From assembly GCA_963830585.1 (NCBI GenBank), contig CAWHNA010000003.1, forward strand, positions 792,903-856,902: DNA of 64,000 nt. The letters are read 5' to 3'. Shown in pieces: positions 1-64,000 of this stretch; position 1 is the first letter of the stretch, and the number at the start of each line of letters is the position of its first letter. The position numbers were made by a program, and so were the translations under genes. The notes beneath the pieces were generated by a model. It was not told the DNA's origin and did not search any database. It was given only the letters and a program-made list of their open reading frames with translations. The stretch comes from an uncultured Chloroflexia bacterium. Its GTDB lineage: Bacteria > Chloroflexota > Anaerolineae > Anaerolineales > Villigracilaceae.

Positions 1-1190
1 CTAAACAGGTGCAATTTGACGGACCTGGCTGTGGGTGCCCAGACTCCCAGGGTGGGAACGTCCCCGACAAAAGTCACACCTAACGGGCCAGAATAGGAAA
101 ACAGGCTGTCTAGGGCGCCGGCGAGCTGGACGCCGGTGGCATCGATAAGTTCGCCCTGGTCATTACGTGCAACAACCGCTAACTGACCCTTGACGACTTC
201 GGGCAGCCCAGCAAAATCAGTTGGATCAATTTTGAATGCGGACCAGGCGCTCAGGTATGGGTTTTTTGTAAACACATCTCCACCCGGACCAGATTGGCTA
301 AAGCTGAGCTGGATTTCCTTGCCGCCCGTTATGCCAGTGGGTGTGAGGGAAAGGCTGGCGTCGGGCGAGGAGACCAGAGAATACTTATCCAGCGGTGAGC
401 CAGCGATATTCCACAATATCGTATCCTGGTTGACCCAGACGGCTTTCGACTTGGTCAAATCGCCAATAGGAGCACCGGTTGTACTGATGGTAAGTGCTTT
501 TTTTACAGCATCGTATCCAAAATAGATTTCATCACCGTCATTGGCAACGGTGAAGGGTTGGGCGGACTCGGAGGGTTTCGAAAGCTCATCGTTAATCGCC
601 AGGGCTAGCGTGTAAATTCCGGCCTTAAGGGAGTGCGTTGTGAAGGAGTAAATGCCGCTTCCACTCGGGTCTTCCAGCCAGGCGCGCATGCATGTCAAGT
701 CGTTATCACTGGAGCAGCCGAGCTGTTTTTGAAAATCGCCTGTAGCAACCACAATGGGAGTATTGAAATTATCGGTAACCCAGTGAGATATCGGATCGAA
801 ATAAAATTTGACCTTTGTAGCTTTATCAACCACAAGGGGGATGTCTGCCCCGGAACTGACGGCATTCTTACCATAATTCACACTCCAACTGCCATCCAGA
901 GCAACTTTATAGCGCGGCCCTTTCTGATCCTGGTCGTTGTTTGGAGTGACATCGAAGATACCTTTCCAGACGCCATCGTTCGGGTCCAATGTGAGGTTTG
1001 TCTTGCTGCAGTCAGGCATCCAGTCGCCCGGGCAGCCCAGTTCAGACTGAAGTGTGCCTGCAATGGTCACAGTGGTAGCGTCCGCTGAAGAGCTGGCAGC
1101 CAAAGCAAGAGTTGGAGAGGCAGGAGCAATGAATGATACGAATAAACCAACCATTGCCAGGCAACGCAAAAAGTGTTTGAAGTTGACCAT
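1..1190 (-). CDS. pullulanase-type alpha-1,6-glucosidase, N-terminal part (gene runs off the left window edge)
   Basis: The minus-strand frame is open from ATG 1190-1188 (GGAGAT RBS upstream) to position 1. It is absent from the ORF track because it has no stop in the window. Hand translation gives MVNFKHFLRCLAMVGLFVSFIAPASPTLALAASS (signal peptide), then GTLQSELGCPGDWMPDCSKTNLTLDPNDGVWKGIF..YKVALDGSWSVNYG, AVWVNQDTILW, and VKGQLAVVARNDQGELIDATGVQLAGALDSLFSYSGPLGVTFVGDVPTLGVWAPTARSVKLHLF. This matches pullulanase N-terminal carbohydrate-binding modules leading into CBM48. Confidence 0.7.
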   Translation of the reverse strand, partial: MVNFKHFLRCLAMVGLFVSFIAPASPTLALAASSSADATTVTIAGTLQSELGCPGDWMPDCSKTNLTLDPNDGVWKGIFDVTPNNDQDQKGPRYKVALDGSWSVNYGKNAVSSGADIPLVVDKATKVKFYFDPISHWVTDNFNTPIVVATGDFQKQLGCSSDNDLTCMRAWLEDPSGSGIYSFTTHSLKAGIYTLALAINDELSKPSESAQPFTVANDGDEIYFGYDAVKKALTISTTGAPIGDLTKSKAVWVNQDTILWNIAGSPLDKYSLVSSPDASLSLTPTGITGGKEIQLSFSQSGPGGDVFTKNPYLSAWSAFKIDPTDFAGLPEVVKGQLAVVARNDQGELIDATGVQLAGALDSLFSYSGPLGVTFVGDVPTLGVWAPTARSVKLHLF

Positions 1191-1512
1191 GGGATATCTC
1201 CTCTCTAATTACTTTGGTGATCTGCAGGGACAAATATACACCACCTATGAAACGCCCGTTATAATTTAGTAAGGCATTCTGACTGAATCTAAGGACCTCG
1301 ATTTCTTGAGAGATCTGGTTAGTTCCATTTTAATCAAAATCATTTATTTAACCCAGGTCAATCTGTCCGGAGTTTATTTTGACCTGGGTTAGTAGAAATG
1401 AAGGTGGAACGCTTATAAAATGAGATCGTTCAGTTCCAGATGAACGATCTCTAGCACAAGCTTGTAGTACCTGACATTTAATCACCAAAATAGCTAACTT
1501 CTAATTCCACTG

Positions 1513-1600
1513 CGGAGAGGGTGGGATTCGAACCCACGGTGACCCATAAGGCCACAACGGTTTTCGAGACCGTCCCATTCAACCGCTCTGGCACCTCTCC
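1513..1600 (-). tRNA. tRNA-Ser (anticodon CGA)
   Basis: Reverse complement is GGAGAGGTGCCAGAGCGGTTGAATGGGACGGTCTCGAAAACCGTTGTGGCCTTATGGGTCACCGTGGGTTCGAATCCCACCCTCTCCG. It has a 7-bp acceptor stem, an anticodon loop CU-CGA-AA, a long variable arm (class II) and a GGTTCGAATCC T-loop. CCA is not encoded. Confidence 0.9.
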
Positions 1601-1701
1601 TGGAGCATTTCAAGAAAACGTTGCTGTATGAATAGTACCGCAAGATTAACGAAACACGGGATACGCAGCACCGGTTATTAGCGGGGCGATTATATCTTAT
1701 A

Positions 1702-2876
1702 TCAGCTTTTCTTTATTGACTTTCTTTTGGGTTCAACCCTGGCATGTTTCGTGGTAATGACTGCTAATATTTCCCCACCGAATTGACTTACCCGCCAGGG
1801 ACTATCCGGCATTAGGGTGGATAGTTCTTGTATGTTTTTCGGATTTTTCTCTGCAATATGATGCATCCAGCTTTTTGGCAGGATGATATCTGATTCGACC
1901 CCGGTTTTTAACCTGTTTTTTTGCGCCACTCTGACAGGACGTTCAACCTGTCAAGGAATGCTTGGTTGGGACGTAAGCTGCGTGGGCGGCTTACCATGGG
2001 TTTCAATTTTCCGCGCCCCACCGCTTGCAGGATTTCGCTCCCGAATAAATGGATTTGCCTGGTCGTCATGCCGAGCGCTGCCAAATCCTTGTGTGATTCT
2101 GGGAGCGTTTGGGTGATCGTAACCAACCGTTTATCGTCAATCACTTTGAACGGGGGACGGTCCATTTGCTTGGCTTGGTTCTCGCGCCAGGCGCACAATT
2201 GCTGCAGAATAGTCAATTGCCGGTCGCTGAATTTCTGCGCCCCTTTTACTCGCTGCCAGGGTGGCATTTCGGCTTTCCCATTCCCATTACCGTTGCCATG
2301 TGCCAGGCGGATGAATTCTTCCTGCGCCAACTCCCACCTGCTGCGGGTTTTAAGCTCATCTTCCAGGCTGTCACGTAAAGCCAGGAGGTGATGCGTATCG
2401 AGCCGGGCGTAACTTAGCATTTCATGGGAAAGTGGCCGCTCTCCCCAATCAGCTTTTTGATATTTTTTGTCAAGTTTAATGCCCAATTTCTCCTCGAGCA
2501 TTGAATCAAGCCCAACCCGGTCATAGCCTAAAATGCGGGCAGCTTGCATGGTATCGAACAATTTGGCAACGGTGATCCCGAAATCGCGCTTCAGGCAGAT
2601 AAGATCATATTCGGCTGCATGGAAAACAAGTTCGATCTCATGGTTGTCAAAGACCGGCTTCAATGGATCGAGATCTGAGAGCCCAAGTGGGTCTACCAGG
2701 AAATCTGTTCGTGGAGTTGAAAATTGGAGCAGGCATAATTGTTCCTGGAACGCATGCAGTGAATTGGATTCGGTGTCGACCGCAATACGCCCCCAGTGAG
2801 TAAGTTCATCGGCAAGTTGTTTTAAGCTACTGTGATCGGCAATCCAGATGGGTGGGGGAAGTTTATTGACTTGCAT
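1702..2876 (-). pseudogene. rnd: ribonuclease D (DEDD 3'-5' exonuclease + HRDC), frame broken once near the 3' end
   Basis: ORF 1908-2876 has the exonuclease motifs (IAVDTESNSL, HAAEYDL, YARLDTHHLL) and stops at ..LSEWRKKTG. ORF 1702-1929 in another frame continues the HRDC domain (LKTGVESDIILPKSWMHHIAEKNPKNIQELSTLMP..WRVSQFGGEIL). The junction is a T7 run at 1916-1922. Span length is 3n+2, so one base is missing. Confidence 0.8.
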
Positions 2877-2955
2877 CGAACTCGATTATATCCTTTTATC
2901 TTTATCGATTTTGCATCATGCTGTAGCAGAATTCAACGCGATTGGTAACCTTGGA

Positions 2956-3459
2956 TTATCGAATCTTTTCCATGACGAGCGCATTTTCATTATCATTGTA
3001 ATATTCCCTCCACGTATCCACTGCAAGGTACCCTTCCTGCTGGTAAAGGTGGATCGCCGTTTCGTTGGAGACTCGCACACACAAACGGATGCGAGGTTGA
3101 GTCAACCTCTTCTCACATTCCTGCAGTAAAGCCCGCCCGAAGCCGCGCCGCTGGAATTCCGGGACCACGCCCACCGTGGCAATCCACGCCAAATGTTCTG
3201 AAGGGCGCGGATCCCCTGCTATAAAGCCGATCATCTGGCCATTTTCGACTGCTTTTAAGCGCACGATCTCCGGCCAGGTCAATACAGCGATCAGGTCGAG
3301 GAGCGGCCAGGCGTCTTTAAGGAAACAAGCTTGTTCCACTCGGCGCAAGCCACCCAGGTCACGCAGGTTGGCAGGAAGTATATCCATATGACCGGTAATT
3401 CCCGAAGTAAAGAAGCCTCTCGCATGTAAGCGAGAGGCTTCTATTGTACTATTTACCAA
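2956..3459 (-). CDS. GNAT family N-acetyltransferase (RimI-like)
   Basis: 167-aa ORF with the acetyl-CoA motif VVPEFQRRGFGRALL and a YQQEGY tail. The internal ATG at 3387 (MDILPANL) is a plausible true start. Confidence 0.7.
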   Translation of the reverse strand: MVNSTIEASRLHARGFFTSGITGHMDILPANLRDLGGLRRVEQACFLKDAWPLLDLIAVLTWPEIVRLKAVENGQMIGFIAGDPRPSEHLAWIATVGVVPEFQRRGFGRALLQECEKRLTQPRIRLCVRVSNETAIHLYQQEGYLAVDTWREYYNDNENALVMEKIR

Positions 3460-3472
3460 CCACTTTTACTGT

Positions 3473-4372
3473 TTATTTTTCCTTCCCCTTGACGAAATTA
3501 TCGATCATGCTGGTGAATTCCATCGGGAAAATGAATTTGGTGGATGCGCCCAGTCCGAGGCTTTTGAGGGTTTCGAAGTACTGCAGGGTCATCGTCTTCT
3601 GGTCAATGGTCTTCGCAGCCGCGAAGATCTTCTCGAGAGCCACAGAGAAACCTTCAGCCTTCAGCACCTGAGCTTGTTTCTGACCTTCGGCTTCCAAGAT
3701 GGCAGCTTGTTTCGAACCTTCTGCCTTAAGAATGGAGGACTGCTTTTCTCCTTCTGCCACGTTGATGGCCGCCTCGCGTGTACCGGTCGATTCGGTGACC
3801 ACGGCGCGGCGGATGCGCTCGGCAGACATCTGCTTGTTCATTGCGTCCTGAACATCCTTGGGCGGAATGATCTCGCGAATTTCAACGTTCGTCACTTTAA
3901 CGCCCCAGCGCTCGGTGACCTCGTCCAGTTTGGTTCGCAGGGTTTGGTTGATGTGTTCACGCTGCGAGAGCACTTCATCAAGAGGAATACCACCGATGAC
4001 GGAACGCAGGGTGGTGGTGGCCATACCGGCAGCAGATAATTCAAAGTTTCCAACACCAACTACGCTCAAGGTTGGATCCATCACCTTGAAATACCACAGG
4101 AAGTCAATAGAGATAGGAGCGTTATCCTTGGTGATGGACACCTGGTGGGGGACTTCGCGCACCTGCTCCCGCAGGTCAGCTTTGACCGCCCGGTCTACCA
4201 CCGGGATGAGCAGCACCAGGCCGGGACCTTTGGTCCCGATGCAGCGGCCCAGTCGGAATACGATCAATCGCTGGTATTCATTGACGATGCGGACGGCGTT
4301 CATCAGGAAAATGACCAGGACGATCACCACGAAAGCTACGACACATAGAAGTGTTGTTAGATTGGCAGACAT
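3473..4372 (-). CDS. SPFH/band-7 stomatin-like protein (slipin)
   Basis: 299 aa with an N-terminal TM helix followed by VNEYQRLIVFRLGR..GPGLVLLIPVVDR and a long coiled-coil tail (AEGEKQ..AEGSKQ..AEGQKQ). It lies directly downstream of an NfeD gene, the classic nfeD-stomatin pair. Confidence 0.85.
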   Translation of the reverse strand: MSANLTTLLCVVAFVVIVLVIFLMNAVRIVNEYQRLIVFRLGRCIGTKGPGLVLLIPVVDRAVKADLREQVREVPHQVSITKDNAPISIDFLWYFKVMDPTLSVVGVGNFELSAAGMATTTLRSVIGGIPLDEVLSQREHINQTLRTKLDEVTERWGVKVTNVEIREIIPPKDVQDAMNKQMSAERIRRAVVTESTGTREAAINVAEGEKQSSILKAEGSKQAAILEAEGQKQAQVLKAEGFSVALEKIFAAAKTIDQKTMTLQYFETLKSLGLGASTKFIFPMEFTSMIDNFVKGKEK

Positions 4373-4398
4373 ACTAATCTCCTTTTTAAAAGAACAAA

Positions 4399-5004
4399 TT
4401 ACTGGTTGGATAGCTCTTCAGGAGTGACCAGTAATACGAATCCCTCCCTGCTCACGACACGTACCCGGCTGCCTGCCGGGATGGGTTTCTCGCTCCGGGC
4501 ACTCCACAATTCACCTGCTACTTGCACCGAACCATCTTCCTCGACCCGGGTCTTGGTTTGGCCGGTTTTTCCGATCAGAGTGGAAAGGTCCTGGAGAGGT
4601 CGGGCGTGATGTGCTTGCATCCCCTTGCGGACAGCCAGCCACAAAAAGCTCCCACTCAAAATCGAGACCACTAAGGCAACCAGCGGGTTGACAGCTGGCA
4701 GCCATCCACTGGACGGGAACAGGTACACGGAACCGATGATTACTCCCAGTAGACTTAATGCGAGGAAAAGTTCCCGCTTGGGTCTTTGGATCGAGTAAAT
4801 GAATGGCACCAGGCTCAGTACGAGCACAATGAGTGCCCATACATTGAACCCGAGATTAAAAATAGCATAGCCTGCCAGTGCCAAAAATAAAATAGCCCCG
4901 CCCTCCATTAAATGTGTTCCGGGAGTGACGATGGCCATAAGTAAAAGTATTGAACCCAGCACGAGTAAAATGTACGCGATATTGGGGTCGAGTAGAATAT
5001 CCAT
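4399..5004 (-). CDS. NfeD family membrane protein (short form with C-terminal OB fold)
   Basis: 201 aa with 4-5 TM helices followed by GELWSARSEKPIPAGSRVRVVSREGFVLLV (NfeD OB-fold signature). It is 27 nt upstream of the stomatin gene. Confidence 0.8.
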   Translation of the reverse strand: MDILLDPNIAYILLVLGSILLLMAIVTPGTHLMEGGAILFLALAGYAIFNLGFNVWALIVLVLSLVPFIYSIQRPKRELFLALSLLGVIIGSVYLFPSSGWLPAVNPLVALVVSILSGSFLWLAVRKGMQAHHARPLQDLSTLIGKTGQTKTRVEEDGSVQVAGELWSARSEKPIPAGSRVRVVSREGFVLLVTPEELSNQ

Positions 5005-5195
5005 AGCCGTTCCTTTCTGGAGACGCCAAAATGATTATACATCCATTCAGTTGACTCTCCGTTATTAGTATCTACGCTATTTACGGTCTCATGGTTTTAT
5101 GCGAAATTTGGGGGTGGAATTATCAATTTATTGAAGCCATCACGATATTTATAACTTGACTGTGTTAAATGGACTTAGCCCATTGATACCCTTCC

Positions 5196-5223
5196 TTGGC
5201 ATGAAGCCCGTATCCGGTATAAT
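5196..5223 (+). promoter_or_regulatory. candidate sigma-70 promoter for the SPFH/selD unit
   Basis: TTGGCA (5196-5201), 16-nt spacer, TATAAT (5218-5223), about 40 nt upstream of the RBS AGGAGA and ATG 5266. Confidence 0.5.
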
Positions 5224-5265
5224 ACTCTTGAGTTTTTTCCAAATTAAGTTTTTTAGGAGAATTAA

Positions 5266-6273
5266 ATGAATATTGCGAGTGTACTTAAAGGACTGGCCAG
5301 CTTTTCATGGCTTTTAGTGGTGGGCATCATCGTCCTGGCTGTATATCGTGCCAGTCGAGCCAAACCGTTGAAAAGTGCCGTCTGGATTGTGCTCGGGACG
5401 GTTGTTTTTTCTCTTCTTTTGACCACGGTTAGTGCTGGCCTTGTATTCCTGCAAGCTGACCAGTATGGTGTCGTAATTTCTGCCATTCAGCCTACAGGCT
5501 ATCGTACCCAGCCGCTGGCACCCGGTTTGCACTGGGTGGTCCCGTTTCTCGAGAACGTCCAGCCTTATTCGATTGCCAAGCAGACCTACACCATGGCTAC
5601 CGCCACCAGTGAGGGACAGGTGGTGGGTGACGATTCCATCCAGGCACGCACGAAAGATGGTCAGCAGGTTTTTCTTGATGCTTCGGTTATCTATTCCATA
5701 GATCCAACCCATTTGATCGATTTGCACATCTCCTGGCAAAATCGGTTTGAAGACCTCGTGGTTCGACCTGTTGTCAGATCCGCCATACGCGATGCTGTGT
5801 CGCAATTCGGCGTGGAAGAAATTGTCAGCACTAAGCGTGCTGAGCTTGAACAAATGATATTCGATACGATAAAGGTCGGTCTAACAGCAAATAACCTGAT
5901 GATGGATGATTTCCTTCTGCGGAATATTCGCTTTAGCGACGAGTACGCCGCCGCGGTGGAACAAAAACAGATCGCCGAGCAATTGGCTCTCCAGGCGCAA
6001 TTTGTGGTGCAGCAGAGGAAACAGGAGGCTGAACAGGCCCGCCAGGTGGCGCAGGGTACTGCTGATGCGGCTGTCATTTCAGCACAGGGTGCAGCACAGG
6101 CTATCCTTCTTACAGCGCAAGCTCAGGCGCAGGCCAACGAAGTCCTGGCAAAGTCCCTTACTCCTGATTTATTGACGTACACATACATTCAAAAAATCGC
6201 CCCCAATATCCAGGTAATGTACCTGCCGAGTGGGACTCCCCTTCTTTTACCGGCTGTGACCCCGCCCCAATAA
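5266..6273 (+). CDS. SPFH/band-7 prohibitin (HflC/K-like) family protein
   Basis: 335 aa with an N-terminal TM, an SPFH core (VVISAIQP..GLHWVVPFLENV, DASVIYSIDP) and an Ala/Gln-rich coiled coil. Confidence 0.8.
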   Translation: MNIASVLKGLASFSWLLVVGIIVLAVYRASRAKPLKSAVWIVLGTVVFSLLLTTVSAGLVFLQADQYGVVISAIQPTGYRTQPLAPGLHWVVPFLENVQPYSIAKQTYTMATATSEGQVVGDDSIQARTKDGQQVFLDASVIYSIDPTHLIDLHISWQNRFEDLVVRPVVRSAIRDAVSQFGVEEIVSTKRAELEQMIFDTIKVGLTANNLMMDDFLLRNIRFSDEYAAAVEQKQIAEQLALQAQFVVQQRKQEAEQARQVAQGTADAAVISAQGAAQAILLTAQAQAQANEVLAKSLTPDLLTYTYIQKIAPNIQVMYLPSGTPLLLPAVTPPQ

Positions 6274-6288
6274 CCTTGAGAGGTCTGA

Positions 6289-7350
6289 ATGTCAGATGTC
6301 CATCCAACAGGACGCCAGATTCGTTTGACCAGTTATTCCAACTGCGCAGGTTGAGCATCGAAATTGAATGCGGAGACGCTGGCGCAAGTCTTGCGCCCTG
6401 TTGAAAAAATATTCGATAACCGCAACTATCCAGACCTCCTGGTTGGTCTTACCAAACCTGACGACGCAGCCATCTGGAGATTGGATTCGAAGCGCGCCCT
6501 GGTGGTGACAACCGACTTTTTCACCCCGGTGGTGGACGATCCTTACGATTTCGGAAGCATTGCTGCTGCGAACAGTCTGTCCGACGTATACGCCATGGGT
6601 GGAACCCCTTTCCTTGCGTTGAATGTCGCTGCCTTGCTGCCAGATCTTCCACCGGAAATAAACTCGGAAATTCTACGCGGCGGTGCGGAAAAATGCCTGG
6701 AAGCTGGAGTTGTGATCGCAGGCGGACATACTGTCCAGGACAAAGAACCGAAATATGGATTGGTGGTTATCGGTTTTGTCGACCCGCAAAAAATGCTTAC
6801 TAAGGGAGGTGTCCAGCCTGGTGATGTGCTGGTAATTACCAAACCGCTTGGTTTTGGCGTGACCACCACTGCCCTTAAGCAGGAAAAGGCCGCTACTGAA
6901 GACGTGGCTGAGGTGGTGGATTGGATGAAAAAACTAAACCGGGCTGCGGGTGCGTTGGCACTGGAATTTGGTCTGCACGCAGCAACCGATGTAACCGGAT
7001 TTGGTCTATTGGGTCATGGGGATGAAATGGCCGCGGCCTCGGGGGTGGGATTCCAGTTTAACTTGGAGAATATCCCCTTCGTGTCAGGGGCACTAAAGTA
7101 TGCCCAATTAGGGACCTTCCCCGGCGGAGCTTCTGACAACCGCTATTATTTTGGCCCACGTGCTCATTTTACAGAAGATATTCCTGATGAAAAACAAATG
7201 CTCCTGTTCGACCCTCAGACGAGCGGCGGGTTGTTGATCGCGGTCCCTCGATCCATGCAGGCAGCCTTTATGAATAGAGCAAAAGAAATTGATTTACCGG
7301 CTTGGGTGATTGGTCACGCATTTGAAGGAGAAGGTATCTGCGTGGTTTAA
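6289..7350 (+). CDS. selD: selenide, water dikinase SelD, selenocysteine-containing (UGA 6352-6354 read as Sec)
   Basis: The track ORF 6364-7350 is clearly SelD (DDAAIW, TTDFFTPVVDDPYDFG, AANSLSDVYAMGG, GGHT). The same frame extends upstream through a single TGA to ATG 6289 (RBS GAGAGG), giving MSDVHPTGRQIRLTSYSNCAG-U-ASKLNAETL. This aligns with E. coli RLTQYSHGAG-C17-GCK20, placing U on the catalytic Cys/Sec and conserving the Lys. Confidence 0.8.
6381..6397 (+). promoter_or_regulatory. candidate bacterial SECIS apical hairpin
   Basis: GGCGCAAGUCUUGCGCC forms a 6-7 bp GC-rich stem with G-U in the apical loop. The loop G lies 34 nt 3' of the UGA. Confidence 0.45.
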
Positions 7351-7361
7351 CCCGTTAAAAG

Positions 7362-8666
7362 GTGATCCCTATGGAAATTGGAATTCGGATCCTGATAATT
7401 TTTTTGCTCATTCTTCTGAGCGGTTTCTTCTCGATGTCGGAGGCAGCTATCTTTGCTGCACGCAAATCGCGCCTGCAGCATCGCGCCAATGAGGGTGATG
7501 ATGGCGCCCGCCGCGCCCTTGACCTCTCCGGAACCCCAAATCGATTTCTCCCTACTGTCACGATTGGGATTACCCTGGTGGGTATTTTGACTGGAGCGAT
7601 CGGTGGTGCGCCAATTGCAAATGCACTGGCGTTGCAAATGGATAAGATCCCCGCGCTCATCCCTTATTCACAATCGCTTTCGCTGATCCTGGTCGTTATC
7701 CTGCTGACGTTTGTCTCCATGCTGTTTGGCGAATTGGTGCCAAAACGAATAGCCCTTTACAATTCAGACAAGATTGCCGGGGGAATTGCTGGTTTCATGG
7801 GTTTTGTGTCTGCCTTCTTGTACCCTGTTGTCTGGTTGTTGGGGAAATCAACTGATGCGATGCTGCATCTCCTGCGAATTAAACATACGGAACCACCTCT
7901 TGTGACGGAGGAAGAATTACTTGTTCAGCTAAATGAAGGCACCCAGGCCGGCGTATTCGAAGAAGCGGAACAGGATATGGTGGAAGGTGTCTTTTCACTT
8001 TCCGACCAGCGGGTGAATGCTCTGATGACACCCCGCAGCGAAATTGTTTGGTTGGATATCAACGATACGCCCGAGGAAATTCGCCGGAAAGTGAAGGATT
8101 GCCCGTTCTCCCGTTTTCCCGTGGGCGATGACAGTTTGGATAATATTGTAGGAGTTGTTAAAGCCAAGGAGCTCCTACTGGCCGATCTTAAAAATGGCAA
8201 GCAGCTGATCGAAATATCCCGTCCGCCGCTTTACGTCCCAGAAACCGCATTTGGGTCGCGCGCATTGGAAATCCTGAAAGAAGCCAAGCGTGAAATGGTC
8301 CTGGTGGTGGACGAATTCGGCGTAGTCCAGGGCTTGCTGACCTACGCGGACATTATCGAAGAAATCGTAGGGGCTTTTGAGGGGGAGCCGCAGGCAACCC
8401 AGCGGCAGGATGGTTCCTGGTTATTGGATGGGATGCTTGCAAACGATGAGTTCAAGGAAATCTTTAACCTGCGCCGCCTGCCTGATGAGGAAGAGTACGA
8501 AACTCTCGGCGGTTTTGTCATGCTTCAACTGGGGCGCATTCCTCAGGCTGCCGATCTTTTTGAATGGAACGGCCTGCGCTTCGAAGTAATGGACATGCAT
8601 GGCAAGCGCGTCGATAAGATCCTCGTGACAAACGTCCCTCCTAAAACCCCTGCAGCGGAGACATAA
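7362..8666 (+). CDS. hemolysin-family / CNNM (DUF21-CBS-CorC_HlyC) membrane protein
   Basis: 434 aa with a 4-TM DUF21 N-terminus (LSGFFSMSEAA), a CBS pair and a CorC/HlyC C-terminal domain (DGSWLLDGM..LGGFV..LGRIP). Confidence 0.85.
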   Translation: MIPMEIGIRILIIFLLILLSGFFSMSEAAIFAARKSRLQHRANEGDDGARRALDLSGTPNRFLPTVTIGITLVGILTGAIGGAPIANALALQMDKIPALIPYSQSLSLILVVILLTFVSMLFGELVPKRIALYNSDKIAGGIAGFMGFVSAFLYPVVWLLGKSTDAMLHLLRIKHTEPPLVTEEELLVQLNEGTQAGVFEEAEQDMVEGVFSLSDQRVNALMTPRSEIVWLDINDTPEEIRRKVKDCPFSRFPVGDDSLDNIVGVVKAKELLLADLKNGKQLIEISRPPLYVPETAFGSRALEILKEAKREMVLVVDEFGVVQGLLTYADIIEEIVGAFEGEPQATQRQDGSWLLDGMLANDEFKEIFNLRRLPDEEEYETLGGFVMLQLGRIPQAADLFEWNGLRFEVMDMHGKRVDKILVTNVPPKTPAAET

Positions 8667-8736
8667 CCTGGCCGACTCCTTTGATCTGCAACCAGACTTC
8701 CCCTCCCGGAGATCACCGGTTTACGGGCGGGGTGGG

Positions 8737-10338
8737 ATGGTGGCTTCTTCCCAACCACTGGCAACCGCCGCTGGTCTTGATATTTTATCTGGAGGTGGCA
8801 ATGCTGCTGACGCGGCAGTTGCAACCGCCGCCGCCCTGAATGTCACCGAACCAACATCTACCGGGTTGGGCGGGGATATGTTTGCCTTGTTCTATGATGG
8901 AAAAACCGGTCAAGTTACAGCTTTAAATGGCTCAGGTCGCTCCCCCGCTGCGCTCACAATGAACTTGCTGAAGGATTCTGCAATAGTATTGGACGAGGGC
9001 TCACTCCCCCCTTACCACCCATTAACGATCACGATTCCCGGCGCCTGTGCGGGTTGGTGCGATCTTATCGAGCGTCACGGCACCATGGGCTTGTCGAAAA
9101 TTTTTGCCCCTGCAATCCGTCTGGCAGAAACAGGGTTCCCGGTAGCCCCGGTGACATCCCATTTCTGGCAGCGTGGTGCCGAGCGGCAGTTGAAGACGTC
9201 GATTAATGGAATAGAAATGACAATCGACGGGCGCGGTCCGAATCCTGGCGAGCTGTTTCGCAATCCCGCTCTGGCGCGTACCTTAAAAACGATTGCCCAG
9301 GGTGGCAAGCAGGCTTATTACGAAGGGGAAATTGCCGATGCGATCGTTTCCACTGTCCAGACGGCAGGTGGCTGCTTAACCCAGGCTGATTTGGCGGCTC
9401 ACGTCAGCACCTGGGATGAACCTATTTCCACCTCGTACGGCGGGCTGCGCTTGTGGGAATGTCCTCCAAACGGTCAGGGGATGACTGCCCTGCTCGCCCT
9501 TAACCTTCTCGAAGGGTTTGACCTTCCTTCCGATCCACTATCTCCCGACCGTTTGCACCTGGAGATAGAGGCGCTTCGCCTCGCCTTCATCGACACCCGT
9601 TGGTATGTCACCGACCCCCGTCATCATGATACATCCGAAGAGTTGAAGACTTCAGATACCTATTCCGCCCTGGTTTCAAAGGAATATGCTGCAGCACGCC
9701 GAAAACTAATCGATCCCCAAAAAGCCACTCTTGACCAGAAGCTTGGCACTCCCCTGGCTGGCTCCGACACGGTATATTTTTGTGTGGTGGATCAATGGGG
9801 AAACGCATGTTCGTTTATCAACAGCAATTATATGGGTTTCGGCACGGGAATTGTTCCCCACGGCTGGGGTTTCACTCTCCAGAACCGAGGTCATAATTTC
9901 AACCTCGAGCCGGGGCATCCGAATGTACTGGCGCCCGGAAAACGTCCCTACCATACGATCATCCCGGGATTGATCACACGGAACTCTGATGGATCCCTTT
10001 TTGGTCCGATGGGTGTGATGGGCGGCTTTATGCAGCCGCAGGGACATTTACAAGTTTTTCTCGCCCTGGCACAGGGTCTTGACCCTCAATCTGTGTTGGA
10101 TATGCCCCGCTTCTGTATAAAGAATGGGGTTTCTGGCGGAGAGGTCGGACTGGAGCATGGGATTTCTCCACAGACGATTGCTGAGTTGGCTCAACGCGGT
10201 CACCCTGTTCGTGAGGTGACTGGCTGGGACCGGGCGGAATTCGGTCGCGGGCAGGTCATCCTGCGTGATCCCCAATCCGGTTTCTTGACTGGCGGGTCTG
10301 ATCCGCGTGCAGATGGCTGTGCCATGACCTTGATCTGA
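8737..10338 (+). CDS. ggt: gamma-glutamyltransferase family protein (cytoplasmic YwrD-like type)
   Basis: MVASSQPLATAAGLDIL..GGNAADAA, TGLGGD, and the autoprocessing site GSDTVYFCVVD (Thr nucleophile). The family-typical residues FPSRRSPVYGRGG are encoded in frame upstream of the first ATG, with no ATG/GTG/TTG there. The true start is therefore unresolved, somewhere in 8668-8737. Confidence 0.8.
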   Translation: MVASSQPLATAAGLDILSGGGNAADAAVATAAALNVTEPTSTGLGGDMFALFYDGKTGQVTALNGSGRSPAALTMNLLKDSAIVLDEGSLPPYHPLTITIPGACAGWCDLIERHGTMGLSKIFAPAIRLAETGFPVAPVTSHFWQRGAERQLKTSINGIEMTIDGRGPNPGELFRNPALARTLKTIAQGGKQAYYEGEIADAIVSTVQTAGGCLTQADLAAHVSTWDEPISTSYGGLRLWECPPNGQGMTALLALNLLEGFDLPSDPLSPDRLHLEIEALRLAFIDTRWYVTDPRHHDTSEELKTSDTYSALVSKEYAAARRKLIDPQKATLDQKLGTPLAGSDTVYFCVVDQWGNACSFINSNYMGFGTGIVPHGWGFTLQNRGHNFNLEPGHPNVLAPGKRPYHTIIPGLITRNSDGSLFGPMGVMGGFMQPQGHLQVFLALAQGLDPQSVLDMPRFCIKNGVSGGEVGLEHGISPQTIAELAQRGHPVREVTGWDRAEFGRGQVILRDPQSGFLTGGSDPRADGCAMTLI

Positions 10339-10352
10339 AATGTTCCTTGATA

Positions 10353-10381
10353 TTGTAATTACAGACGCAAACATATAAAAT
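10353..10381 (+). promoter_or_regulatory. candidate promoter of the cyd operon
   Basis: TTGTAA (10353-10358), 17-nt spacer, TAAAAT (10376-10381), about 50 nt upstream of cydA. Confidence 0.35.
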
Positions 10382-10431
10382 ATCGGCAACAAAAAACCAT
10401 ATACCGGCTATTCCATCTTTTTGGAGGCTCC

Positions 10432-11827
10432 ATGGATCCCGTTGTCCTATCAAGAATACAGTTCGGAACCACCACGATCTATCACTTTTTCTTCGTCCCT
10501 CTCACATTGGGACTCTCATGGGTTGTGGTGGGTCTGCAGACCATGTATCATTTTACCGGGGATGATAAATGGAAGCGCTTGACGAAATTTTGGGGGAAGT
10601 TATTTCTAATTAACTTTGCCATGGGTGTTGTTACCGGGATTGTTTTGGAATTCCAATTTGGGATGAATTGGTCCGCTTATTCGAGTTATGTTGGTGATAT
10701 TTTTGGAGCTCCGCTTGCCATCGAAGCTTTGCTTGCATTTTTTCTTGAATCGACCTTTCTCGGGATCTGGATTTTTGGGTGGGATAAGATTCCGAAAGCA
10801 CTGCACCTCATATCCATCTGGCTGGTCGCGTTCGGGTCGACCATGTCAGCCTTGTGGATCCTGATCGCCAATTCATTCATGCAGCACCCGATCGGTTATG
10901 ATCCAGCGAGCGTGAAGACCGGGCATCTCGTCCTGAACGATTTTGCTGCATTAGTATTTAATCAAAAAGCCTGGTTGGCGTTTCCACACACAATTTTTGC
11001 TGGTTTGACCACCGCCGCATTTTTTATGTTTGGTATCAGTGCCTGGCATCTGGCTCGTAAGCACGATATCGAGATTTTTAAAAAATCCTTCCAGGTTGCG
11101 ACAGTGCTTGGACTGGTTGCTGTAGTCCTTTCAGCGGTCACCGGTCACTCACAGGGGGTGGAGGTGATGCAGTCTCAGCCGATGAAAATGGCATCCATCG
11201 AGGCAATATGGACCAATGATCCCTACACTCCCGGTTCTTCCTTCTCGCTGCTTACGATAGGTGACCTCACCGGCAAAGAGTGAAGTTTGGTCCATCCGTA
11301 TCCCGCGTCTGCTCAGCCTTATTTCCTGCTTTAACCTGACTTGCAAAATCCCAGGTGTTGACCAGGTGCAGGCTGCTTACCAGCAGGAATACGGTCCAGG
11401 TGATTACATTCCACTGATGGTCTTCACTTATTGGGGCTTTCGCTTCATGTTTTTTTCCGCCCTCCTTATGATTGGGCTGGGCGGTTTGGGTGTTTTTGCC
11501 GTTTTTAGAAACCGCCTTGAAAAAATGAAGTTGATGAAATGGTTCCCTCTTGCGATTGTTCTGCCATACTTTGCCAATACGGGAGGTTGGCTCGTGACAG
11601 AAATGGGACGCCAACCCTGGATTGTCCAGGGATTGCTAAAAACTGGAGATGCGGTTTCGCCTAACCTAACCCCCGCTATGGTATTAATCTCACTGATTGG
11701 GTTTGTGGTCTTATATGCAGCCCTAATGGTGGTCGACGTTTCTCTTTTGGCCCGCTTTGCAAAGGCTGGACCGGATGCGACAGATACCGGCGTCCTGGGG
11801 GAACCAGCTTTGGCGGAAAAGGAATAA
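10432..11827 (+). pseudogene. cydA: cytochrome bd ubiquinol oxidase subunit I, one frame break
   Basis: ORF 10432-11283 (MDPVVLSRIQFGTTTIYHFFFVP..) stops at ..GDLTGKE. ORF 11261-11827 in the +1 frame continues with EVWSIRIPRLLSLIS..GWLVTEMGRQPWIV. The break is near 11275-11282. Span length is 3n+1, so one extra base. Confidence 0.85.
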
Positions 11828-11837
11828 GGAGGCTGCC

Positions 11838-12857
11838 ATGTTTGACTTGAACACCTTATGGTTTATCCTTATTGCAGTCTTATGGATTGGTTTCTTTATC
11901 TTGGAAGGGTTTGACTTCGGTGTGGGGATGCTAATGCCTTTCCTGGGCAGGAATGACGAAGACCGCCGCACGATTCTAAACACGATTGGCCCCCACTGGG
12001 ATGGGAACGAAGTCTGGCTTCTCACTGCCGGTGGTGCAACCTTTGCGGCTTTCCCTCAATGGTATGCCACCCTTTTCAGCGGTTTCTACCTTGCGTTCTT
12101 CCTGCTGCTTATCGGGCTGATCTTGCGCGGGGTGGCGTTTGAATTCCGCTCGAAAGATTACAATCCACGCTGGCGCCGTTTTTGGGACTGGGCCATATTT
12201 ACCGGGTCGTTCTTGCCTGCCTTGTTGCTCGGTGTTGCCTTTGCCAACTTAGCGAAGGGGTTGCCCATCGATGGAAATATGGTTTTCACCGGTAATCTAT
12301 TCACCTTGTTAAACCCATATGGGTTGCTGGGTGGGTTAACCAGTTTAAGCATCTTTCTTTTACACGGCGCAATCTTCTTAAGCCTGAAAACCGATCAAGA
12401 GATCAAAACCCGCGCCGAGCTAGCCGTCAAAAACCTCTGGCTCCTTGCTGTGGGCATTGCGATTCTCCTGGCAATCGCCACCTTCTTCTACACCGAAATC
12501 ATTTCACTTCCCGGTATTTTCCCTGTCTTGTTCCTTGTTTGTGCTTTGGGTACTCTCTTATTATCAAGGATGTTTATCCGCCGGGCTCATAACGGTTGGG
12601 CATTTGTAATGACAGCTCTAAACATCCTCTTGACGCTGGTCACGTTCTTCCTGATCATGTTCCCACGCGTGATGATTTCCAGCATTGATCCAGCCTTTAG
12701 CCTTGATATCTGGAACGCGGCTTCCTCGCCTTATACTCTTAAAATTATGAGTATTGTTGCCGCAATTTTCCTGCCTCTAATCCTGGTCTACCAGGGCTAT
12801 ACTTACTGGGTCTTTCGCAAACGGATTACTCGAGAGAAGAAGAATCTTTTATATTAG
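11838..12857 (+). CDS. cydB: cytochrome bd ubiquinol oxidase subunit II
   Basis: ATG 11838 follows the AAGGAGG RBS. Translation MFDLNTLWFILIAVLWIGFFILEGFDFGVGML..GPHWDGNEVWLL matches cydB. The track ORF start at 11757 overlaps the cydA tail and is rejected. Confidence 0.9.
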   Translation: MFDLNTLWFILIAVLWIGFFILEGFDFGVGMLMPFLGRNDEDRRTILNTIGPHWDGNEVWLLTAGGATFAAFPQWYATLFSGFYLAFFLLLIGLILRGVAFEFRSKDYNPRWRRFWDWAIFTGSFLPALLLGVAFANLAKGLPIDGNMVFTGNLFTLLNPYGLLGGLTSLSIFLLHGAIFLSLKTDQEIKTRAELAVKNLWLLAVGIAILLAIATFFYTEIISLPGIFPVLFLVCALGTLLLSRMFIRRAHNGWAFVMTALNILLTLVTFFLIMFPRVMISSIDPAFSLDIWNAASSPYTLKIMSIVAAIFLPLILVYQGYTYWVFRKRITREKKNLLY

Positions 12858-12882
12858 ATTAATTGCATACCAATAAAAATCT

Positions 12883-12908
12883 CAGCCCGACTTCCGCGAG
12901 TCGGGCTG
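12883..12908. terminator. bidirectional intrinsic terminator between convergent cydB and the act operon
   Basis: CAGCCCGAC-ttccgcga-GTCGGGCTG. An A-run precedes it (a T-run on the minus strand) and AT-rich sequence follows. Confidence 0.6.
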
Positions 12909-12975
12909 ATAAATTATTAAAATAGGAATACCCGGTATTTCGTAGTCGGTCCCTGGTTGAGCGGCCTCCAGGTGG

Positions 12976-14031
12976 CTATTTATTGATACTGATGATAAAG
13001 GCGATTACATCCGCTATTTGCTGCTGGGTGAGCATATTTTTATCACCCCAGGCGGGCATTAATTTTGTCGGGTTGGGTCCTGCTGGGGTTGACCCGTGTT
13101 GAATGAAAAGGTCGAGATTTGTTGCATAGATCTCATAACTTTTATCGACCAGGGTGGGATCGATTGGGTTCAGTGGTGGGATGGTGCCGTCATCTGAGCC
13201 GGGATTTGGTAAACCGCCTATGCCATTCTCTCCATGGCACGTGGCGCAATTCGCCTGGTAGACCAACCTGCCGTTCACGGGGTCGCCGGTGAGGCGGATG
13301 GCCTCCCCTGGACCCCCCGGGTTCGACGGTCGGGCAACTTCCTCAGCGGCAGGTGTGGTGGCAGGAGTAGCGGTGGGTGTTATGGATCCAGCTGCAACCT
13401 GGGTTCCCGCAAATATGATCGGCCCGTCAGGCGCAACCGCTCCAGGTGGTCTTCCGAAGGGCATCTTCTGCTCGATGAACAGCATATCGTTCAACAACGA
13501 TTGGTCCCAATTTTCCCCGCCAAGAATATCCTTGCCTTTAATCTCGGCGGATGTCCGCCTTGACCCGGCGATGATCCCGGCGTAGCTGGATAAGTCCATT
13601 TGTGCCGCGGCAGATGCCAGGTTGGAGTTGTGGCAGGTGATGCAAGCCGGGGCACCCGAATACCATAAGTTCCCGTCCTGGAAGAGCGTTTTTATGTCCC
13701 CATAAGCAGCTTGACAGGTGCTTCCATTGATATCGGTGAATTGGAAGGGCGCAGTTTCCTTATAACCTGAATTCACCCAGGCAGAAAGCAAGGTCCTGGC
13801 ATTCGCCATGCATTTGGAACCACCTGCCGCTGCCTTCCCTGTCTCCGGGATGGGCAGTGTGGCTGGGATGATGGTCGGGATGGGAGTATGGATGACGACA
13901 GGCTGGTCAGCTTTGGAACAGTCGTTATTCAAACCGCATGGAACGAAATATATCCCGGCGATATAGGCAATAAATAACAATGGCATGCCGAAGACAAGTA
14001 AAAGCACCCAGGTGTTGAAATCTCGCTTCAT
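12976..14031 (-). CDS. membrane-anchored dihaem c-type cytochrome, last gene of the act operon
   Basis: 351 aa with an N-terminal TM and two CxxCH motifs (CITCH, CATCH). A Pro/Thr/Ala linker is followed by a class-I cytochrome c domain (NCATCHGENG...MPAWG). It starts 13 nt after the actE stop, with a GGGAGA RBS. Confidence 0.75.
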   Translation of the reverse strand: MKRDFNTWVLLLVFGMPLLFIAYIAGIYFVPCGLNNDCSKADQPVVIHTPIPTIIPATLPIPETGKAAAGGSKCMANARTLLSAWVNSGYKETAPFQFTDINGSTCQAAYGDIKTLFQDGNLWYSGAPACITCHNSNLASAAAQMDLSSYAGIIAGSRRTSAEIKGKDILGGENWDQSLLNDMLFIEQKMPFGRPPGAVAPDGPIIFAGTQVAAGSITPTATPATTPAAEEVARPSNPGGPGEAIRLTGDPVNGRLVYQANCATCHGENGIGGLPNPGSDDGTIPPLNPIDPTLVDKSYEIYATNLDLFIQHGSTPAGPNPTKLMPAWGDKNMLTQQQIADVIAFIISINK

Positions 14032-14043
14032 GCTGTCTCCCGC

Positions 14044-14550
14044 TTATGGTTTGAGAGTCCGCAAATAGTTGACGATATCCCAACGGTCCCTGACATTCAG
14101 GTTTTCGTTCAAAGCTGGCATAAAGCCTGGGACTCCGTCCGAAATGGTCAGGAAAATGGCACCGTCACTCAGGGTCTGTACTGCTACAGAAGTCAGGTCA
14201 GCCGGTTTCTGGTTTGCGAGGTAAATCGCGATCGGACCGTCCCCGTGACCATTTTTCCCGTGACAATGCGAGCAGTTGATTTCATATAACTGCGCGCCTC
14301 GGGATAGGGACACAGTGTCGGTTGGTACCGGGTTGACTGGCGCGCCCATGCCTGGAATGGATGCAGCTCCTTCAATCGGGATGGAATCAAGCGGGACTGG
14401 CAGCGGATTCTCCATCGGTTTGAAAGAAGGCTGGATTGCCATGAACGAGACCCAGTTGATCTTGATGACATCGAACGTAAACAGGAATAATCCTCCCGCC
14501 AGGATAACCACGGCTAGTCCGATCAGCAGTAATCGATCGAGAAGCTTCAT
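14044..14550 (-). CDS. actE: alternative complex III subunit ActE (monohaem cytochrome c)
   Basis: MKLLDRLLLIGLAVVILAGG (TM) followed by a single CSHCHG motif. ATG 14550 overlaps the actD stop (ATGA). The longer track ORF start at 14637 is rejected. Confidence 0.75.
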   Translation of the reverse strand: MKLLDRLLLIGLAVVILAGGLFLFTFDVIKINWVSFMAIQPSFKPMENPLPVPLDSIPIEGAASIPGMGAPVNPVPTDTVSLSRGAQLYEINCSHCHGKNGHGDGPIAIYLANQKPADLTSVAVQTLSDGAIFLTISDGVPGFMPALNENLNVRDRWDIVNYLRTLKP

Positions 14551-15071
14551 ATTTTTTGCGCCTCCGCCGGTTGAACGGTCTCCGCTCCGATTTCCTGCAT
14601 GGCTTCGATGAATTTCGCTTCCCTTTCCTCCTGGCACAAGAACAGGACTGCCACGCGCCCATCACTGATTGCGGGTACGTATGCTTTGGGAGAATATGTT
14701 GGGAAGTGACTGTCCAGGAAGACTCCCAGGAAGGTGGCAGCCATCAAGCCCAACATGGTCATTTCAAACAAGACGACAATTGTTGGAGGTCCGGGTATGA
14801 TACCCTGCCCTCCAACAGGAACTGGGTACAAAATTGGTGCTACAAAACCAAGGAAAACTCCCACCAGGAATCCTCCTACTGCGCCTCCGATTGCCAGGCG
14901 CGGTACATTGGTCCATTGACGTGGTCGGCCCAGCATGGCCTGGTTTACCGGGATGCCGGAGATGATGTTCATGTCTCCGTCTGACAAACCCAGCTCTCGC
15001 AAGCGGTCTACCGCATGCACAGCCGGGTCTATGTCCGTAAAAACAGCCAGGAAGGAGTGTTTATCATCCAT
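14547..15071 (-). CDS. actD: alternative complex III subunit ActD (DUF3341)
   Basis: 174 aa. It has a soluble N-terminal domain (FLAVFTDIDPAVHAVDRLRELG) plus 2 TM helices, and sits between the NrfD-like and cytochrome c genes. Confidence 0.75.
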   Translation of the reverse strand: MDDKHSFLAVFTDIDPAVHAVDRLRELGLSDGDMNIISGIPVNQAMLGRPRQWTNVPRLAIGGAVGGFLVGVFLGFVAPILYPVPVGGQGIIPGPPTIVVLFEMTMLGLMAATFLGVFLDSHFPTYSPKAYVPAISDGRVAVLFLCQEEREAKFIEAMQEIGAETVQPAEAQKI

Positions 15072-15080
15072 ACCGGGTTC

Positions 15081-16505
15081 CTATTCAAGTTCCGCAACGG
15101 AAACGATCGTTTCTTTACCTACTTTTCGCAGGGTGTGGGACATCTGGCCTTCCTGCACTTCCCAAACGGGTACGAGCGGGATGAGCCGGGAGGCGCCCAT
15201 ATAAAGAAGGATGAAGAGCGCCAGGGTTCCGAAACTCAACGGGATTTCCACCGCGGGTTTGTAATCCCGCCAGGTAAAGGGCATATAGTTAACCGTTAAA
15301 GAGACAGGAATGATAATATAGCGCTCGAACCACATCCCTATGTTTATCCCCAGCCCCACGGTAAAAAGCGCCCAGGGATTGCTGCGAATCTTTTTACTCC
15401 ACAAGGTTGCCCAGGGGATGACCACGTTTAGAATTAACATTCCGAACCACATCCACCCCAGCGGACCTTTTTCGTGGAAGTGCAGCAAGGAGTCGACGAA
15501 GTTGTTCCCTCCATACCACTGCACCATATAATCATTGAAGAAAAAGTATGCCCAGCCCATGGAGACGAGCAGCATCAGTGTGCCAATTGCATTGAAGTGT
15601 TCGGGACGGAGGAAATATTTCATATTCTTCATGGTCGACCGGATAACCACCAGCACCATTGCAACCGCCGCAATTCCGGAGTGCAACGCTCCGATCACGA
15701 AGTAAGGACCGAATATGGTTGAGTTCCACCCCGGACGCATGGAAGCCGCGAAGTCCCACGCCACGATGGTATGCACGCTGAACATGACTGGCAGGATGGC
15801 AAATGCAAAAATATTCATGGCTGTTCGCAGGTGCGTCCACTCCCCTTCAGTGCCGCGAAATCCGAGAGAAAGGATTCGGTATAAAGTTTTCCTCCAACCT
15901 GTCGAACGATCACGCGCCATGGCAATGTCCGGGATCAGGGGCATGAAAAGGTACATTGTGGATGCCAGCAGGTAGGTGTTGATCGCCAGGAAGTCCCAGG
16001 TCAGGGGGGAGTGGAAATTGGGCCATAACGTGCGTTCATTTGGATACGGGAATAACCAGTAGGACAGCCACACCCGTCCCAGGTGCATGAAAATGCTCAA
16101 TCCCGCTTGCACCAGTCCAAAAGTCGTCATCAGCTCGGCTGCCCGTGTAAAGGGTCGCCGATATTCGGCTTTGAAGACACGCAGCAGGGCTGAAACAAAA
16201 GTTCCGGCGTGACTGATGCCGATCCAGAAGACCGTATTTACCAGGAAGATACCCCAGTACACCGGGCGGGTCAGACCTGCCACCCCGATCCCTTCGGCGA
16301 TCAGGTAGCCCCAAACGTAGAACAGGCAGACTGCCACCACCACGCTTAAGAGTGCAAAGATCACCCAGAACTTCCAGGAGGTGGTCTTCATTGCATCCAT
16401 CACCAATGAATTCATCTCGCCGCGTGGCCGCGGATCGAGCATCAAGTGATCCCTTCGCATTTGTTCCAGCTCGAGCTGTTCGCCTGTTTCAGCCATTGCG
16501 GGCAT
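15081..16505 (-). CDS. actC: alternative complex III subunit ActC (NrfD/PsrC-like quinol-interacting membrane subunit)
   Basis: Polytopic membrane protein of about 474 aa. ATG 16505 is preceded by GGAGG at 8 nt, and the ORF overlaps the actB2 stop by 17 nt. Confidence 0.8.
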   Translation of the reverse strand: MPAMAETGEQLELEQMRRDHLMLDPRPRGEMNSLVMDAMKTTSWKFWVIFALLSVVVAVCLFYVWGYLIAEGIGVAGLTRPVYWGIFLVNTVFWIGISHAGTFVSALLRVFKAEYRRPFTRAAELMTTFGLVQAGLSIFMHLGRVWLSYWLFPYPNERTLWPNFHSPLTWDFLAINTYLLASTMYLFMPLIPDIAMARDRSTGWRKTLYRILSLGFRGTEGEWTHLRTAMNIFAFAILPVMFSVHTIVAWDFAASMRPGWNSTIFGPYFVIGALHSGIAAVAMVLVVIRSTMKNMKYFLRPEHFNAIGTLMLLVSMGWAYFFFNDYMVQWYGGNNFVDSLLHFHEKGPLGWMWFGMLILNVVIPWATLWSKKIRSNPWALFTVGLGINIGMWFERYIIIPVSLTVNYMPFTWRDYKPAVEIPLSFGTLALFILLYMGASRLIPLVPVWEVQEGQMSHTLRKVGKETIVSVAELE

Positions 16506-17247
16506 AGTCCGAACCTCCAGTGAGATAGGTAATGCGAGGTTGTGTTCCGAGAAATTCAAGCAGCGTCACTGCTCGTCCGCTGGCAGCAGCTTTGCTGACC
16601 CGGCTATTTGGATCGTCGGTTCTCCCAAATATGATTGCATACGCTGGGCAGGTCTGAACGCAGGCGGGCTGGACTTCTCCATCAGCTACCGCCCTGCCTT
16701 CCGACTCAGCCTTGTCCTCCGCCTTGTGAATGCGTTGGACGCAAAACGTGCATTTCTCCATCACGCCCCTTCGTCTCACGGTCACATCCGGGTTAAGCTG
16801 GTTGTCGAGCGGGTCTGGGCGTTTGTAATCCCGCCAGTTGAAGATTCTTGCAACGTAAGGGCAGTTATTCGCACAATACCTCGTCCCTACGCAGCGGTTG
16901 TAAATTTGAAGGTTGAGTTGTTCGCTGTCACTGTGGACTGAAGCGAAGACCGGGCAAACGGGTTCGCAGGGAGCCGACCCGCATTGCTGGCATAAGACCG
17001 GTTGAAAGGGAGTTGCCTTTACGTCCGGGAATTTTCCTTTCCAGAAGCGCTCGGTGCGGATCCAGTACATGGCCCGGTTGTAAGCGGCATCCTCCTCTCC
17101 TACGATGGGGATGTTGTTTTCCAGCGAGCAGGCTACCACGCATGCCTGGCAGCCAGTGCACAGGTCCTGGTCGATGACCATGCCCCACTTGGCAGGTAAT
17201 GCAGACCTTGGATCGGTATTGGAATCCGGGATGCTAAGTTCCGACAT
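16489..17247 (-). CDS. actB: alternative complex III subunit ActB2 (4Fe-4S ferredoxin-type)
   Basis: 252 aa with multiple Cys clusters: CTGCQACVVAC, CQQCGSAPCEPVCP, CVGTRYCANNCP, CVQTCP. Confidence 0.8.
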   Translation of the reverse strand: MSELSIPDSNTDPRSALPAKWGMVIDQDLCTGCQACVVACSLENNIPIVGEEDAAYNRAMYWIRTERFWKGKFPDVKATPFQPVLCQQCGSAPCEPVCPVFASVHSDSEQLNLQIYNRCVGTRYCANNCPYVARIFNWRDYKRPDPLDNQLNPDVTVRRRGVMEKCTFCVQRIHKAEDKAESEGRAVADGEVQPACVQTCPAYAIIFGRTDDPNSRVSKAAASGRAVTLLEFLGTQPRITYLTGGSDYARNG

Positions 17248-17255
17248 TTTTACCT

Positions 17256-19433
17256 CTATTCCTGGCCGTAAACTCCGATACGACTCTCATTCCTTGCCAG
17301 TGGCCGAGTCTGGCCCGTTTTCTCGATCCGAACCTTTACAGCCGCGTATGCCAAACCTCCAGCCGAATTGAGCTTTAGGGGTAGTAACCTGGCTGGGTTC
17401 GCCCCGCGGCCAGCCGCGTATTGTCCGTAAGTAATATGCCCCTGTCCAAAAGGCATGGCGATCACGTCCAGGTCGATGGCGGGGTAGCGGTAAACCGAAG
17501 CCTCCACTTCCCCTTGATCGGAAATGACCCTGACCAGGTCATCATCTTTGAGGCCGAGCTTGTCTGCTGTCACAGGGTTGATTTCGACCCATGAATTCCA
17601 CATGACTGTGGTCAATGGGTCAGGTGCTTCCTGAAGCCAGGGTTTGTTTGCGCCATTACCATCTCCCATCAATGTGGATGGATAAACATGCAAAAATAGA
17701 TCCCCGCCTCCCTCGAACGTAGCTTGGGAAAGTGACAAGCTGTTCGCAAGGGCGGTCGCCGCGCTGGGTGCTGTTAATCCGGCTGCTTGAGTCCACCAGC
17801 CCCCGTTTTGCTGCCATTCCGCCCAAAAGGTGTTGATTTCAGGCGCATTAAAATATCCATTCTCGCTTACCAGGCCTAATACGGAATGTTGCAGGAACTC
17901 CACTTCGTCCATGTAGGGCACTGACTTTGCCAGGTCACCTCCCGTCGACTGCACTGCTGCCAGCAGAACATCTGAGGTGGCTTCCGTATTATAGAAAGGT
18001 AAAACGACCGGTTGGGAAGCAGAGACCACCGCCCGGTCTGCGGCCGGAACCGGGAGCTGATAGCCCCATGATTCGAGCGGATGATGATCTGGAAAAATGT
18101 AGTCCGCCTGGGAAGCAGTCTCGTCCGGGTAGGTCGAGAATGAAATGACCAGTGGAACACTGGCCAGCGCTTCTTCAAAACCAAGCGCGGTCGGGAGTTC
18201 AAAGACAGGATTGATCCCGTGCACAAACAGGACTTCGATCTGGCCGGCTTTCATCCTCTCTACCAAATCTGTTATGTCGGTAAATGGATTTGGTCCGTTG
18301 CTCCCAACCGGGTGGACGGGCAGGTCTGGTGTGAAGGCAACCCCGCCCGGTTTGCCAAGGTTGTCAACCAGGGCGTCAAGCATCAGCACGGCTTGCGCAG
18401 TTTCCAGGCCATTACTGGCAGCCACGGCTGTCCCGCCTGCGATGGCGAGCGGGGCGGAAGCTCCACTGAAAATGCCCGCCAGGCGATTTAGTTTGCTTAT
18501 ATCCACCCCTGAAACTGCGGCTGCAGCCTTTACATCCACGTTGAGGAAAGCCTCTGGCAGGGCGCCTCCCCGTAATTCGGAGATTAGCCTGCCCAGGGCG
18601 AGTGCTACGTGCCCTTCACTTCCTGGGCGGATCGGGATCCATTCGTCAGCCTTTGCAGCTGTTTGCGACATGCGCGGTTCGAATTGGACAAGGTAACCGC
18701 GCCGCCCGGGGGTACCTTGGCGCAGGGAGGCATAGCCGCGCGTATAAGCCACCGGGCTCAACCAGGTCCCGAGAAAATCTGCTCCGAAGGAAAAGGTTAC
18801 ATCGCTGTTGCCGATGTCGAAAACCGGCAGGTTTCGCTGTCCCAATACGGTGTTGGCAGCCTCCGACAGGGTCTCACGTGCTTCCAGATAACCGAATGCA
18901 CTATAACGCAGGGGAGCAGGGGCTCCAAGTGCGGCCGTTATCTCGCCTGCCAGGTCGGACAAGTGGTCCGGTACCAACCCAAGCAGGAAGGCAATTTCGG
19001 AACCTGCATGGTTACCAAGGGCGTCTTTGATGACGCTGACCGCTTCATCCCAACTCAAGGTGGTGAAGTCCCCCGTACCGCGACCATTTTGGCGGAATGG
19101 TTTTTTATGGCGGTCAGGGTTGTAGAGCCCTTGCAATGCGGTCTGGCCTCGCGCGCATAATTTCCCTTTGTTGACTGGATGGTTCGGATTGCCTTCGATC
19201 TTGATGGCGCGCCCCTGGTGGGTCCGCACCACGATCCCGCAGCCAGCCGGGCATTCCCGGCAGGTGCTGGCATAATAGGTGCTTTGCCCGTTATAGGTGT
19301 ATTCGGGCATTTTGAGGTATGGTTCGCGCACCACATAACGCCAGGCTGGTCCACACCCCGTCAGGACGGCGGTAGCAGCAGCGCTGGCTCCGACCAGTTT
19401 AAGGAAGTCGCGTCTGGTTAGATGCTTTATCAT
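17256..19433 (-). CDS. actB: alternative complex III subunit ActB1 (molybdopterin-oxidoreductase-like, Tat signal)
   Basis: 725 aa with a twin-arginine signal (TRRDFLKLVGASAAATAV), an N-terminal CRECPAGCG cluster motif and an MopB-like fold. Confidence 0.8.
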   Translation of the reverse strand: MIKHLTRRDFLKLVGASAAATAVLTGCGPAWRYVVREPYLKMPEYTYNGQSTYYASTCRECPAGCGIVVRTHQGRAIKIEGNPNHPVNKGKLCARGQTALQGLYNPDRHKKPFRQNGRGTGDFTTLSWDEAVSVIKDALGNHAGSEIAFLLGLVPDHLSDLAGEITAALGAPAPLRYSAFGYLEARETLSEAANTVLGQRNLPVFDIGNSDVTFSFGADFLGTWLSPVAYTRGYASLRQGTPGRRGYLVQFEPRMSQTAAKADEWIPIRPGSEGHVALALGRLISELRGGALPEAFLNVDVKAAAAVSGVDISKLNRLAGIFSGASAPLAIAGGTAVAASNGLETAQAVLMLDALVDNLGKPGGVAFTPDLPVHPVGSNGPNPFTDITDLVERMKAGQIEVLFVHGINPVFELPTALGFEEALASVPLVISFSTYPDETASQADYIFPDHHPLESWGYQLPVPAADRAVVSASQPVVLPFYNTEATSDVLLAAVQSTGGDLAKSVPYMDEVEFLQHSVLGLVSENGYFNAPEINTFWAEWQQNGGWWTQAAGLTAPSAATALANSLSLSQATFEGGGDLFLHVYPSTLMGDGNGANKPWLQEAPDPLTTVMWNSWVEINPVTADKLGLKDDDLVRVISDQGEVEASVYRYPAIDLDVIAMPFGQGHITYGQYAAGRGANPARLLPLKLNSAGGLAYAAVKVRIEKTGQTRPLARNESRIGVYGQE

Positions 19434-19502
19434 GTGTTGTCCCTATAATAATCTGTCAATCCATGCGACCTAAATTCTCGGGTAAGCTCTTAAATCAGTT
19501 TT

Positions 19503-20078
19503 CTACCTGTGGCAGGTGGTGCAGCTTGTTAATCGGATGAGTTTCTCCTGGTTCCCAGCTGCCTTCGTACGATGGCAGCTGAGGCACCAGCCCATGTTCT
19601 CGCGCGGGATCGGTTGGGCAACTGTTTCGCGGCTGATCTCTCCGTGACAGGTTTCACAGTTCAACCCGGCTGCGATGTGTGGACGGTGGTTAAAATAAAC
19701 GAAATCCGGTTGGATGAAGACTGGCACCCAGGGGATGGCTTCCTGGCTTTTGACAAATTCAACCAGTTTTTGTTGTTCCGGTTTGCTGTTGGCCATTTGC
19801 TGGTGGCACCCCCAACACTTGGCAACAGTTGGAAGTCCGGCTGAAGCTTGCTTCCAGGCCCCCGGATGACAGTAAAGACATTGCACTCCCAGGGTAAGAT
19901 GCGTCTGGTGGTTGAATTGGAGAGGTTGTGGCGGCGGCTGCTGTAAACTCCAGACCCCGAAACTGGCCGCGCTGAATAACAGGATAAAAACAATACCCAT
20001 CCCTATCAGGAAAGCTGGTCTCCGGACCAGCTTTCTGACCGATTCGAGCAGGTTGATTTTCTTAAGTCGCGTCAACAT
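19503..20078 (-). CDS. actA: alternative complex III subunit ActA (pentahaem cytochrome c)
   Basis: 191 aa with an N-terminal TM and five CxxCH motifs: CLYCH, CWGCH, CETCH, CLSCH, CTTCH. Confidence 0.85.
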   Translation of the reverse strand: MLTRLKKINLLESVRKLVRRPAFLIGMGIVFILLFSAASFGVWSLQQPPPQPLQFNHQTHLTLGVQCLYCHPGAWKQASAGLPTVAKCWGCHQQMANSKPEQQKLVEFVKSQEAIPWVPVFIQPDFVYFNHRPHIAAGLNCETCHGEISRETVAQPIPRENMGWCLSCHRTKAAGNQEKLIRLTSCTTCHR

Positions 20079-20124
20079 GCAATCTCCTGGAATGGTTGAA
20101 TTGGGACCTGTATATTTAAGCGAA

Positions 20125-21090
20125 TTATCTCTTTCGCCTCAAAAGGATGACAACCAGCAATCCAATTAAGAGGAAGCCGCCGATGAAAACAAACACGTAG
20201 CCGATGGCACTAAAAAAAACTACGAAACTTGTAAGGAGTCCGTTCCACCAGTTGTCTCCAGGGCCTCCCAGCGTGATTCCAGGAGTAGCCACTTGAACTG
20301 CCGGTGCAGAGGTGGGGAGCGGATGTTGGCTGGGAAGAGTTTGAACATAGGCAAGCACGTCACGCCCGTCTTCCGGCGTCCACCCAAGGTTGGCACCCAC
20401 CGGCATGGGAGTGCCTGATACACCGAAGCGTGTCCGGTGCAGGAAACGCCACGGATCTCGCTGGGCTACATCACCCAGGTTTTCGTCAATGCCTTCACTG
20501 CGGAAAATGATCTTGCTGCCATCCAGGCCATGGCAGGTGGAGCAGGTGCCCTCGAAGAGCGTCTTTCCGTGAATCTTGTCACCGCCGATGACGCGCATCG
20601 AGATTGGGTCGATATACAGGCTGTCATCGATCGTCCCATATTTTAGGAACGCTGCCAACTGTTCCATCGAAGTTTGATCAAGATACTTGGAGAAATTATG
20701 AGCCGGATCGTTGATCCCATTCAGATGGTTGACGATATCCGTCTCGCTTAAATGACTTGCCAGGGTCATCACATCCGGGAAACCCGTGAAATGGGAACCG
20801 GAGGCATTTGCTCCCTGGACACCCCGATAATCCCACCCATGGCATTCCACGCAGCGCCAGGTGGCTGGTCCCGACCGGCTGTTTGTTGTTTGGCGTGACC
20901 AGATTGGCATGTTACCGGTAGGCGCTTCCACCCCCAATGCGGCGAACCAGTTGTCGTATAAAATGGCACCACGAATAATATCAGTTTGTGAAGGTTTTTC
21001 CCCCTGGGCTTGTGTCCCAGAGACGAACACGAGCGCAAGGCCAATAATGATGAACGAAAATGGCAACCAAAATTTATTGCGCAGCCTCAT
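20125..21090 (-). CDS. dihaem c-type cytochrome with signal peptide and C-terminal TM anchor, first gene of the act transcription unit
   Basis: ATG 21090 (MRLRNKFWLPFSFIIIGLALVFVSGTQAQG) follows a GGAGGAG RBS. Haem motifs are CVECH and CSTCH. The C-terminal TM is FVVFFSAIGYVFVFIGGFLLIGLLVVILLRRKR. The track start at 21159 is rejected because it has no RBS. Confidence 0.7.
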   Translation of the reverse strand: MRLRNKFWLPFSFIIIGLALVFVSGTQAQGEKPSQTDIIRGAILYDNWFAALGVEAPTGNMPIWSRQTTNSRSGPATWRCVECHGWDYRGVQGANASGSHFTGFPDVMTLASHLSETDIVNHLNGINDPAHNFSKYLDQTSMEQLAAFLKYGTIDDSLYIDPISMRVIGGDKIHGKTLFEGTCSTCHGLDGSKIIFRSEGIDENLGDVAQRDPWRFLHRTRFGVSGTPMPVGANLGWTPEDGRDVLAYVQTLPSQHPLPTSAPAVQVATPGITLGGPGDNWWNGLLTSFVVFFSAIGYVFVFIGGFLLIGLLVVILLRRKR

Positions 21091-21139
21091 TTGCGCTCTC
21101 CTCCGCCAACAATTTCGATCAATTAAATTATACATCAAT

Positions 21140-21158
21140 TGACAGGAATACCCTGTCA
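21140..21158. promoter_or_regulatory. perfect inverted repeat TGACAGG-N5-CCTGTCA in the divergent act/cox control region (candidate operator, overlaps a TTGACA -35-like hexamer)
   Basis: Read directly from sequence: ttGACAGGaatacCCTGTCAta. It lies between the cytochrome start (21090, minus) and the coxB start (21221, plus). Confidence 0.35.
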
Positions 21159-21220
21159 TATGTTGGTCGTGATATACTTATTTTGATATTATTTTGTTTC
21201 TTCGGCTTTGGAGGGGTCGT

Positions 21221-22222
21221 ATGAAGCACTTTGTAATTATCGCGGTCCTGGTGGTGGGTAGTACGCTTCTTTTACATATGGGGTTGACGGACATTGGCCT
21301 CCTGCCCAAGGAGGCCAGTATTCAAGCGGCGCAGGTCGATCAACTTTTCGGTATCCACGTGTGGTTGATCTCGGCCCTTTTTTCCCTCATTATTATCACA
21401 TTACTCTACAGTCTGATCCTTTTTCGTCGGAAGAAAGGCGAGGTCGGCGATGGAGCCTATATCGTCGGCAATAACAGGCTGGAAGTATTATGGACCATGA
21501 TCCCATTTTTCGTGGTCCTGTATCTTGCTTACCTTGGAGGCCAGTCGCTGGGTATTATTCGTACTGTGGATCCCACAGCCCTCGTTGTGCGGGTGACTGC
21601 CGGGCAGTGGTTCTGGAAGTTCCAATATCCGGACACGGGTATTACCTCATCCACTTTATATCTGCCGGTCGGGCGCCAGGTTGATTTGCAAATGACGAGT
21701 CTTGACGTCATCCATTCCTTTTGGGTGCCGGAATTTCGCACCAAGCAGGATATTGTCCCTGGTCAGACTACCGAATTACGTATTACTCCTGATTTAATTG
21801 GCACCTACCATGTCCGTTGCGCGGTGCTTTGCGGAACTAGGCATGCTTACATGGAGGCACCTGTTTATGTGGTTTCACCGCAGGATTTTGATACATGGGT
21901 GGCCCTGCAAGTTGCTTCATTGCCCACCGATCCCGTATCCCTCGGCAGTCTACTCGTACAGCAGAATGGCTGCGTAAACTGTCACTCGGTGTCAGGTGCG
22001 GCTGGTATTGGCCCCACCTGGCAGCATTTGTACCAGTCAACGGTGACCTTATCAGACGGGAGCACGGTCACTGCGGATGACGCCTATTTGAAAAACTCGA
22101 TTTTGACACCCAACCTTCAGATCGTAAAAGGGTTCTACCCTGATGTAATGCCCAATTTTTCCACCGTGCTGAAACAGACGGATGTGGAAAATATCATTGC
22201 ATATATACAGAGCCTGAAATAG
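21221..22222 (+). CDS. coxB: cytochrome c oxidase subunit II with fused C-terminal cytochrome c domain (caa3 type)
   Basis: ATG 21221 follows GGAGGGG. The CuA region is HSFWVPEF..CAVLCGTRHAYM and the C-terminal haem motif is CVNCH. Confidence 0.9.
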   Translation: MKHFVIIAVLVVGSTLLLHMGLTDIGLLPKEASIQAAQVDQLFGIHVWLISALFSLIIITLLYSLILFRRKKGEVGDGAYIVGNNRLEVLWTMIPFFVVLYLAYLGGQSLGIIRTVDPTALVVRVTAGQWFWKFQYPDTGITSSTLYLPVGRQVDLQMTSLDVIHSFWVPEFRTKQDIVPGQTTELRITPDLIGTYHVRCAVLCGTRHAYMEAPVYVVSPQDFDTWVALQVASLPTDPVSLGSLLVQQNGCVNCHSVSGAAGIGPTWQHLYQSTVTLSDGSTVTADDAYLKNSILTPNLQIVKGFYPDVMPNFSTVLKQTDVENIIAYIQSLK

Positions 22223-22229
22223 GGAGACC

Positions 22230-24068
22230 TTGATGAAAAAATTTTCTTCCATTGGTTTGGTAAACGGCTTGCTTTGGCAGGCTATCGGGATCGCGGTTGG
22301 CATCGGATATGTAACCTTGATGCGCTTGGTGATGCACCTTCCTGCCTGGAAAGCTGAACCGGCAGTTGTTGTAGGAATGCTGTTTGGGGCGATTTTCTTC
22401 CTTTATGGGGTTGGGGTGTTGGATGACTGGTTGAAATGGGCTGCTGGTCACGAATCCGGCCAGTCCTTTGATGAAACCCACTCCGGCTGGCACCGCTATT
22501 TTGGCTCCTCGCTGGACCACAAGGTGATCGGAGTCCAGTACCTGGCTCTGGCTTTAACCTTGATGTCCGTCGCGGGCATATTTGCCATGATCTTCCGTAT
22601 CGAGCTCGCCCAGCCTCAAATGCAGATCTTAACTCTCGATCAGTACAACACCCTGATGTCCTTGCACGGGATTGTGATGATAATTTCCATCCTGATGGGT
22701 GTTGCTGCCTTCATGAATTACCTGGTACCGATGTTGATTGGCGCGAGAGACATGGCCTTCCCGCGCCTGAACTCTTTCTCGTTCTGGATCGCGGTTCCCG
22801 CTGGTCTCATTCTTCTTTCCAGCCTGGTTCTTGGCGGGTTTGATACCGGATGGACCGGTTACCCGCCTCTCTCGGCACGCGCTCCATTGGGAATGCAGAT
22901 GTTCTTCCTGGGTGTTTCGTTGGCAGGTTTTTCGTCAATTTTTGGAGGGCTTAACATTATTGCCACAATTATCAGGATGCGAGCTAGGGGGATGCACCCA
23001 TTTCGCATGCCGATTTTTGTCTGGGCGGCTCTGGCCACCTCCCTGATCACCCTCACTGCCACAGAGTTGATCGGTCTTTCTTTCCAAATGGTCATGCTCC
23101 AGCGCTTGCTTGGGATGGGGTTCTTCGACCCTGCCAAGGGAGGCAACCCCATCCTTTTCCAGCACCTATTCTGGTTCTATTCCCACCCGGCGGTGTATGT
23201 ATTCGTCCTGCCTGGGCTGGGTATTATTAGCGAACTGCTGCCGGTTTTTGCTCGAAAGCCGCTCTTTGGTTACAGGGCGGTGGCTCTGTCCTCCCTTGCC
23301 ATTGCCCTGATCGGGTTCCTTGTTTGGGGGCACCATATGTTTGCCTCGGGAATGGCTGAATATCTGCGGGTTCCCTTCATGTACAGCACACTTTTAATAG
23401 CTGTCCCAACTGGCGTTAAATTCTTCTCATGGCTGGGAACTGTCTGGCGTGGGAAGATCAGCTTCGACACCCCCATGCTCTTTCTTCTGGGGGGAATTGT
23501 GATCTTCCTGCTCGGGGGTCTGTCCGGTCCCCCCAATGCTACCATCTCGACCGACTTGCATTTGACGAATTCTTATTTCATTGTGGGTCATTTCCACGAT
23601 ACGATGTTTGGAGGTTATATTTTCCCATTTTTTGCTGCGATCTACTATTGGTTCCCGAAGATGACGGGCCGCCGCCTCAATGAGAAGCTCGGAAAACTCC
23701 AATTCTGGTTGATTGCTCCTTCGTTCACCGTAATGACCCTGTTTATGATGCGCATTGGGCTACTCGGCATGCGGCGGCGCATCGCAGACTACGATCCAGC
23801 AATGGGATTTCAACCATACCATTTTGTGATGACCATCATGGGTATTGTTACTGCAATTGGGGTGCTCGTTTTCTTTATTAACTTGTTTTATAGCATGAAA
23901 AAAGGAACTGTTGCTTCAGGGAACTTATGGAATTCTCGCTCCCCTGAATGGTTGGTACCATCACCCATGCCGGTCCATAATTATGAAAAAGAAGTGGAGG
24001 TGGTCGGAGAGCCATATGATTATGGTTTACCCGGTTCGAGGTATATAAAATTCGAGGGAGAGGAATAA
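22230..24068 (+). CDS. coxA: cytochrome c oxidase subunit I (with an ~70-aa two-TM N-terminal extension)
   Basis: 612 aa. LDHKVIGVQYL appears only at about residue 92. Other motifs: WFYSHPAVYV, GHHMF, HFHDT. Confidence 0.9.
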   Translation: MMKKFSSIGLVNGLLWQAIGIAVGIGYVTLMRLVMHLPAWKAEPAVVVGMLFGAIFFLYGVGVLDDWLKWAAGHESGQSFDETHSGWHRYFGSSLDHKVIGVQYLALALTLMSVAGIFAMIFRIELAQPQMQILTLDQYNTLMSLHGIVMIISILMGVAAFMNYLVPMLIGARDMAFPRLNSFSFWIAVPAGLILLSSLVLGGFDTGWTGYPPLSARAPLGMQMFFLGVSLAGFSSIFGGLNIIATIIRMRARGMHPFRMPIFVWAALATSLITLTATELIGLSFQMVMLQRLLGMGFFDPAKGGNPILFQHLFWFYSHPAVYVFVLPGLGIISELLPVFARKPLFGYRAVALSSLAIALIGFLVWGHHMFASGMAEYLRVPFMYSTLLIAVPTGVKFFSWLGTVWRGKISFDTPMLFLLGGIVIFLLGGLSGPPNATISTDLHLTNSYFIVGHFHDTMFGGYIFPFFAAIYYWFPKMTGRRLNEKLGKLQFWLIAPSFTVMTLFMMRIGLLGMRRRIADYDPAMGFQPYHFVMTIMGIVTAIGVLVFFINLFYSMKKGTVASGNLWNSRSPEWLVPSPMPVHNYEKEVEVVGEPYDYGLPGSRYIKFEGEE

Positions 24069-24069
24069 C

Positions 24070-24831
24070 ATGGCTCATTCCGAAGAGTCCTCTGGATTTC
24101 GCCTGGGACTGATTATTTTCATTGGCCTGGCGTTGCTTACTGCCCTCGAATTCGTGGTTGCACAGATCCTGAACGTATGGGAACTTTTGGCGTTCATTGC
24201 CCTCATCAAAGCCGGGTTGGTTGGCTATTACTATATGCACATTTATCGGCTTTTTCGGGGCGATACCGACTCTGACCGTGAATCTTATGCATATAAACTC
24301 GTGACCAGCCGCCTGGGTTTGTGGTTATTCCTGGTATCGGATGCATTCATTTTCGGTGGTTTGCTCATTGCCCGGATCAACTTGCTCGGCCTGACCCGCC
24401 CCGACTTGATCCAATATCTTGGACTCACGGTAACCTCGGTTCTTCTCCTATCCTCATTTTTTATGAACCGAGCCGAGACGGCGATGGCTCGCGGAAACCG
24501 CAAACAATTTATCCTGGGAGCCTCAAGCACTTTGGCGCTGGGGATCCTATTCTTGATCGGTGTGATAGGCGTGGAGTGGCAGCTCGCGCCGTTCGGACCT
24601 GGAGATGGGGTCGAAGGCGCAGTTTTCTATTCGATGACCGGTTTCCATGCCTTCCATGTCCTCACTGGCGTCATTTTCCTGTCAATAGTGCTGCGCAATG
24701 GCATGCGAGGCAAGTATTCAGTTGAAAAACACTGGGGGGTTGAAGCCTGTGCAGTATATTGGCATTTCATCGATGTCGTTTGGATTTTTTTCTACCCGTC
24801 CATATATTTAATGGGGACCCTTTTGCACTGA
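24070..24831 (+). CDS. coxC: cytochrome c oxidase subunit III with an N-terminal subunit-IV-family (COX4_pro-like) two-TM module
   Basis: Residues 1-65 are LALLTALEFVVAQ..FIALIKAGLVGYYYMHI (subunit IV family pattern ..KA.LV...FMH). The remainder is CoxIII (LWLFLVSDAFIFGGL, FHAFHVLTGV, WHFIDVVWIFFYP). Confidence 0.8.
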   Translation: MAHSEESSGFRLGLIIFIGLALLTALEFVVAQILNVWELLAFIALIKAGLVGYYYMHIYRLFRGDTDSDRESYAYKLVTSRLGLWLFLVSDAFIFGGLLIARINLLGLTRPDLIQYLGLTVTSVLLLSSFFMNRAETAMARGNRKQFILGASSTLALGILFLIGVIGVEWQLAPFGPGDGVEGAVFYSMTGFHAFHVLTGVIFLSIVLRNGMRGKYSVEKHWGVEACAVYWHFIDVVWIFFYPSIYLMGTLLH

Positions 24832-24853
24832 CCTGCCTCTCCGGGCTAAAAGC

Positions 24854-25438
24854 ATGGAGCGTAAATCCCTCTGGGTAATTGGTATTTTGTTTGCCGTGGC
24901 TCTGGTCGCGGTGGGTCTGACCTATTATTTCCAATTACACTCCCAGGCTTTCAAAGGCGAGGTGATTGACCCGCCTGCCCTCGCTCCGGACATTTCCCTG
25001 ACTGGCCAGGATGGAAGCATAGTCCGCCTTTCCGATTTTCGCGGCAAGGTTGTATTGGTCTTCTTCGGGTATACCAATTGCCCGGATGAATGCCCGGCTA
25101 CAATGGCCATCCTTCGTCAGGTGCGCACGGATTTGGGAGCTGTTGCCTCTGAAATTCAAGTCTTATTTGTGACAACTGATCCGGTCCGGGATTCTCCTCA
25201 GCAGTTGGCAAAATTCCTGGCACGTTTTGACCCGACATTCATCGGGTTGACCGGTTCTCCCTCTGACCTGGCAGGGGTTTATACGAACTATGGCGTTACC
25301 GTTCTTGATAATGGTCAAACCCATTCCACACGAATATACGTGGTCGACCGAAATGGCATGCTGGGATTGACCCTGCCCACCGGTATGACTCCCGCTGATA
25401 TTGAACATGATCTCCGCCTCGTGCTTGAAGGCAAATAG
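24854..25438 (+). CDS. SCO1/SenC copper chaperone (thioredoxin fold)
   Basis: 194 aa with an N-terminal TM, FGYTNCPDECP (CxxxC) and a conserved downstream His (QTHSTRIYVVD). Confidence 0.85.
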   Translation: MERKSLWVIGILFAVALVAVGLTYYFQLHSQAFKGEVIDPPALAPDISLTGQDGSIVRLSDFRGKVVLVFFGYTNCPDECPATMAILRQVRTDLGAVASEIQVLFVTTDPVRDSPQQLAKFLARFDPTFIGLTGSPSDLAGVYTNYGVTVLDNGQTHSTRIYVVDRNGMLGLTLPTGMTPADIEHDLRLVLEGK

Positions 25439-25439
25439 C

Positions 25440-25928
25440 ATGCGCAAAGCGATAATTATCAGGGTAATCCTCAGTATAATTGCGGGTCTCGTGATCGGGG
25501 TGATTATTAGCGAGGTTAGTTTCCGGTCCCAGTCCAACTTGAGCCGCTCACCCGGGACGGTTGAACTGGTCATACCGGCTGGCGCTGCTGCGAAATCCAG
25601 CCAGGGCATTTCCCTCATCCCGGCTGGCATGACGTTCGTCCAGGGTGATGTGTTGGTTGTGCATAACTATGACAATGTGACTCATACCCTGGGCGATTTG
25701 TTCATTCCGGCAGGATCAACTGCCACTATGGCTCTCAATCAACCAGGGAACCTGGTTCTAAACTGCTCGTTCCGTCCCAGCCAGACCTTTGGTCTCGATG
25801 TTCGCGAATCACTTACCTTCGGAACTCGCCTGCAGGGTATTATCCTTGCAGGTGTACCCCTTGCCATCTTACTGGGTCTGTATAGCCTGGCAGTCTGGCC
25901 GATAACCAAAGTGAAGGCTCAGCCCTGA
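25440..25928 (+). CDS. hypothetical bitopic membrane protein with a cupredoxin-like beta domain, inside the cox assembly cluster
   Basis: ATG 25440 is 1 nt after the SCO1 stop. It has TM helices at both ends. The middle reads VELVIPAGAAAKS..GDVLVVHNYDNVTHTLGDLFIPAGSTATMAL..NCSF, resembling the cupredoxin strand pattern. I recognise no named family. Confidence 0.5.
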   Translation: MRKAIIIRVILSIIAGLVIGVIISEVSFRSQSNLSRSPGTVELVIPAGAAAKSSQGISLIPAGMTFVQGDVLVVHNYDNVTHTLGDLFIPAGSTATMALNQPGNLVLNCSFRPSQTFGLDVRESLTFGTRLQGIILAGVPLAILLGLYSLAVWPITKVKAQP

Positions 25929-25940
25929 CAGTCCCCAACT

Positions 25941-26696
25941 ATGTTTAAAATCATGTTTTCCCGGCGCTGGCTGCCTACCACTCTGCTTGTGGTTGTCGCA
26001 TTGGTTGTGACGATTCTCATGGGGTTCTGGCAGCTTGACCGGGCACACGCCAGCCAGGCATCCGATGATCATTTGCTGGCTATGCAAAAGGCGCCCTTGC
26101 TGGTTCTGGACGAGGCAGCCTTGACTTTGGATTTGACGGGAATGGAATACCGCCAGGTTACCGTAAATGGCACCTATGATTTCGACCGCCAGGTAGCCTT
26201 ACGTAACCAGTACTGGGGCGACTCCGATGGACCGGCTCAATATGGTTTCCATCTTTTCACTCCTCTCATCTTGAATTCCGGTCAGGCAGTGTTGGTTGAC
26301 CGGGGGTGGATACCGGGTGAGTACAACACCCCGAACTCTTGGAGTAGGTTCAACGAGTTGAATATAAGCGAAATTACAGGGGTCATTCGCGTCCCGGTTC
26401 TAAAAGGCGAAATTGGCAGTGGTGTGCCGAACCCTACCCCCAATCCTGGGCAGCCGCTCGCATTTTGGAACTATATCGACTTGGATCGGATCCAGTCGCA
26501 AATCCAATACCAACTCCTTCCAATATATATCGAACAGGCTCCGCTTGGAGGTTCGGTCGCTCTACCGTATCGGTCTCTGCCGACGATCGTCCTGGATGAC
26601 GTACCCCACAGGGGCTATGCCTTGATGTGGGCTTTCTTTACCTGCCTGCTCCTCTTCGGGTATCCTGTCTTTCTGCGCAGACATTTCATTCCCTGA
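25941..26696 (+). CDS. SURF1 family cytochrome oxidase assembly protein
   Basis: 251 aa with FWQLDRA after the first TM, LVDRGWIP, and a C-terminal TM preceded by HRGYALMW. Confidence 0.8.
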   Translation: MFKIMFSRRWLPTTLLVVVALVVTILMGFWQLDRAHASQASDDHLLAMQKAPLLVLDEAALTLDLTGMEYRQVTVNGTYDFDRQVALRNQYWGDSDGPAQYGFHLFTPLILNSGQAVLVDRGWIPGEYNTPNSWSRFNELNISEITGVIRVPVLKGEIGSGVPNPTPNPGQPLAFWNYIDLDRIQSQIQYQLLPIYIEQAPLGGSVALPYRSLPTIVLDDVPHRGYALMWAFFTCLLLFGYPVFLRRHFIP

Positions 26697-26792
26697 TTGG
26701 GCACCCCAACGTTGCGAAAAGTGAGATGAAATAAAGATAATTGATATTATAATTATCTCAATAATCGGTCCAATTCACGCGGTTTTTATTCA

Positions 26793-28250
26793 ATGTCCGA
26801 ACTAATTCTTGTTACTGGCGCAACAGGGTACATCGGCGGGCGTTTGGTTCCCCGGTTGCTCGAATCCGGCTACCGCGTTCGCTGTCTGGTTCGGGATGCT
26901 GCCCGTTTACAGGGATTTCCCTGGCTCACTCAAGTGGAAGTTGTTCAGGGGGACGCGCTCGACCCGGCCTCACTGCTCGAAGCAATGCATGACGTTTCGT
27001 CGGCCTATTATCTCATCCATGGGATGCAGGGGAATAAGAAGGACGCAGGGCGTGACCTGTCTGCCGCCCATAATTTTGCAGACGCAGGTGCACAGGCTGG
27101 CCTGGGACGCATTATCTATTTGGGAGAACTGGTTGATCCAACTGCTCATCTTTCCTCATATCTGATTTCCCGCAACGAAACCGGACAGATCTTGCGTCAG
27201 GGCAGGGTCCCGGTCACTGAGTTTCGGGCGGGGATGGTGGTTGGGTCAGGCTCGGCACTTTTTGAAATGATCCGTTATTTGACGGAACGCCAGCCTGTAT
27301 TGTTCTGTCCCCAATGGTTCTATTCTTTGGCACAACCGGTCGCCATCCGGGATGTGCTTGCCTATCTCATCGAGGCTCTCAAAACTCCCGCAAGCCTTGG
27401 GGAAGTGATTGAAATTGGTGGAGCTAGTCGGCTGTGCTATGCTGACATGTTGCGTGGATACGCGCGTGAGCGCGGCTTTAATAGAGTTCTCCTTCGCACG
27501 CCATTCTATACGCCGCGGTTTTCCGCATACTGGGTGCATATGATGACGCCTATCCATTGGCGGATAATTCTGCCTTTGATCGAAGGCTTGCATGCCGAAA
27601 TGATCGTGCATGACGATTTGGCTCATCGACTTTTTCCGAATATCCATCCCATCGATTTTCAAACTGCCTTGCATCTCGCCCTGGAGCGTGTCCAGAGCGA
27701 TACCGTGGAGACTTCCTGGAGCGACGCCCTGGTTGTTACGCAGGGTAATACCCGCCCCTTGATTTTGACCACCACGGATGGGATGATGTTCGAAAGACGT
27801 GCCCTTGTCCTTGACCTGCCCTGTGCTCCCGTTTTTCGGGCTTTTACAGGCCTGGGAGGGGAGCGCGGTTGGCTGTACCTGAACTGGTCCTGGGAAATTC
27901 GCGGCTGGTTGGATAAATTGGTCGGTGGTGTGGGACTGCGTCGCGGGCGTCGACACCCGGATGATCTCCGGGTTGGGGAAGCGCTGGATTTTTGGCGTGT
28001 CGAGGCGGTTGAACCCGATCGGATTATCCGTTTGAGAGCTGAAATGAAATTACCTGGCAAGGCCTGGCTAGAGTTTCAATCCATTCCGCAGCCTGCTGGA
28101 AACACTCAGTTGACCCAAACAGCGTATTTTGCCCCGCGTGGGCTTGGAGGTTTTTTCTACTGGTACCTGCTGTACCCGATTCACAGCATCATTTTTAGCG
28201 GTCTAATTCGTAAAGTTGCCGACCGGGCTCAAAAACTGGCTCGAGCATAA
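26793..28250 (+). CDS. NAD(P)-binding SDR/NmrA-like protein with C-terminal DUF2867-like domain (paralog 1)
   Basis: LVTGATGYIGGRLV Rossmann motif. The C-terminal half (GWLYLNWSWEIRGWLDKLVGGVGLRRGRR..DFWRVE..YFAPRGLGGFFYWY) matches my memory of DUF2867. Confidence 0.7.
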   Translation: MSELILVTGATGYIGGRLVPRLLESGYRVRCLVRDAARLQGFPWLTQVEVVQGDALDPASLLEAMHDVSSAYYLIHGMQGNKKDAGRDLSAAHNFADAGAQAGLGRIIYLGELVDPTAHLSSYLISRNETGQILRQGRVPVTEFRAGMVVGSGSALFEMIRYLTERQPVLFCPQWFYSLAQPVAIRDVLAYLIEALKTPASLGEVIEIGGASRLCYADMLRGYARERGFNRVLLRTPFYTPRFSAYWVHMMTPIHWRIILPLIEGLHAEMIVHDDLAHRLFPNIHPIDFQTALHLALERVQSDTVETSWSDALVVTQGNTRPLILTTTDGMMFERRALVLDLPCAPVFRAFTGLGGERGWLYLNWSWEIRGWLDKLVGGVGLRRGRRHPDDLRVGEALDFWRVEAVEPDRIIRLRAEMKLPGKAWLEFQSIPQPAGNTQLTQTAYFAPRGLGGFFYWYLLYPIHSIIFSGLIRKVADRAQKLARA

Positions 28251-28259
28251 AGGATTATC

Positions 28260-29696
28260 GTGGGACAACCCAGGTTGGTTTTAGTTACAGGTGTGACCGG
28301 CTATATTGGCAGTCGTCTGGTCCCCATTTTGCTGGAAAAGGGAAATCGGGTCCGTGTCCTTGTCCGTGACAAAGCACGCATATCAGGTCGGTCTTGGCGA
28401 TCGCAGGTGGAAGTGGCGGACGGAGATATTCTCTCCTCCGAAGTTCTTAACCAGGCCATGCAGGGGGTATCCACTGCATATTACCTTGTTCACAACATGA
28501 TTAGCGGAAGAGATTATTATCAGCGCGAACTGGAATCCGCGCGAAATTTTGCCAAATATTCGGGGGAAAATAACGTGGGACATATCATTTATTTGGGCGG
28601 GCTTGCCGACCCTGCTGATGATATTGGCAGGCATTTACGATCCCGCATAAACACCGGGGAAATACTCCGCCAGGGGAGCGTTCCCGTAACCGAATTTCGT
28701 GCCAGCCTGGTTATTGGATCAGGCAGTATTTCATTTGAGCTGATCCGCTATCTGACCGAGCAATTTCCAATCCTTTTCGGTCCTCTATGGATTCATAACC
28801 ACACTCAGCCGATTGCGGTTCAAAACGTCCTTGACTATCTCATATCTGCATTGGATATCCCGATTTGCCGCGGAAAAATATACGAAATTGGTGGCAGAGA
28901 TGTTCTTAGCTATGCGGAAGTAATGTCGGTCTACGCGTGTTTGCGGGGTTTGAAGCGCTGGATTGTCGCTTTGCCAGGAATCTCTGTTAATTTTATGGGC
29001 TATATGGCAGGAAAACTTACGCCCGTTCCCGCAGAAATTGCCGGTCCCTTGCTCGGCGGGATGCGCAGTGACAGCGTGGTAAGGGATAACTCGGCTCAGC
29101 TCGATTTTCCAAATATACACTCCTTTGATTATAAGACCTCGGTTTCGATGGCGCTGGCATCTCTTTCTCCAGGAAATCTTGAATTCATCCGGGATAATCA
29201 TGCATCCGGGTTTAGAATTAACCGGGAAGGTTTTTTTGTTGAAGGTCAGCAGGTCAAAATCGGTATTCCGCGTGAGGCCGTCTTTCGAACCATCATCGGA
29301 CTGGGAGGCAAAGCCGGTTGGTTATATTTGAACTGGCTGTGGAAATTACGCGGCTTTCTTGACAGGTTGGTGGGAGGTCCAGGATTGCGCGGTCGACGGG
29401 ATACTGATTCTCTCATGCAAGGCGATGTTCTGGATTTTTATCGGGTGGAAGCCCTGGAGTTTGGAGAAAGACTGCAATTGAAAGCCGAAATGAAATCACC
29501 CGGCTTGGGTTGGATGGAATGGCGCGTTAACGAAAAACCTGGTGGCGAGCTATTCTTAACCCAGATTGCGTATTTTGCACCCCGCGGGTTCCTTGGTTTT
29601 CTTTATTGGTATACCTTGCTCCCTGTTCATCGTCTAGTTTTTAATGGCCTGGTTGGAGCGATTATCCGTAAGTCCACGGAAACTCAAAACAGTTAA
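28260..29696 (+). CDS. NAD(P)-binding SDR/NmrA-like protein with C-terminal DUF2867-like domain (paralog 2)
   Basis: GTG start 9 nt after paralog 1. It is colinear with paralog 1 along its full length (LVTGVTGYIGSRLV..GWLYLNWLWKLRGFLDRLVGGPGLRGRR..YFAPRGFLGFLYWY). Confidence 0.7.
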   Translation: MGQPRLVLVTGVTGYIGSRLVPILLEKGNRVRVLVRDKARISGRSWRSQVEVADGDILSSEVLNQAMQGVSTAYYLVHNMISGRDYYQRELESARNFAKYSGENNVGHIIYLGGLADPADDIGRHLRSRINTGEILRQGSVPVTEFRASLVIGSGSISFELIRYLTEQFPILFGPLWIHNHTQPIAVQNVLDYLISALDIPICRGKIYEIGGRDVLSYAEVMSVYACLRGLKRWIVALPGISVNFMGYMAGKLTPVPAEIAGPLLGGMRSDSVVRDNSAQLDFPNIHSFDYKTSVSMALASLSPGNLEFIRDNHASGFRINREGFFVEGQQVKIGIPREAVFRTIIGLGGKAGWLYLNWLWKLRGFLDRLVGGPGLRGRRDTDSLMQGDVLDFYRVEALEFGERLQLKAEMKSPGLGWMEWRVNEKPGGELFLTQIAYFAPRGFLGFLYWYTLLPVHRLVFNGLVGAIIRKSTETQNS

Positions 29697-29727
29697 TGGA
29701 TCTTTTTCGGAGAGAGGAGTCGCAGAA

Positions 29728-30765
29728 ATGAATATAAACTTCAAAATGTGGGACAAGGCACTTTCCACCCTGGTAAAAATGGACACTAAGCAGGAGTGGG
29801 ATGCGCTGGACGCAGTTTCCAAATGGCTGATTGCCACCCGCTCTGCAGTTACCACCGTGACGGTTTATGCCTGCGCCATTGCCGGGCTTCTTGCCTTGCG
29901 TGATCATTATTTTGCATTCATTCCCTGGTTGATTGTGTCCTTAGGCCTGTTCATCGCGCATGGCACGAACAACCTGCTCAATGATTACACCGATTTCACC
30001 CGGGGAGTGGACAAGGACAACTATTTTCGTACTCAGTACGGGGTTCACCCCCTGGTGCAGGCATTTTGGACACGGCGGCAGCAAATTTCATGGTTCCTGG
30101 TCAGTGGTGTCCTTGCATTCATCACCGGCATTTATGCTCTTTTCTATACCAATTTTTCTATCGCGGTGATCGGTCTGTTCGCCTTTGGGGCATTGATTTT
30201 GTTGTTCTACACCTGGCCGCTCAAATACTTGGGTCTGGGCGAACTGCTTATTTTTCTGATCTGGGGCCCCATTCTGATTGCAGGCGTTTATATTGTCCTG
30301 GCTCGTGGTTGGACGGCGGGTGTTTGGAATATTGCCCTGGCAGCTGTCCCATATGGGTTGAGTGTCCTCAGCATAAATCTTGGAAAGCATATTGACAAAT
30401 CTGTTGAGGATAAGAAAAAAGGGGTCGGTACCCTCCCAGTCCGGATTGGCGAAAAGGCGGCACGCTACCTGAACATCGCTGTCTTCATCCTCATTTACGG
30501 CATCATCATATACCTGGTTTTTGTACCGCAATTTTTCACACCCGTGATGCTCATCGTGGTACTGGCAGGGAAACGTCTGCTGTATGCGGTGGGTGCGCTT
30601 GCCAAACCCCGCCCGGCGGAGCCTCCCAAGGAATGGCCTGGCTGGCCTACCTGGTTCTCAGCTTTTGCTTTCTACCATAACCGCTTGTTTGAAAACCTTT
30701 TCCTTTTGGGTTTGCTTGCGGATACCATGCTGCGCTTATTTACAAATTTTTGGCCGGTGAGGTGA
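29728..30765 (+). CDS. UbiA-family aromatic prenyltransferase (MenA-like)
   Basis: ATG 29728 follows GGAGAGAGGAG. It is polytopic, with first Asp-rich motif NNLLNDYTDFTRGVD. The track start at 29644 overlaps the previous gene and is rejected. Confidence 0.7.
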   Translation: MNINFKMWDKALSTLVKMDTKQEWDALDAVSKWLIATRSAVTTVTVYACAIAGLLALRDHYFAFIPWLIVSLGLFIAHGTNNLLNDYTDFTRGVDKDNYFRTQYGVHPLVQAFWTRRQQISWFLVSGVLAFITGIYALFYTNFSIAVIGLFAFGALILLFYTWPLKYLGLGELLIFLIWGPILIAGVYIVLARGWTAGVWNIALAAVPYGLSVLSINLGKHIDKSVEDKKKGVGTLPVRIGEKAARYLNIAVFILIYGIIIYLVFVPQFFTPVMLIVVLAGKRLLYAVGALAKPRPAEPPKEWPGWPTWFSAFAFYHNRLFENLFLLGLLADTMLRLFTNFWPVR

Positions 30766-30778
30766 TTTCCTCACCCCT

Positions 30779-33700
30779 ATGAAATTCTCCGCCCGCTTGA
30801 TATCGCTCGCCCGGGACAGCCGCCTTGCCCTGGGCTTTGCAATTCTTTGCGGGCTGCTGACTGGTTTATTGACGATTGCCCAGGCAGCCGGGCTGACCCG
30901 CATCATAAATGGGGTCTTCTTGCTTGGGCAGCGATTACCTGATGTAACCGGCACTGTACAACTTTTAATTCTTATCGTTTTTTTACGTGCATTCCTGGCA
31001 TGGGGGAGCGAAGTCAGTTCAACCGCAGTCGCGGTCCGCGTGAAAAGCGACTTGCGCCGGCGTTTGTATGACAAAATCCAGCGGCTGGGTCCTGCATTCA
31101 CCCGGGGCGAGCGCACCGGGGAGTTGGTCACCGCAGCTGTCACGGGAGTCGATTTGCTGGATGCCTATTTCAGCCAGTACCTGCCGCAGTTATTCATCGC
31201 CGTTCTTGTTCCATTATCCATTTTGACGGTAGTCTTTCCTCGGGATTTGCTTTCAGGGCTTGTGTTGCTGCTGACTGCGCCGCTCATCCCGGTATTCATG
31301 GTTCTGATCGGAAAGACCGCTGAAAAGCTTACCAAGCGACAGTGGGATACACTGGGTCTCCTGGGTGCACATTTCCTCGACAGCTTGCAGGGGTTGACCA
31401 CCCTGAAGGAACTGGGTCGCAGTCGGGAGCATGTCAACTCGATTTCCGCGGCTGGTGATCACTTCCGGGATCGAACCTTGAGCGTCCTGCGTATTACCTT
31501 CCTTTCGGCGTTGGTGCTGGAGCTGGTATCCACATTGAGCACGGCAGTGGTAGCAGTTGAGGTGGGACTGCGCCTCCTGTATGGACAGCTTGTCTTTCAG
31601 CAGGCTTTTTTCCTGCTGCTCCTTGCCCCCGAATTTTACCTTCCCTTGCGGACGCTGGGCTTGCGCTTCCATGCTGGCATGTCAGGGACAACCGCTGCGC
31701 TCCGTATTTTTGAATTGTTAGATACTCCTGAATCGATTGATCAGGGATCGGGATTGAGGGATCAGGTCCCAAAACTTCTCCCTTCAATAATACCTTCCGT
31801 GATCGCCTTTGAACACCTTTCTTACACATACCCTGGTGAATCGGTCCCCGCCCTGGAAAACATTACATTGGAGATCAAGGCTGGAGAGCACGTCGCCCTC
31901 GCGGGGCTGAGCGGCGCAGGGAAAAGTACGCTGGCGGGCTTGCTGCTTCGATTTATAAATCCAGTGATCGGTCGGATCACGATTGACCATGTACCTCTAG
32001 GAGAATTTCCCTCGAATCCTGGCGCCGTCAGGTTGCATGGGTTCCACAGGATCCATTCCTTTTCCATGACACGCTCGCTGCCAATTTACGCCTCGCCATG
32101 CCTGGTGCCACTGACAGGCAGCTTGACACAGCAGTGGCTGCTGCCCACCTGGATGAGTTGATACGATCCCTGCCGCAAGGATATGAAACGGTTATTGGTG
32201 AAAAAGGTGCGCGTTTAAGCAGCGGGCAGGCGCAGCGGGTCGCCCTCGCTCGAGCCTTCTTGAAAAATGCTCCCATTTTGATCCTTGATGAGCCAACCTC
32301 CAGCCTTGACCCACAGCAGGAGGCGCTGGTCGAATCCTCATCCCATGTCCTGATGCAAGGTCGGACGGTCATCACGATCGCCCACCGGCTGAACACGATC
32401 ATTCATGCTGACCGGATTTTTGTCCTGGATCAGGGAACCCTTGTGGAAGCTGGCACTCATTCCGAGCTGCTGGCGCGCAATGGGTTTTACACGCGTTTGG
32501 TGGGTCCAATGGAGCAAATGCCGGAAATCCAAACCCATTTGCAAAAAACCGCAGAACAGGTTGAATTTATTCCCTCGGATTTTCAAAAGGTTGGGCCTGT
32601 TGACCGTCCAAATCCTGGAGGTCGTTCGTTGATTTTTCGCCTGCTCGGTTTTCTCAAGGGTTCCTGGGGCTGGGTGGCACTTTCAGTACTGCTTGGCGCG
32701 CTCACGGTCGGCAGTAATGTCGGCTTGATGGGGACTTCCGCTTTCCTGATTTCATCTGCGGCACTCCACCCGGATTTGGGTGCATTACAGGTGGCAATTG
32801 TTGGTGTCCGTTTCTTCGGGATCACCCGTGGCGTGTTTCGATACGCCGAGCGCCTGACTTCCCATGATGTGACTTTTCGTCTCCTGGCTCGACTTCGCAC
32901 CTGGTTTTTCCAGGCGTTGGAACCGCTTGCCCCTGCTCGTTTGCTGGAATATCGCTCTGGTGATTTGCTGGCTCGCATCATATCCGATGTGGAATCTCTT
33001 GAATACTTTTATGTGCGTGGGCTCGCTCCACCGCTCGTGGCAGCGCTGGTCGCCGCAGGGATGACGGTTTTCTTTGCCCTTGTCGATATGCGCCTGGCAT
33101 GGGTTTATCTTGCCTTTATGCTCCTCCTTGGGATTGGGCTTCCGATGCTGATGTGGATCCTCAGTCGCCGACCCGGGACCGAGCTTGTTGCCCGCCGCGC
33201 AGTCCTCCAATCCCGCTTGGTGGAAGGCATCCAGGGGCTGGCAGACATCCTTGCGTTTGGTCGGGGTGGCTCCTGGTCTGAGGGTCTCGCGGCTGATGGA
33301 AACGCCTGCAATCAAACCCAAAGGGATCTCGCATCTCTCACTGGAATTTCAAATGCGTCGTCGATCATGCTTGTCAATCTGGGAATGCTGGCAGTATTGA
33401 TGCTTGCCATCCCAATAGTAGCAGCCGGACATATCACCGGGGTGATGCTGGGGGTTCTAACGTTGTCAGCCCTTGCTGGATTTGAAGCGGTTATTCCGCT
33501 TGCGCCTGCGGCACTGACCCTGGCATCGAGCTTTCAGTCCGCCCGCAGGTTGTTCGATGTCGTGGATGCCGCCCCCGCTGTTCGCGATCCGCTGGGTGGG
33601 GACAGGGTTTCGCACGCTCCGCAGTTCAACGCAAATCACGATTTAATAATATCGAATCTCAGTTTCACCTATCCTGGTCAACCTGTCCCTGCTTTGCAGG

Positions 33701-34386
33701 AGATTACTTTCCAACTGCCTCCCGGTAAAAGGATTGCCATTGTTGGACCGAGTGGGGCGGGGAAGTCCACCTTGATTAATCTATTGCTTCGCTTTTGGGA
33801 CTATTCGCAGGGAAGGATATTGCTGGATGGGCACGATTTCCATGAATATACCCAGGAGCATATCCGTGATTTGTTCAGCGTAATCTCCCAAAGATCGTAT
33901 TTTTTTAACGATACGATTCGCCGGAATTTGCTCCTTGCCAGGCCCGCCGCAACCGGCTCAGATCTCCAGTTTGCAACTCAAATTGCGCATATCCATGATT
34001 TCATTGCAGGTTTACCCGATGGGTATGAGACGATTATCGGCGAACGCGGTTTCCGCCTGAGTGGTGGCGAACGTCAGAGATTGGCGATTGCACGTGCTGT
34101 TCTTAAAAATGCATCGATAATGATGCTTGATGAACCCACCGCAAATCTTGATCCGCACACCGAGAGGCAATTTCTAGACACGCTTTTCACACAGGTGCGC
34201 TCTAAATCACTCCTGCTGATCACCCACCGGTTGGTGGGGCTGGAAAATGTGGATGAGATCCTGGTTCTTGATCATGGACGCATGATCGCCAGCGGTTCCC
34301 ACGGACAACTGCTCGCCATGGATGGACTCTATCGCCGTTTATGGGATTTCCAGAACCGCATCCTTACATATGAAAAGGAGTCTTGA
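30779..34386 (+). pseudogene. cydDC: fused CydD-CydC thiol-reductant ABC exporter (two TMD-NBD halves in one frame), one frame break
   Basis: Half 1 has a TMD plus Walker A GLSGAGKST. The frame is lost after ..IDHVPLGEFPS at about 32015-32021 and resumes as WRRQVAWVPQDPFLFHDTLAANLRLAMPGATDRQL..LSSGQAQRV..ILILDEPTS. There is no stop before half 2 (TMD, GPSGAGKST, LSGGERQR, MMLDEPT). Span length is 3n+2. Confidence 0.8.
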
Positions 34387-34391
34387 ACCGC

Positions 34392-34420
34392 TTGCACCAC
34401 CTTTGTTTACATGCTATAAT
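34392..34420 (+). promoter_or_regulatory. candidate promoter of rho (leaves an ~170-nt C-rich leader)
   Basis: TTGCAC (34392-34397), 17-nt spacer, TATAAT (34415-34420). Confidence 0.5.
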
Positions 34421-34591
34421 TCACTCGATCTTGGAAGCTTGGTTCATCCTGTCTGGATGACAAGTTGATATATCTGAACCCTTACCCAACTTCTTAAAAT
34501 CGAAATCCCCACTCTAGCCCGCCCGGGGGGCGCTTGTCCTTTGAGTATTCCCTTATTCCCAATCCACCTATTCGAACCTTGAGACAGACAA

Positions 34592-35869
34592 ATGAACATT
34601 CTTGAATTGGAAAATAAACCCCTGGCCGAACTGCGCAACATGGCCAAGGAATTCAACGTGCCAAATGCCCACCGGCTTAAAAAAGAAGCTCTCATCCTGA
34701 GTGTTTGCCAGGCTGAGGCGGCCCAGCAAGGTATTGATATGCGCGGGGGCATCCTTGAGATCATGAGCGAGGGGATTGGTTTCCTTCGCTCGGCACGCTA
34801 CAATATTGGCGAAGACGACGTGTACGTCTCGCAGGCGCAGCTCAGGCGTTATGAAATGCGCTCCGGTGACCTGGTGATTGGCCATGTGCGCCCGCCGCGC
34901 GAATCAGAACGGCACTATGGGCTCATCAAGGTTGAATCGGTCAATGGGATCGATCCGGAAGAAGCTCGCCGGCGCCCGCGCTTCGAAGATCTGACACCTA
35001 TTTTCCCCGACCGGCGCTTTGATCTGGAAACCAGGGGTGATATCCTCGCCACCCGCCTGATTAATTTGATCGTCCCCATTGGGCGCGGCCAGCGCGGCTT
35101 GATTGTCTCGCCGCCTAAAGCGGGCAAAACTACCATCTTGAAGCAAATTGCCAACGCGATTTCCACACAATACCCGGATGTGACCCTCATGGTCGCCTTG
35201 ATCGGGGAACGCCCCGAGGAAGTGACCGATATGGATCGCTCCGTGGATGCAGAAGTGGTTGCTTCCACTTTCGACGAACCGGTCACTTCTCATGTCCGCA
35301 CAGCCGAGATCGCCCTGGACCGTGCCAAGCGGCTGACCGAAATTGGCCGCCACGTGGTCATCCTGGTGGACTCGATTACCCGCCTGGCACGCGCCTATAA
35401 CCTGGTTGTCAACCCTTCAGGACGCACGCTTTCAGGCGGCATGGATCCATCTGCTCTCTATCCTCCCAAGCATTTCTTTGGAGCCGCCCGAAACATTGAA
35501 GAAGGCGGGTCGCTGACCATCATTGCCACCTGCCTGGTCGATACTGGTTCCCGTCTGGATGATGTGGTTTATGAAGAGTTTAAAGGTACCGGCAACATGG
35601 AATTGATCCTGACCCGCAAGCTCCAGGAACGGCGCATTTTTCCCGCAGTGGATATCGAGCGTTCCTCCACCCGCCGTGAGGATTTGCTGCTCGGTCCGGA
35701 TATCCTGCAGCGGGTCTGGACAATGCGGCGCATGTACATCCAGATGGTATCCCCGCCTCCGCAGGGTGCCGGGATGGATGCAGCGGTGGCAACCGAAGCA
35801 CTTTTACAGCGAATTTCCAAAACCAAGGACAACCAGGAATTTTTGGAGACCTTGACGGAAGGGTTATGA
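34592..35869 (+). CDS. rho: transcription termination factor Rho
   Basis: 425 aa. Motifs: N-terminal LAELRNMAKEFNV, the RNA-binding domain, Walker A PPKAGKTT, VALIGERPEEV and TGSRLDDVVYEEFKGTGNMEL. Confidence 0.95.
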   Translation: MNILELENKPLAELRNMAKEFNVPNAHRLKKEALILSVCQAEAAQQGIDMRGGILEIMSEGIGFLRSARYNIGEDDVYVSQAQLRRYEMRSGDLVIGHVRPPRESERHYGLIKVESVNGIDPEEARRRPRFEDLTPIFPDRRFDLETRGDILATRLINLIVPIGRGQRGLIVSPPKAGKTTILKQIANAISTQYPDVTLMVALIGERPEEVTDMDRSVDAEVVASTFDEPVTSHVRTAEIALDRAKRLTEIGRHVVILVDSITRLARAYNLVVNPSGRTLSGGMDPSALYPPKHFFGAARNIEEGGSLTIIATCLVDTGSRLDDVVYEEFKGTGNMELILTRKLQERRIFPAVDIERSSTRREDLLLGPDILQRVWTMRRMYIQMVSPPPQGAGMDAAVATEALLQRISKTKDNQEFLETLTEGL

Positions 35870-36940
35870 ACAAATCAGGTGGATTTGGCAGGTCTCCCCG
35901 TCTATTTAGCGGTATTGCCTGGGGAGTGACTTTTTTGGTGGTTGCCTTCCTCCTCGGTTACACAGTCTGGCGGTTGTATCCTTCCGGCGGAGCGCCAGCC
36001 TCGGTAACCTTGCCAACCCTGGAAGTCATCTGCGTCTGTCCCTCTGCCAACTCAAGCTGGGTCTTTAACCGACCCCCTTGCCATCGTCCGAAAAGTGGCT
36101 CTGGTTACTTTTTCCGATAAAAACGTCCGTTACAATGTAGTTCAATATACTGCTAAAACGGGCGATACAGTATCAAGTATTGCAGAATCATATGGGATCA
36201 AGGCCTCTTCTTTATTGTGGTCGAATGCGACCCTGATGCGGAATGGTCCAAATAGTTTGAAGGTGGGTCAGGTCTTGCAAATTCCTCCGGTGGATGGCGT
36301 TCTTTACCAATGGGAAACCGGGGATACCCTTGAGTCAGTAGCGGATAAATTTGGGGTGACTTCCGACGATATCCTGCTTTGGCCGGGGAACAACCTGGAA
36401 CTTCCTAACCCGGATATTTCCCCCAACACCATGGTCATGGTTCCTGGTGGCAAGTCGGATGCGATCCAGTGGGTTTCCGTCTCATATGCGAGCGGAGCCT
36501 CCGGCACATCTTCTGGGTACGCAGGCACGTGCGGGGCAGGAGGCCCGGTGGGTGGTGGCGGCACGCTCATGTGGCCCTCCCCATATCATTACATCAACGG
36601 CGGAAATAATTTTAGCTCTGGTCATTTGGGCATTGACATCTATGCTCCGGAAGGAACGCAGATCACTGCTGCTGACGCTGGCACGGTGGTTTGGTCGTCT
36701 TGGGGAGGGGCTTGGAACGGTGGTTATGGCAATGTCGTTATGATTGACCACAATAACGGTTTTAAAACCTTGTATGGTCACCTCAGTCAGGTGAACGTGG
36801 TTATGTGCGAGAATGTCTACGCAGGTGAACTCATCGGGCTGTCAGGGAATACTGGTAATTCTTTTGGAGCCCACTTGCATTTTGAGGTTCGCCTGGGCGG
36901 AGGATTTATGAATCCCTGGGATTACCTCCCTCCGCAGTAA
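35866..36940 (+). pseudogene. membrane-anchored LysM + M23 (LytM) peptidase, probable frame break in the linker
   Basis: ORF 35866-36120 (ATGA overlap with the rho stop; TM FSGIAWGVTFLVVAFLLGY) and ORF 36095-36940 (LysM repeats YTAKTGDTVSSIAESYGI and WETGDTLESVADKFGV; M23 HLGIDI..GNTGNSFGAHLHFEV) are joined by a +1 shift near 36010-36095. Alternatively these are two genes, with a GTG start at 36095. Confidence 0.6.
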
Positions 36941-36946
36941 TCGTGG

Positions 36947-37772
36947 ATGGGTAGTTCCACCAGAAGTATAAATGGATGGATCATCATTTTCATGAACGAA
37001 AACGATATTCGCAAAGCAATTTCCAACCTTCCCTTGGGTGGTCTCCGCACCTTTGAGCAGGTCGGTTCCACGAATGATACAGCCCTTGCTTGGGCGGCTG
37101 ATGGTGCCCCGGACTTGGCAATGGTCTTCGCGGATGAGCAGAAATCCGGTCGTGGTCGGGGAAGTCGCCGCTGGTTTACTCCGCCGGGTGCGGCATTGGC
37201 ATTCAGTATCGTAAATCGTCCGTCTACAGCCGAGGAACAGTCCATCCCGCTCTTCTCCGGGTTGGGGGCGATTGCAGTTTGTGAAGCACTGGGATTACGG
37301 GGGTTGCATCCGGAGATCAAGTGGCCCAATGATGTTTTACTTGACCGCCGTAAAGTCTGTGGTATTTTGGCTGAAGCGGTCTGGACGGGGGAAAAAGTGG
37401 ATTGCATTATCCTGGGGATAGGGGTTAATGTTAACCCTGCTTCGGTGCCTTCAGAAGAACACCTGAATTATCCCGCCACCTGCATTGAGACTGTGCTTGG
37501 GAAAAGTGTGGACCGCTTGGTATTGCTCCGCGACATCCTCCAGGCACTGCTCTATTGGCGCAGTCTATTGACCAAGGATGTTTTTCCGGCTGCCTGGAAT
37601 AAATATCTTGCTTTCCGTGGTGAGCAGGTTGAAATCCGCTCTGAGGGGGTACCACCCCAGGTGGGGTTGGTGGATGGGTTGGAACGCGATGGCGAGCTTG
37701 CGTCTCCGCGCCCTGGATGGGCAGTTTTTTGTGGTGCAATTTGGGGAAGTGCAGCTGCGTCCTGTCCTGTGA
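36947..37772 (+). pseudogene. birA: biotin--[acetyl-CoA-carboxylase] ligase BirA, one frame break near the 3' end
   Basis: GSTND..ADEQKSGRGRGSRRW (biotin-binding GRGRxGR motif) and KWPNDVLL. The frame breaks at about 37692 after ..GLERDG. The +1 frame supplies the expected C-terminal beta domain LRLRALDGQFFVVQFGEVQLRPVL, with a stop at 37772. An alternative start is at 36992. Confidence 0.8.
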
Positions 37773-37840
37773 TATACTTTTCCACATTAAGAGACAATTT
37801 GCTTCTTTTTTGATGGCAAGCCTTGCGGATGAGGTGAATA

Positions 37841-38107
37841 ATGCTTGATAATCTGCGTGATCAGGCTTCGTTTCAGGATGAGAAACAACCTCCGGATCAA
37901 ATAAAAATCAAGGAGCCCAAGCCGCCCAAGCCGCCCAAGCCGCCAGGCCCCAGGCAGCGCAGGCAATATCGCAGCTTTGATGATATTACTCACATGTCTG
38001 CCCGCCAGCGGTTTGCCCTGGCAGTCATGTTGTTGATCATTGTCACCCTGCTGGGGACCATGCTACTGATCATTAGCGGGAAGATAGTCCCTTCGTTTCT
38101 GTATTAG
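37841..38107 (+). CDS. hypothetical small membrane protein with KPPKPPKPP repeat
   Basis: 88 aa with a charged N-terminus (KEPKPPKPPKPPGPRQRR) followed by one TM (FALAVMLLIIVTLLGTMLLII). I recognise no family. Confidence 0.4.
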   Translation: MLDNLRDQASFQDEKQPPDQIKIKEPKPPKPPKPPGPRQRRQYRSFDDITHMSARQRFALAVMLLIIVTLLGTMLLIISGKIVPSFLY

Positions 38108-38148
38108 GCTCTTGTCACTATTTTCCGAGGAAATAACTATTAATAAAG

Positions 38149-38172
38149 GTGCGGCGCTCATCAGCGCCGCAC
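38149..38172. terminator. intrinsic terminator between convergent genes
   Basis: GTGCGGCGCT-catc-AGCGCCGCAC followed by tctattttt. Confidence 0.65.
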
Positions 38173-38214
38173 TCTATTTTTACCCCATCCGTTGGGTAAT
38201 GAATTAAGCTCGCC

Positions 38215-40779
38215 TCATTTTAGCGGCATTTCAAACTGTGATCCCGGGTCGGGGGCAGCCTCGCCATTGGTCTTTACCCCTGCGCGTTTGAGTTCAGCCG
38301 TGGAAGTGCGGGCGATCGAAACAACCCGGTCTCCTTCCTTAACCCCCATCATATGACTGCCGCGCGTTGCACGTCCGGCTTTCTTTACTTCCTTGACCTT
38401 CATTCTCATTACCATTCCGTTTGCCGAGATGATGGTCAGGTCGTCAGCTTCCTGGACGACCCGCGCGGACGTAACCGTGCCGATCTTGTCGGTCGCTGCT
38501 TTGGAGATGCTCTGCACTCCGCTGGTGGCACGCCCCTTGGCTGGATATTCACTGAGCGGAGTGCGCTTGCCGTACCCCAGCGTGGTCACCAAAACCAGGT
38601 CTCCGCCTTCTTCGATCACCTCCATGCTGGTAACTTTATCATTCCCGGAAAGTTTGATGCCTGTCACTCCTCCGGCGCTGCGTCCCATGCTCCTGACCTT
38701 GTTTTCTGCAAAGCGCAGAGCCTTGCCATGCTCGGTGACCAGGATGATTTCGTTATCGCCATGAGTTAAGCGCGCCCACCCCAGTTCATCATCGTTATCC
38801 AGGCCGATGGCAATGATCCCCGAGGGTCGCACCGCGGACAGCTCGGATAGCGCCATGCGTTTGATTTTTCCGTTCCGGGTCGCCAGGGTGATATAACCGG
38901 CCGTATCGAAATTGGGGACTGAAAGTGCCGCGGTGACAACTTCGCCTGCATCCAGCGACAGGACGTTCACCAGCGGGATGCCTTTGGTGGTCCGGTCAGC
39001 ATCCGGGATTTGGTACACCTTCTCGGAATATACCTTGCCATGGTCTGAGAAGAAGAGCATCGTGTCCAGCGAACGGGCAGGGATCAGGTTCAGGACCTCG
39101 TCCTCTTCCTTGGTGGCATGCCCCGTAACTCCCTTTCCGCCCGCTCCCTGGGATCGATACGCGGTTGCTGCAACCCGTTTGACGTAGCCGCGCGCCGTCA
39201 GTGAGATCAGTACAGCCTCATCCGGCACCAGGTCGGACTCGCTCAGGTTTTCAACCGCCTCGGCCGGCAATGTGTGTCCGGCGCTCGTCACCGTATTTCT
39301 CGGAAAGTTCGCGCAGGTCATCCTGGATCAGGGTCAGGATTTTCTTGGGATTGGCGAGCAGGTCTTCCAGGTGGGCGATTTGTCCTTTTACTGCCTTGTA
39401 CTCGTCTTCAATCTTTCTGTCGTTCAAGGGCAGCCAGCCGGCGCAGCTGCATGTCGAGGATGGCCTGCGCCTGGAGTTCGGAAAGCTTGAAGCGCTTCAT
39501 CAAGCGCTCCTTGGCTGCCTCGGCATCCGGAGATTCTTTAATGGTCTGGATGACAGCGTCCAGGTTGTTGAGCGCGATCGTCAATCCTTCAAGGATGTGT
39601 GCCCGTGCCCGTGCCTTGTCCAGTTCGAACTGGGTCCGTCGGGTGATGACCACTTGCCGGTGGTCGAGGAAAATTTGCAGGGCTTTCTTGAGCGGCAGCA
39701 GGCGCGGTTCTCCATTTACGAGTGCCAGCATCTGCACCCCGAAGGTCGTTTGCAGCGATGTGTATTTATACAGCTGGTTGAGCACCTTCTTCGGTTGGGC
39801 ACCGCGCTTGAGTTCGATCACGATGCTCATTCCCCGCCGGTCAGATTCATCCCGCAGGTCCGAGATGGTGTCCATTTTTTCATCCCGTACCAGGTCAGCG
39901 ATCCGCTCGATGAGCGTGGATTTGTTCACCTGGTAAGGGATCTCGGTGATTACGATGCGGTGACGGTTGCCGGCCATTTCCTCGATGTGGGCATTCCCGC
40001 GCAGGACGATGCGCCCCTTCCCGGACCCGTACGCAGCTTCGATTCCCTCTGTCCCCACGATGATCCCGCCCGTTGGGAAGTCCGGTCCCGGGATGAATTT
40101 CATCAGGAATTCGATGGGTACCTCGTCCATCGTGTCGTAATTGTCGATCAGGTAGATCAACGCTGTACAAATCTCCTTCAAGTTATGCGGGGGGACGTTG
40201 GTTGCCATTCCGACCGCAATGCCGGTCGCTCCGTTGAGCAGCAGGTTGGGAACGCGCGACTGGCAGGACGGTTGGTTCCTGTAACGAACCGTCGAAGTTA
40301 TCGGTGAAATCCACTGTGTTTTTTTCGAGGTCGGCCAGCATTTCTTCCGCCATCCGGTTCAGGCGCGCTTCGGTGTAACGCATGGCAGCCGGGGCATCTC
40401 CATCCACTGAGCCGAAGTTACCCTGTCCGTCTACCAGCAGGTATCGCATTGAAAAGTCTTGGGCCATGCGTGCCATTGATTCATACACGGCTGCATCGCC
40501 GTGCGGGTGATATTTACCCAGCACCTCTCCCACGATACGGGCGGATTTTTTGTATGACGAATTGGCACGGATACCCATGTCCTGCATCGCATACAGTATG
40601 CGCCGGTGTACAGGTTTCAATCCATCCCGCGCGTCCGGCAGGGCTCGCGCCACGATGACCGACATGGCGTAATCGAGGTACGCCGTCCGCATCGTTTCGT
40701 CGATATCCGCCGCCTGGATGGTACCGATGGTCTGTTTCGGGGTTTCCGGGGGTTGCCCGGTGGGTTCGGGATCTACCAT
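38215..40779 (-). pseudogene. gyrA: DNA gyrase subunit A, three single-base frame breaks
   Basis: Three colinear ORFs cover it. 40183-40791 has ..[34 protein letters not shown]. 39408-40208 has [17 protein letters not shown]... 38215-39321 has six C-terminal beta-pinwheel blades. The breaks are near 40260 ([12 protein letters not shown]), 39412 (LERQK/IEDEYK) and 39265 (DERRTHI/AEAVENL). The start is ATG 40779 (GAGGA RBS). Span length is 3n, consistent with three +1 insertions. Confidence 0.9.
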
Positions 40780-40863
40780 ATTTGTCCTCACGCGGTAAGG
40801 GCACAGCGCCGCTGTGCCCCTACGGGGGAATCGAATTAGCCAAGGAATTATACCGCAAACAGC

Positions 40864-40892
40864 TTGTCAAATCGTTTGCGGACGTGTATAAT
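40864..40892 (+). promoter_or_regulatory. near-consensus promoter of tRNA-Pro
   Basis: TTGTCA (40864-40869), 17-nt spacer, TATAAT (40887-40892), 15 nt upstream of the tRNA 5' end. Confidence 0.65.
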
Positions 40893-40907
40893 CCCGGCTT
40901 GCTTGCT

Positions 40908-40982
40908 CGGGGCGTGGCTCAGTCCGGCTAGAGCGCTGCGTTCGGGACGCAGAGGTCGGCGGTTCAAATCCGCCCGCCCCGA
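40908..40982 (+). tRNA. tRNA-Pro (anticodon CGG)
   Basis: CGGGGCGTGGCTCAGTCCGGCTAGAGCGCTGCGTTCGGGACGCAGAGGTCGGCGGTTCAAATCCGCCCGCCCCGA. The cloverleaf has a 7-bp acceptor stem, an anticodon stem CTGCG/CGCAG and a loop UU-CGG-GA. Confidence 0.9.
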
Positions 40983-40987
40983 CAGAA

Positions 40988-41013
40988 GGACTCTCGGTTC
41001 GGGAGTCTTTTTT
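40988..41013 (+). terminator. intrinsic terminator after tRNA-Pro
   Basis: GGACTCtcggttcgGGAGTC followed by TTTTTT. Confidence 0.6.
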
Positions 41014-41084
41014 AATACGAAATCAGTATTTTCCTCTCTTGACGGATGGCAGTGGGCGGGTGTATCCTCTCGTTCTAACTAAAT

Positions 41085-41243
41085 ACCTCGTTAGGCGAGG
41101 CGTCTGCGTGATAAACAGGCCATTGTCCCGAAACGTCGAAAGACGCCAAGGGATAGACCAGGCCGGGCCGGATTAAGGCCCCGCTCAAAGTGGCTGGGAG
41201 ATCGTACCCTACGATACGCAGTGCCAAAGCTCGACCAGGAGGT
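41085..41243 (+). promoter_or_regulatory. M-box (ykoK leader) Mg2+-sensing riboswitch aptamer
   Basis: Conserved blocks, from my memory of the B. subtilis mgtE leader and Rfam RF00380: CCUCGUUAGGCGAGGC, ACAGGC, CCCGAAA, AAAGACGCCAAGGG, UUAAGGCC, CAGUGCCAAAGCUCGAC. P1 is closed by CCUC (41086-41089) pairing with GAGG (41239-41242). A possible promoter is TTGACG (41039), 18-nt spacer, TATCCT (41063). Confidence 0.8.
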
Positions 41244-41282
41244 GCCCCCGGGCAGTCCGTGGGCTTGATTGTTGATTTTCAA

Positions 41283-41312
41283 AACCTCCTGGATTGCGGA
41301 GGTTTTTCTGTT
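41283..41312 (+). terminator. M-box expression-platform terminator
   Basis: AACCUCC-uggauugc-GGAGGUU followed by a U-run. The left arm CCUCC can alternatively pair with GGAGG at the 3' end of the aptamer. Confidence 0.7.
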
Positions 41313-41380
41313 TTGTGCTTGGTGGTTTCGATTCTAGACCGGGTTTGGTTTCGCAAGATCGAATTTTTACGTGAAAGGAG

Positions 41381-41572
41381 GTGATCGCGTGGACGCAGAT
41401 GGTATTCCGCTATATTACAATAACCAATCGACAGAAAGCGCATTTTTTGGATCAGCTGGACGGCGTTCGCGCCTGCATCACCTTACCCCCGATTGGCTCC
41501 TTTTCTTTCCGGGGTGAACCAGACAAATGCATGGTCCTGGGTACTGCCCCAAGAAACGCCGCCTTCTGTTGA
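41381..41572 (+). CDS. hypothetical small ORF (57-63 aa) in the M-box-controlled leader transcript
   Basis: AAAGGAGG at 41373-41380. The track ORF is MIAWTQMVFRYITITNRQKAHFLDQLDGVRACITLPPIGSFSFRGEPDKCMVLGTAPRNAAFC. The start is ambiguous: GTG 41381, ATG 41399, or GTG 41389 in another frame. The stop lies inside the next terminator stem. Coding status is unproven. Confidence 0.3.
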   Translation: MIAWTQMVFRYITITNRQKAHFLDQLDGVRACITLPPIGSFSFRGEPDKCMVLGTAPRNAAFC

Positions 41573-41597
41573 TAAATCAGGCGGCGTTTTGCATTTA
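41554..41597 (+). terminator. second strong intrinsic terminator upstream of the MgtE_N-CBS gene
   Basis: AAACGCCGCC, 16-nt loop, GGCGGCGUUU, followed by UGCAUUU. Confidence 0.6.
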
Positions 41598-41660
41598 ATT
41601 GTGCTGAATATCCGCCATTTTTGACTGCTCTTGCAGTCCTCTGAATTCTGGAGGTGTTCC

Positions 41661-42906
41661 ATGGCTTATTTGAGCGAAATAATTGGTCGCCCCGTTACTG
41701 ACCTCGACGGGATGCCCGTTGGCAAATTATCAGATGTTATCGTGCGGCCCTGGGCTGAGTTCCCGCACCCGCTGATTGAGGCGGTGGCTATTAATTGGCA
41801 AAGGCGGGACGCGCATCCTTCCGTTCATGGCGGTGGCGGCGTTACTTTCTCCGGTCATCCCATTGAAATACCGGTTGGACGATGTGCCGCAATTTGATTT
41901 GAAAGATGATGACGTCCTGCTTTCCCGCGATGTGCTGGATAAGCAGATCATTGATACCGATGGTGCACGGGTTGTGCGCGTTAATGACGTGGAGCTGGTG
42001 CGCGTAAACGGTACGATCTATGTCAGCAACGTGGACGTATCCTGGGTGGGGATTATCCGCCGCTTGGGGCTGGTCGGTCTGGCTCATTTTCTAGGTGGTC
42101 ACCTTAAAAAGAAGGGGATAGCTTGGGACGATGTGGAATTGATGCGCCGTGACCAGGAGATGCATTTACGCGTCCCCGCCGAGAAACTCCATGAATTGCA
42201 CCCCGCTGACCTGGCGGAAATTGTCAGGGACCTGAATAAATTGGAAAGCGGTCAACTGCTGGATACGCTGGATGTCCCTCACCTGGCGGATACCCTCGAA
42301 GAGGTGGAACCGGAATTCCAGGCGGAATTGGTCGAGCATATGTCGAATGAAAAAGTCGCAGACTTGCTCGAAGAGATGGAACCTGACGAAGCCGCGGACT
42401 TGCTCGGCGACCTCCCCAAGGAACGCAAGGAAGATTTGCTTGCCTTGATGGAGAAGGAGGATGCCGATGATGTTCGCAAACTTCTGACTTATCCCGAGGA
42501 TTCTGCCGGCGGCATTATGACGACCGAGTATGCCTCCATCCAACCCAATTTGACAGCTTCCGAAGCGATCAAGCAGTTGCATGGCATGGCGGACGAAGTT
42601 GAGACGATGTTTTACGTCTATGTGGTGGATGGCGACCAGTGCCTGGTTGGAACCTTCTCCTTGAATAATTTGATTTTTGCCAAACCCGGTCAAATGGTGT
42701 CGGATTTTATGACCAAACACCTGATTACGGTGAATTTGACCGATGACCAGGAAACCGTCGCGCAGACCGTAGCCAAGTACGACCTGCTGGCGGTCCCGGT
42801 GGTGGATGACCAGAACCACATCCATGGGATCGTCACCGCTGACGATGCCCTCGATAAGATCATTCCCACCGCGTGGAAGAAACGCCTGCCGCGCTTCTAT
42901 CGCTGA
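41661..42906 (+). pseudogene. PRC-barrel x2 + MgtE_N + CBS-pair protein lacking any MgtE membrane domain, one frame break
   Basis: ATG 41661 follows GGAGG at 6 nt. The first part is MAYLSEIIGRPVTDLDGMPVGKLSDVIVRP..HPLIEAVAI (PRC-like). A +1 shift near 41790 leads to GKGGTRILPFMAVAAL..DKQIIDTDGARVVRVNDVELV (second PRC-like repeat). This is followed by acidic MgtE_N helices (LHPADLAEIV..EPDEAADLLGDLP) and two CBS motifs. The protein ends at ..TAWKKRLPRFYR with no TM segment. Confidence 0.75.
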
Positions 42907-42923
42907 TTTCAAAAAGGGGAACC

Positions 42924-44201
42924 ATGACCAACGCCATCATGAAACGCGGCTTTTTTCAGCGATACTGGAAGAATATATTGATTTTCCTGTCGGTCTTCGG
43001 ACCGGCGACGATTACCGCCATGTCGGATAACGATGCAGGCGGCGTTGCCACCTATTCGATCGCAGGTGCCAGGCTCGGCTACCCAATCCTGTTTTTGCTT
43101 GTCATTATCACCATCTTGCTGGGCGTCACCCAGGAAATGGGTATGCGCCTTGCAATTATCAGTCGCAAAGGGTTGGCTGACTTGATCCGCGAGAAATTCG
43201 GTCTTCGTACGGCGATGTTCATGTTCGGCGCACTGCTGATCGCCAACCTGGGCACGTTGATCACGGATCTTTCCGCTGTCAAGACCACCAGCACGTTGCT
43301 GAACCTTCCTGCCATACCTTCCGTGCTGGTGATCCTGGTTATTTCTTTCATTTTTATTGTCAGAGGCAACTATAAGATCACCCAGGCGATCATGCTCCTC
43401 GCCAGCCTGTTTTTTATCACCTACATTATTTCAGCGATCAAGGCAAAACCAGATTGGGGGTTGGCAGTCTCCAACCTGCTCTATCCTCATGGAGTCGCGA
43501 TTACTCCTGCATATATGCGCGATTATCTGTTGATCGGCATGGGTGTGCTGGGAACGACGATTACACCCTGGGGACAGTTTTTTATCAGCAGTTTTGCATA
43601 TGATAAGAAAATTGAGAAGGGCAAGATTAACTATTCCCAGCTCGAAACATATTGGGGCGCATTCCTTACCGATTTCTTTTCATTTTTTATGATCGTAGCC
43701 ACGGCTGCCACCCTTTTTATAAATCATATCCCTCTGGTTGCAGGCGAACAGGCTGCCCTGGCGATTAAACCCTTTGCAGGTGAACTGGCTGGTACCTTGT
43801 TCGCCATAGGCATCCTCAACGCCGGGTTTATGGGTGTGATTATTGTTTCGCTTTCCACTGCATACGCGTTTGCCGAGTTCTTCGGTCTTTCCGGAAGTCT
43901 CAATGATAGTTATAAGAAAAGCAAAACTTTCTATTTCCTGTTCGGCCTGCAGCTGTTTGTTGTTGGTGTGATTGTCATCTTCACCAAGCTGTCTTTGTTC
44001 AAAGTGGCGATCGTCACCCAGACGATCAACGCCATTGCTCTTCCGCTCGTCTTTTTTTACCTGATCAAGCTGACCAATGACCGTGAGCTGATGGGCCATT
44101 TCGCAAACAATAAATTCCAAAAATATTTTGCCATTGTTTGCACGATAATTATCGTCATCGCCTCGGTCTTTACCTTGATTTCATATTTCATCAAAGCTTA
44201 G
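42924..44201 (+). CDS. NRAMP-family divalent cation transporter lacking the canonical Met/Asn metal ligands (NRMT-like, putative Mg2+ transporter)
   Basis: 425 aa and polytopic. TM1 reads FGPATITAMSDNDAGGVATY (canonical DPGN becomes D-A-G-G). TM6 reads LGTTITPWGQFF (canonical MPH becomes T-P-W). It starts 17 nt after the MgtE_N-CBS gene. Confidence 0.7.
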   Translation: MTNAIMKRGFFQRYWKNILIFLSVFGPATITAMSDNDAGGVATYSIAGARLGYPILFLLVIITILLGVTQEMGMRLAIISRKGLADLIREKFGLRTAMFMFGALLIANLGTLITDLSAVKTTSTLLNLPAIPSVLVILVISFIFIVRGNYKITQAIMLLASLFFITYIISAIKAKPDWGLAVSNLLYPHGVAITPAYMRDYLLIGMGVLGTTITPWGQFFISSFAYDKKIEKGKINYSQLETYWGAFLTDFFSFFMIVATAATLFINHIPLVAGEQAALAIKPFAGELAGTLFAIGILNAGFMGVIIVSLSTAYAFAEFFGLSGSLNDSYKKSKTFYFLFGLQLFVVGVIVIFTKLSLFKVAIVTQTINAIALPLVFFYLIKLTNDRELMGHFANNKFQKYFAIVCTIIIVIASVFTLISYFIKA

Positions 44202-44287
44202 CGTTTTACCAGCTTTAGATTGACCATTAATTAAATCCTGACCTCTTCACCCAGAGTTGGACGAAAAGCCCACCCTTCCCATTCAAA

Positions 44288-44320
44288 AAACCAGCCGCGT
44301 ATCGCAATCGCGGCTGGTTT
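44288..44320. terminator. bidirectional terminator between convergent transporter genes
   Basis: AAACCAGCCGCG-tatcgcaat-CGCGGCTGGTTT, flanked by an A-run and a T-rich stretch. Confidence 0.7.
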
Positions 44321-44337
44321 GAATTAAAGCTCTTGGG

Positions 44338-45709
44338 TTACTCCAGAGGAGCTTTTTCCCGTTTCGCCTGGATTTCCGCTCGCGCCTGCGCATGTCCCGC
44401 CCGGCTGAGTGGGTAGAAGAGCGCAAAAATGATCCCGCCCAGCAGGAGCACCGAAGGGACCGGTCCGGTCAGGATGCGGATGGCAAGGATGGTCGATGGT
44501 TTCTGCGTGGCGGCATTGGATACGTAACCGCTCCAGTCCAGCACGAGCAGCGTCAGCGGGATGGCGATGGAGGAGGCCACTTTCTTGAACAGGGAAACCA
44601 GGCTGTAAAAGACGCCCTCGTGGCGCTGACCGGTCGCCAGTTCATCCACTTCCACCGCGTCCGGGATGATCGCCCAGGTCAGCACGTGGATGGCTGAAAC
44701 GCCGATCCCTGCCAGCACTGACATGACCAGCACCAGCGGCAGCCCGGCGGACGGGCTGAGGAAGATCAGCGTGATCATGATGGCCGACAGGAAGATCATG
44801 CCCGGCCACGTAGGCTTTGCGTTTATCCGTTTTGCGTGAGGCCCAGTTCCAGAATGGCAGGACCAGCAAGGCAGTGATGAAGATGGCACCCAGGATGATG
44901 TCGCTCTGGGCTTCCAGGTGCATGCGGTATTTCAGGAAATAGAGCAGGAACGCCTGGATGATGTCCGCCGCGGTCCAGGTGAACAGGAAAATTCCGGCCG
45001 CGAACAGGAAGGGCCGGTTCTTCCAGACTGCCCGGAACGACTCGCGCAGGCTCGGCTGGCTCTGTGTGAAATATTCCGGTTTCTCATGTGTCCCAAAGAA
45101 GGTGAACAGCAGCGGCAGCGCGCAGATCGCTCCGAAGATGATCCCCATCGTGAATACCCGCCCCGAGTTTTCCGGTCGCATCGTTCCGATAATTATTAGC
45201 GGCACGATGAATGCCACCAGGCTCCCGATGATGGAAAATGCCATTCGAAAGGTTGTCAGGGAAGTGCGTTCATCGTAATCCTGGGTCAGTTCGGGAGTCA
45301 GCGCCACGTACGGCATGGTGACGAATGTGTAGGAAGTATCGAACAGGAAATATGCAACTGCGTAATAGGCGCACAACCAGAACTGGCTGTCCGTTGGGGG
45401 GCGGTACCACATCATCGCGAACATCAACCCGAATGGGATGAACCCGAACAGCAGGAAGGGACGCCTGCGTCCCCAGCGGCTGCGTACCCGGTCGGTGAAG
45501 AAACCGATCAGCGGGTCGTTGATATAATCCCAAGTGCGGCCGATGAAGATGGCCAGGGCAGCATAAGCAGGTTTTATGCCCACCACGTCGGTCATGAAGA
45601 TGGCAAACAGCACCTGCATGGTCGTGTCGGTGCAGGCAAACCCGAAGTCGCTGATACCGTATAGGAATTTTGTGATGCGGGGAAGTCGGTCTTGGACGGC
45701 AGTGGTCAT
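44338..45709 (-). pseudogene. MFS transporter, glycoside-pentoside-hexuronide (GPH) cation symporter family, one frame break
   Basis: ATG 45709 (AAGGAGAT RBS). The N-terminal part has ..LYGISDFGF..DVVGI..GRTWDYINDPLIGFFTDR..RWGRRRPF. The frame is lost at about 44805 (GCC GGG CAT where GCC GGC ATG is expected). ORF 44338-44889 supplies the C-terminal 6 TM helices. Confidence 0.8.
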
Positions 45710-45838
45710 GCAGGGATCTCCTTGGGCGACGATTTTGGGCCTGGCAAACAATAAGTATAACCCCGGTCTTTGCAGTTCGCTTCAGGCCGGGGTGATGATT
45801 GATGATGAATAAATTAAGGAAATGCAGCTGCTTTTCCC

Positions 45839-47030
45839 TTACTCGCTCACCCGCCGGAACCTCCAGAGTGCCAGCCCAAAAAAGAGCACGGCATACCCCA
45901 GCAGGGCTGCTGCCGGCACAAGGACGGAGTTGAAACCCAATCCCCGCCCCACGATGTTTTTGAAACCGTCCAATGCCCACGCCACCGGTGAAAAGTGTCC
46001 CACCGTCTGGAAGGCAGCACCGGTGACTTCCAGCGGAACCCATGCTCCCCCCAACCCGGAAAGGACGAACATTGGGATCAGCGAGAACATGACCGCCTGC
46101 TCCTCTGATTTCGCCAGGACGCCGATCAGCAGTCCCAGCGCAGCGATGCATACCGCCGTCATTGCCGCCACCAATAAGCGTTGCCAGGGGCAGCCGCATG
46201 TAGTCCACCTTCAAAAACTGCCCAAAAATGATCATCACCACGAACTCGCTGAAGATCATTACGAAGATCGCCAGGTAGTGCCCGAACAGGATCTGGATTC
46301 GGCTAGTGGAAGTGGTTAACAACCGCTGCAGCGAGCGCGTCTTGCGCTCATTGACAATGATCGTGGCTGCCGTCAGCAGTCCTGCAATGGCAAACTGGAT
46401 CATCATGGACGGAGAGGATGATGACATGGACATAATGTTTTGATTTTGCGGTATGGCGGACACGCCGGAAGTGACCGAAATCTGGATGGGCGGGTTCTGC
46501 CAGGCCACTAGCGCTGCCGCCAGGGCCGGGTCGAAAGCTGCTGGATCGTTTGTCATGGTCGCCGTGATATTCGCCGTCCGCACCGCGCTCCCCAATCGTT
46601 GCGCGGCTACCAGCACTTCATACTCGACCGTGGTGGTTGAGGGCTGGGACGGGTCGGCGTGGAAACCCAGTTTTAATGGGTTCCCGTCATGCAGTGCCTG
46701 TCCGTATCCGGTCGGGATCACGATGGCGGCAGCCAGCTTCCCGCTCCCCACCAGCTTTACAAGGTCTGCCTCGCTGCGCCCGGCGGTTTCGTCCAGGCGG
46801 ATCACGCTGGAGGTTGTCAGCAGGCTTTTCAGGTTCGTGCTCAGGCTGCTGCCGTCCAGGTCCAGGATACCCACCGGCAGGCGTGTGTCGGTCGTCTTTC
46901 CCGAGCCGCCGAAAGCCAGTCCGAATAGGATCGTAAAGGCAGCCGGCATGATCAGGAGAAAAAGGAAGGTCATCCGGTTTCGCAGGATTTGGCGCAGGTC
47001 TTTTGCGGTAATATCAAATATTTTTTGCAT
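45839..47030 (-). pseudogene. ABC-2 type exporter permease (second permease), one frame break
   Basis: The N-terminal 290 aa of track ORF 45270-47030 (MQKIFDITAKDLRQILRNRMTFLFLLIMP.., large external loop) join ORF 45839-46174 (LVAAMTAVCIAALGLLIG..FSPVAWALDGF) at about 46178. The remaining 290 aa of the 586-aa track ORF are out-of-frame read-through and are rejected. Confidence 0.75.
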
Positions 47031-47039
47031 GAGATCCTC

Positions 47040-48323
47040 CTACACGTACCGTTTCTGGAACCGCAGTACACCTACGACGAAGAACACGATGGACCAGGCA
47101 GCCAGCACCCCGAATGTTAATAAAAGGTCCTGCACCTGTCCCCCTTTCATGACCTTGAGCAATCCCTGGACTGCCCACCCGACCGGCTCGATCAGGGAGA
47201 CCTTTACCAGGGTATCCACAGAGCCTGACCCGACCGCGAATACTGGCAGTCCTCCGACAATTCCAAGAAGGGTTAACAATCCTCCGAATATCAGGCCGGC
47301 TTGTTTTGTGCTTTTCAGCAGGGAATTGAGGAAAATGCCGAATGTTGCTGCCGCCAGCATCGTGCCCACCGTCACCAGTGCCAGTGGGATCAACGCGCCC
47401 CAATTGAACCCGAATAACAGGCGGCCCAGGATCAGCAGCACCGTCATTTGCACCAGTACGGTCAGGCCGACCGCCAGGAATTTCCCGCCTAAAATGGTCG
47501 AATGACCGGTTGGGGTGGTAAATAATCTCGGCAGGGTTCCATCCTCGTCTTCCCGCAGGATGGATTGCGCCGTGGATGCACCGGTATAGAACGCATAAAA
47601 GATCGTCAACCAGCCCATGATCGGAGCCACGACTGTCACCAGCATATTTGCCGGTTGGCTGCTATCGGTCGTTGGTTGAATATCCAGCAGTGCCGATGTA
47701 GGATCGCTGGTCGATATGGAGGTCGTATACTGTGAAACCACCTGCCCGATCTGCGCCGGGTCCGTGCTGCCGGTCTGTTTGATGTACACATCCACCGCGA
47801 TTTTGGCGCCCGAAATATTGTCCATGAACTGGGACAGTATGGACTGGACGATGCCGGGTCCGATGGTCAGAGTGGGATCTTTATATAGGTCGATCTTTGC
47901 CTGTCCGTTCAGGTCCGAGAACTGCTGTGAAAAATCTGCCGGGATGATCAGCGCCACGCCGGCTTTTTGGTTGTCCACCTCTGCCCGGGCTGTTTCCGCG
48001 CTGTCAGCCACGCTGATTTCCATGAGACTGGCGAAGCTTTTTTCCTGCAGGGTTGCCAGGATCACGTCTCCCATCGAATTCGCCTGCTGTCCGCTCGGGA
48101 ACTGGCCTTTGATTGCGTCGAACGCAGCCCCTCCCGTGTCCAGGTTGGCGACCACCACCTTGGTCACTGGGACGCTGAATCCCTGGGGGTTGTTGGAATT
48201 GTTTCCGAACATGAGGTAGAACATGCCGGTCATGACCAGCGGCACCCCGAACATGAAGACCAGTGCGAAAGCGCTGCGGAAGGAGCGCGTCATGTCCTTG
48301 ATGGCAATATCGAGGATTTTCAT
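47040..48323 (-). CDS. ABC-2 type exporter permease (first permease)
   Basis: The start is MKILDIAIKDMTRSFRSAFALVFMFGVPL, 4 nt after the ATPase stop. It has a large extracytoplasmic loop followed by 5 C-terminal TM helices. Confidence 0.8.
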   Translation of the reverse strand: MKILDIAIKDMTRSFRSAFALVFMFGVPLVMTGMFYLMFGNNSNNPQGFSVPVTKVVVANLDTGGAAFDAIKGQFPSGQQANSMGDVILATLQEKSFASLMEISVADSAETARAEVDNQKAGVALIIPADFSQQFSDLNGQAKIDLYKDPTLTIGPGIVQSILSQFMDNISGAKIAVDVYIKQTGSTDPAQIGQVVSQYTTSISTSDPTSALLDIQPTTDSSQPANMLVTVVAPIMGWLTIFYAFYTGASTAQSILREDEDGTLPRLFTTPTGHSTILGGKFLAVGLTVLVQMTVLLILGRLLFGFNWGALIPLALVTVGTMLAAATFGIFLNSLLKSTKQAGLIFGGLLTLLGIVGGLPVFAVGSGSVDTLVKVSLIEPVGWAVQGLLKVMKGGQVQDLLLTFGVLAAWSIVFFVVGVLRFQKRYV

Positions 48324-48325
48324 TT

Positions 48326-49263
48326 TCAATCCCTCAATGCTTTCCCCGTGAGATGCAGGAAAACAGCTTCCAGGTTCGGTTCCTGGATGGCAACGGAGGT
48401 GATGCGCACCCCGTCTCCCGGCAGCCGTTTCGAACAACCTCGGCAGTACCTGGTTGCTGTCGTCCGCCAGGACGGTCAGGGTTCCGTCCTGGGCTGTGAC
48501 CTGTTTTACGCCTGGCGCACTTTTCCATGCCTCCAGGACTTGTCCACTTTCGGCATTGATCGTTAGCGTGATGCGGTCCATCTGGCCCACGATCTTGACC
48601 AATTCCGCCTCCGTACCGAAGGCGATCATCTTGCCGGCATCCATGATGGCGATGTGGTCCGATAGCTCCTGGGCTTCTTCCATGTAATGGGTGGTATACA
48701 GCACCGTCATGCCCTGGTTTTTAAGGCTCACCACGCTGTCGAGAATATTACGGCGGGACTGTGGGTCGATTCCCACGGTTGGTTCGTCCATGTAAATGAC
48801 CTGCGGCTTATGCAGGAGCGCTACGCCAATATTGACGCGCCGTTTCATCCCGCCCGAGTATTTCTTGATATATTCCTTGGCCCTGTCCGTCAGTCCGATG
48901 ATTTCCAATACTTCGTCCACCCGCGATTTTAAGCGCAGCCCCGCGCAGCCCGTACATTTTGCCCCAGAAGTTCAGGTTTTCCCGGGCAGACATGTCTTCA
49001 TACAGGGCGATTTCCTGTGGCACCACGCCCAGCACCGACTTGACCCCCATCTGGTCGCTGCGGATGGAGTGTCCCATTACCAGGGCATCCCCCTCGTCCG
49101 GGCGCAGGAGACAGGAAAGCATTGAAATACTGGTGGTTTTCCCGGCCCCATTTGGGCCGAGCAGGCTGAAGATCTCGCCTTTTTCCACATCGAACGAAAT
49201 CCCGTTTACCGCCTTCAGGTCGCCGAATGCTTTGTGCAGGTTTTTGACTTCAATTGCATGCAT
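48326..49263 (-). pseudogene. ABC transporter ATP-binding protein (ABC-2/DrrA-like), two frame breaks
   Basis: MHAIEVKNLHKAFGDLKAV..LLGPNGAGKTT (Walker A). Break 1 is at an A-run near 48930 (..GAALK/SRVDEVLEIIGL). After it come YSGGMKRRV and IYMDEPT. Break 2 is near 48415 (..ETAAG/DGVRITSVAIQEPNLEAVFLHLTGKALRD, then stop). Confidence 0.8.
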
Positions 49264-49275
49264 GCTGTTCCCTCC

Positions 49276-49443
49276 TTAACGAAAGCTGTGATTCCCAGGA
49301 AAACCAGCCAGATCCCCGAAAGTAGGACCTGTACTTTTTTGTACAATCCCCCCTATTATATTCGTTTCCGCCCCGGCTGTACCCAGCGCCATCGCTGCGG
49401 CTTTAAAAATAATGAACACGATCTTGCCATTTTTCTTATTCAT
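49276..49443 (-). CDS. hypothetical 55-aa protein with signal-peptide-like N-terminus, first cistron of the ABC-2 operon
   Basis: Below the 60-aa cut-off of the ORF track. GGAGG lies 8 nt upstream of ATG 49443. Translation: MNKKNGKIVFIIFKAAAMALGTAGAETNIIGGIVQKSTGPTFGDLAGFPGNHSFR. The TAA stop sits inside the AAGGAGGG RBS of the ATPase gene, 12 nt before its ATG. Confidence 0.5.
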   Translation of the reverse strand: MNKKNGKIVFIIFKAAAMALGTAGAETNIIGGIVQKSTGPTFGDLAGFPGNHSFR

Positions 49444-49827
49444 TTTACTGGCCTCCGTAAGAATATATATTCAATATTATGTCCTCCCCGGATTCTTGCC
49501 CTCGGCTGACCGGATGGTTCTAACCTGTCCTTTCGGACAGGCTCCTCCCTTTTGGATAATTTCAAGGATATTTCCCCCTCCCCGAGTCGGGGCGGCTTCG
49601 TACTACCCGTTCGCGAAGCATCCATAATTTGGCGGGGGTATGGGGAATAAGCAATCATTCCCTCTAGTTCCCCTCCCCTATAGGGGAGGGGCTAGGGGTA
49701 GGGTCATATACACTTTATATTTCCATCTTAGATACAGTAAATCACCCTCTGGTAATAATCATTCCTTGAGATACAATTTATATATGTCGATAGATTGATT
49801 ATTCCATCCTCAAAGGACAATTACCCG

Positions 49828-50804
49828 ATGAACAGCCGCCAGCGCTTCCTCGAAACCATGCAGTTCGGTCACCCTGACCATGTCCCTTATTTCGAAGAAG
49901 GCATTCGGGACGACGTTATTAAAGGTCTGGCGCAAACAGGGTTTGCCTGCGGATGCTGACCTGGACAAGATGTTTGCCTCCGATTTGCGCGAAGAGATCG
50001 ACCTTGGATGTCTACCCTCACCCCTGGCCCAAACACTGGCCGGCCAAACCTTCCGATCTAAAAGCCTTCTCCCGCCGCCTCGACCCGCATGACCGCACCC
50101 GCCTACCGGATAACTGGAAACGCTCCCTTCCGGGCTGGAAACAGCGCCAGCATGTCCTCATGATGCGCATCCACCAGGGCTTCTTCCTGACCATGGGAGT
50201 GTATGGCTGGGACCGTTTTTATGAGTTGATGAAATTGATCCATGACGATCCTGGATTTGTGCGCGATATGATGAAGATCCAGGCTGAGTTTGTCGCAGCC
50301 CTGACCGACCGTGCTCTGCAGGGTGTGGACATCGACGCTGCGGTTTTCAGCGAACCGATCGGAGCCAACCACGGACCGCTGATATCACCCTCGATGTTCG
50401 TAGATTTTGTATTGTCGAGTTATGCCCCGATTCTGGATGTTTTGCACCGGCATAACGTAAATATTATCATCCTGCGCACCTACGCCAATGCCCGCCTGCT
50501 GTTGCCCGTGCTGATCGATCATGGATTCGATTGCTTGTGGGCCTGCGAAGTCAACACGGCCTCCATGGATTATCGTTCCTTGCGCAAAGAATTTGGAACC
50601 CGACTGCGTTTGATCGGGGGCGTGGACCTGGATGTGCTTCGGGACGGTCGTGATGCCATCCGGCGCGAAGTGGAAGAGAAGGTCCCGCCTTTGCTCGCCC
50701 AGGGTGGCTATGTCCCGCTTGCGGACGGCCGCGTGCGTAAAGATATCCCCTTTGAAAATTATATTTACTATCGTCAGTTATTGGAAAAAGTCACCCGTTC
50801 TTAG
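49828..50804 (+). pseudogene. uroporphyrinogen decarboxylase (URO-D) family protein, two frame breaks
   Basis: MNSRQRFLETMQFGHPDHVPYFEEGIRDDV, then a break near 49917, then KVWRKQGLPADADLDKMFASDLREEIDL, then a break near 50005, then DVYPHPWP....GFFLTMGV..AAVFSEPIG..GGVDLDVL..GGYVPLADGRV. Span length is 3n+2. Confidence 0.65.
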
Positions 50805-50976
50805 TACCGGTGTCGTTCGCAGCAACTACCTTGCGACATCATTCTCCGTGGGGGGGATCCCTTGGTACCTGAGCGAATCTCTTGGAAATCGAAGTAACGA
50901 CTTATGTCGTTGAGTTTTTGTTCATCGATAGACAAAAAATCCATCTCCCTCCAAAGTCTTTTGGTACAATCCACTC

Positions 50977-51828
50977 ATGCCAGCCATCAACCTGGGGAAA
51001 CTCAAGAGCCATCGCGACCGCACTTTCCATTTCCTTTCGTCAAATCGAATTTCAAGCCCATCCGGTGCATTGGACTTCGTCAATGAACGCGGCTTCATCT
51101 TCTTCTGGCCCATTTCAGGGGTTGACCTGCCTTCCCTCTGGAAGGGGGTCGCGGGGAACCGCGAGGTTCCTGATAACCACGATGATCCCGGTCACATCAC
51201 CTGGGGCTGGAAGGATGACGCCATCCCGAAGAAGATCTGGTACTACGCCAAGGTTCTACGCCGTAAAGCGACCATTATCTCCCTTGAAACTGCTCCGTAT
51301 TTCTATGCTCTCTCCGATAATTACGGATCCCCCGAAGAAGATTACCTCGTTTCTTACGAAGAGGGTCGCCTGACTCAGGCGGCGAAACAAATCTACGAAA
51401 CTCTCTTGGATAAAGGCAGCCTCGACACCATCTCCCTTCGCAAGGATGCCCGCATGCTGAACGCCAAAGAATCTGCCTTCAACCGTGCCATGGAGGATCT
51501 CCAAATGGACTTCAAGATCCTGCCGGTCGGGATTGCCGAGGTCGGGTCTTGGAAATATGCTTACCGGTATGACTTAACCTCCCGGCACTATCCCGATCTG
51601 GAGCAGCAGGCTCGGGAGATCGGTGAGGCAGAAGCCCGTCAAAAATTGGTGGAATTATATTTTGCCTCTATTGGCGCGGCCCAGGTTCACGCGGTGACCA
51701 AGCTTTTCGGCTGGCCTCCCGAACTCGTCCGCCGCACCCTGGAAAAACTCGTCCAAAAAGAAGAGTTGGTCGAGGCAGATCACCCAAAGAATCCCGGTCC
51801 TTGGCTCGCCTTGCCGGAATTGATATAA
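50977..51828 (+). CDS. hypothetical protein (possibly winged-helix / AlkZ-YcaQ-like)
   Basis: 283-aa ORF preceded by TGGTACAAT (extended -10 like). The family assignment is only a weak recollection (..FIFFWP..WYYAKVL.. pattern). Confidence 0.45.
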   Translation: MPAINLGKLKSHRDRTFHFLSSNRISSPSGALDFVNERGFIFFWPISGVDLPSLWKGVAGNREVPDNHDDPGHITWGWKDDAIPKKIWYYAKVLRRKATIISLETAPYFYALSDNYGSPEEDYLVSYEEGRLTQAAKQIYETLLDKGSLDTISLRKDARMLNAKESAFNRAMEDLQMDFKILPVGIAEVGSWKYAYRYDLTSRHYPDLEQQAREIGEAEARQKLVELYFASIGAAQVHAVTKLFGWPPELVRRTLEKLVQKEELVEADHPKNPGPWLALPELI

Positions 51829-51872
51829 AGTTGATTATTGGTGTACCTTTTTTCAAGGGGAGCATGAAAAAT

Positions 51873-52554
51873 AAAGGAATTGCAAGCGAATCTGGTAAAT
51901 ACCTTTATTCATCTCACATTTCCACCCATTAAGGCTGCGAAACGTCTTCGTTTGTAAAGGGAAGATGGGCGATCATTTCATAGGAGTTGAATTACGCCAC
52001 TTCCCGTCATGTTCGATAAATTATAATGAATAAAAAGGATATTGCGAGCGATGCTGGTAAGCCCCTTTATTTATCTCATATTTTCTCCCGTTTAGGCTAT
52101 GAAACTTCTTCGCTTGTAAAGGGAAGATGGGCTATCATTTCATAGGAGTTGAATTACGCCACTTCTTGTCATGTTCGATATATTATTATGAAAAAAAAGG
52201 ATATTGCGAGCGATGCTAGTAAGCCCCTTTATTTATCTCATATTTTCTCCCATTTGGGCATGGAAACGTCCTCGCTAATAAAGGGACGATAGGCGATTAT
52301 TTCATAGAGTTGAAATATGCCACTTCCTGTCGTTTTAGATAAATGATTTATTATCAAAGGATATTGCGATCTTAACTGGTAAACGCCTTTATTTATCTAA
52401 TATTTCTCTCAATTAGGCTGCGAACCGTCTACGCTTGTAAAGGGTAGATGGGCTACCATTTCATGGAGGTTGAAACATGCCATTTCCTGCCATTTTCGAT
52501 AAATTATAATGAAAAAAAGGATATTGCGAGCGGAGCGAGCAATATCCTTTTTTT
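51873..52554 (+). repeat. tandem array of four ~160-bp non-coding units plus a terminal perfect hairpin
   Basis: Unit starts (AAAGGATATTGCGAGCG) are at 51873, 52034, 52196 and 52356, with a truncated fifth at 52516. Periods are 161, 162, 160 and 160 bp. The fifth unit closes as AAAGGATATTGC-gagcggagcga-GCAATATCCTTT followed by TTTT. No ORF is conserved across the units. Confidence 0.85.
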
Positions 52555-52740
52555 CATACTCGCCCCGCCCCAAGAGTGGGGCGGGGACGGGGTGGGGTTG
52601 GGTTTTTGATTTTTTGGTCACCAAATATTATTAGGGGGGAGGATGGGTAGCAAATTATTGATATATAATTTGGTTTCAATTCAGTACATCCTACAATTAA
52701 TTTTCCCAAATGGTAATGGATAATAAACAAGAGGTAAATA

Positions 52741-53652
52741 ATGGATATAGCCATCATGATCGAAGCCCAGAACGGACTCACCTGGCCTCGCTGGCAAAAC
52801 CTCGCCGCCGCCGTTGAAGACCTCGGCTTTGCCGGGCTCTACCGCTCCGACCATTTCACCAACGCCCAGCCTCCGGACATGGAATCTCTGGAGCTGTGGG
52901 TCTCCCTTACCTGGCTGGCCTCCCACACCAAACGCATCGAATTCGGTCCCCTGGTTTCACCCGTTTCTGTCCGCAACCCGGTGCTCACCGCCCGCATGGC
53001 CTCCGCCGTCGACGACCTCAGCGGCGGGCGCCTCACCCTCGGTCTCGGTGCAGGCTGGCAGGAGCGCGAGCACAATACTTTTGGTTTTGATTTATTGGAT
53101 CTGAAATCGCGCTTCGATCGCTTCGAAGAAGGGCTGCAGGTTGTTACCCTCCTCCTGAAATCTGATTCTCCCGTAACCTTCTCAGGTAAATACTACCAAT
53201 TGCGTGAAGCCGCTCTTCTTCCGCGCCCTGCCCGCCCCGGCGGACCGCGCATCCTGGTTGGCGGCATCGGCGAAAAACGCACCTTGCCGCTCGTAGTTAA
53301 ATTCGCGGATGAGTGGAATGCTATTTTCTCCCCGCCTGCGGAATTTAGCCGCTTGAACACCCGCCTGGAAGGGTTGTTGAAAACCGCCCACCGCGATCCG
53401 AGATCCGTGCGTCGCTCCATGATGACCGGTCTTCGCTTCGGACGCACAAGGAAAGAACTGGACGCGAAATTATCCGACCGCCATCAAACGATTGCAGAGC
53501 TTCACAAACGCGGCATCGTAGTTGGGGTGGGGGACGAGATTAAGCAGCACTTGGAAGAGTTGGAAAAGACTGGTCTCCAGCGCCTCATGCTCCAGTGGCT
53601 GGACCTGGACGATCTGAAAGGTCTCTCCGCCCTGGCGAAGGTGGTGTTGTGA
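52741..53652 (+). CDS. LLM-class (luciferase-like) F420-dependent oxidoreductase
   Basis: 303 aa: MDIAIMIEAQNGLTW..LGFAGLYRSDHF..LSGGRLTLGLGAGWQEREHNTFGFD. Confidence 0.8.
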   Translation: MDIAIMIEAQNGLTWPRWQNLAAAVEDLGFAGLYRSDHFTNAQPPDMESLELWVSLTWLASHTKRIEFGPLVSPVSVRNPVLTARMASAVDDLSGGRLTLGLGAGWQEREHNTFGFDLLDLKSRFDRFEEGLQVVTLLLKSDSPVTFSGKYYQLREAALLPRPARPGGPRILVGGIGEKRTLPLVVKFADEWNAIFSPPAEFSRLNTRLEGLLKTAHRDPRSVRRSMMTGLRFGRTRKELDAKLSDRHQTIAELHKRGIVVGVGDEIKQHLEELEKTGLQRLMLQWLDLDDLKGLSALAKVVL

Positions 53653-53683
53653 TTCCTAGGTAATTGATCTTCGATGGATGGGT

Positions 53684-53731
53684 AAAAAAACAATGATATT
53701 GCGAGCGAAGCGAGCAATATCATTGTTTTTT
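53684..53731. terminator. bidirectional hairpin terminator, sequence twin of the hairpin that ends the tandem array
   Basis: AAAAAAA-CAATGATATTGC-gagcgaagcga-GCAATATCATTG-TTTTTT. The core GATATTGC-GAGCGRAGCGA-GCAATATC is shared with 52519-52547. Confidence 0.6.
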
Positions 53732-53803
53732 CCTCTTTTCCCCCGTCCTGAGGGACTGCGAAGCGCACCCGCAGGGTGAGGGGGTCAGGGGGATGGGTTA
53801 ATC

Positions 53804-54884
53804 TTAACAAATCCTCGGCAGCAGCTCCCCCGCTGGCACATCCACTACCCTCATCCCCCCGATCGAAGTCTTCGCCGTCACCATTCCAGGGTGATCATCA
53901 ACCACGCGCCCAATGATGGCGGCATTTTTCCCGTACTCATCCCCGCGCATGGCAGCTAAAACAGCGTCCGCCGCCTCTTCCGATACGATCGCCACCAGCT
54001 TCCCCTCGTTGGCAATATAGAACGGGTCCAGCCCCAGCATCTCGCAGGCTGCATTCACCTCCGGGCGGATGGGTACCTTCCTCTCGTCGAATTCGATCCC
54101 TGCCTTCGAAGAATCTGCCAGTTCGTTCAATACTGCCGCCAGCCCGCCGCGGGTCGCATCCCTCAAACAATGAATTCCCTTGCTCTCTCCCGCCTCGATC
54201 ATCGCCTCCACCAGCCCGTACAGCGGCGCCGTATCGGACCGGATCTCAGTCTCGAACGTCAACCCTTCCCGCACCGACATGATCGCGATCCCATGATCCC
54301 CCATCGTCCCGCTCACCAGCACCACATCTCCCGCCTTGGCATTCGCCGGTCCGATATCAATTCCGGATGGGATCATCCCCAGCCCGGATGTGTTGATATA
54401 GATCCCGTCGCCGTGTCCCCTTTGCACCACCTTGGTATCCCCGGTGGCAACCTTCACTCCTGCTTTCTTGCACGCAGCTGCCATGGTGGTCACGATATTG
54501 CCGAGCGTTTCCATCGGCAGCCCCTCTTCCAGGATGAACCCCGCTGATAGGTACAGCGGTTTTGCCCCTCGCATCGCCAGGTCGTTTACCGTCCCGTATA
54601 CCGCCAGTTCGCCGATATTCCCACCGGGGAAGAACAGCGGGCTGACCACGAACGAATCGGTTGTGAATGCCAGGGACGAATCTTCGATTTCCCAACAATG
54701 CTGGATCGAATTTCGTCGCATCCCCCATCTGACCCAGCCACTCGTTGTCGAATGCCGGCGCGAATAGATGCTCGATCAGGTCCGCCATCATCTTGCCGCC
54801 CGCCCCGTGTCCCATTACGATGGTCGGATAGTTTTGCAGCGGGCGCGGGCACGTCCATCCCAGCAGGTTTATTTTTTCTGTCAT
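53804..54884 (-). pseudogene. hypE: hydrogenase maturation protein HypE (carbamoyl dehydratase), one frame break
   Basis: The N-terminal ORF has ..IVMGHGAGGKMMADLIEHLF..GDA. The break is near 54697. The C-terminal ORF has IEDSSLAFTTDSFVVSPLFFPGGNIGELAVYGTVNDLAM.. and ends with the diagnostic PRIC. Confidence 0.85.
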
Positions 54885-56047
54885 TGGCTAACTGTGGGCT
54901 CAAGCGCACGCTTGGCTTTTCCTGAGACTTTGGAATATCTCCCGTACCGGTAATAGGCCGCACACGCCCCCTCAGACGAGACCATGGTCGCGCCCAGCGG
55001 GGTCTGCGGGGTGCATTCCTTGCCGAACGCTGTGCACTCGCTCGGTTTTTTGCGTCCCTGCAGCACCAGCCCGCTGATGCACAATGGGTTCTCTTTTGTC
55101 TGGATCGCCTGCACCTGGGGGAAACGCCGTTCAGCGTCGAACTCAGCGAACTCTGGGCGCAGCTTGTAACCCGACATCGGGATGACCCCGATCCCGCGCC
55201 AGGCCCGGTCGGTCATCTCGAACACTTGCTTGATCACTGCCTGCGCCGGCCGGTTTCCTTCCCGGCTGACCGAGCGTTCGTAAGCGTTCTCCACTGTGTG
55301 GCTGCCGGCCTCTAACTGTCGCACGCATTTGAGGATTCCATGCAGCAGGTCCACCGGTTCGAAGCCTGTTACAACTATTGGGATTTTATATTTCTCCACC
55401 AGCGGCTCGTATTCCCAGAATCCCATCACCGTGCAGACGTGACCCGCTGCCAGGAACCCGTCGATCTTTTGGTCGGGTGAAGTAGTCCCTGTTTCAACCT
55501 GGGATGAGTCCATCAGTGCGCTTATCGCCGCCGGGACGGTCACATGCGAGACCAGCACGGCAAAGTTCTTTATCCCCTGGGCTTTGGCTTGCATCACTGC
55601 CATGGCGTTGGCGGGGGCGGTGGTTTCGAAACCGATCGCGAAGAAGAGCACGGTTTTGCTGGGGTTGTCTTTGGCGATCTTCAGGGCGTCCAGCGGGGAA
55701 TAGACGATGCGCACGTCTCCTCCCTGGGCTTTCACTGCGAACAGGTCCTGTTTTGACCCCGGTACTCGCAGCATGTCCCCGTACGAGCTGAAGATCACCT
55801 CCGGCAGGGACGCTAGTGCGATGGCTTTATCCACCTGCTCCAGCGGGGTCACGCACACCGGGCAGCCCGGCCCGTGCACCAGCTCGATCTGGGGCGGTAG
55901 CATCTGGTCGAGCCCCGACTTGATGATCGAATGCGTCTGACCCCCGCAGACTTCCATGAGCGTCCAGTTGCGGGTGATTGTTTTTTGGAGGTCGGCGAGC
56001 AGTTTCCTGGTCAGGTCTGCGTCGCGGTATTCGTCGATATATTTCAT
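54881..56047 (-). CDS. hypD: hydrogenase maturation protein HypD
   Basis: [31 protein letters not shown] and C-terminal Cys motifs. It overlaps the hypE start by 4 nt. Confidence 0.9.
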
Positions 56048-56100
56048 GGGGTGTTCTTACTACTTTCCATGGGCGGCGAACCGCCGCTGGCTGATGGTTA

Positions 56101-56346
56101 TCAAGCGGTCGCTTCTTCCCCCAGCGCGTCGATCTGCCGAAGCAGGTCCATCGTCTCCATCGCTTCCTTTTCGTCTAGGATGGACAGCCCGAATCCGACA
56201 TGGACGATCGTGTAATCGCCCACTTTCACCTCTGGCAGGTATTCCATGCAGGCCTCTTTCAAGGCGCCGCCAAAATCCACCTTCGCCATTTTCATGCCGT
56301 TCGCTTCGTAGAGTTCGATTACTTTCGCGGGGATACCGAGACACAT
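56101..56346 (-). CDS. hypC: hydrogenase maturation chaperone HypC/HupF
   Basis: 81 aa beginning MCLGIPAKV (essential N-terminal Cys2), with ..GDYTIVHVGFGLS. Confidence 0.9.
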   Translation of the reverse strand: MCLGIPAKVIELYEANGMKMAKVDFGGALKEACMEYLPEVKVGDYTIVHVGFGLSILDEKEAMETMDLLRQIDALGEEATA

Positions 56347-57582
56347 AACTCACCTTTAATAATCAGATATTCTATAGGATACGTCTTATTTTACCCCCGT
56401 GCGCTGAATATCTTACCGGACGGATATCACCTGTTGTTAGGGTATAACGTATTAACCAATTACTCCCTGATTTCCTGCTCAGGTAGGTGCGGGGCATATC
56501 TCACCCCTTTTCTATTTTTCCCTCTTGACTTAACAGAAAATTTGTTCTATCATTAGCTTGGCAGAATACATTCGGATGCTTTTAATGCCGTGCCACTTGC
56601 ACCTTAACAGTTGAAAGTATCTTCTTTTACAATAATAGGGCACGAAACTTTGTCCCTCGCGGAGCACTCCCTATGGGGAGCGCTCTTAGGGGATTTCGTG
56701 CCCGTTTGTAGAGGAATTAATTGTTCCTCAATTGTTCCTCAGAAACAACATCGTACCCGAAGGGTATGCACGTATCTGGCGGTTATTTTCTCCGCACCCC
56801 CACCCACGGTTGAAATCGTCCCATATGGAAGGTCGCTTTCGCTGAACATATCATTCCAGTTCTTTGGGGACCCCCTATGGAGGCAAGTTGCTATCAGCCA
56901 TATCAACGCCGCGAAGCGTTGGTGCTCCTCATTCTCGCCCGCGAATTTTTGCAAATGACAGTCTAAAAACCCTCTCCAAATACTGTTTTTGTATTTGGGG
57001 AGGGCAGGGTGGGGCGGATTTACCTGAGCTCGAAACTCTATTTACTTTCCTGATGTGATGGCTGCATTGGTGCCACCGTGAATTGTCCATCTTGGAGGAT
57101 GCAGCGTCGATTGTAAACCCGGCAAAATTGTTTCACACGGGCATGATGAAAAATAATCGACCCAAATTCTCTCATTCGTTTGTGATCGTTTTCGCGCATT
57201 TATCATGGTAAATCGAGATGTTTCACGCCCTGTGTCGGCCTTTGCGTAGCATCCCTTTGGGACCAGCCGACACAGGGCGCATCGACGACATGACATCGTA
57301 CCCGCAGGGTAGTCCTCGATGCTTGGCGTTCGCGAATCATCGCGCAGCATCCCGCAGGGACGCTTTGGGGCGATATGCCGCCACAGACCGCTTCGGACTT
57401 TCATAAGTCCGCAACCTCCCATGAGGGCGCATCACCGAAACACAGTCGTCGATGCCTCCCGGATAGCGGCGAGGCGTTGTTAATCCTCGGCACACTGCCT
57501 CCTAATCTTGGATATAATTAATGCAACTCGGGCAATAGCAGTGGGTTATTACACACAGTAAATCCATCTTCCTGGAGGCAAT

Positions 57583-58942
57583 ATGGCGATTGCAGCAGAA
57601 AGTCCAAAGATCAACGACAAGCGTGAGATCTTCGGTTGGGCCATGTACGACTGGGCTAATTCGGCCTTCAGCACCACCGTCGGCACCGTGTTCCTCGGTC
57701 CCTACCTGGCTTCCCTTGGCTCAGAATGCCGCCGCTGCCAGCCCCGATGGGGTGGCCCGCCTGCTGGGGATCCCCATTGCTCCCGATTCATTCTTCCCGT
57801 ACTGCATCTCTTTATCCGTCGGGATGCAGGTCCTTTTCCTCCCCATCCTGGGCGCTATTGCAGATTATTCCCACCGCCGCAAGCAGATGATGCAGGTCTT
57901 CGCCACCTTTGGCGCCATCATGACCATCCTCATGTTCTTCACCACTGCTTCGATCTGGTGGCTGGGCGGACTGCTGTTCATCCTTGCCAACCTCACCTTC
58001 GGCGCTGCCATCGTTTTCTACAACTCTTATCTCCCCGACATTGCCAGCGAAGACCAGCGTGACCGGGTTTCATCATACGGTTGGGCCATGGGCTACCTCG
58101 GTGACGGCTTGCTGCTCCTGCTCAACCTGGGTTTTTATTTGTTCAGTGACAAACTGGGTGTCCCTCAGCCCCTGGCAGTCCGCATCAACCTGGCCTCGGC
58201 GGGCGTCTGGTGGCTGAGTTTTTCGTTTTTTACCTGGGCGCGCCTGCGGCCCCGGCACGCGGTCAAGCAGTTGCCTAAGGGTGAGACCTACCTCAGGGTG
58301 GGCTGGAGACAGTTGTGGCACACGGTCAGGGAGATGAAGAATTTCCCCGAAACGATCAAGTATCTGCTGGCCTACTTCCTCTACAACGACGGCATCCAGA
58401 CCGTGATCGCAGTTTCCTCAACCTTCGCCGCCGCTCCGCTCATCCGCGGCGGGGTGGGCATGGACCAGTCCACCTTGATCATCGTCATTCTGATGATCCA
58501 GTTCATGGCTTTCTTTGGTGCCCTGCTTTGGGGCAAACTCGCCAGCTGGGTGGGCGCCAAACGCTCGATCATCGTCAGCCTGGTCATCTGGGCTGGGGTC
58601 GTGATCTATGCTTATTTTGGCTTGAACGGCGAGGGCCGCGTGCTCCAATTCTTCATCCTGGGCGCATTCATTGCCGTCGTGTTGGGTGGCTCGCAGGCCA
58701 TCAGCCGCAGCCTCTATGCCCAGATCATCCCCTCCGGCAAGCAGGCCGAATACTATTCCTTTTACGAGATCAGCGAGCGCGGCACCTCCTGGACCGGGCC
58801 GCTGCTCTTCGGGCTGGTGAACCAGGTTTTCGGCAGTCTCCGCCCCGCCATCCTTTCGCTGATTTTCTTCTTCATGATGGGTCTGATCATCCTGCCCTTC
58901 GTCAACGTCAAGAAAGCGGAGGCAGGATGTCAAGGCGTTTGA
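57583..58942 (+). pseudogene. MFS transporter, UMF1 (Atg22-like) family, one frame break
   Basis: MAIAAESPKINDKREIFGWAMYDWANSAFSTTVGTVFLGPYLASL. The break is near 57718 (an extra G in CTTGGCT). The sequence continues AQNAAAASPDGVARLLGIPIAPDSFF..ILGAIADYSHRRK.. and on to the end of track ORF 57590-58942. Confidence 0.8.
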
Positions 58943-58990
58943 AGCCCGAAATCCCCAGGCGTGAACCAATTGACACTTTGATCATCAGAA

Positions 58991-59022
58991 AAGTCCGGAG
59001 GCGACATTTCGCCTCCGGACTT
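58991..59022. terminator. bidirectional terminator between convergent genes
   Basis: AAGTCCGGAGGCGA-catt-TCGCCTCCGGACTT, a 14-bp stem. Confidence 0.7.
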
Positions 59023-59050
59023 CAAAATTCTTTACGGACCTCTGGACCTG

Positions 59051-60229
59051 TTACCGTTTCAATGACTTGAACCAGGCTCCCATTTTTTCCACCCCCTCCT
59101 CGATCATCTCCATCGAAACCGCGTAAACCAGCCGGATATACCCTTCTCCGCCTTGCCCGAAATCTGTTCCCGCTAAAATGGCTACTCCCGCTTCGTCGAT
59201 CAGGCGGGTGGCAATCTCCTTTGAGCTCATTCCGTACGATTTGACATTCGGGAAAAGGTAAAAGGCTCCTTGGGGTTTCTGCGCGTGCATCCCGGGGATG
59301 GCGTTGACCAGTTCCAGCATCCGGTCGCGGCGGCTCCTGGTATTCCGTCACCATTTTTGCCACGAAATCCTGCGGACCGGTCAGGGCTTCCATCCCGGCA
59401 TATTGGGTGAAAGCCGCGGTGCAGCCGGTGGCGTGCGTGATAAGCAGTTCCAGCCGCTCTGCCAAGTGCCGCAGGGGTGATCATGTAACCCAGCCGCCAC
59501 CCGGTCATCGAGTAGGTTTTCGAGAACCCGTCCACGATCACCGTTCGCTCGAGCATCCCGTCCACTTCGGCAATACTGTGGGCCGAACCTCCATCATAGA
59601 CTAGCTGGGTATAGATTTCGTCCGACAGCACCCAGCAGTTATGCTCCCGGGCTTTTTCGGCAATGTGCTTCAGGTCTTCGAACGGGATCACTCCGCCGGT
59701 CGGGTTGCCGGGCGAGTTCAGCACGATCAGCTTTGTCCGGTCGGATATTTTATCGTCGAAAATATCCAGGTCAAAGGAGAATTGGTTTTCTTCCAGCAGC
59801 GGAACCGGTACCGGGATCCCGCCCGCAACACGGATCATGGCTTCGTAGGTCGGGAAACCCGGATCGGGATAGATCACCTCGTCACCCGGGGCTACCAGTG
59901 CCAGGGTCGGGAAGAATAGCCCGGGCTTGGACCCGCAGCCCACGACCACTTGGGCGGGGTCTATTTTCAACCCTCGCAGCCGGCCTGCATAGTCGGCAAT
60001 GATCTCACGAAATTGTGGAATACCCGCCGGAGGGTGTGTACTTGGTCTTTCCCTGGTGGATGGCATCGATCCCCGCCTCGCTGACGTTGTCTGGAGTGGG
60101 GAAGTCGGGTTGGCCAATTTCAAGATGAATGATTCTCTTTCCCTGGGCTTCGAGAGCCTGTGCTTTGGCCAGCACAGCGTAGGCGCCTTCGGGTCTAAGC
60201 GGAGTGACACGATCGGTGAATGGTCTCAT
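59051..60229 (-). pseudogene. pyridoxal-phosphate-dependent class I/II aminotransferase (aspartate aminotransferase-like), three frame breaks
   Basis: Four colinear ORF pieces. MRPFTDRV..IHLEIGQPDFPTP..KYTP, break near 60032, PAGIPQFREII..VLNSPGNPTGG..DEIY..GFSKTYSMTGWRLGY (PLP Lys), break near 59470, ERLELLITHATGCTAAFTQYAG, break near 59333, RRDRMLELV..GAFYLFP..IRLVYA. Span length is 3n. Confidence 0.85.
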
Positions 60230-60323
60230 GGCTTATTTACCTTGAATAATCCGGCCGGGTTGGTGCCCAGCATGCCCGGCCCGCATGCTGCGCTCGTCCA
60301 TCATGGATAGACCAGCTGCCATT

Positions 60324-60869
60324 TCAGGGCTGATGATGGGATGGATCCTGTAACGGTCCATATCGATTGGATAACCTTTCAAGTCCTGCATCGCTCCACA
60401 TCCATTCCAACCGGTCGAAAACTTTCAGGTTGATCGGTCCGCGGTAACCCACCAGGGTTTTTTCACCGGCGGCGTTGAAAAAGTCTTCGAAATACGACAT
60501 CACTAATTCGCGCAGGTTCCGGTAGACCGGCTCGCGGTACCGCAGCCCCGAGAAATTGGACTGCGCCACTGCTCCCCAATGGTCGTTTTGCTTGAAAAGC
60601 ACCAGGATATGATCATCATCCCGCTCGTTCGGGATGAGTTCCAGGATCAGGGGTTGTCGCCCGTTTCGGCGCATTGTCATGGCTGCGAACAAAGCTCCAT
60701 CAAAGCAATGCGCCTTTCGTTCCCGCAGGACTCTCAGCGGGCAGCGGTAGAAATTATCTTCGCTGTATGGAATGCTGTTCAGAAAAGATTGGATTTTTAT
60801 AGGGCTGTCCAAACCATCCAATAATTTCTTTTCCGATGAAACTAATTTTGATTCAAAGATTATATCCAT
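60324..60869 (-). CDS. hypothetical protein, transglutaminase-like cysteine peptidase fold suspected
   Basis: 181 aa. The segment RKAHCFDGALFAAMTMRRNG resembles the catalytic-Cys helix of the transglutaminase-like superfamily, with a downstream His and Asp (DDDHILV). This is a weak assignment. Confidence 0.4.
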   Translation of the reverse strand: MDIIFESKLVSSEKKLLDGLDSPIKIQSFLNSIPYSEDNFYRCPLRVLRERKAHCFDGALFAAMTMRRNGRQPLILELIPNERDDDHILVLFKQNDHWGAVAQSNFSGLRYREPVYRNLRELVMSYFEDFFNAAGEKTLVGYRGPINLKVFDRLEWMWSDAGLERLSNRYGPLQDPSHHQP

Positions 60870-60873
60870 CGCC

Positions 60874-61864
60874 TTAATTTTCCATAAATGCCACCCGGGT
60901 TAATTTTCCCGCCTGGATTTCCACCCACCTCTCGGTCCAGGTGCCAGCCCATAAAAACGATATCCGGTACCACCCGGCAGGCTGGTCGCCTAGAGCAACC
61001 GATCTCCCCCCACGGATCGCGCAGGTTGACTGTCTCCAATGCGTAACCATCCACTTCGAATGCCCTGGTCGCGGCATCGCCCCGGTTTTGGTAGTACTGA
61101 ACATTAAAAGTTGGACGGATGGTTTTCCCACTTATGTCGCTTACTGCGATGGCAAGTGTTCCGTTCCCGGGGTGGGGCTTCAGCCAGAGTTCCGGATTAA
61201 GTGTGGATTGATAATCGTTCGGGTCAACCCGCACCTCAAAGTGAAGATGGCTGCCCTGCGCGGAACCGCTCGACCCAACCTCACCGATCTTCTGCCCGGC
61301 TGTAACAGTTTGCTCTGCGATCACATCTTCTTGTGATAGATGAGCATATAGCGTGAATAGTGTGCCAAAAGGTGTCCCCGGATCCTCGTGTTTTAGAATG
61401 ATCAGGTTGCCATAAAAATTTTTCCAAGGACTAAAAACCTGGGTCTGGTCATTTCCTGCAAAAAATACTGTCCCATCCGCCGCGGCTAGGATCGGGGTTC
61501 CGGATGCGTTATTGAACTCCACCCCATGATGTACATCCCGCGTCCCACCTTCAGTACTGCCGTATGGGTAGTTATGATCGATCGTGTCGGTTCCGGGTGG
61601 ATCGATGGGTAGTTGAAAAATAAAAAAAGCATCCACAATGCAATAATCCTCTGCATCGGGATGGCAAGGTTCAGGAGTGGCAGTAATGGATGGAATGGTT
61701 TGCAGAGGCCCTATGGTCGGGAAAACAGTTTGGGGAGTTCCGGTCCTGGTAGGAATGAGAATTGTCGTTGAAGGAGATGGTGTACTCGAGGTTATATTTC
61801 CACAAGCCGACAGAATAATGCTGGCAACCACCCCAAAAAATTTGAATATTGAGGTGAACCTCAT
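60874..61864 (-). pseudogene. secreted M23 family metallopeptidase, one frame break
   Basis: Signal or lipobox-like N-terminus (ILSACG). Motifs: HHGVEFN, AAADGTV, YAHLS, GSSGSAQGSHLHFEV. A C6 run (G6 on the coding strand) at 61016-61021 shifts the frame. ORF 60874-61131 supplies the C-terminus ..SVALGDQPAGWYRISFLWAGTWTERWVEIQAGKLTRVAFMEN. Confidence 0.75.
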
Positions 61865-63394
61865 CCCAGTGAAAACCCCCCGCGCAACTGGATCGACTTT
61901 TGGACTTCTTTTTGAAGGTTTAATGCTTTGACTTCAAGCGCGTGTAATTTGCTGAGAAGACTGTCCCCGGCGGTTTTATCGCTCATTCCTGCTAGGTTGA
62001 TCCGCACATTGTAACTTGCTGATGTGAATGCCGCCAATGCCATCGCGGCTGCTGAAGCTCCGTCGCTGATCGCGTTCAGATTCCCCAGTGCCACTACCCG
62101 TTCAGCCAGGGCCATCACGGTGACAGATTTTTGGGCAACATCCAGGGGAACTTGTGAGGCGAGCATTGTGGCGTTTTCGATAGCGTGCCGAACGTATTTT
62201 TTCCTTGACTGGAGGTCTCTTTGGGAAGTTTGAAAGCAGCCATCACCTTTTCAAATGCTGCTGAATCCTCTTCCACCGCCTCGGTTAATTCATGTCGCAA
62301 GCGCTCGGCCTGGATAAGGATTTCTTTCATCTGGTCTTCGACACCCGCATATTTTTTCTTGCCGATTGTCAGTCTGGCAACCATTGCCACTAGTGCAGCC
62401 CCCATCCCGCCCGCATGAGCTGCGGCGGAACCTCCCCCCGGGGTGGGAGTTGCAGCCGCAAGCGCTTCCAGGAAATTGTCTGATCGGGACTCAGGTTTTG
62501 GCAACGCGAAAAGCCGGTTTTCTAAGATCTGGTCGGATTTGAAACCATCCAGCTGCAAATAACGTGCTGCCGTTTCAGTCATGGCTTCCTGGGGAACGAG
62601 TCCAACCAATTCACTGTGGTGAACGCCGGTCCTTAGTTTGCCTGCTTCTTTACGAACTGCTTCTACTGCAGTTTGGATGGACGTCTGGCGGAAATTGGTC
62701 AGATTCATCGAGACTTGTGCCTTGCCCTCCACCAGCATTCCCAGCGCTTTTACACTTGGCAGACCTCCGGATGATTGACGGACAGCCTTTGCGATGGTTT
62801 TTGCAATGGACAAGTCCCCCGTATCAAGATACACATTAAACGCGATAAGTGGGTGACGCGCCCCGATTACCGTAGCCCCCGCGTGCCCAAGGTGAGGCTG
62901 GACCGAAGTCAGGTTTTCGCTCAGGATGGGTCTCGATCTCAGCCTTAAGCCCTTCATACTGACCGCGACGGATGTTTTCCAGGTTGATTCTTTCAGGCTG
63001 GGTCGCAGCTTGCTCGTACAGGTAAACTGGGATATTCAATTCCCTGCCCAACCCTTTCCCCCAGGTGGCGGGCAAGGGCAACACATTCTTCCATGCTAAT
63101 GCCTGAAAGCGGCACAAATGGGACTACGTCAGTGGCACCGATGCGAGGGTGTGTACCGGTGTGTTCATCCAGGTTAATTAATTCGGCAGCCTTTCGGATC
63201 CCTTGGAAAGCTGCTTCTTCAGCAGCCTCGGGCGTGCCGACATAGGTGATGACCGTGCGGTTGTGATCGTTATCTGAGTGGCGGTCGAGCACAGTCACTC
63301 CTGCAGAGCTGATCGCGGCAGCAATCGCTTCGACGACTTGCGGTCGGCGGGCTTCAGAAAAATTGGGAATACATTCAACGAGAGGGGATGGCAT
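61861..63394 (-). pseudogene. glutamate formimidoyltransferase / formimidoyltetrahydrofolate cyclodeaminase (bifunctional FTCD-like), three frame breaks
   Basis: [32 protein letters not shown], break near 63050, [22 protein letters not shown], break near 62895, [23 protein letters not shown]. The cyclodeaminase domain follows (TPGGGSAAAHAGGMGAAL). Break 3 is at an A6 run near 62195, followed by KKYVRHAIENATMLASQVPLDVA... Confidence 0.8.
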
Positions 63395-63543
63395 GAAGTT
63401 TAATTATTAAACTGATTAATAATGAAAGAACAAGGCAATTATACCGTAACAGAAAAACAAAACCCAGCCGGCACGCTGGGGGAGTGAAAACAGTCCAGTA
63501 AATAATAATAAACTTTCAACCAACAGAGTATTCTGTGGAATTA

Positions 63544-63792
63544 TTACTCCTCACTGTCTTCCTTTTGTTCCATACCGGGATAATGACTGGCGAGAGCATT
63601 ATCCACCTCCGCCTTACTATGGATGTTGCATGAAACCAGAGGACGTAATTTATCCGGAACTACCCGGCCGCCAGGGCTTGTCACCGTGCAATCGATCATT
63701 TTATCGGACGCTGAGTACACAACCAGCATGCTGTGGATTTTCCCGCACACAATGCAACCGTGTTGTTCAACCAAATTATAATTCTCAGCCAT
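63544..63792 (-). CDS. hypothetical small protein (Cys-x2-Cys near the N-terminus)
   Basis: 82 aa. A GGAGGTGGA RBS lies immediately upstream of ATG 63792. Translation MAENYNLVEQHGCIVCGKIHSMLVVY... with an acidic tail. I recognise no family. Confidence 0.5.
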   Translation of the reverse strand: MAENYNLVEQHGCIVCGKIHSMLVVYSASDKMIDCTVTSPGGRVVPDKLRPLVSCNIHSKAEVDNALASHYPGMEQKEDSEE

Positions 63793-63812
63793 TCCACCTC
63801 CAAAATTTGGAA

Positions 63813-64000
63813 TTATTTTACTGTGAAACTTACTTGCCTTGTATTGGACTGGCGCTTTGATTGATTTTTCGCCAAGGCCATGGCTCCTAGCACGCCAGAA
63901 TGGTTGCCTAATGCTGGCGGAACGATGTATTCTTCCATGGAACCAGTCAGGACTGGCATGGCTGGATACCCATTCAAGAGCTTCGCCACTTTGGATCGGA
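63813..64000 (-). CDS. C-terminal fragment of a ROK-family sugar kinase/regulator-like protein (gene runs off the right window edge)
   Basis: The open minus-strand frame translates as ..VAKLLNGYPAMPVLTGSMEEYIVPPALGNHSGVLGAMALAKNQ.., with a stop at 63813-63815. The ..LG..SGVLGA.ALA motif is typical of ROK C-termini. The fragment is short, so confidence is low. Confidence 0.35.
   Translation of the reverse strand, partial: RSKVAKLLNGYPAMPVLTGSMEEYIVPPALGNHSGVLGAMALAKNQSKRQSNTRQVSFTVK

Follow-up and report, generated by a model that had tools for sequence, protein, structure and literature searches.

An M-box-controlled Mg2+ uptake operon pairing a pore-less MgtE-like protein with an NRMT-type carrier in an Anaerolineales-like Chloroflexota

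The window, by which we mean the whole 64,000-nt stretch of DNA analysed, carries a Mg2+ uptake operon under M-box control that belongs to a type reported by Shin et al. (2014, PLoS Genet, PMC4072509). The host lineage is an Anaerolineales-like Chloroflexota. As shown in Table 1, an M-box, terminator T1, an upstream ORF (uORF), a second hairpin (T2), a gene for a pore-less MgtE-like protein (the partner) and a gene for an NRMT-type carrier follow one another in this order along the plus strand. The identity of all these parts is close to certain. A Mg2+-dependent gating of the carrier by the partner, which we infer from the domains and the gene order, falls a little short of even odds when taken by itself. 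The combined reading, part identities together with gating, has a blended probability of about 0.55. The locus brings no new principle, and the conserved uORF and the second, covarying terminator hairpin between the M-box and the genes are possibly new features.

Table 1. Features of the operon, in window coordinates.
Feature	Position	Strand	Details	Evidence
Promoter-like site	41039..41068	+	TTGACG, 18-nt spacer, TATCCT; just 5' of M-box	consensus scan
M-box (Mg2+) riboswitch aptamer	41080..41248	+		Rfam RF00380 match
Terminator T1, M-box expression platform	41281..41316	+	stem 41281-41306 + U tract	terminator scan
Leader uORF, predicted	41377..41572	+	SD GGAGG 41377-41381, GTG 41389, TGA 41570-41572	
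Terminator-like hairpin T2	41555..41595	+	CGCCGCCU...AGGCGGCG + U tract	folding, covariation
Partner ('sensor') gene	41661..42906	+	PRC-PRC-MgtE_N-CBS-CBS, no pore; SD GGAGG 41650-41654	ORFs, Pfam
Two PRC-barrel-like repeats	41661..42171	+	repeat 1 41661-41886, repeat 2 41914-42171	Pfam, homologues, model
MgtE_N + CBS pair	42196..42861	+	MgtE_N 42196-42501, CBS pair 42514-42861	Pfam, PDB matches
Basic C-terminal tail	42862..42903	+	IPTAWKKRLPRFYR; stands where MgtE has plug helix and pore	
NRMT-type (NrmT) carrier gene	42924..44201	+	425 aa	PF01566, PDB matches, motifs

The original prediction took the pairing of an MgtE sensor with an NRMT to be uncharacterised, but it had been published by Shin et al. 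[quoted passage not shown] Their operons, with the C. acetobutylicum Ca_c0685 locus as an example, have the same three components in the same order: first an M-box and its intrinsic terminator, next a gene homologous to the cytoplasmic part of MgtE, and last an Nramp-related carrier without the transition-metal signature. The window operon differs from them in its lineage (Chloroflexota, as against Clostridia or Deltaproteobacteria), in its partner, which is one gene here and split in Ca_c0685, and in the uORF and second terminator of its leader. No mention of PRC barrels or of a basic tail like those of the window partner was found in the passages of PMC4072509 that were consulted.

The M-box was matched over its full length by RF00380 (model positions 1-169) with 132.9 bits (E=1.2e-29) against a gathering score of 44, which confirms the aptamer that had been predicted; the four conserved blocks quoted for it agree exactly with the sequence. 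M-boxes of relatives (L001, L007, L008) scored 123-133 bits. The promoter-like site, known here as a consensus match alone (9 of 12 positions), is nearly invariant in close relatives (L001, L002, L004), with one substitution in the second hexamer. The T1 hairpin (-12 kcal/mol, z-score -2.6) is present in most leaders of relatives. In the minimum free energy (MFE) fold of 41075-41320, GGAGG of the P1 3' strand (41238-41242) is paired to CCUCC of the left T1 arm (41286-41290), in line with the proposed pairing of the terminator with the aptamer 3' end. Taken together, the terminator scan and the fold describe an expression platform with competition between the P1 3' strand and an intrinsic terminator. 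By analogy with known M-boxes, high cytosolic Mg2+ would compact the aptamer and keep GGAGG in P1, so that T1 would form and transcription would end. At low Mg2+ the GGAGG-CCUCC pairing would keep T1 from forming and the operon would be transcribed.

Judged by its sequence, the MgtE_N and CBS pair of the partner is the counterpart of the MgtE cytosolic Mg2+-sensing domain. Pfam gave MgtE_N (PF03448) at 5e-28 and two CBS domains (PF00571) at 5e-19, and the PDB matches were 2oux (E=8e-42) and 2yvy (E=6e-37). The module is like that of T. thermophilus MgtE (2YVX, 2YVY; E about 1e-37), and Foldseek superposed it on the cytosolic domain 2yvy with a TM of 0.85 and an rmsd of 2.0 Å. The partner differs from that protein in lacking both the plug helix and the five-helix pore, in the replacement of ATP-site residues and in its two extra N-terminal PRC barrels. 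It ends 14 residues past the CBS pair, at 42906 with the predicted tail. Pfam found no PF01769 pore in it, as had been claimed, and TIGR00400 scored 202, under the cut-off of 232.75, over profile positions 22-252 of 450 only; an MgtE channel was thus ruled out.

At the domain interface, D210, D242, D246, D374, D395 and D398 of the partner align with E59, D91, D95, D226, D247 and D250 of TtMgtE, which we take, following Hattori et al. (2007, 2009), to be the Mg2+ ligands. The acidic D210, D242, D246, D395 and D398 are kept in 30-35 of 36 diverse family members. The ATP site has fared differently: among the ATP-binding residues of the MgtE CBS domains (Y170, R187, D188, N203 and F227; PMC5529423), only the Tyr is kept (Y320), whereas R187/D188 are replaced by N335/N336, N203 by T and F227 by L375.

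Two PRC-like repeats had been predicted at the N terminus. The first is supported by Pfam: PF05239 matched the window fragment with 22.4 bits (E=1.2e-4), above the gathering score of 21.2, and matched P0002 with 28.0 bits (2.2e-6; partial match, residues 2-29). The second repeat gave no significant Pfam match in the window protein and is seen through homologues (P0194, residues 83-170; two stretches in P0158 and P0235) and through an AlphaFold model (pLDDT 89.7) in which residues 11-68 and 95-169 form two beta-rich modules. The same PRC-PRC-MgtE_N-CBS region is also joined to a genuine MgtE pore in P0151 and P0158, proteins of about 600 aa that are 39-41% identical over residues 1-400. These channels run on into PF01769, while the window partner ends in its basic tail and is followed by the NRMT gene. 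The view that the PRC barrels indicate gating of a transporter other than MgtE is left unsupported, since these pore-bearing proteins share them.

The carrier gene begins 17 nt past the partner stop, as predicted, and matched PF01566 at 8e-69. Its closest solved relative is EleNRMT of Eggerthella lenta (7QIA; Ramanadane et al. 2022, PMC8806188; E=5e-60, residues 16-411); the next structure followed at 8e-27 and MntH structures at about 1e-13. The NRMT binding-site signature consists of DxxG in helix 1, TxxA/T in helix 6 and the replacement of His by Trp (PMC8806188). The carrier has D37-A-G-G40 (43032-43043) and T211-T-I-T214, the latter within GTTITPW (43551-43571). The first proton-pathway His of helix 6b is Trp (TPW, 214-216) and the helix-10 Gln is retained (IVTQTIN, within 44010-44030). 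DAGG, GTTIxPW and this Gln are shared with EleNRMT. A canonical NRAMP/MntH was ruled out, because the motifs read DAGG and TTITPW, as claimed, in place of DPGN and A/CxxM (MPH); the MntH model NF001923 scored 108.8 against a cut-off of 430. On signature and match, the carrier is assigned to the NRMT clade, in agreement with the original prediction.

Within the pair, the MgtE cytoplasmic-domain gene lies directly beside the NrmT gene in the same orientation. This strongly conserved adjacency, with the partner gene placed first, was found at 59 of 59 close loci and at 59 of 68 diverse loci from many phyla, the latter including two overlapping pairs and L128. The gaps are short, and certain pairs overlap or abut stop to start. 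EleNRMT was studied alone (PMC8806188), whereas the window carrier is paired with a partner gene; in a Slackia locus related to EleNRMT (L151) a partner is present and ends in a membrane helix, its stop is followed directly by the carrier start codon, and there is no M-box.

The gating reading can be put as follows. By analogy with EleNRMT, the carrier would import Mg2+ (and Mn2+) without proton coupling. The partner would bind Mg2+ at its acidic MgtE_N/CBS interface, as in MgtE, and in its closed, Mg2+-bound state would restrain the carrier from the cytoplasmic side, therefore providing fast negative feedback against Mg2+ overload in addition to the slower RNA-level control. The conserved basic tail would tether the partner to the membrane or to the carrier. 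A tail of the LPxxWKKRLPR type is kept by family members as distant as about 35% identity, and in some lineages (L145, L151, L156) a single hydrophobic helix stands in its place. At one end of the range of partner C termini stands a polybasic tail and at the other a true MgtE pore, with a single membrane helix or an unassigned membrane region in between. This series suggests a link to the membrane and is counted in favour of gating.

Feedback regulation from the cytoplasm by the MgtE-like fragment was first stated, as speculation, by Shin et al., who also put forward a metal-chaperone activity. The second idea belongs to a broader alternative, in which the partner is functional but no gate of the carrier: it may chaperone or buffer Mg2+ or other metals, act in assembly or stability, or regulate other targets in response to Mg2+ while being merely co-expressed with the carrier. 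When the A. capsulatum pair Acp2976/2977 was co-expressed in B. subtilis, no extra rescue was obtained, and the NrmT of C. acetobutylicum transports Mg2+ without a partner (PMC4072509), as does EleNRMT, which moves Mn2+ as well (PMC8806188). About 8 of the 68 diverse partner genes (L111, L116, L118, L139, L143, L147, L161, L162) lack an NRMT in the 3 kb of sequence retrieved. Together with the lost ATP-site residues, these observations count against gating; the null co-expression result, the orphan genes and the lost ATP site also favour a non-gate partner. PRC barrels are general interaction modules, and this suits a non-gate partner too. Against it stand the near-universal tight adjacency with fixed order across phyla, and C-terminal elements that point to the membrane and are more easily reconciled with a membrane partner than with a soluble buffer. 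We regard a non-gate role as doubtful, though it deserves to be kept in mind.

No characterisation of the MgtE-like protein that accompanies NRMTs was found after 2014 in the literature searched. Should the partner prove to be a detachable Mg2+ gate, an unrelated LeuT-fold carrier would be under the trans control of a regulatory domain otherwise known only from channels. Gating of this kind would account for the way in which a proton-uncoupled Mg2+ uniporter escapes Mg2+ overload. The exchange of basic tail and membrane anchor, the acidic residues of the interface and the pore-bearing PRC relatives offer handles for testing it.

The physiological substrate of the carrier might be Mn2+ or another divalent ion instead of Mg2+. 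The partner-adjacent A. capsulatum carrier behaved mainly as a Mn2+ transporter, which rescued a Mn2+ defect fully and a Mg2+ defect weakly (PMC4072509), and the Mn2+ transport by EleNRMT speaks for the same view. The former Met position, moreover, is Thr in the window carrier (TPW) and Ala in EleNRMT (APW). However, both residues are allowed by the published TxxA/T signature (PMC8806188), and TPW was the commonest variant among partner-linked carriers in a motif survey. A high-scoring M-box lies upstream, and M-box operons of relatives also hold corA (L056) or a full mgtE (L011), which suggests a link to Mg2+. A substrate other than Mg2+ is therefore held to be unlikely. An M-box was present at just 11 of 73 diverse loci, which counts against the preferred reading of the locus as a Mg2+ uptake operon with a gated carrier.

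The leader between T1 and the partner gene contains a predicted uORF, of 60 codons (MDADGIPLY...NAAFC) if an extra base near 41416 is ignored. The motif GGAGG-N7-(G/A)TG GAC GCN GAY GGN is kept in 45 of 64 distinct leaders, and in all motif-bearing leaders frame 0 is open for 34-64 codons. A pattern of third-position variation is restricted to about the first 8 codons. The uORF stop codon sits within the loop of T2, a hairpin of -24.7 kcal/mol (41540-41610; z-score -3.5) that was found in most leaders of the clade and shows compensatory changes at 5 of 9 pairs among 20 relatives. The position of T2 between the M-box and the genes, where it may limit the M-box read-through that arrives at them, is counted against the preferred reading.

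The leader may act as a two-stage switch, a tentative reading well below even odds, in which T1 would come first and predicted translation of the uORF would then decide read-through of T2 into the partner and carrier genes. Mg2+ sensing would then be joined by a further input, for instance ribosome or translation status, and the leader is a candidate attenuator. Alternatively, the M-box could mainly control the uORF, with T2 insulating the partner and carrier, which would then depend for their expression on controlled read-through or a different signal. T2 does stand between uORF and operon as a strong terminator-like hairpin, with covariation and a U tract, and direct control of a uORF by an M-box has a precedent in M. 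tuberculosis pe20 (D'Halluin et al. 2026, PMC12810186), where an M-box, a conserved SD-preceded uORF and regulated genes follow one another as in the window. The pe20 switch is translational with Rho-dependent termination, whereas the window M-box has an intrinsic terminator and its uORF is followed by a second hairpin of that kind. But the consensus scan found no promoter-like site from T1 to the partner ATG, and only about 65 nt separate T2 from that ATG. In relatives without uORF and T2, the M-box lies directly 5' of the partner gene (gap of 76 nt in L055, about 100 nt in L121, L133 and L168), and the corA or mgtE of other relatives is inserted in the same transcription unit. Insulation by T2 is thus improbable. 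Operon versions from Firmicutes also have an SD-preceded uORF (MDSGP...) downstream of the M-box, and uORFs may therefore be a recurrent, unnoticed part of M-box leaders with intrinsic terminators.

The partner is not a single ORF in the raw window: frame A, which opens with ATG 41661, is ended by a stop at 41897, and the remainder forms an ORF at 41776-42906. Comparison with three relatives attributes the break to a single extra base near 41791-41793, whose removal gives a 414-aa protein 97-98% identical to intact homologues. Similar 1-nt insertions occur across the window, three in gyrA and others in an MFS gene, two ABC transporter genes and a BPL_LplA_LipB-domain gene, so that these breaks are probably assembly errors. 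A real pseudogene, with the carrier working alone, is what the raw frame break would suggest, but it is very improbable, because the essential gyrA is broken likewise, which makes a sequencing or assembly error the simpler reading, and because the gene is intact in all relatives (414 aa) and shows no decay elsewhere.

The locus is a further example of the published operon class in which an M-box riboswitch precedes an MgtE-like fragment and an NrmT carrier, and its parts, riboswitch geometry and gene order were all observed in the window. The original prediction had regarded the pairing as uncharacterised; it had already been reported by Shin et al. [quoted passage not shown] The M-box sequence blocks quoted in the prediction were present, and the RF00380 score exceeded the gathering score. 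When the RNA is folded, the left arm of the M-box terminator (T1) is base-paired with GGAGG (41238-41242), the 3' strand of P1; this pairing had likewise been anticipated and is the standard OFF-switch geometry of M-boxes. By analogy with published relatives, the M-box would turn transcription off at high Mg2+. The tRNA-Pro(CGG) gene has its own good promoter-like site (TTGTCA-17-TATAAT, 40864-40892) and is followed by a hairpin with a U tract (40864-41013 overall); it occupies the same position in the relatives L001 and L008.

Features of the M-box, sensor and carrier locus (coordinates in the window)
Feature	Position	Strand	Basis or remark
tRNA-Pro(CGG) gene	40908-40983		Directly upstream of the M-box promoter
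Promoter-like TTGACG-18-TATCCT	41039-41068	+	Consensus-type match, candidate site
M-box, RF00380	41080-41248	+	cmscan, full length, 132.9 bits vs gathering score 44
T1, hairpin with U tract	41281-41316	+	Terminator scan
Ribosome-binding site (SD) GGAGG of the upstream ORF (uORF)	41377-41381		Strong
uORF, candidate ORF	GTG 41389 to TGA 41570-41572		60 codons when one surplus base near 41416 is left out; MDADGIPLY...NAAFC
T2, stable hairpin with U tract	41555-41595		uORF stop codon in loop
Sensor (partner) gene	41661-42906	+	PRC-PRC-MgtE_N-CBS-CBS, pore-less
Carrier (NRMT) gene	42924-44201	+	Nramp family

The carrier gene starts with an ATG 17 nt after the sensor stop and encodes a 425-aa protein of the Nramp family, in which DAGG and TPW (within GTTITPW) stand in place of DPGN and MPH, as the original prediction had read them. 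Its best solved relative is EleNRMT (7qia), matched along almost the entire length at E=5e-60, against 8e-27 for the next structure and about 1e-13 for MntH structures. The binding site of NRMT proteins consists of DxxG on helix 1 and TxxA/T on helix 6, the helix-6b histidines are lost, the first being replaced by Trp, and Gln379 on helix 10 is important for transport (Ramanadane et al. 2022, PMC8806188). The window carrier has D-A-G-G, T-T-I-T and P-W and keeps the helix-10 Gln, so that it carries the NRMT signature and not that of canonical NRAMPs, in agreement with the predicted NRMT-like identity. Judging from published relatives, it would perform proton-uncoupled Mg2+/Mn2+ uptake. The commonest helix-6 variant among partner-adjacent carriers is GTTITPW, followed by the EleNRMT-like GTTIAPW. 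The M-box operon of the window's relatives often also holds a second NRMT paralogue, in tandem downstream of the first (L003, L004, L008-L010, L012, L021, L026, L033, L034) and about 65-69% identical to it, up to about 80% in one partial match. The window and L001 have no second paralogue, and an MFS gene comes next.

The partner gene was predicted to encode PRC, MgtE_N and a CBS pair without the MgtE pore. Pfam agreed, identifying PRC, MgtE_N and two CBS domains, and no pore domain was detected in the window sensor gene by Pfam or by comparison with the TIGR00400 profile. The product ends in IPTAWKKRLPRFYR*, with the stop at 42906. Residues 159-400 match the MgtE cytosolic domains of E. faecalis (E=8e-42) and T. 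thermophilus (E=6e-37), and the AlphaFold model (pLDDT 89.7) superposes on the Mg2+-bound MgtE cytosolic domain 2yvy with a TM score of 0.85 and an rmsd of 2.0 A. Two beta-rich modules lie N-terminal to the MgtE-like part; Pfam calls the first as PRC in the window protein and both in homologues. The positions aligned with E59, D91, D95, D247 and D250 of T. thermophilus MgtE (TtMgtE), which we take to be its Mg2+ ligands, are acidic in 30-35 of 36 diverse pore-less members; this ligand list reportedly goes back to Hattori et al. 2007/2009. The ATP-site residues of TtMgtE, including R187, D188, N203 and F227 (Tomita et al. 2017, PMC5529423), are mostly replaced in the partner clade (R187/D188 to N335/N336, N203 to T, F227 to L375).

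The PRC barrels had been taken as pointing to gating of a non-MgtE transporter, a reading that was not supported. In a library-wide search many 400-440-aa proteins matched the partner over its full length, and proteins of about 600 aa (P0151, P0158) matched residues 1-400 and then continued into a PF01769 pore. Because these pore-bearing relatives have the same PRC-PRC-MgtE_N-CBS region, the barrels belong to a PRC-MgtE subfamily and were rejected as a mark of NRMT partnership. No papers linking PRC barrels with MgtE were found in the searched literature. The C terminus of most partner members is a short polybasic tail, for example LPxxWKKRLPR or KRKRRKV, which is replaced by a single hydrophobic helix in Slackia, Aveggerthella and an Acidaminococcaceae bin (L151, L156, L145). 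At the Slackia piriformis locus (L151, 3001-4350) the partner stop codon abuts the ATG of a close EleNRMT homologue, and no M-box is present. In L128 (56-1921) and L167 (2733-4658, a 641-aa form) a membrane region of about 200 aa without Pfam assignment is fused to PRC-PRC-MgtE_N-CBS; the L128 partner is directly followed by an Nramp gene. This C-terminal series, from polybasic tail through single helix and membrane region to the PRC-MgtE pore, suggests that the partner module works at the membrane.

Gene order was surveyed in a close set of 80 metagenome loci (sensor at 61-100% identity) and in a diverse set of 80 species-representative genome loci (33-58% identity) spanning Chloroflexota, Nitrospirota, Desulfobacterota-type, Firmicutes, Coriobacteriia, Actinomycetota, Dormibacterota and two Methanobacteriaceae bins. 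This neighbourhood survey, which the original prediction had proposed, bore out the adjacency: an NRMT-like gene lay directly downstream on the same strand in 59/59 close loci with enough sequence and in 56/68 diverse loci, or 59/68 when two overlapping pairs and L128 are included. The partner was an orphan in eight diverse loci. An upstream M-box was detected by nhmmer in 50/54 close loci and in only 11/73 diverse ones, and cmscan found none in the 20 nhmmer-negative loci checked; the M-box was thus rejected as a general feature of the pair. From these counts, the sensor-carrier pair is the conserved unit, to which the M-box has been added in some lineages. Loci L095 and L097, from bins labelled Methanobacteriaceae (archaea), have the same pair without an M-box; their partners are 41-42% identical, with the tail PTAWKK(R/Q)VPRMFGR.

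By analogy with the MgtE cytosolic domain, the partner may close on Mg2+ and restrain the carrier while tethered by its basic tail, and would then act as a fast negative feedback. We assign this reading a probability of roughly 0.45. [quoted passage not shown] (PMC4072509) speculated on either feedback regulation in the cytoplasm or chaperone activity, and their co-expression of the A. capsulatum pair gave no further rescue. That null result is compatible with gating, since rescue at low Mg2+ would gain nothing from a negative regulator. The partner is not discussed in the EleNRMT paper (PMC8806188), and no later literature on it was found in the searched literature. A second rival is that the carrier's substrate is Mn2+, the A. 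capsulatum carrier being described by Shin et al. as mainly a Mn2+ transporter. The operon is tied to Mg2+ by relatives in which another gene shares it, located after the M-box leader and ahead of the sensor: a full-length mgtE in L011 (1085-2464) and a Pfam-confirmed corA in L056 (1541-2476), with similar ORFs in the same place in L047, L048 and L071. One M-box fronts two or three kinds of Mg2+ transporter in such relatives.

The weakest rival is that the partner gene is a real pseudogene. The sensor is not the single intact ORF implied by the original prediction, which was right about its domains; in the raw window it is split over two frames (ORFs 41631-41897 and 41776-42906) by a single additional base near 41791-41793 that three relatives lack. 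With this base removed, the 414-aa product is 97-98% identical to intact proteins of Anaerolineales-type metagenome bins. The carrier gene has no such break. Compared with L001, isolated 1-nt insertions break gyrA (38215-40791) three times and also interrupt the sensor (41791), the MFS gene (44804), two ABC transporter genes (46175, 48414) and a BPL_LplA_LipB-domain gene (37695), whereas gyrA, sensor, MFS and ABC genes were called intact in the relatives carrying them. Because gyrA is essential, the breaks are read as errors of an error-rich-looking assembly rather than gene decay, and are not to be taken for pseudogenes.

The leader of about 350 nt between T1 and the sensor ATG holds a uORF and a second terminator-like hairpin (T2), a modest new lead that goes beyond the original description. 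The motif GGAGG-N7-(G/A)TG GAC GCN GAY GGN was found in 45/64 distinct clade leaders, down to 61% sensor identity. GTG and ATG alternate as start codon, and the third base of GCN is free to vary, with invariant bases on either side. This reading frame is open over 34-64 codons, the other two often closing within 2-10. Conservation extends from the SD through the start codon and over about 8 codons; further along, variation is equal at all three codon positions, and since codon periodicity is lacking there, a conserved functional small protein is unlikely. The uORF possibly serves as a leader peptide with a regulatory role or as a motif at the RNA level, and it is missing in some relatives (e.g. 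L055).

T2 is kept in relatives with compensatory changes in 5/9 pairs, and the only structures that RNAalifold recovered from 29 leaders were T2 and a weak hairpin covering the start codon and its SD. Pairing of a recurrent CGGCG box in the uORF with the T2 5' arm, a candidate antiterminator, was no better than shuffled (z -1.8 to +1.2), and no significant antiterminator was found in the searched leaders. No second Rfam family was detected in 41240-41700; the one match of a permissive search, to an sRNA on the minus strand, was at chance level (E=0.87). It is possible, though less likely than not, that uORF and T2 form a translation-sensitive second checkpoint. In a further and unlikely rival to the main reading, T2 would insulate the operon from the M-box; a scan found no promoter between T2 and the sensor, and TTGACT at 41621 would put the transcription start inside the SD. 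Within 41579-41625, the T2 3' arm GGCGGCG has a second potential partner in a CCGCC further downstream, which precedes TTTTT (-14.3 kcal/mol); this alternative hairpin is present in the window, L001, L002, L004, L008 and L014.

The M. tuberculosis M-box also has a uORF behind it, which it controls through a translational platform and Rho-dependent termination (D'Halluin et al. 2026, PMC12810186), whereas the window M-box has T1, a hairpin with a U tract, and then T2. T2 is absent from the leaders of three Firmicutes loci (L153, L154, L164; Pelosinus, Desulfosporosinus), where the M-box terminator is followed by another uORF, MDSGP..., likewise preceded by an SD. This uORF of about 33 codons has the motif GGAGGTG-N5/6-ATG GAT TCY GGS CCY and ends at the sensor ribosome-binding site. 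L153 has two M-boxes in tandem.
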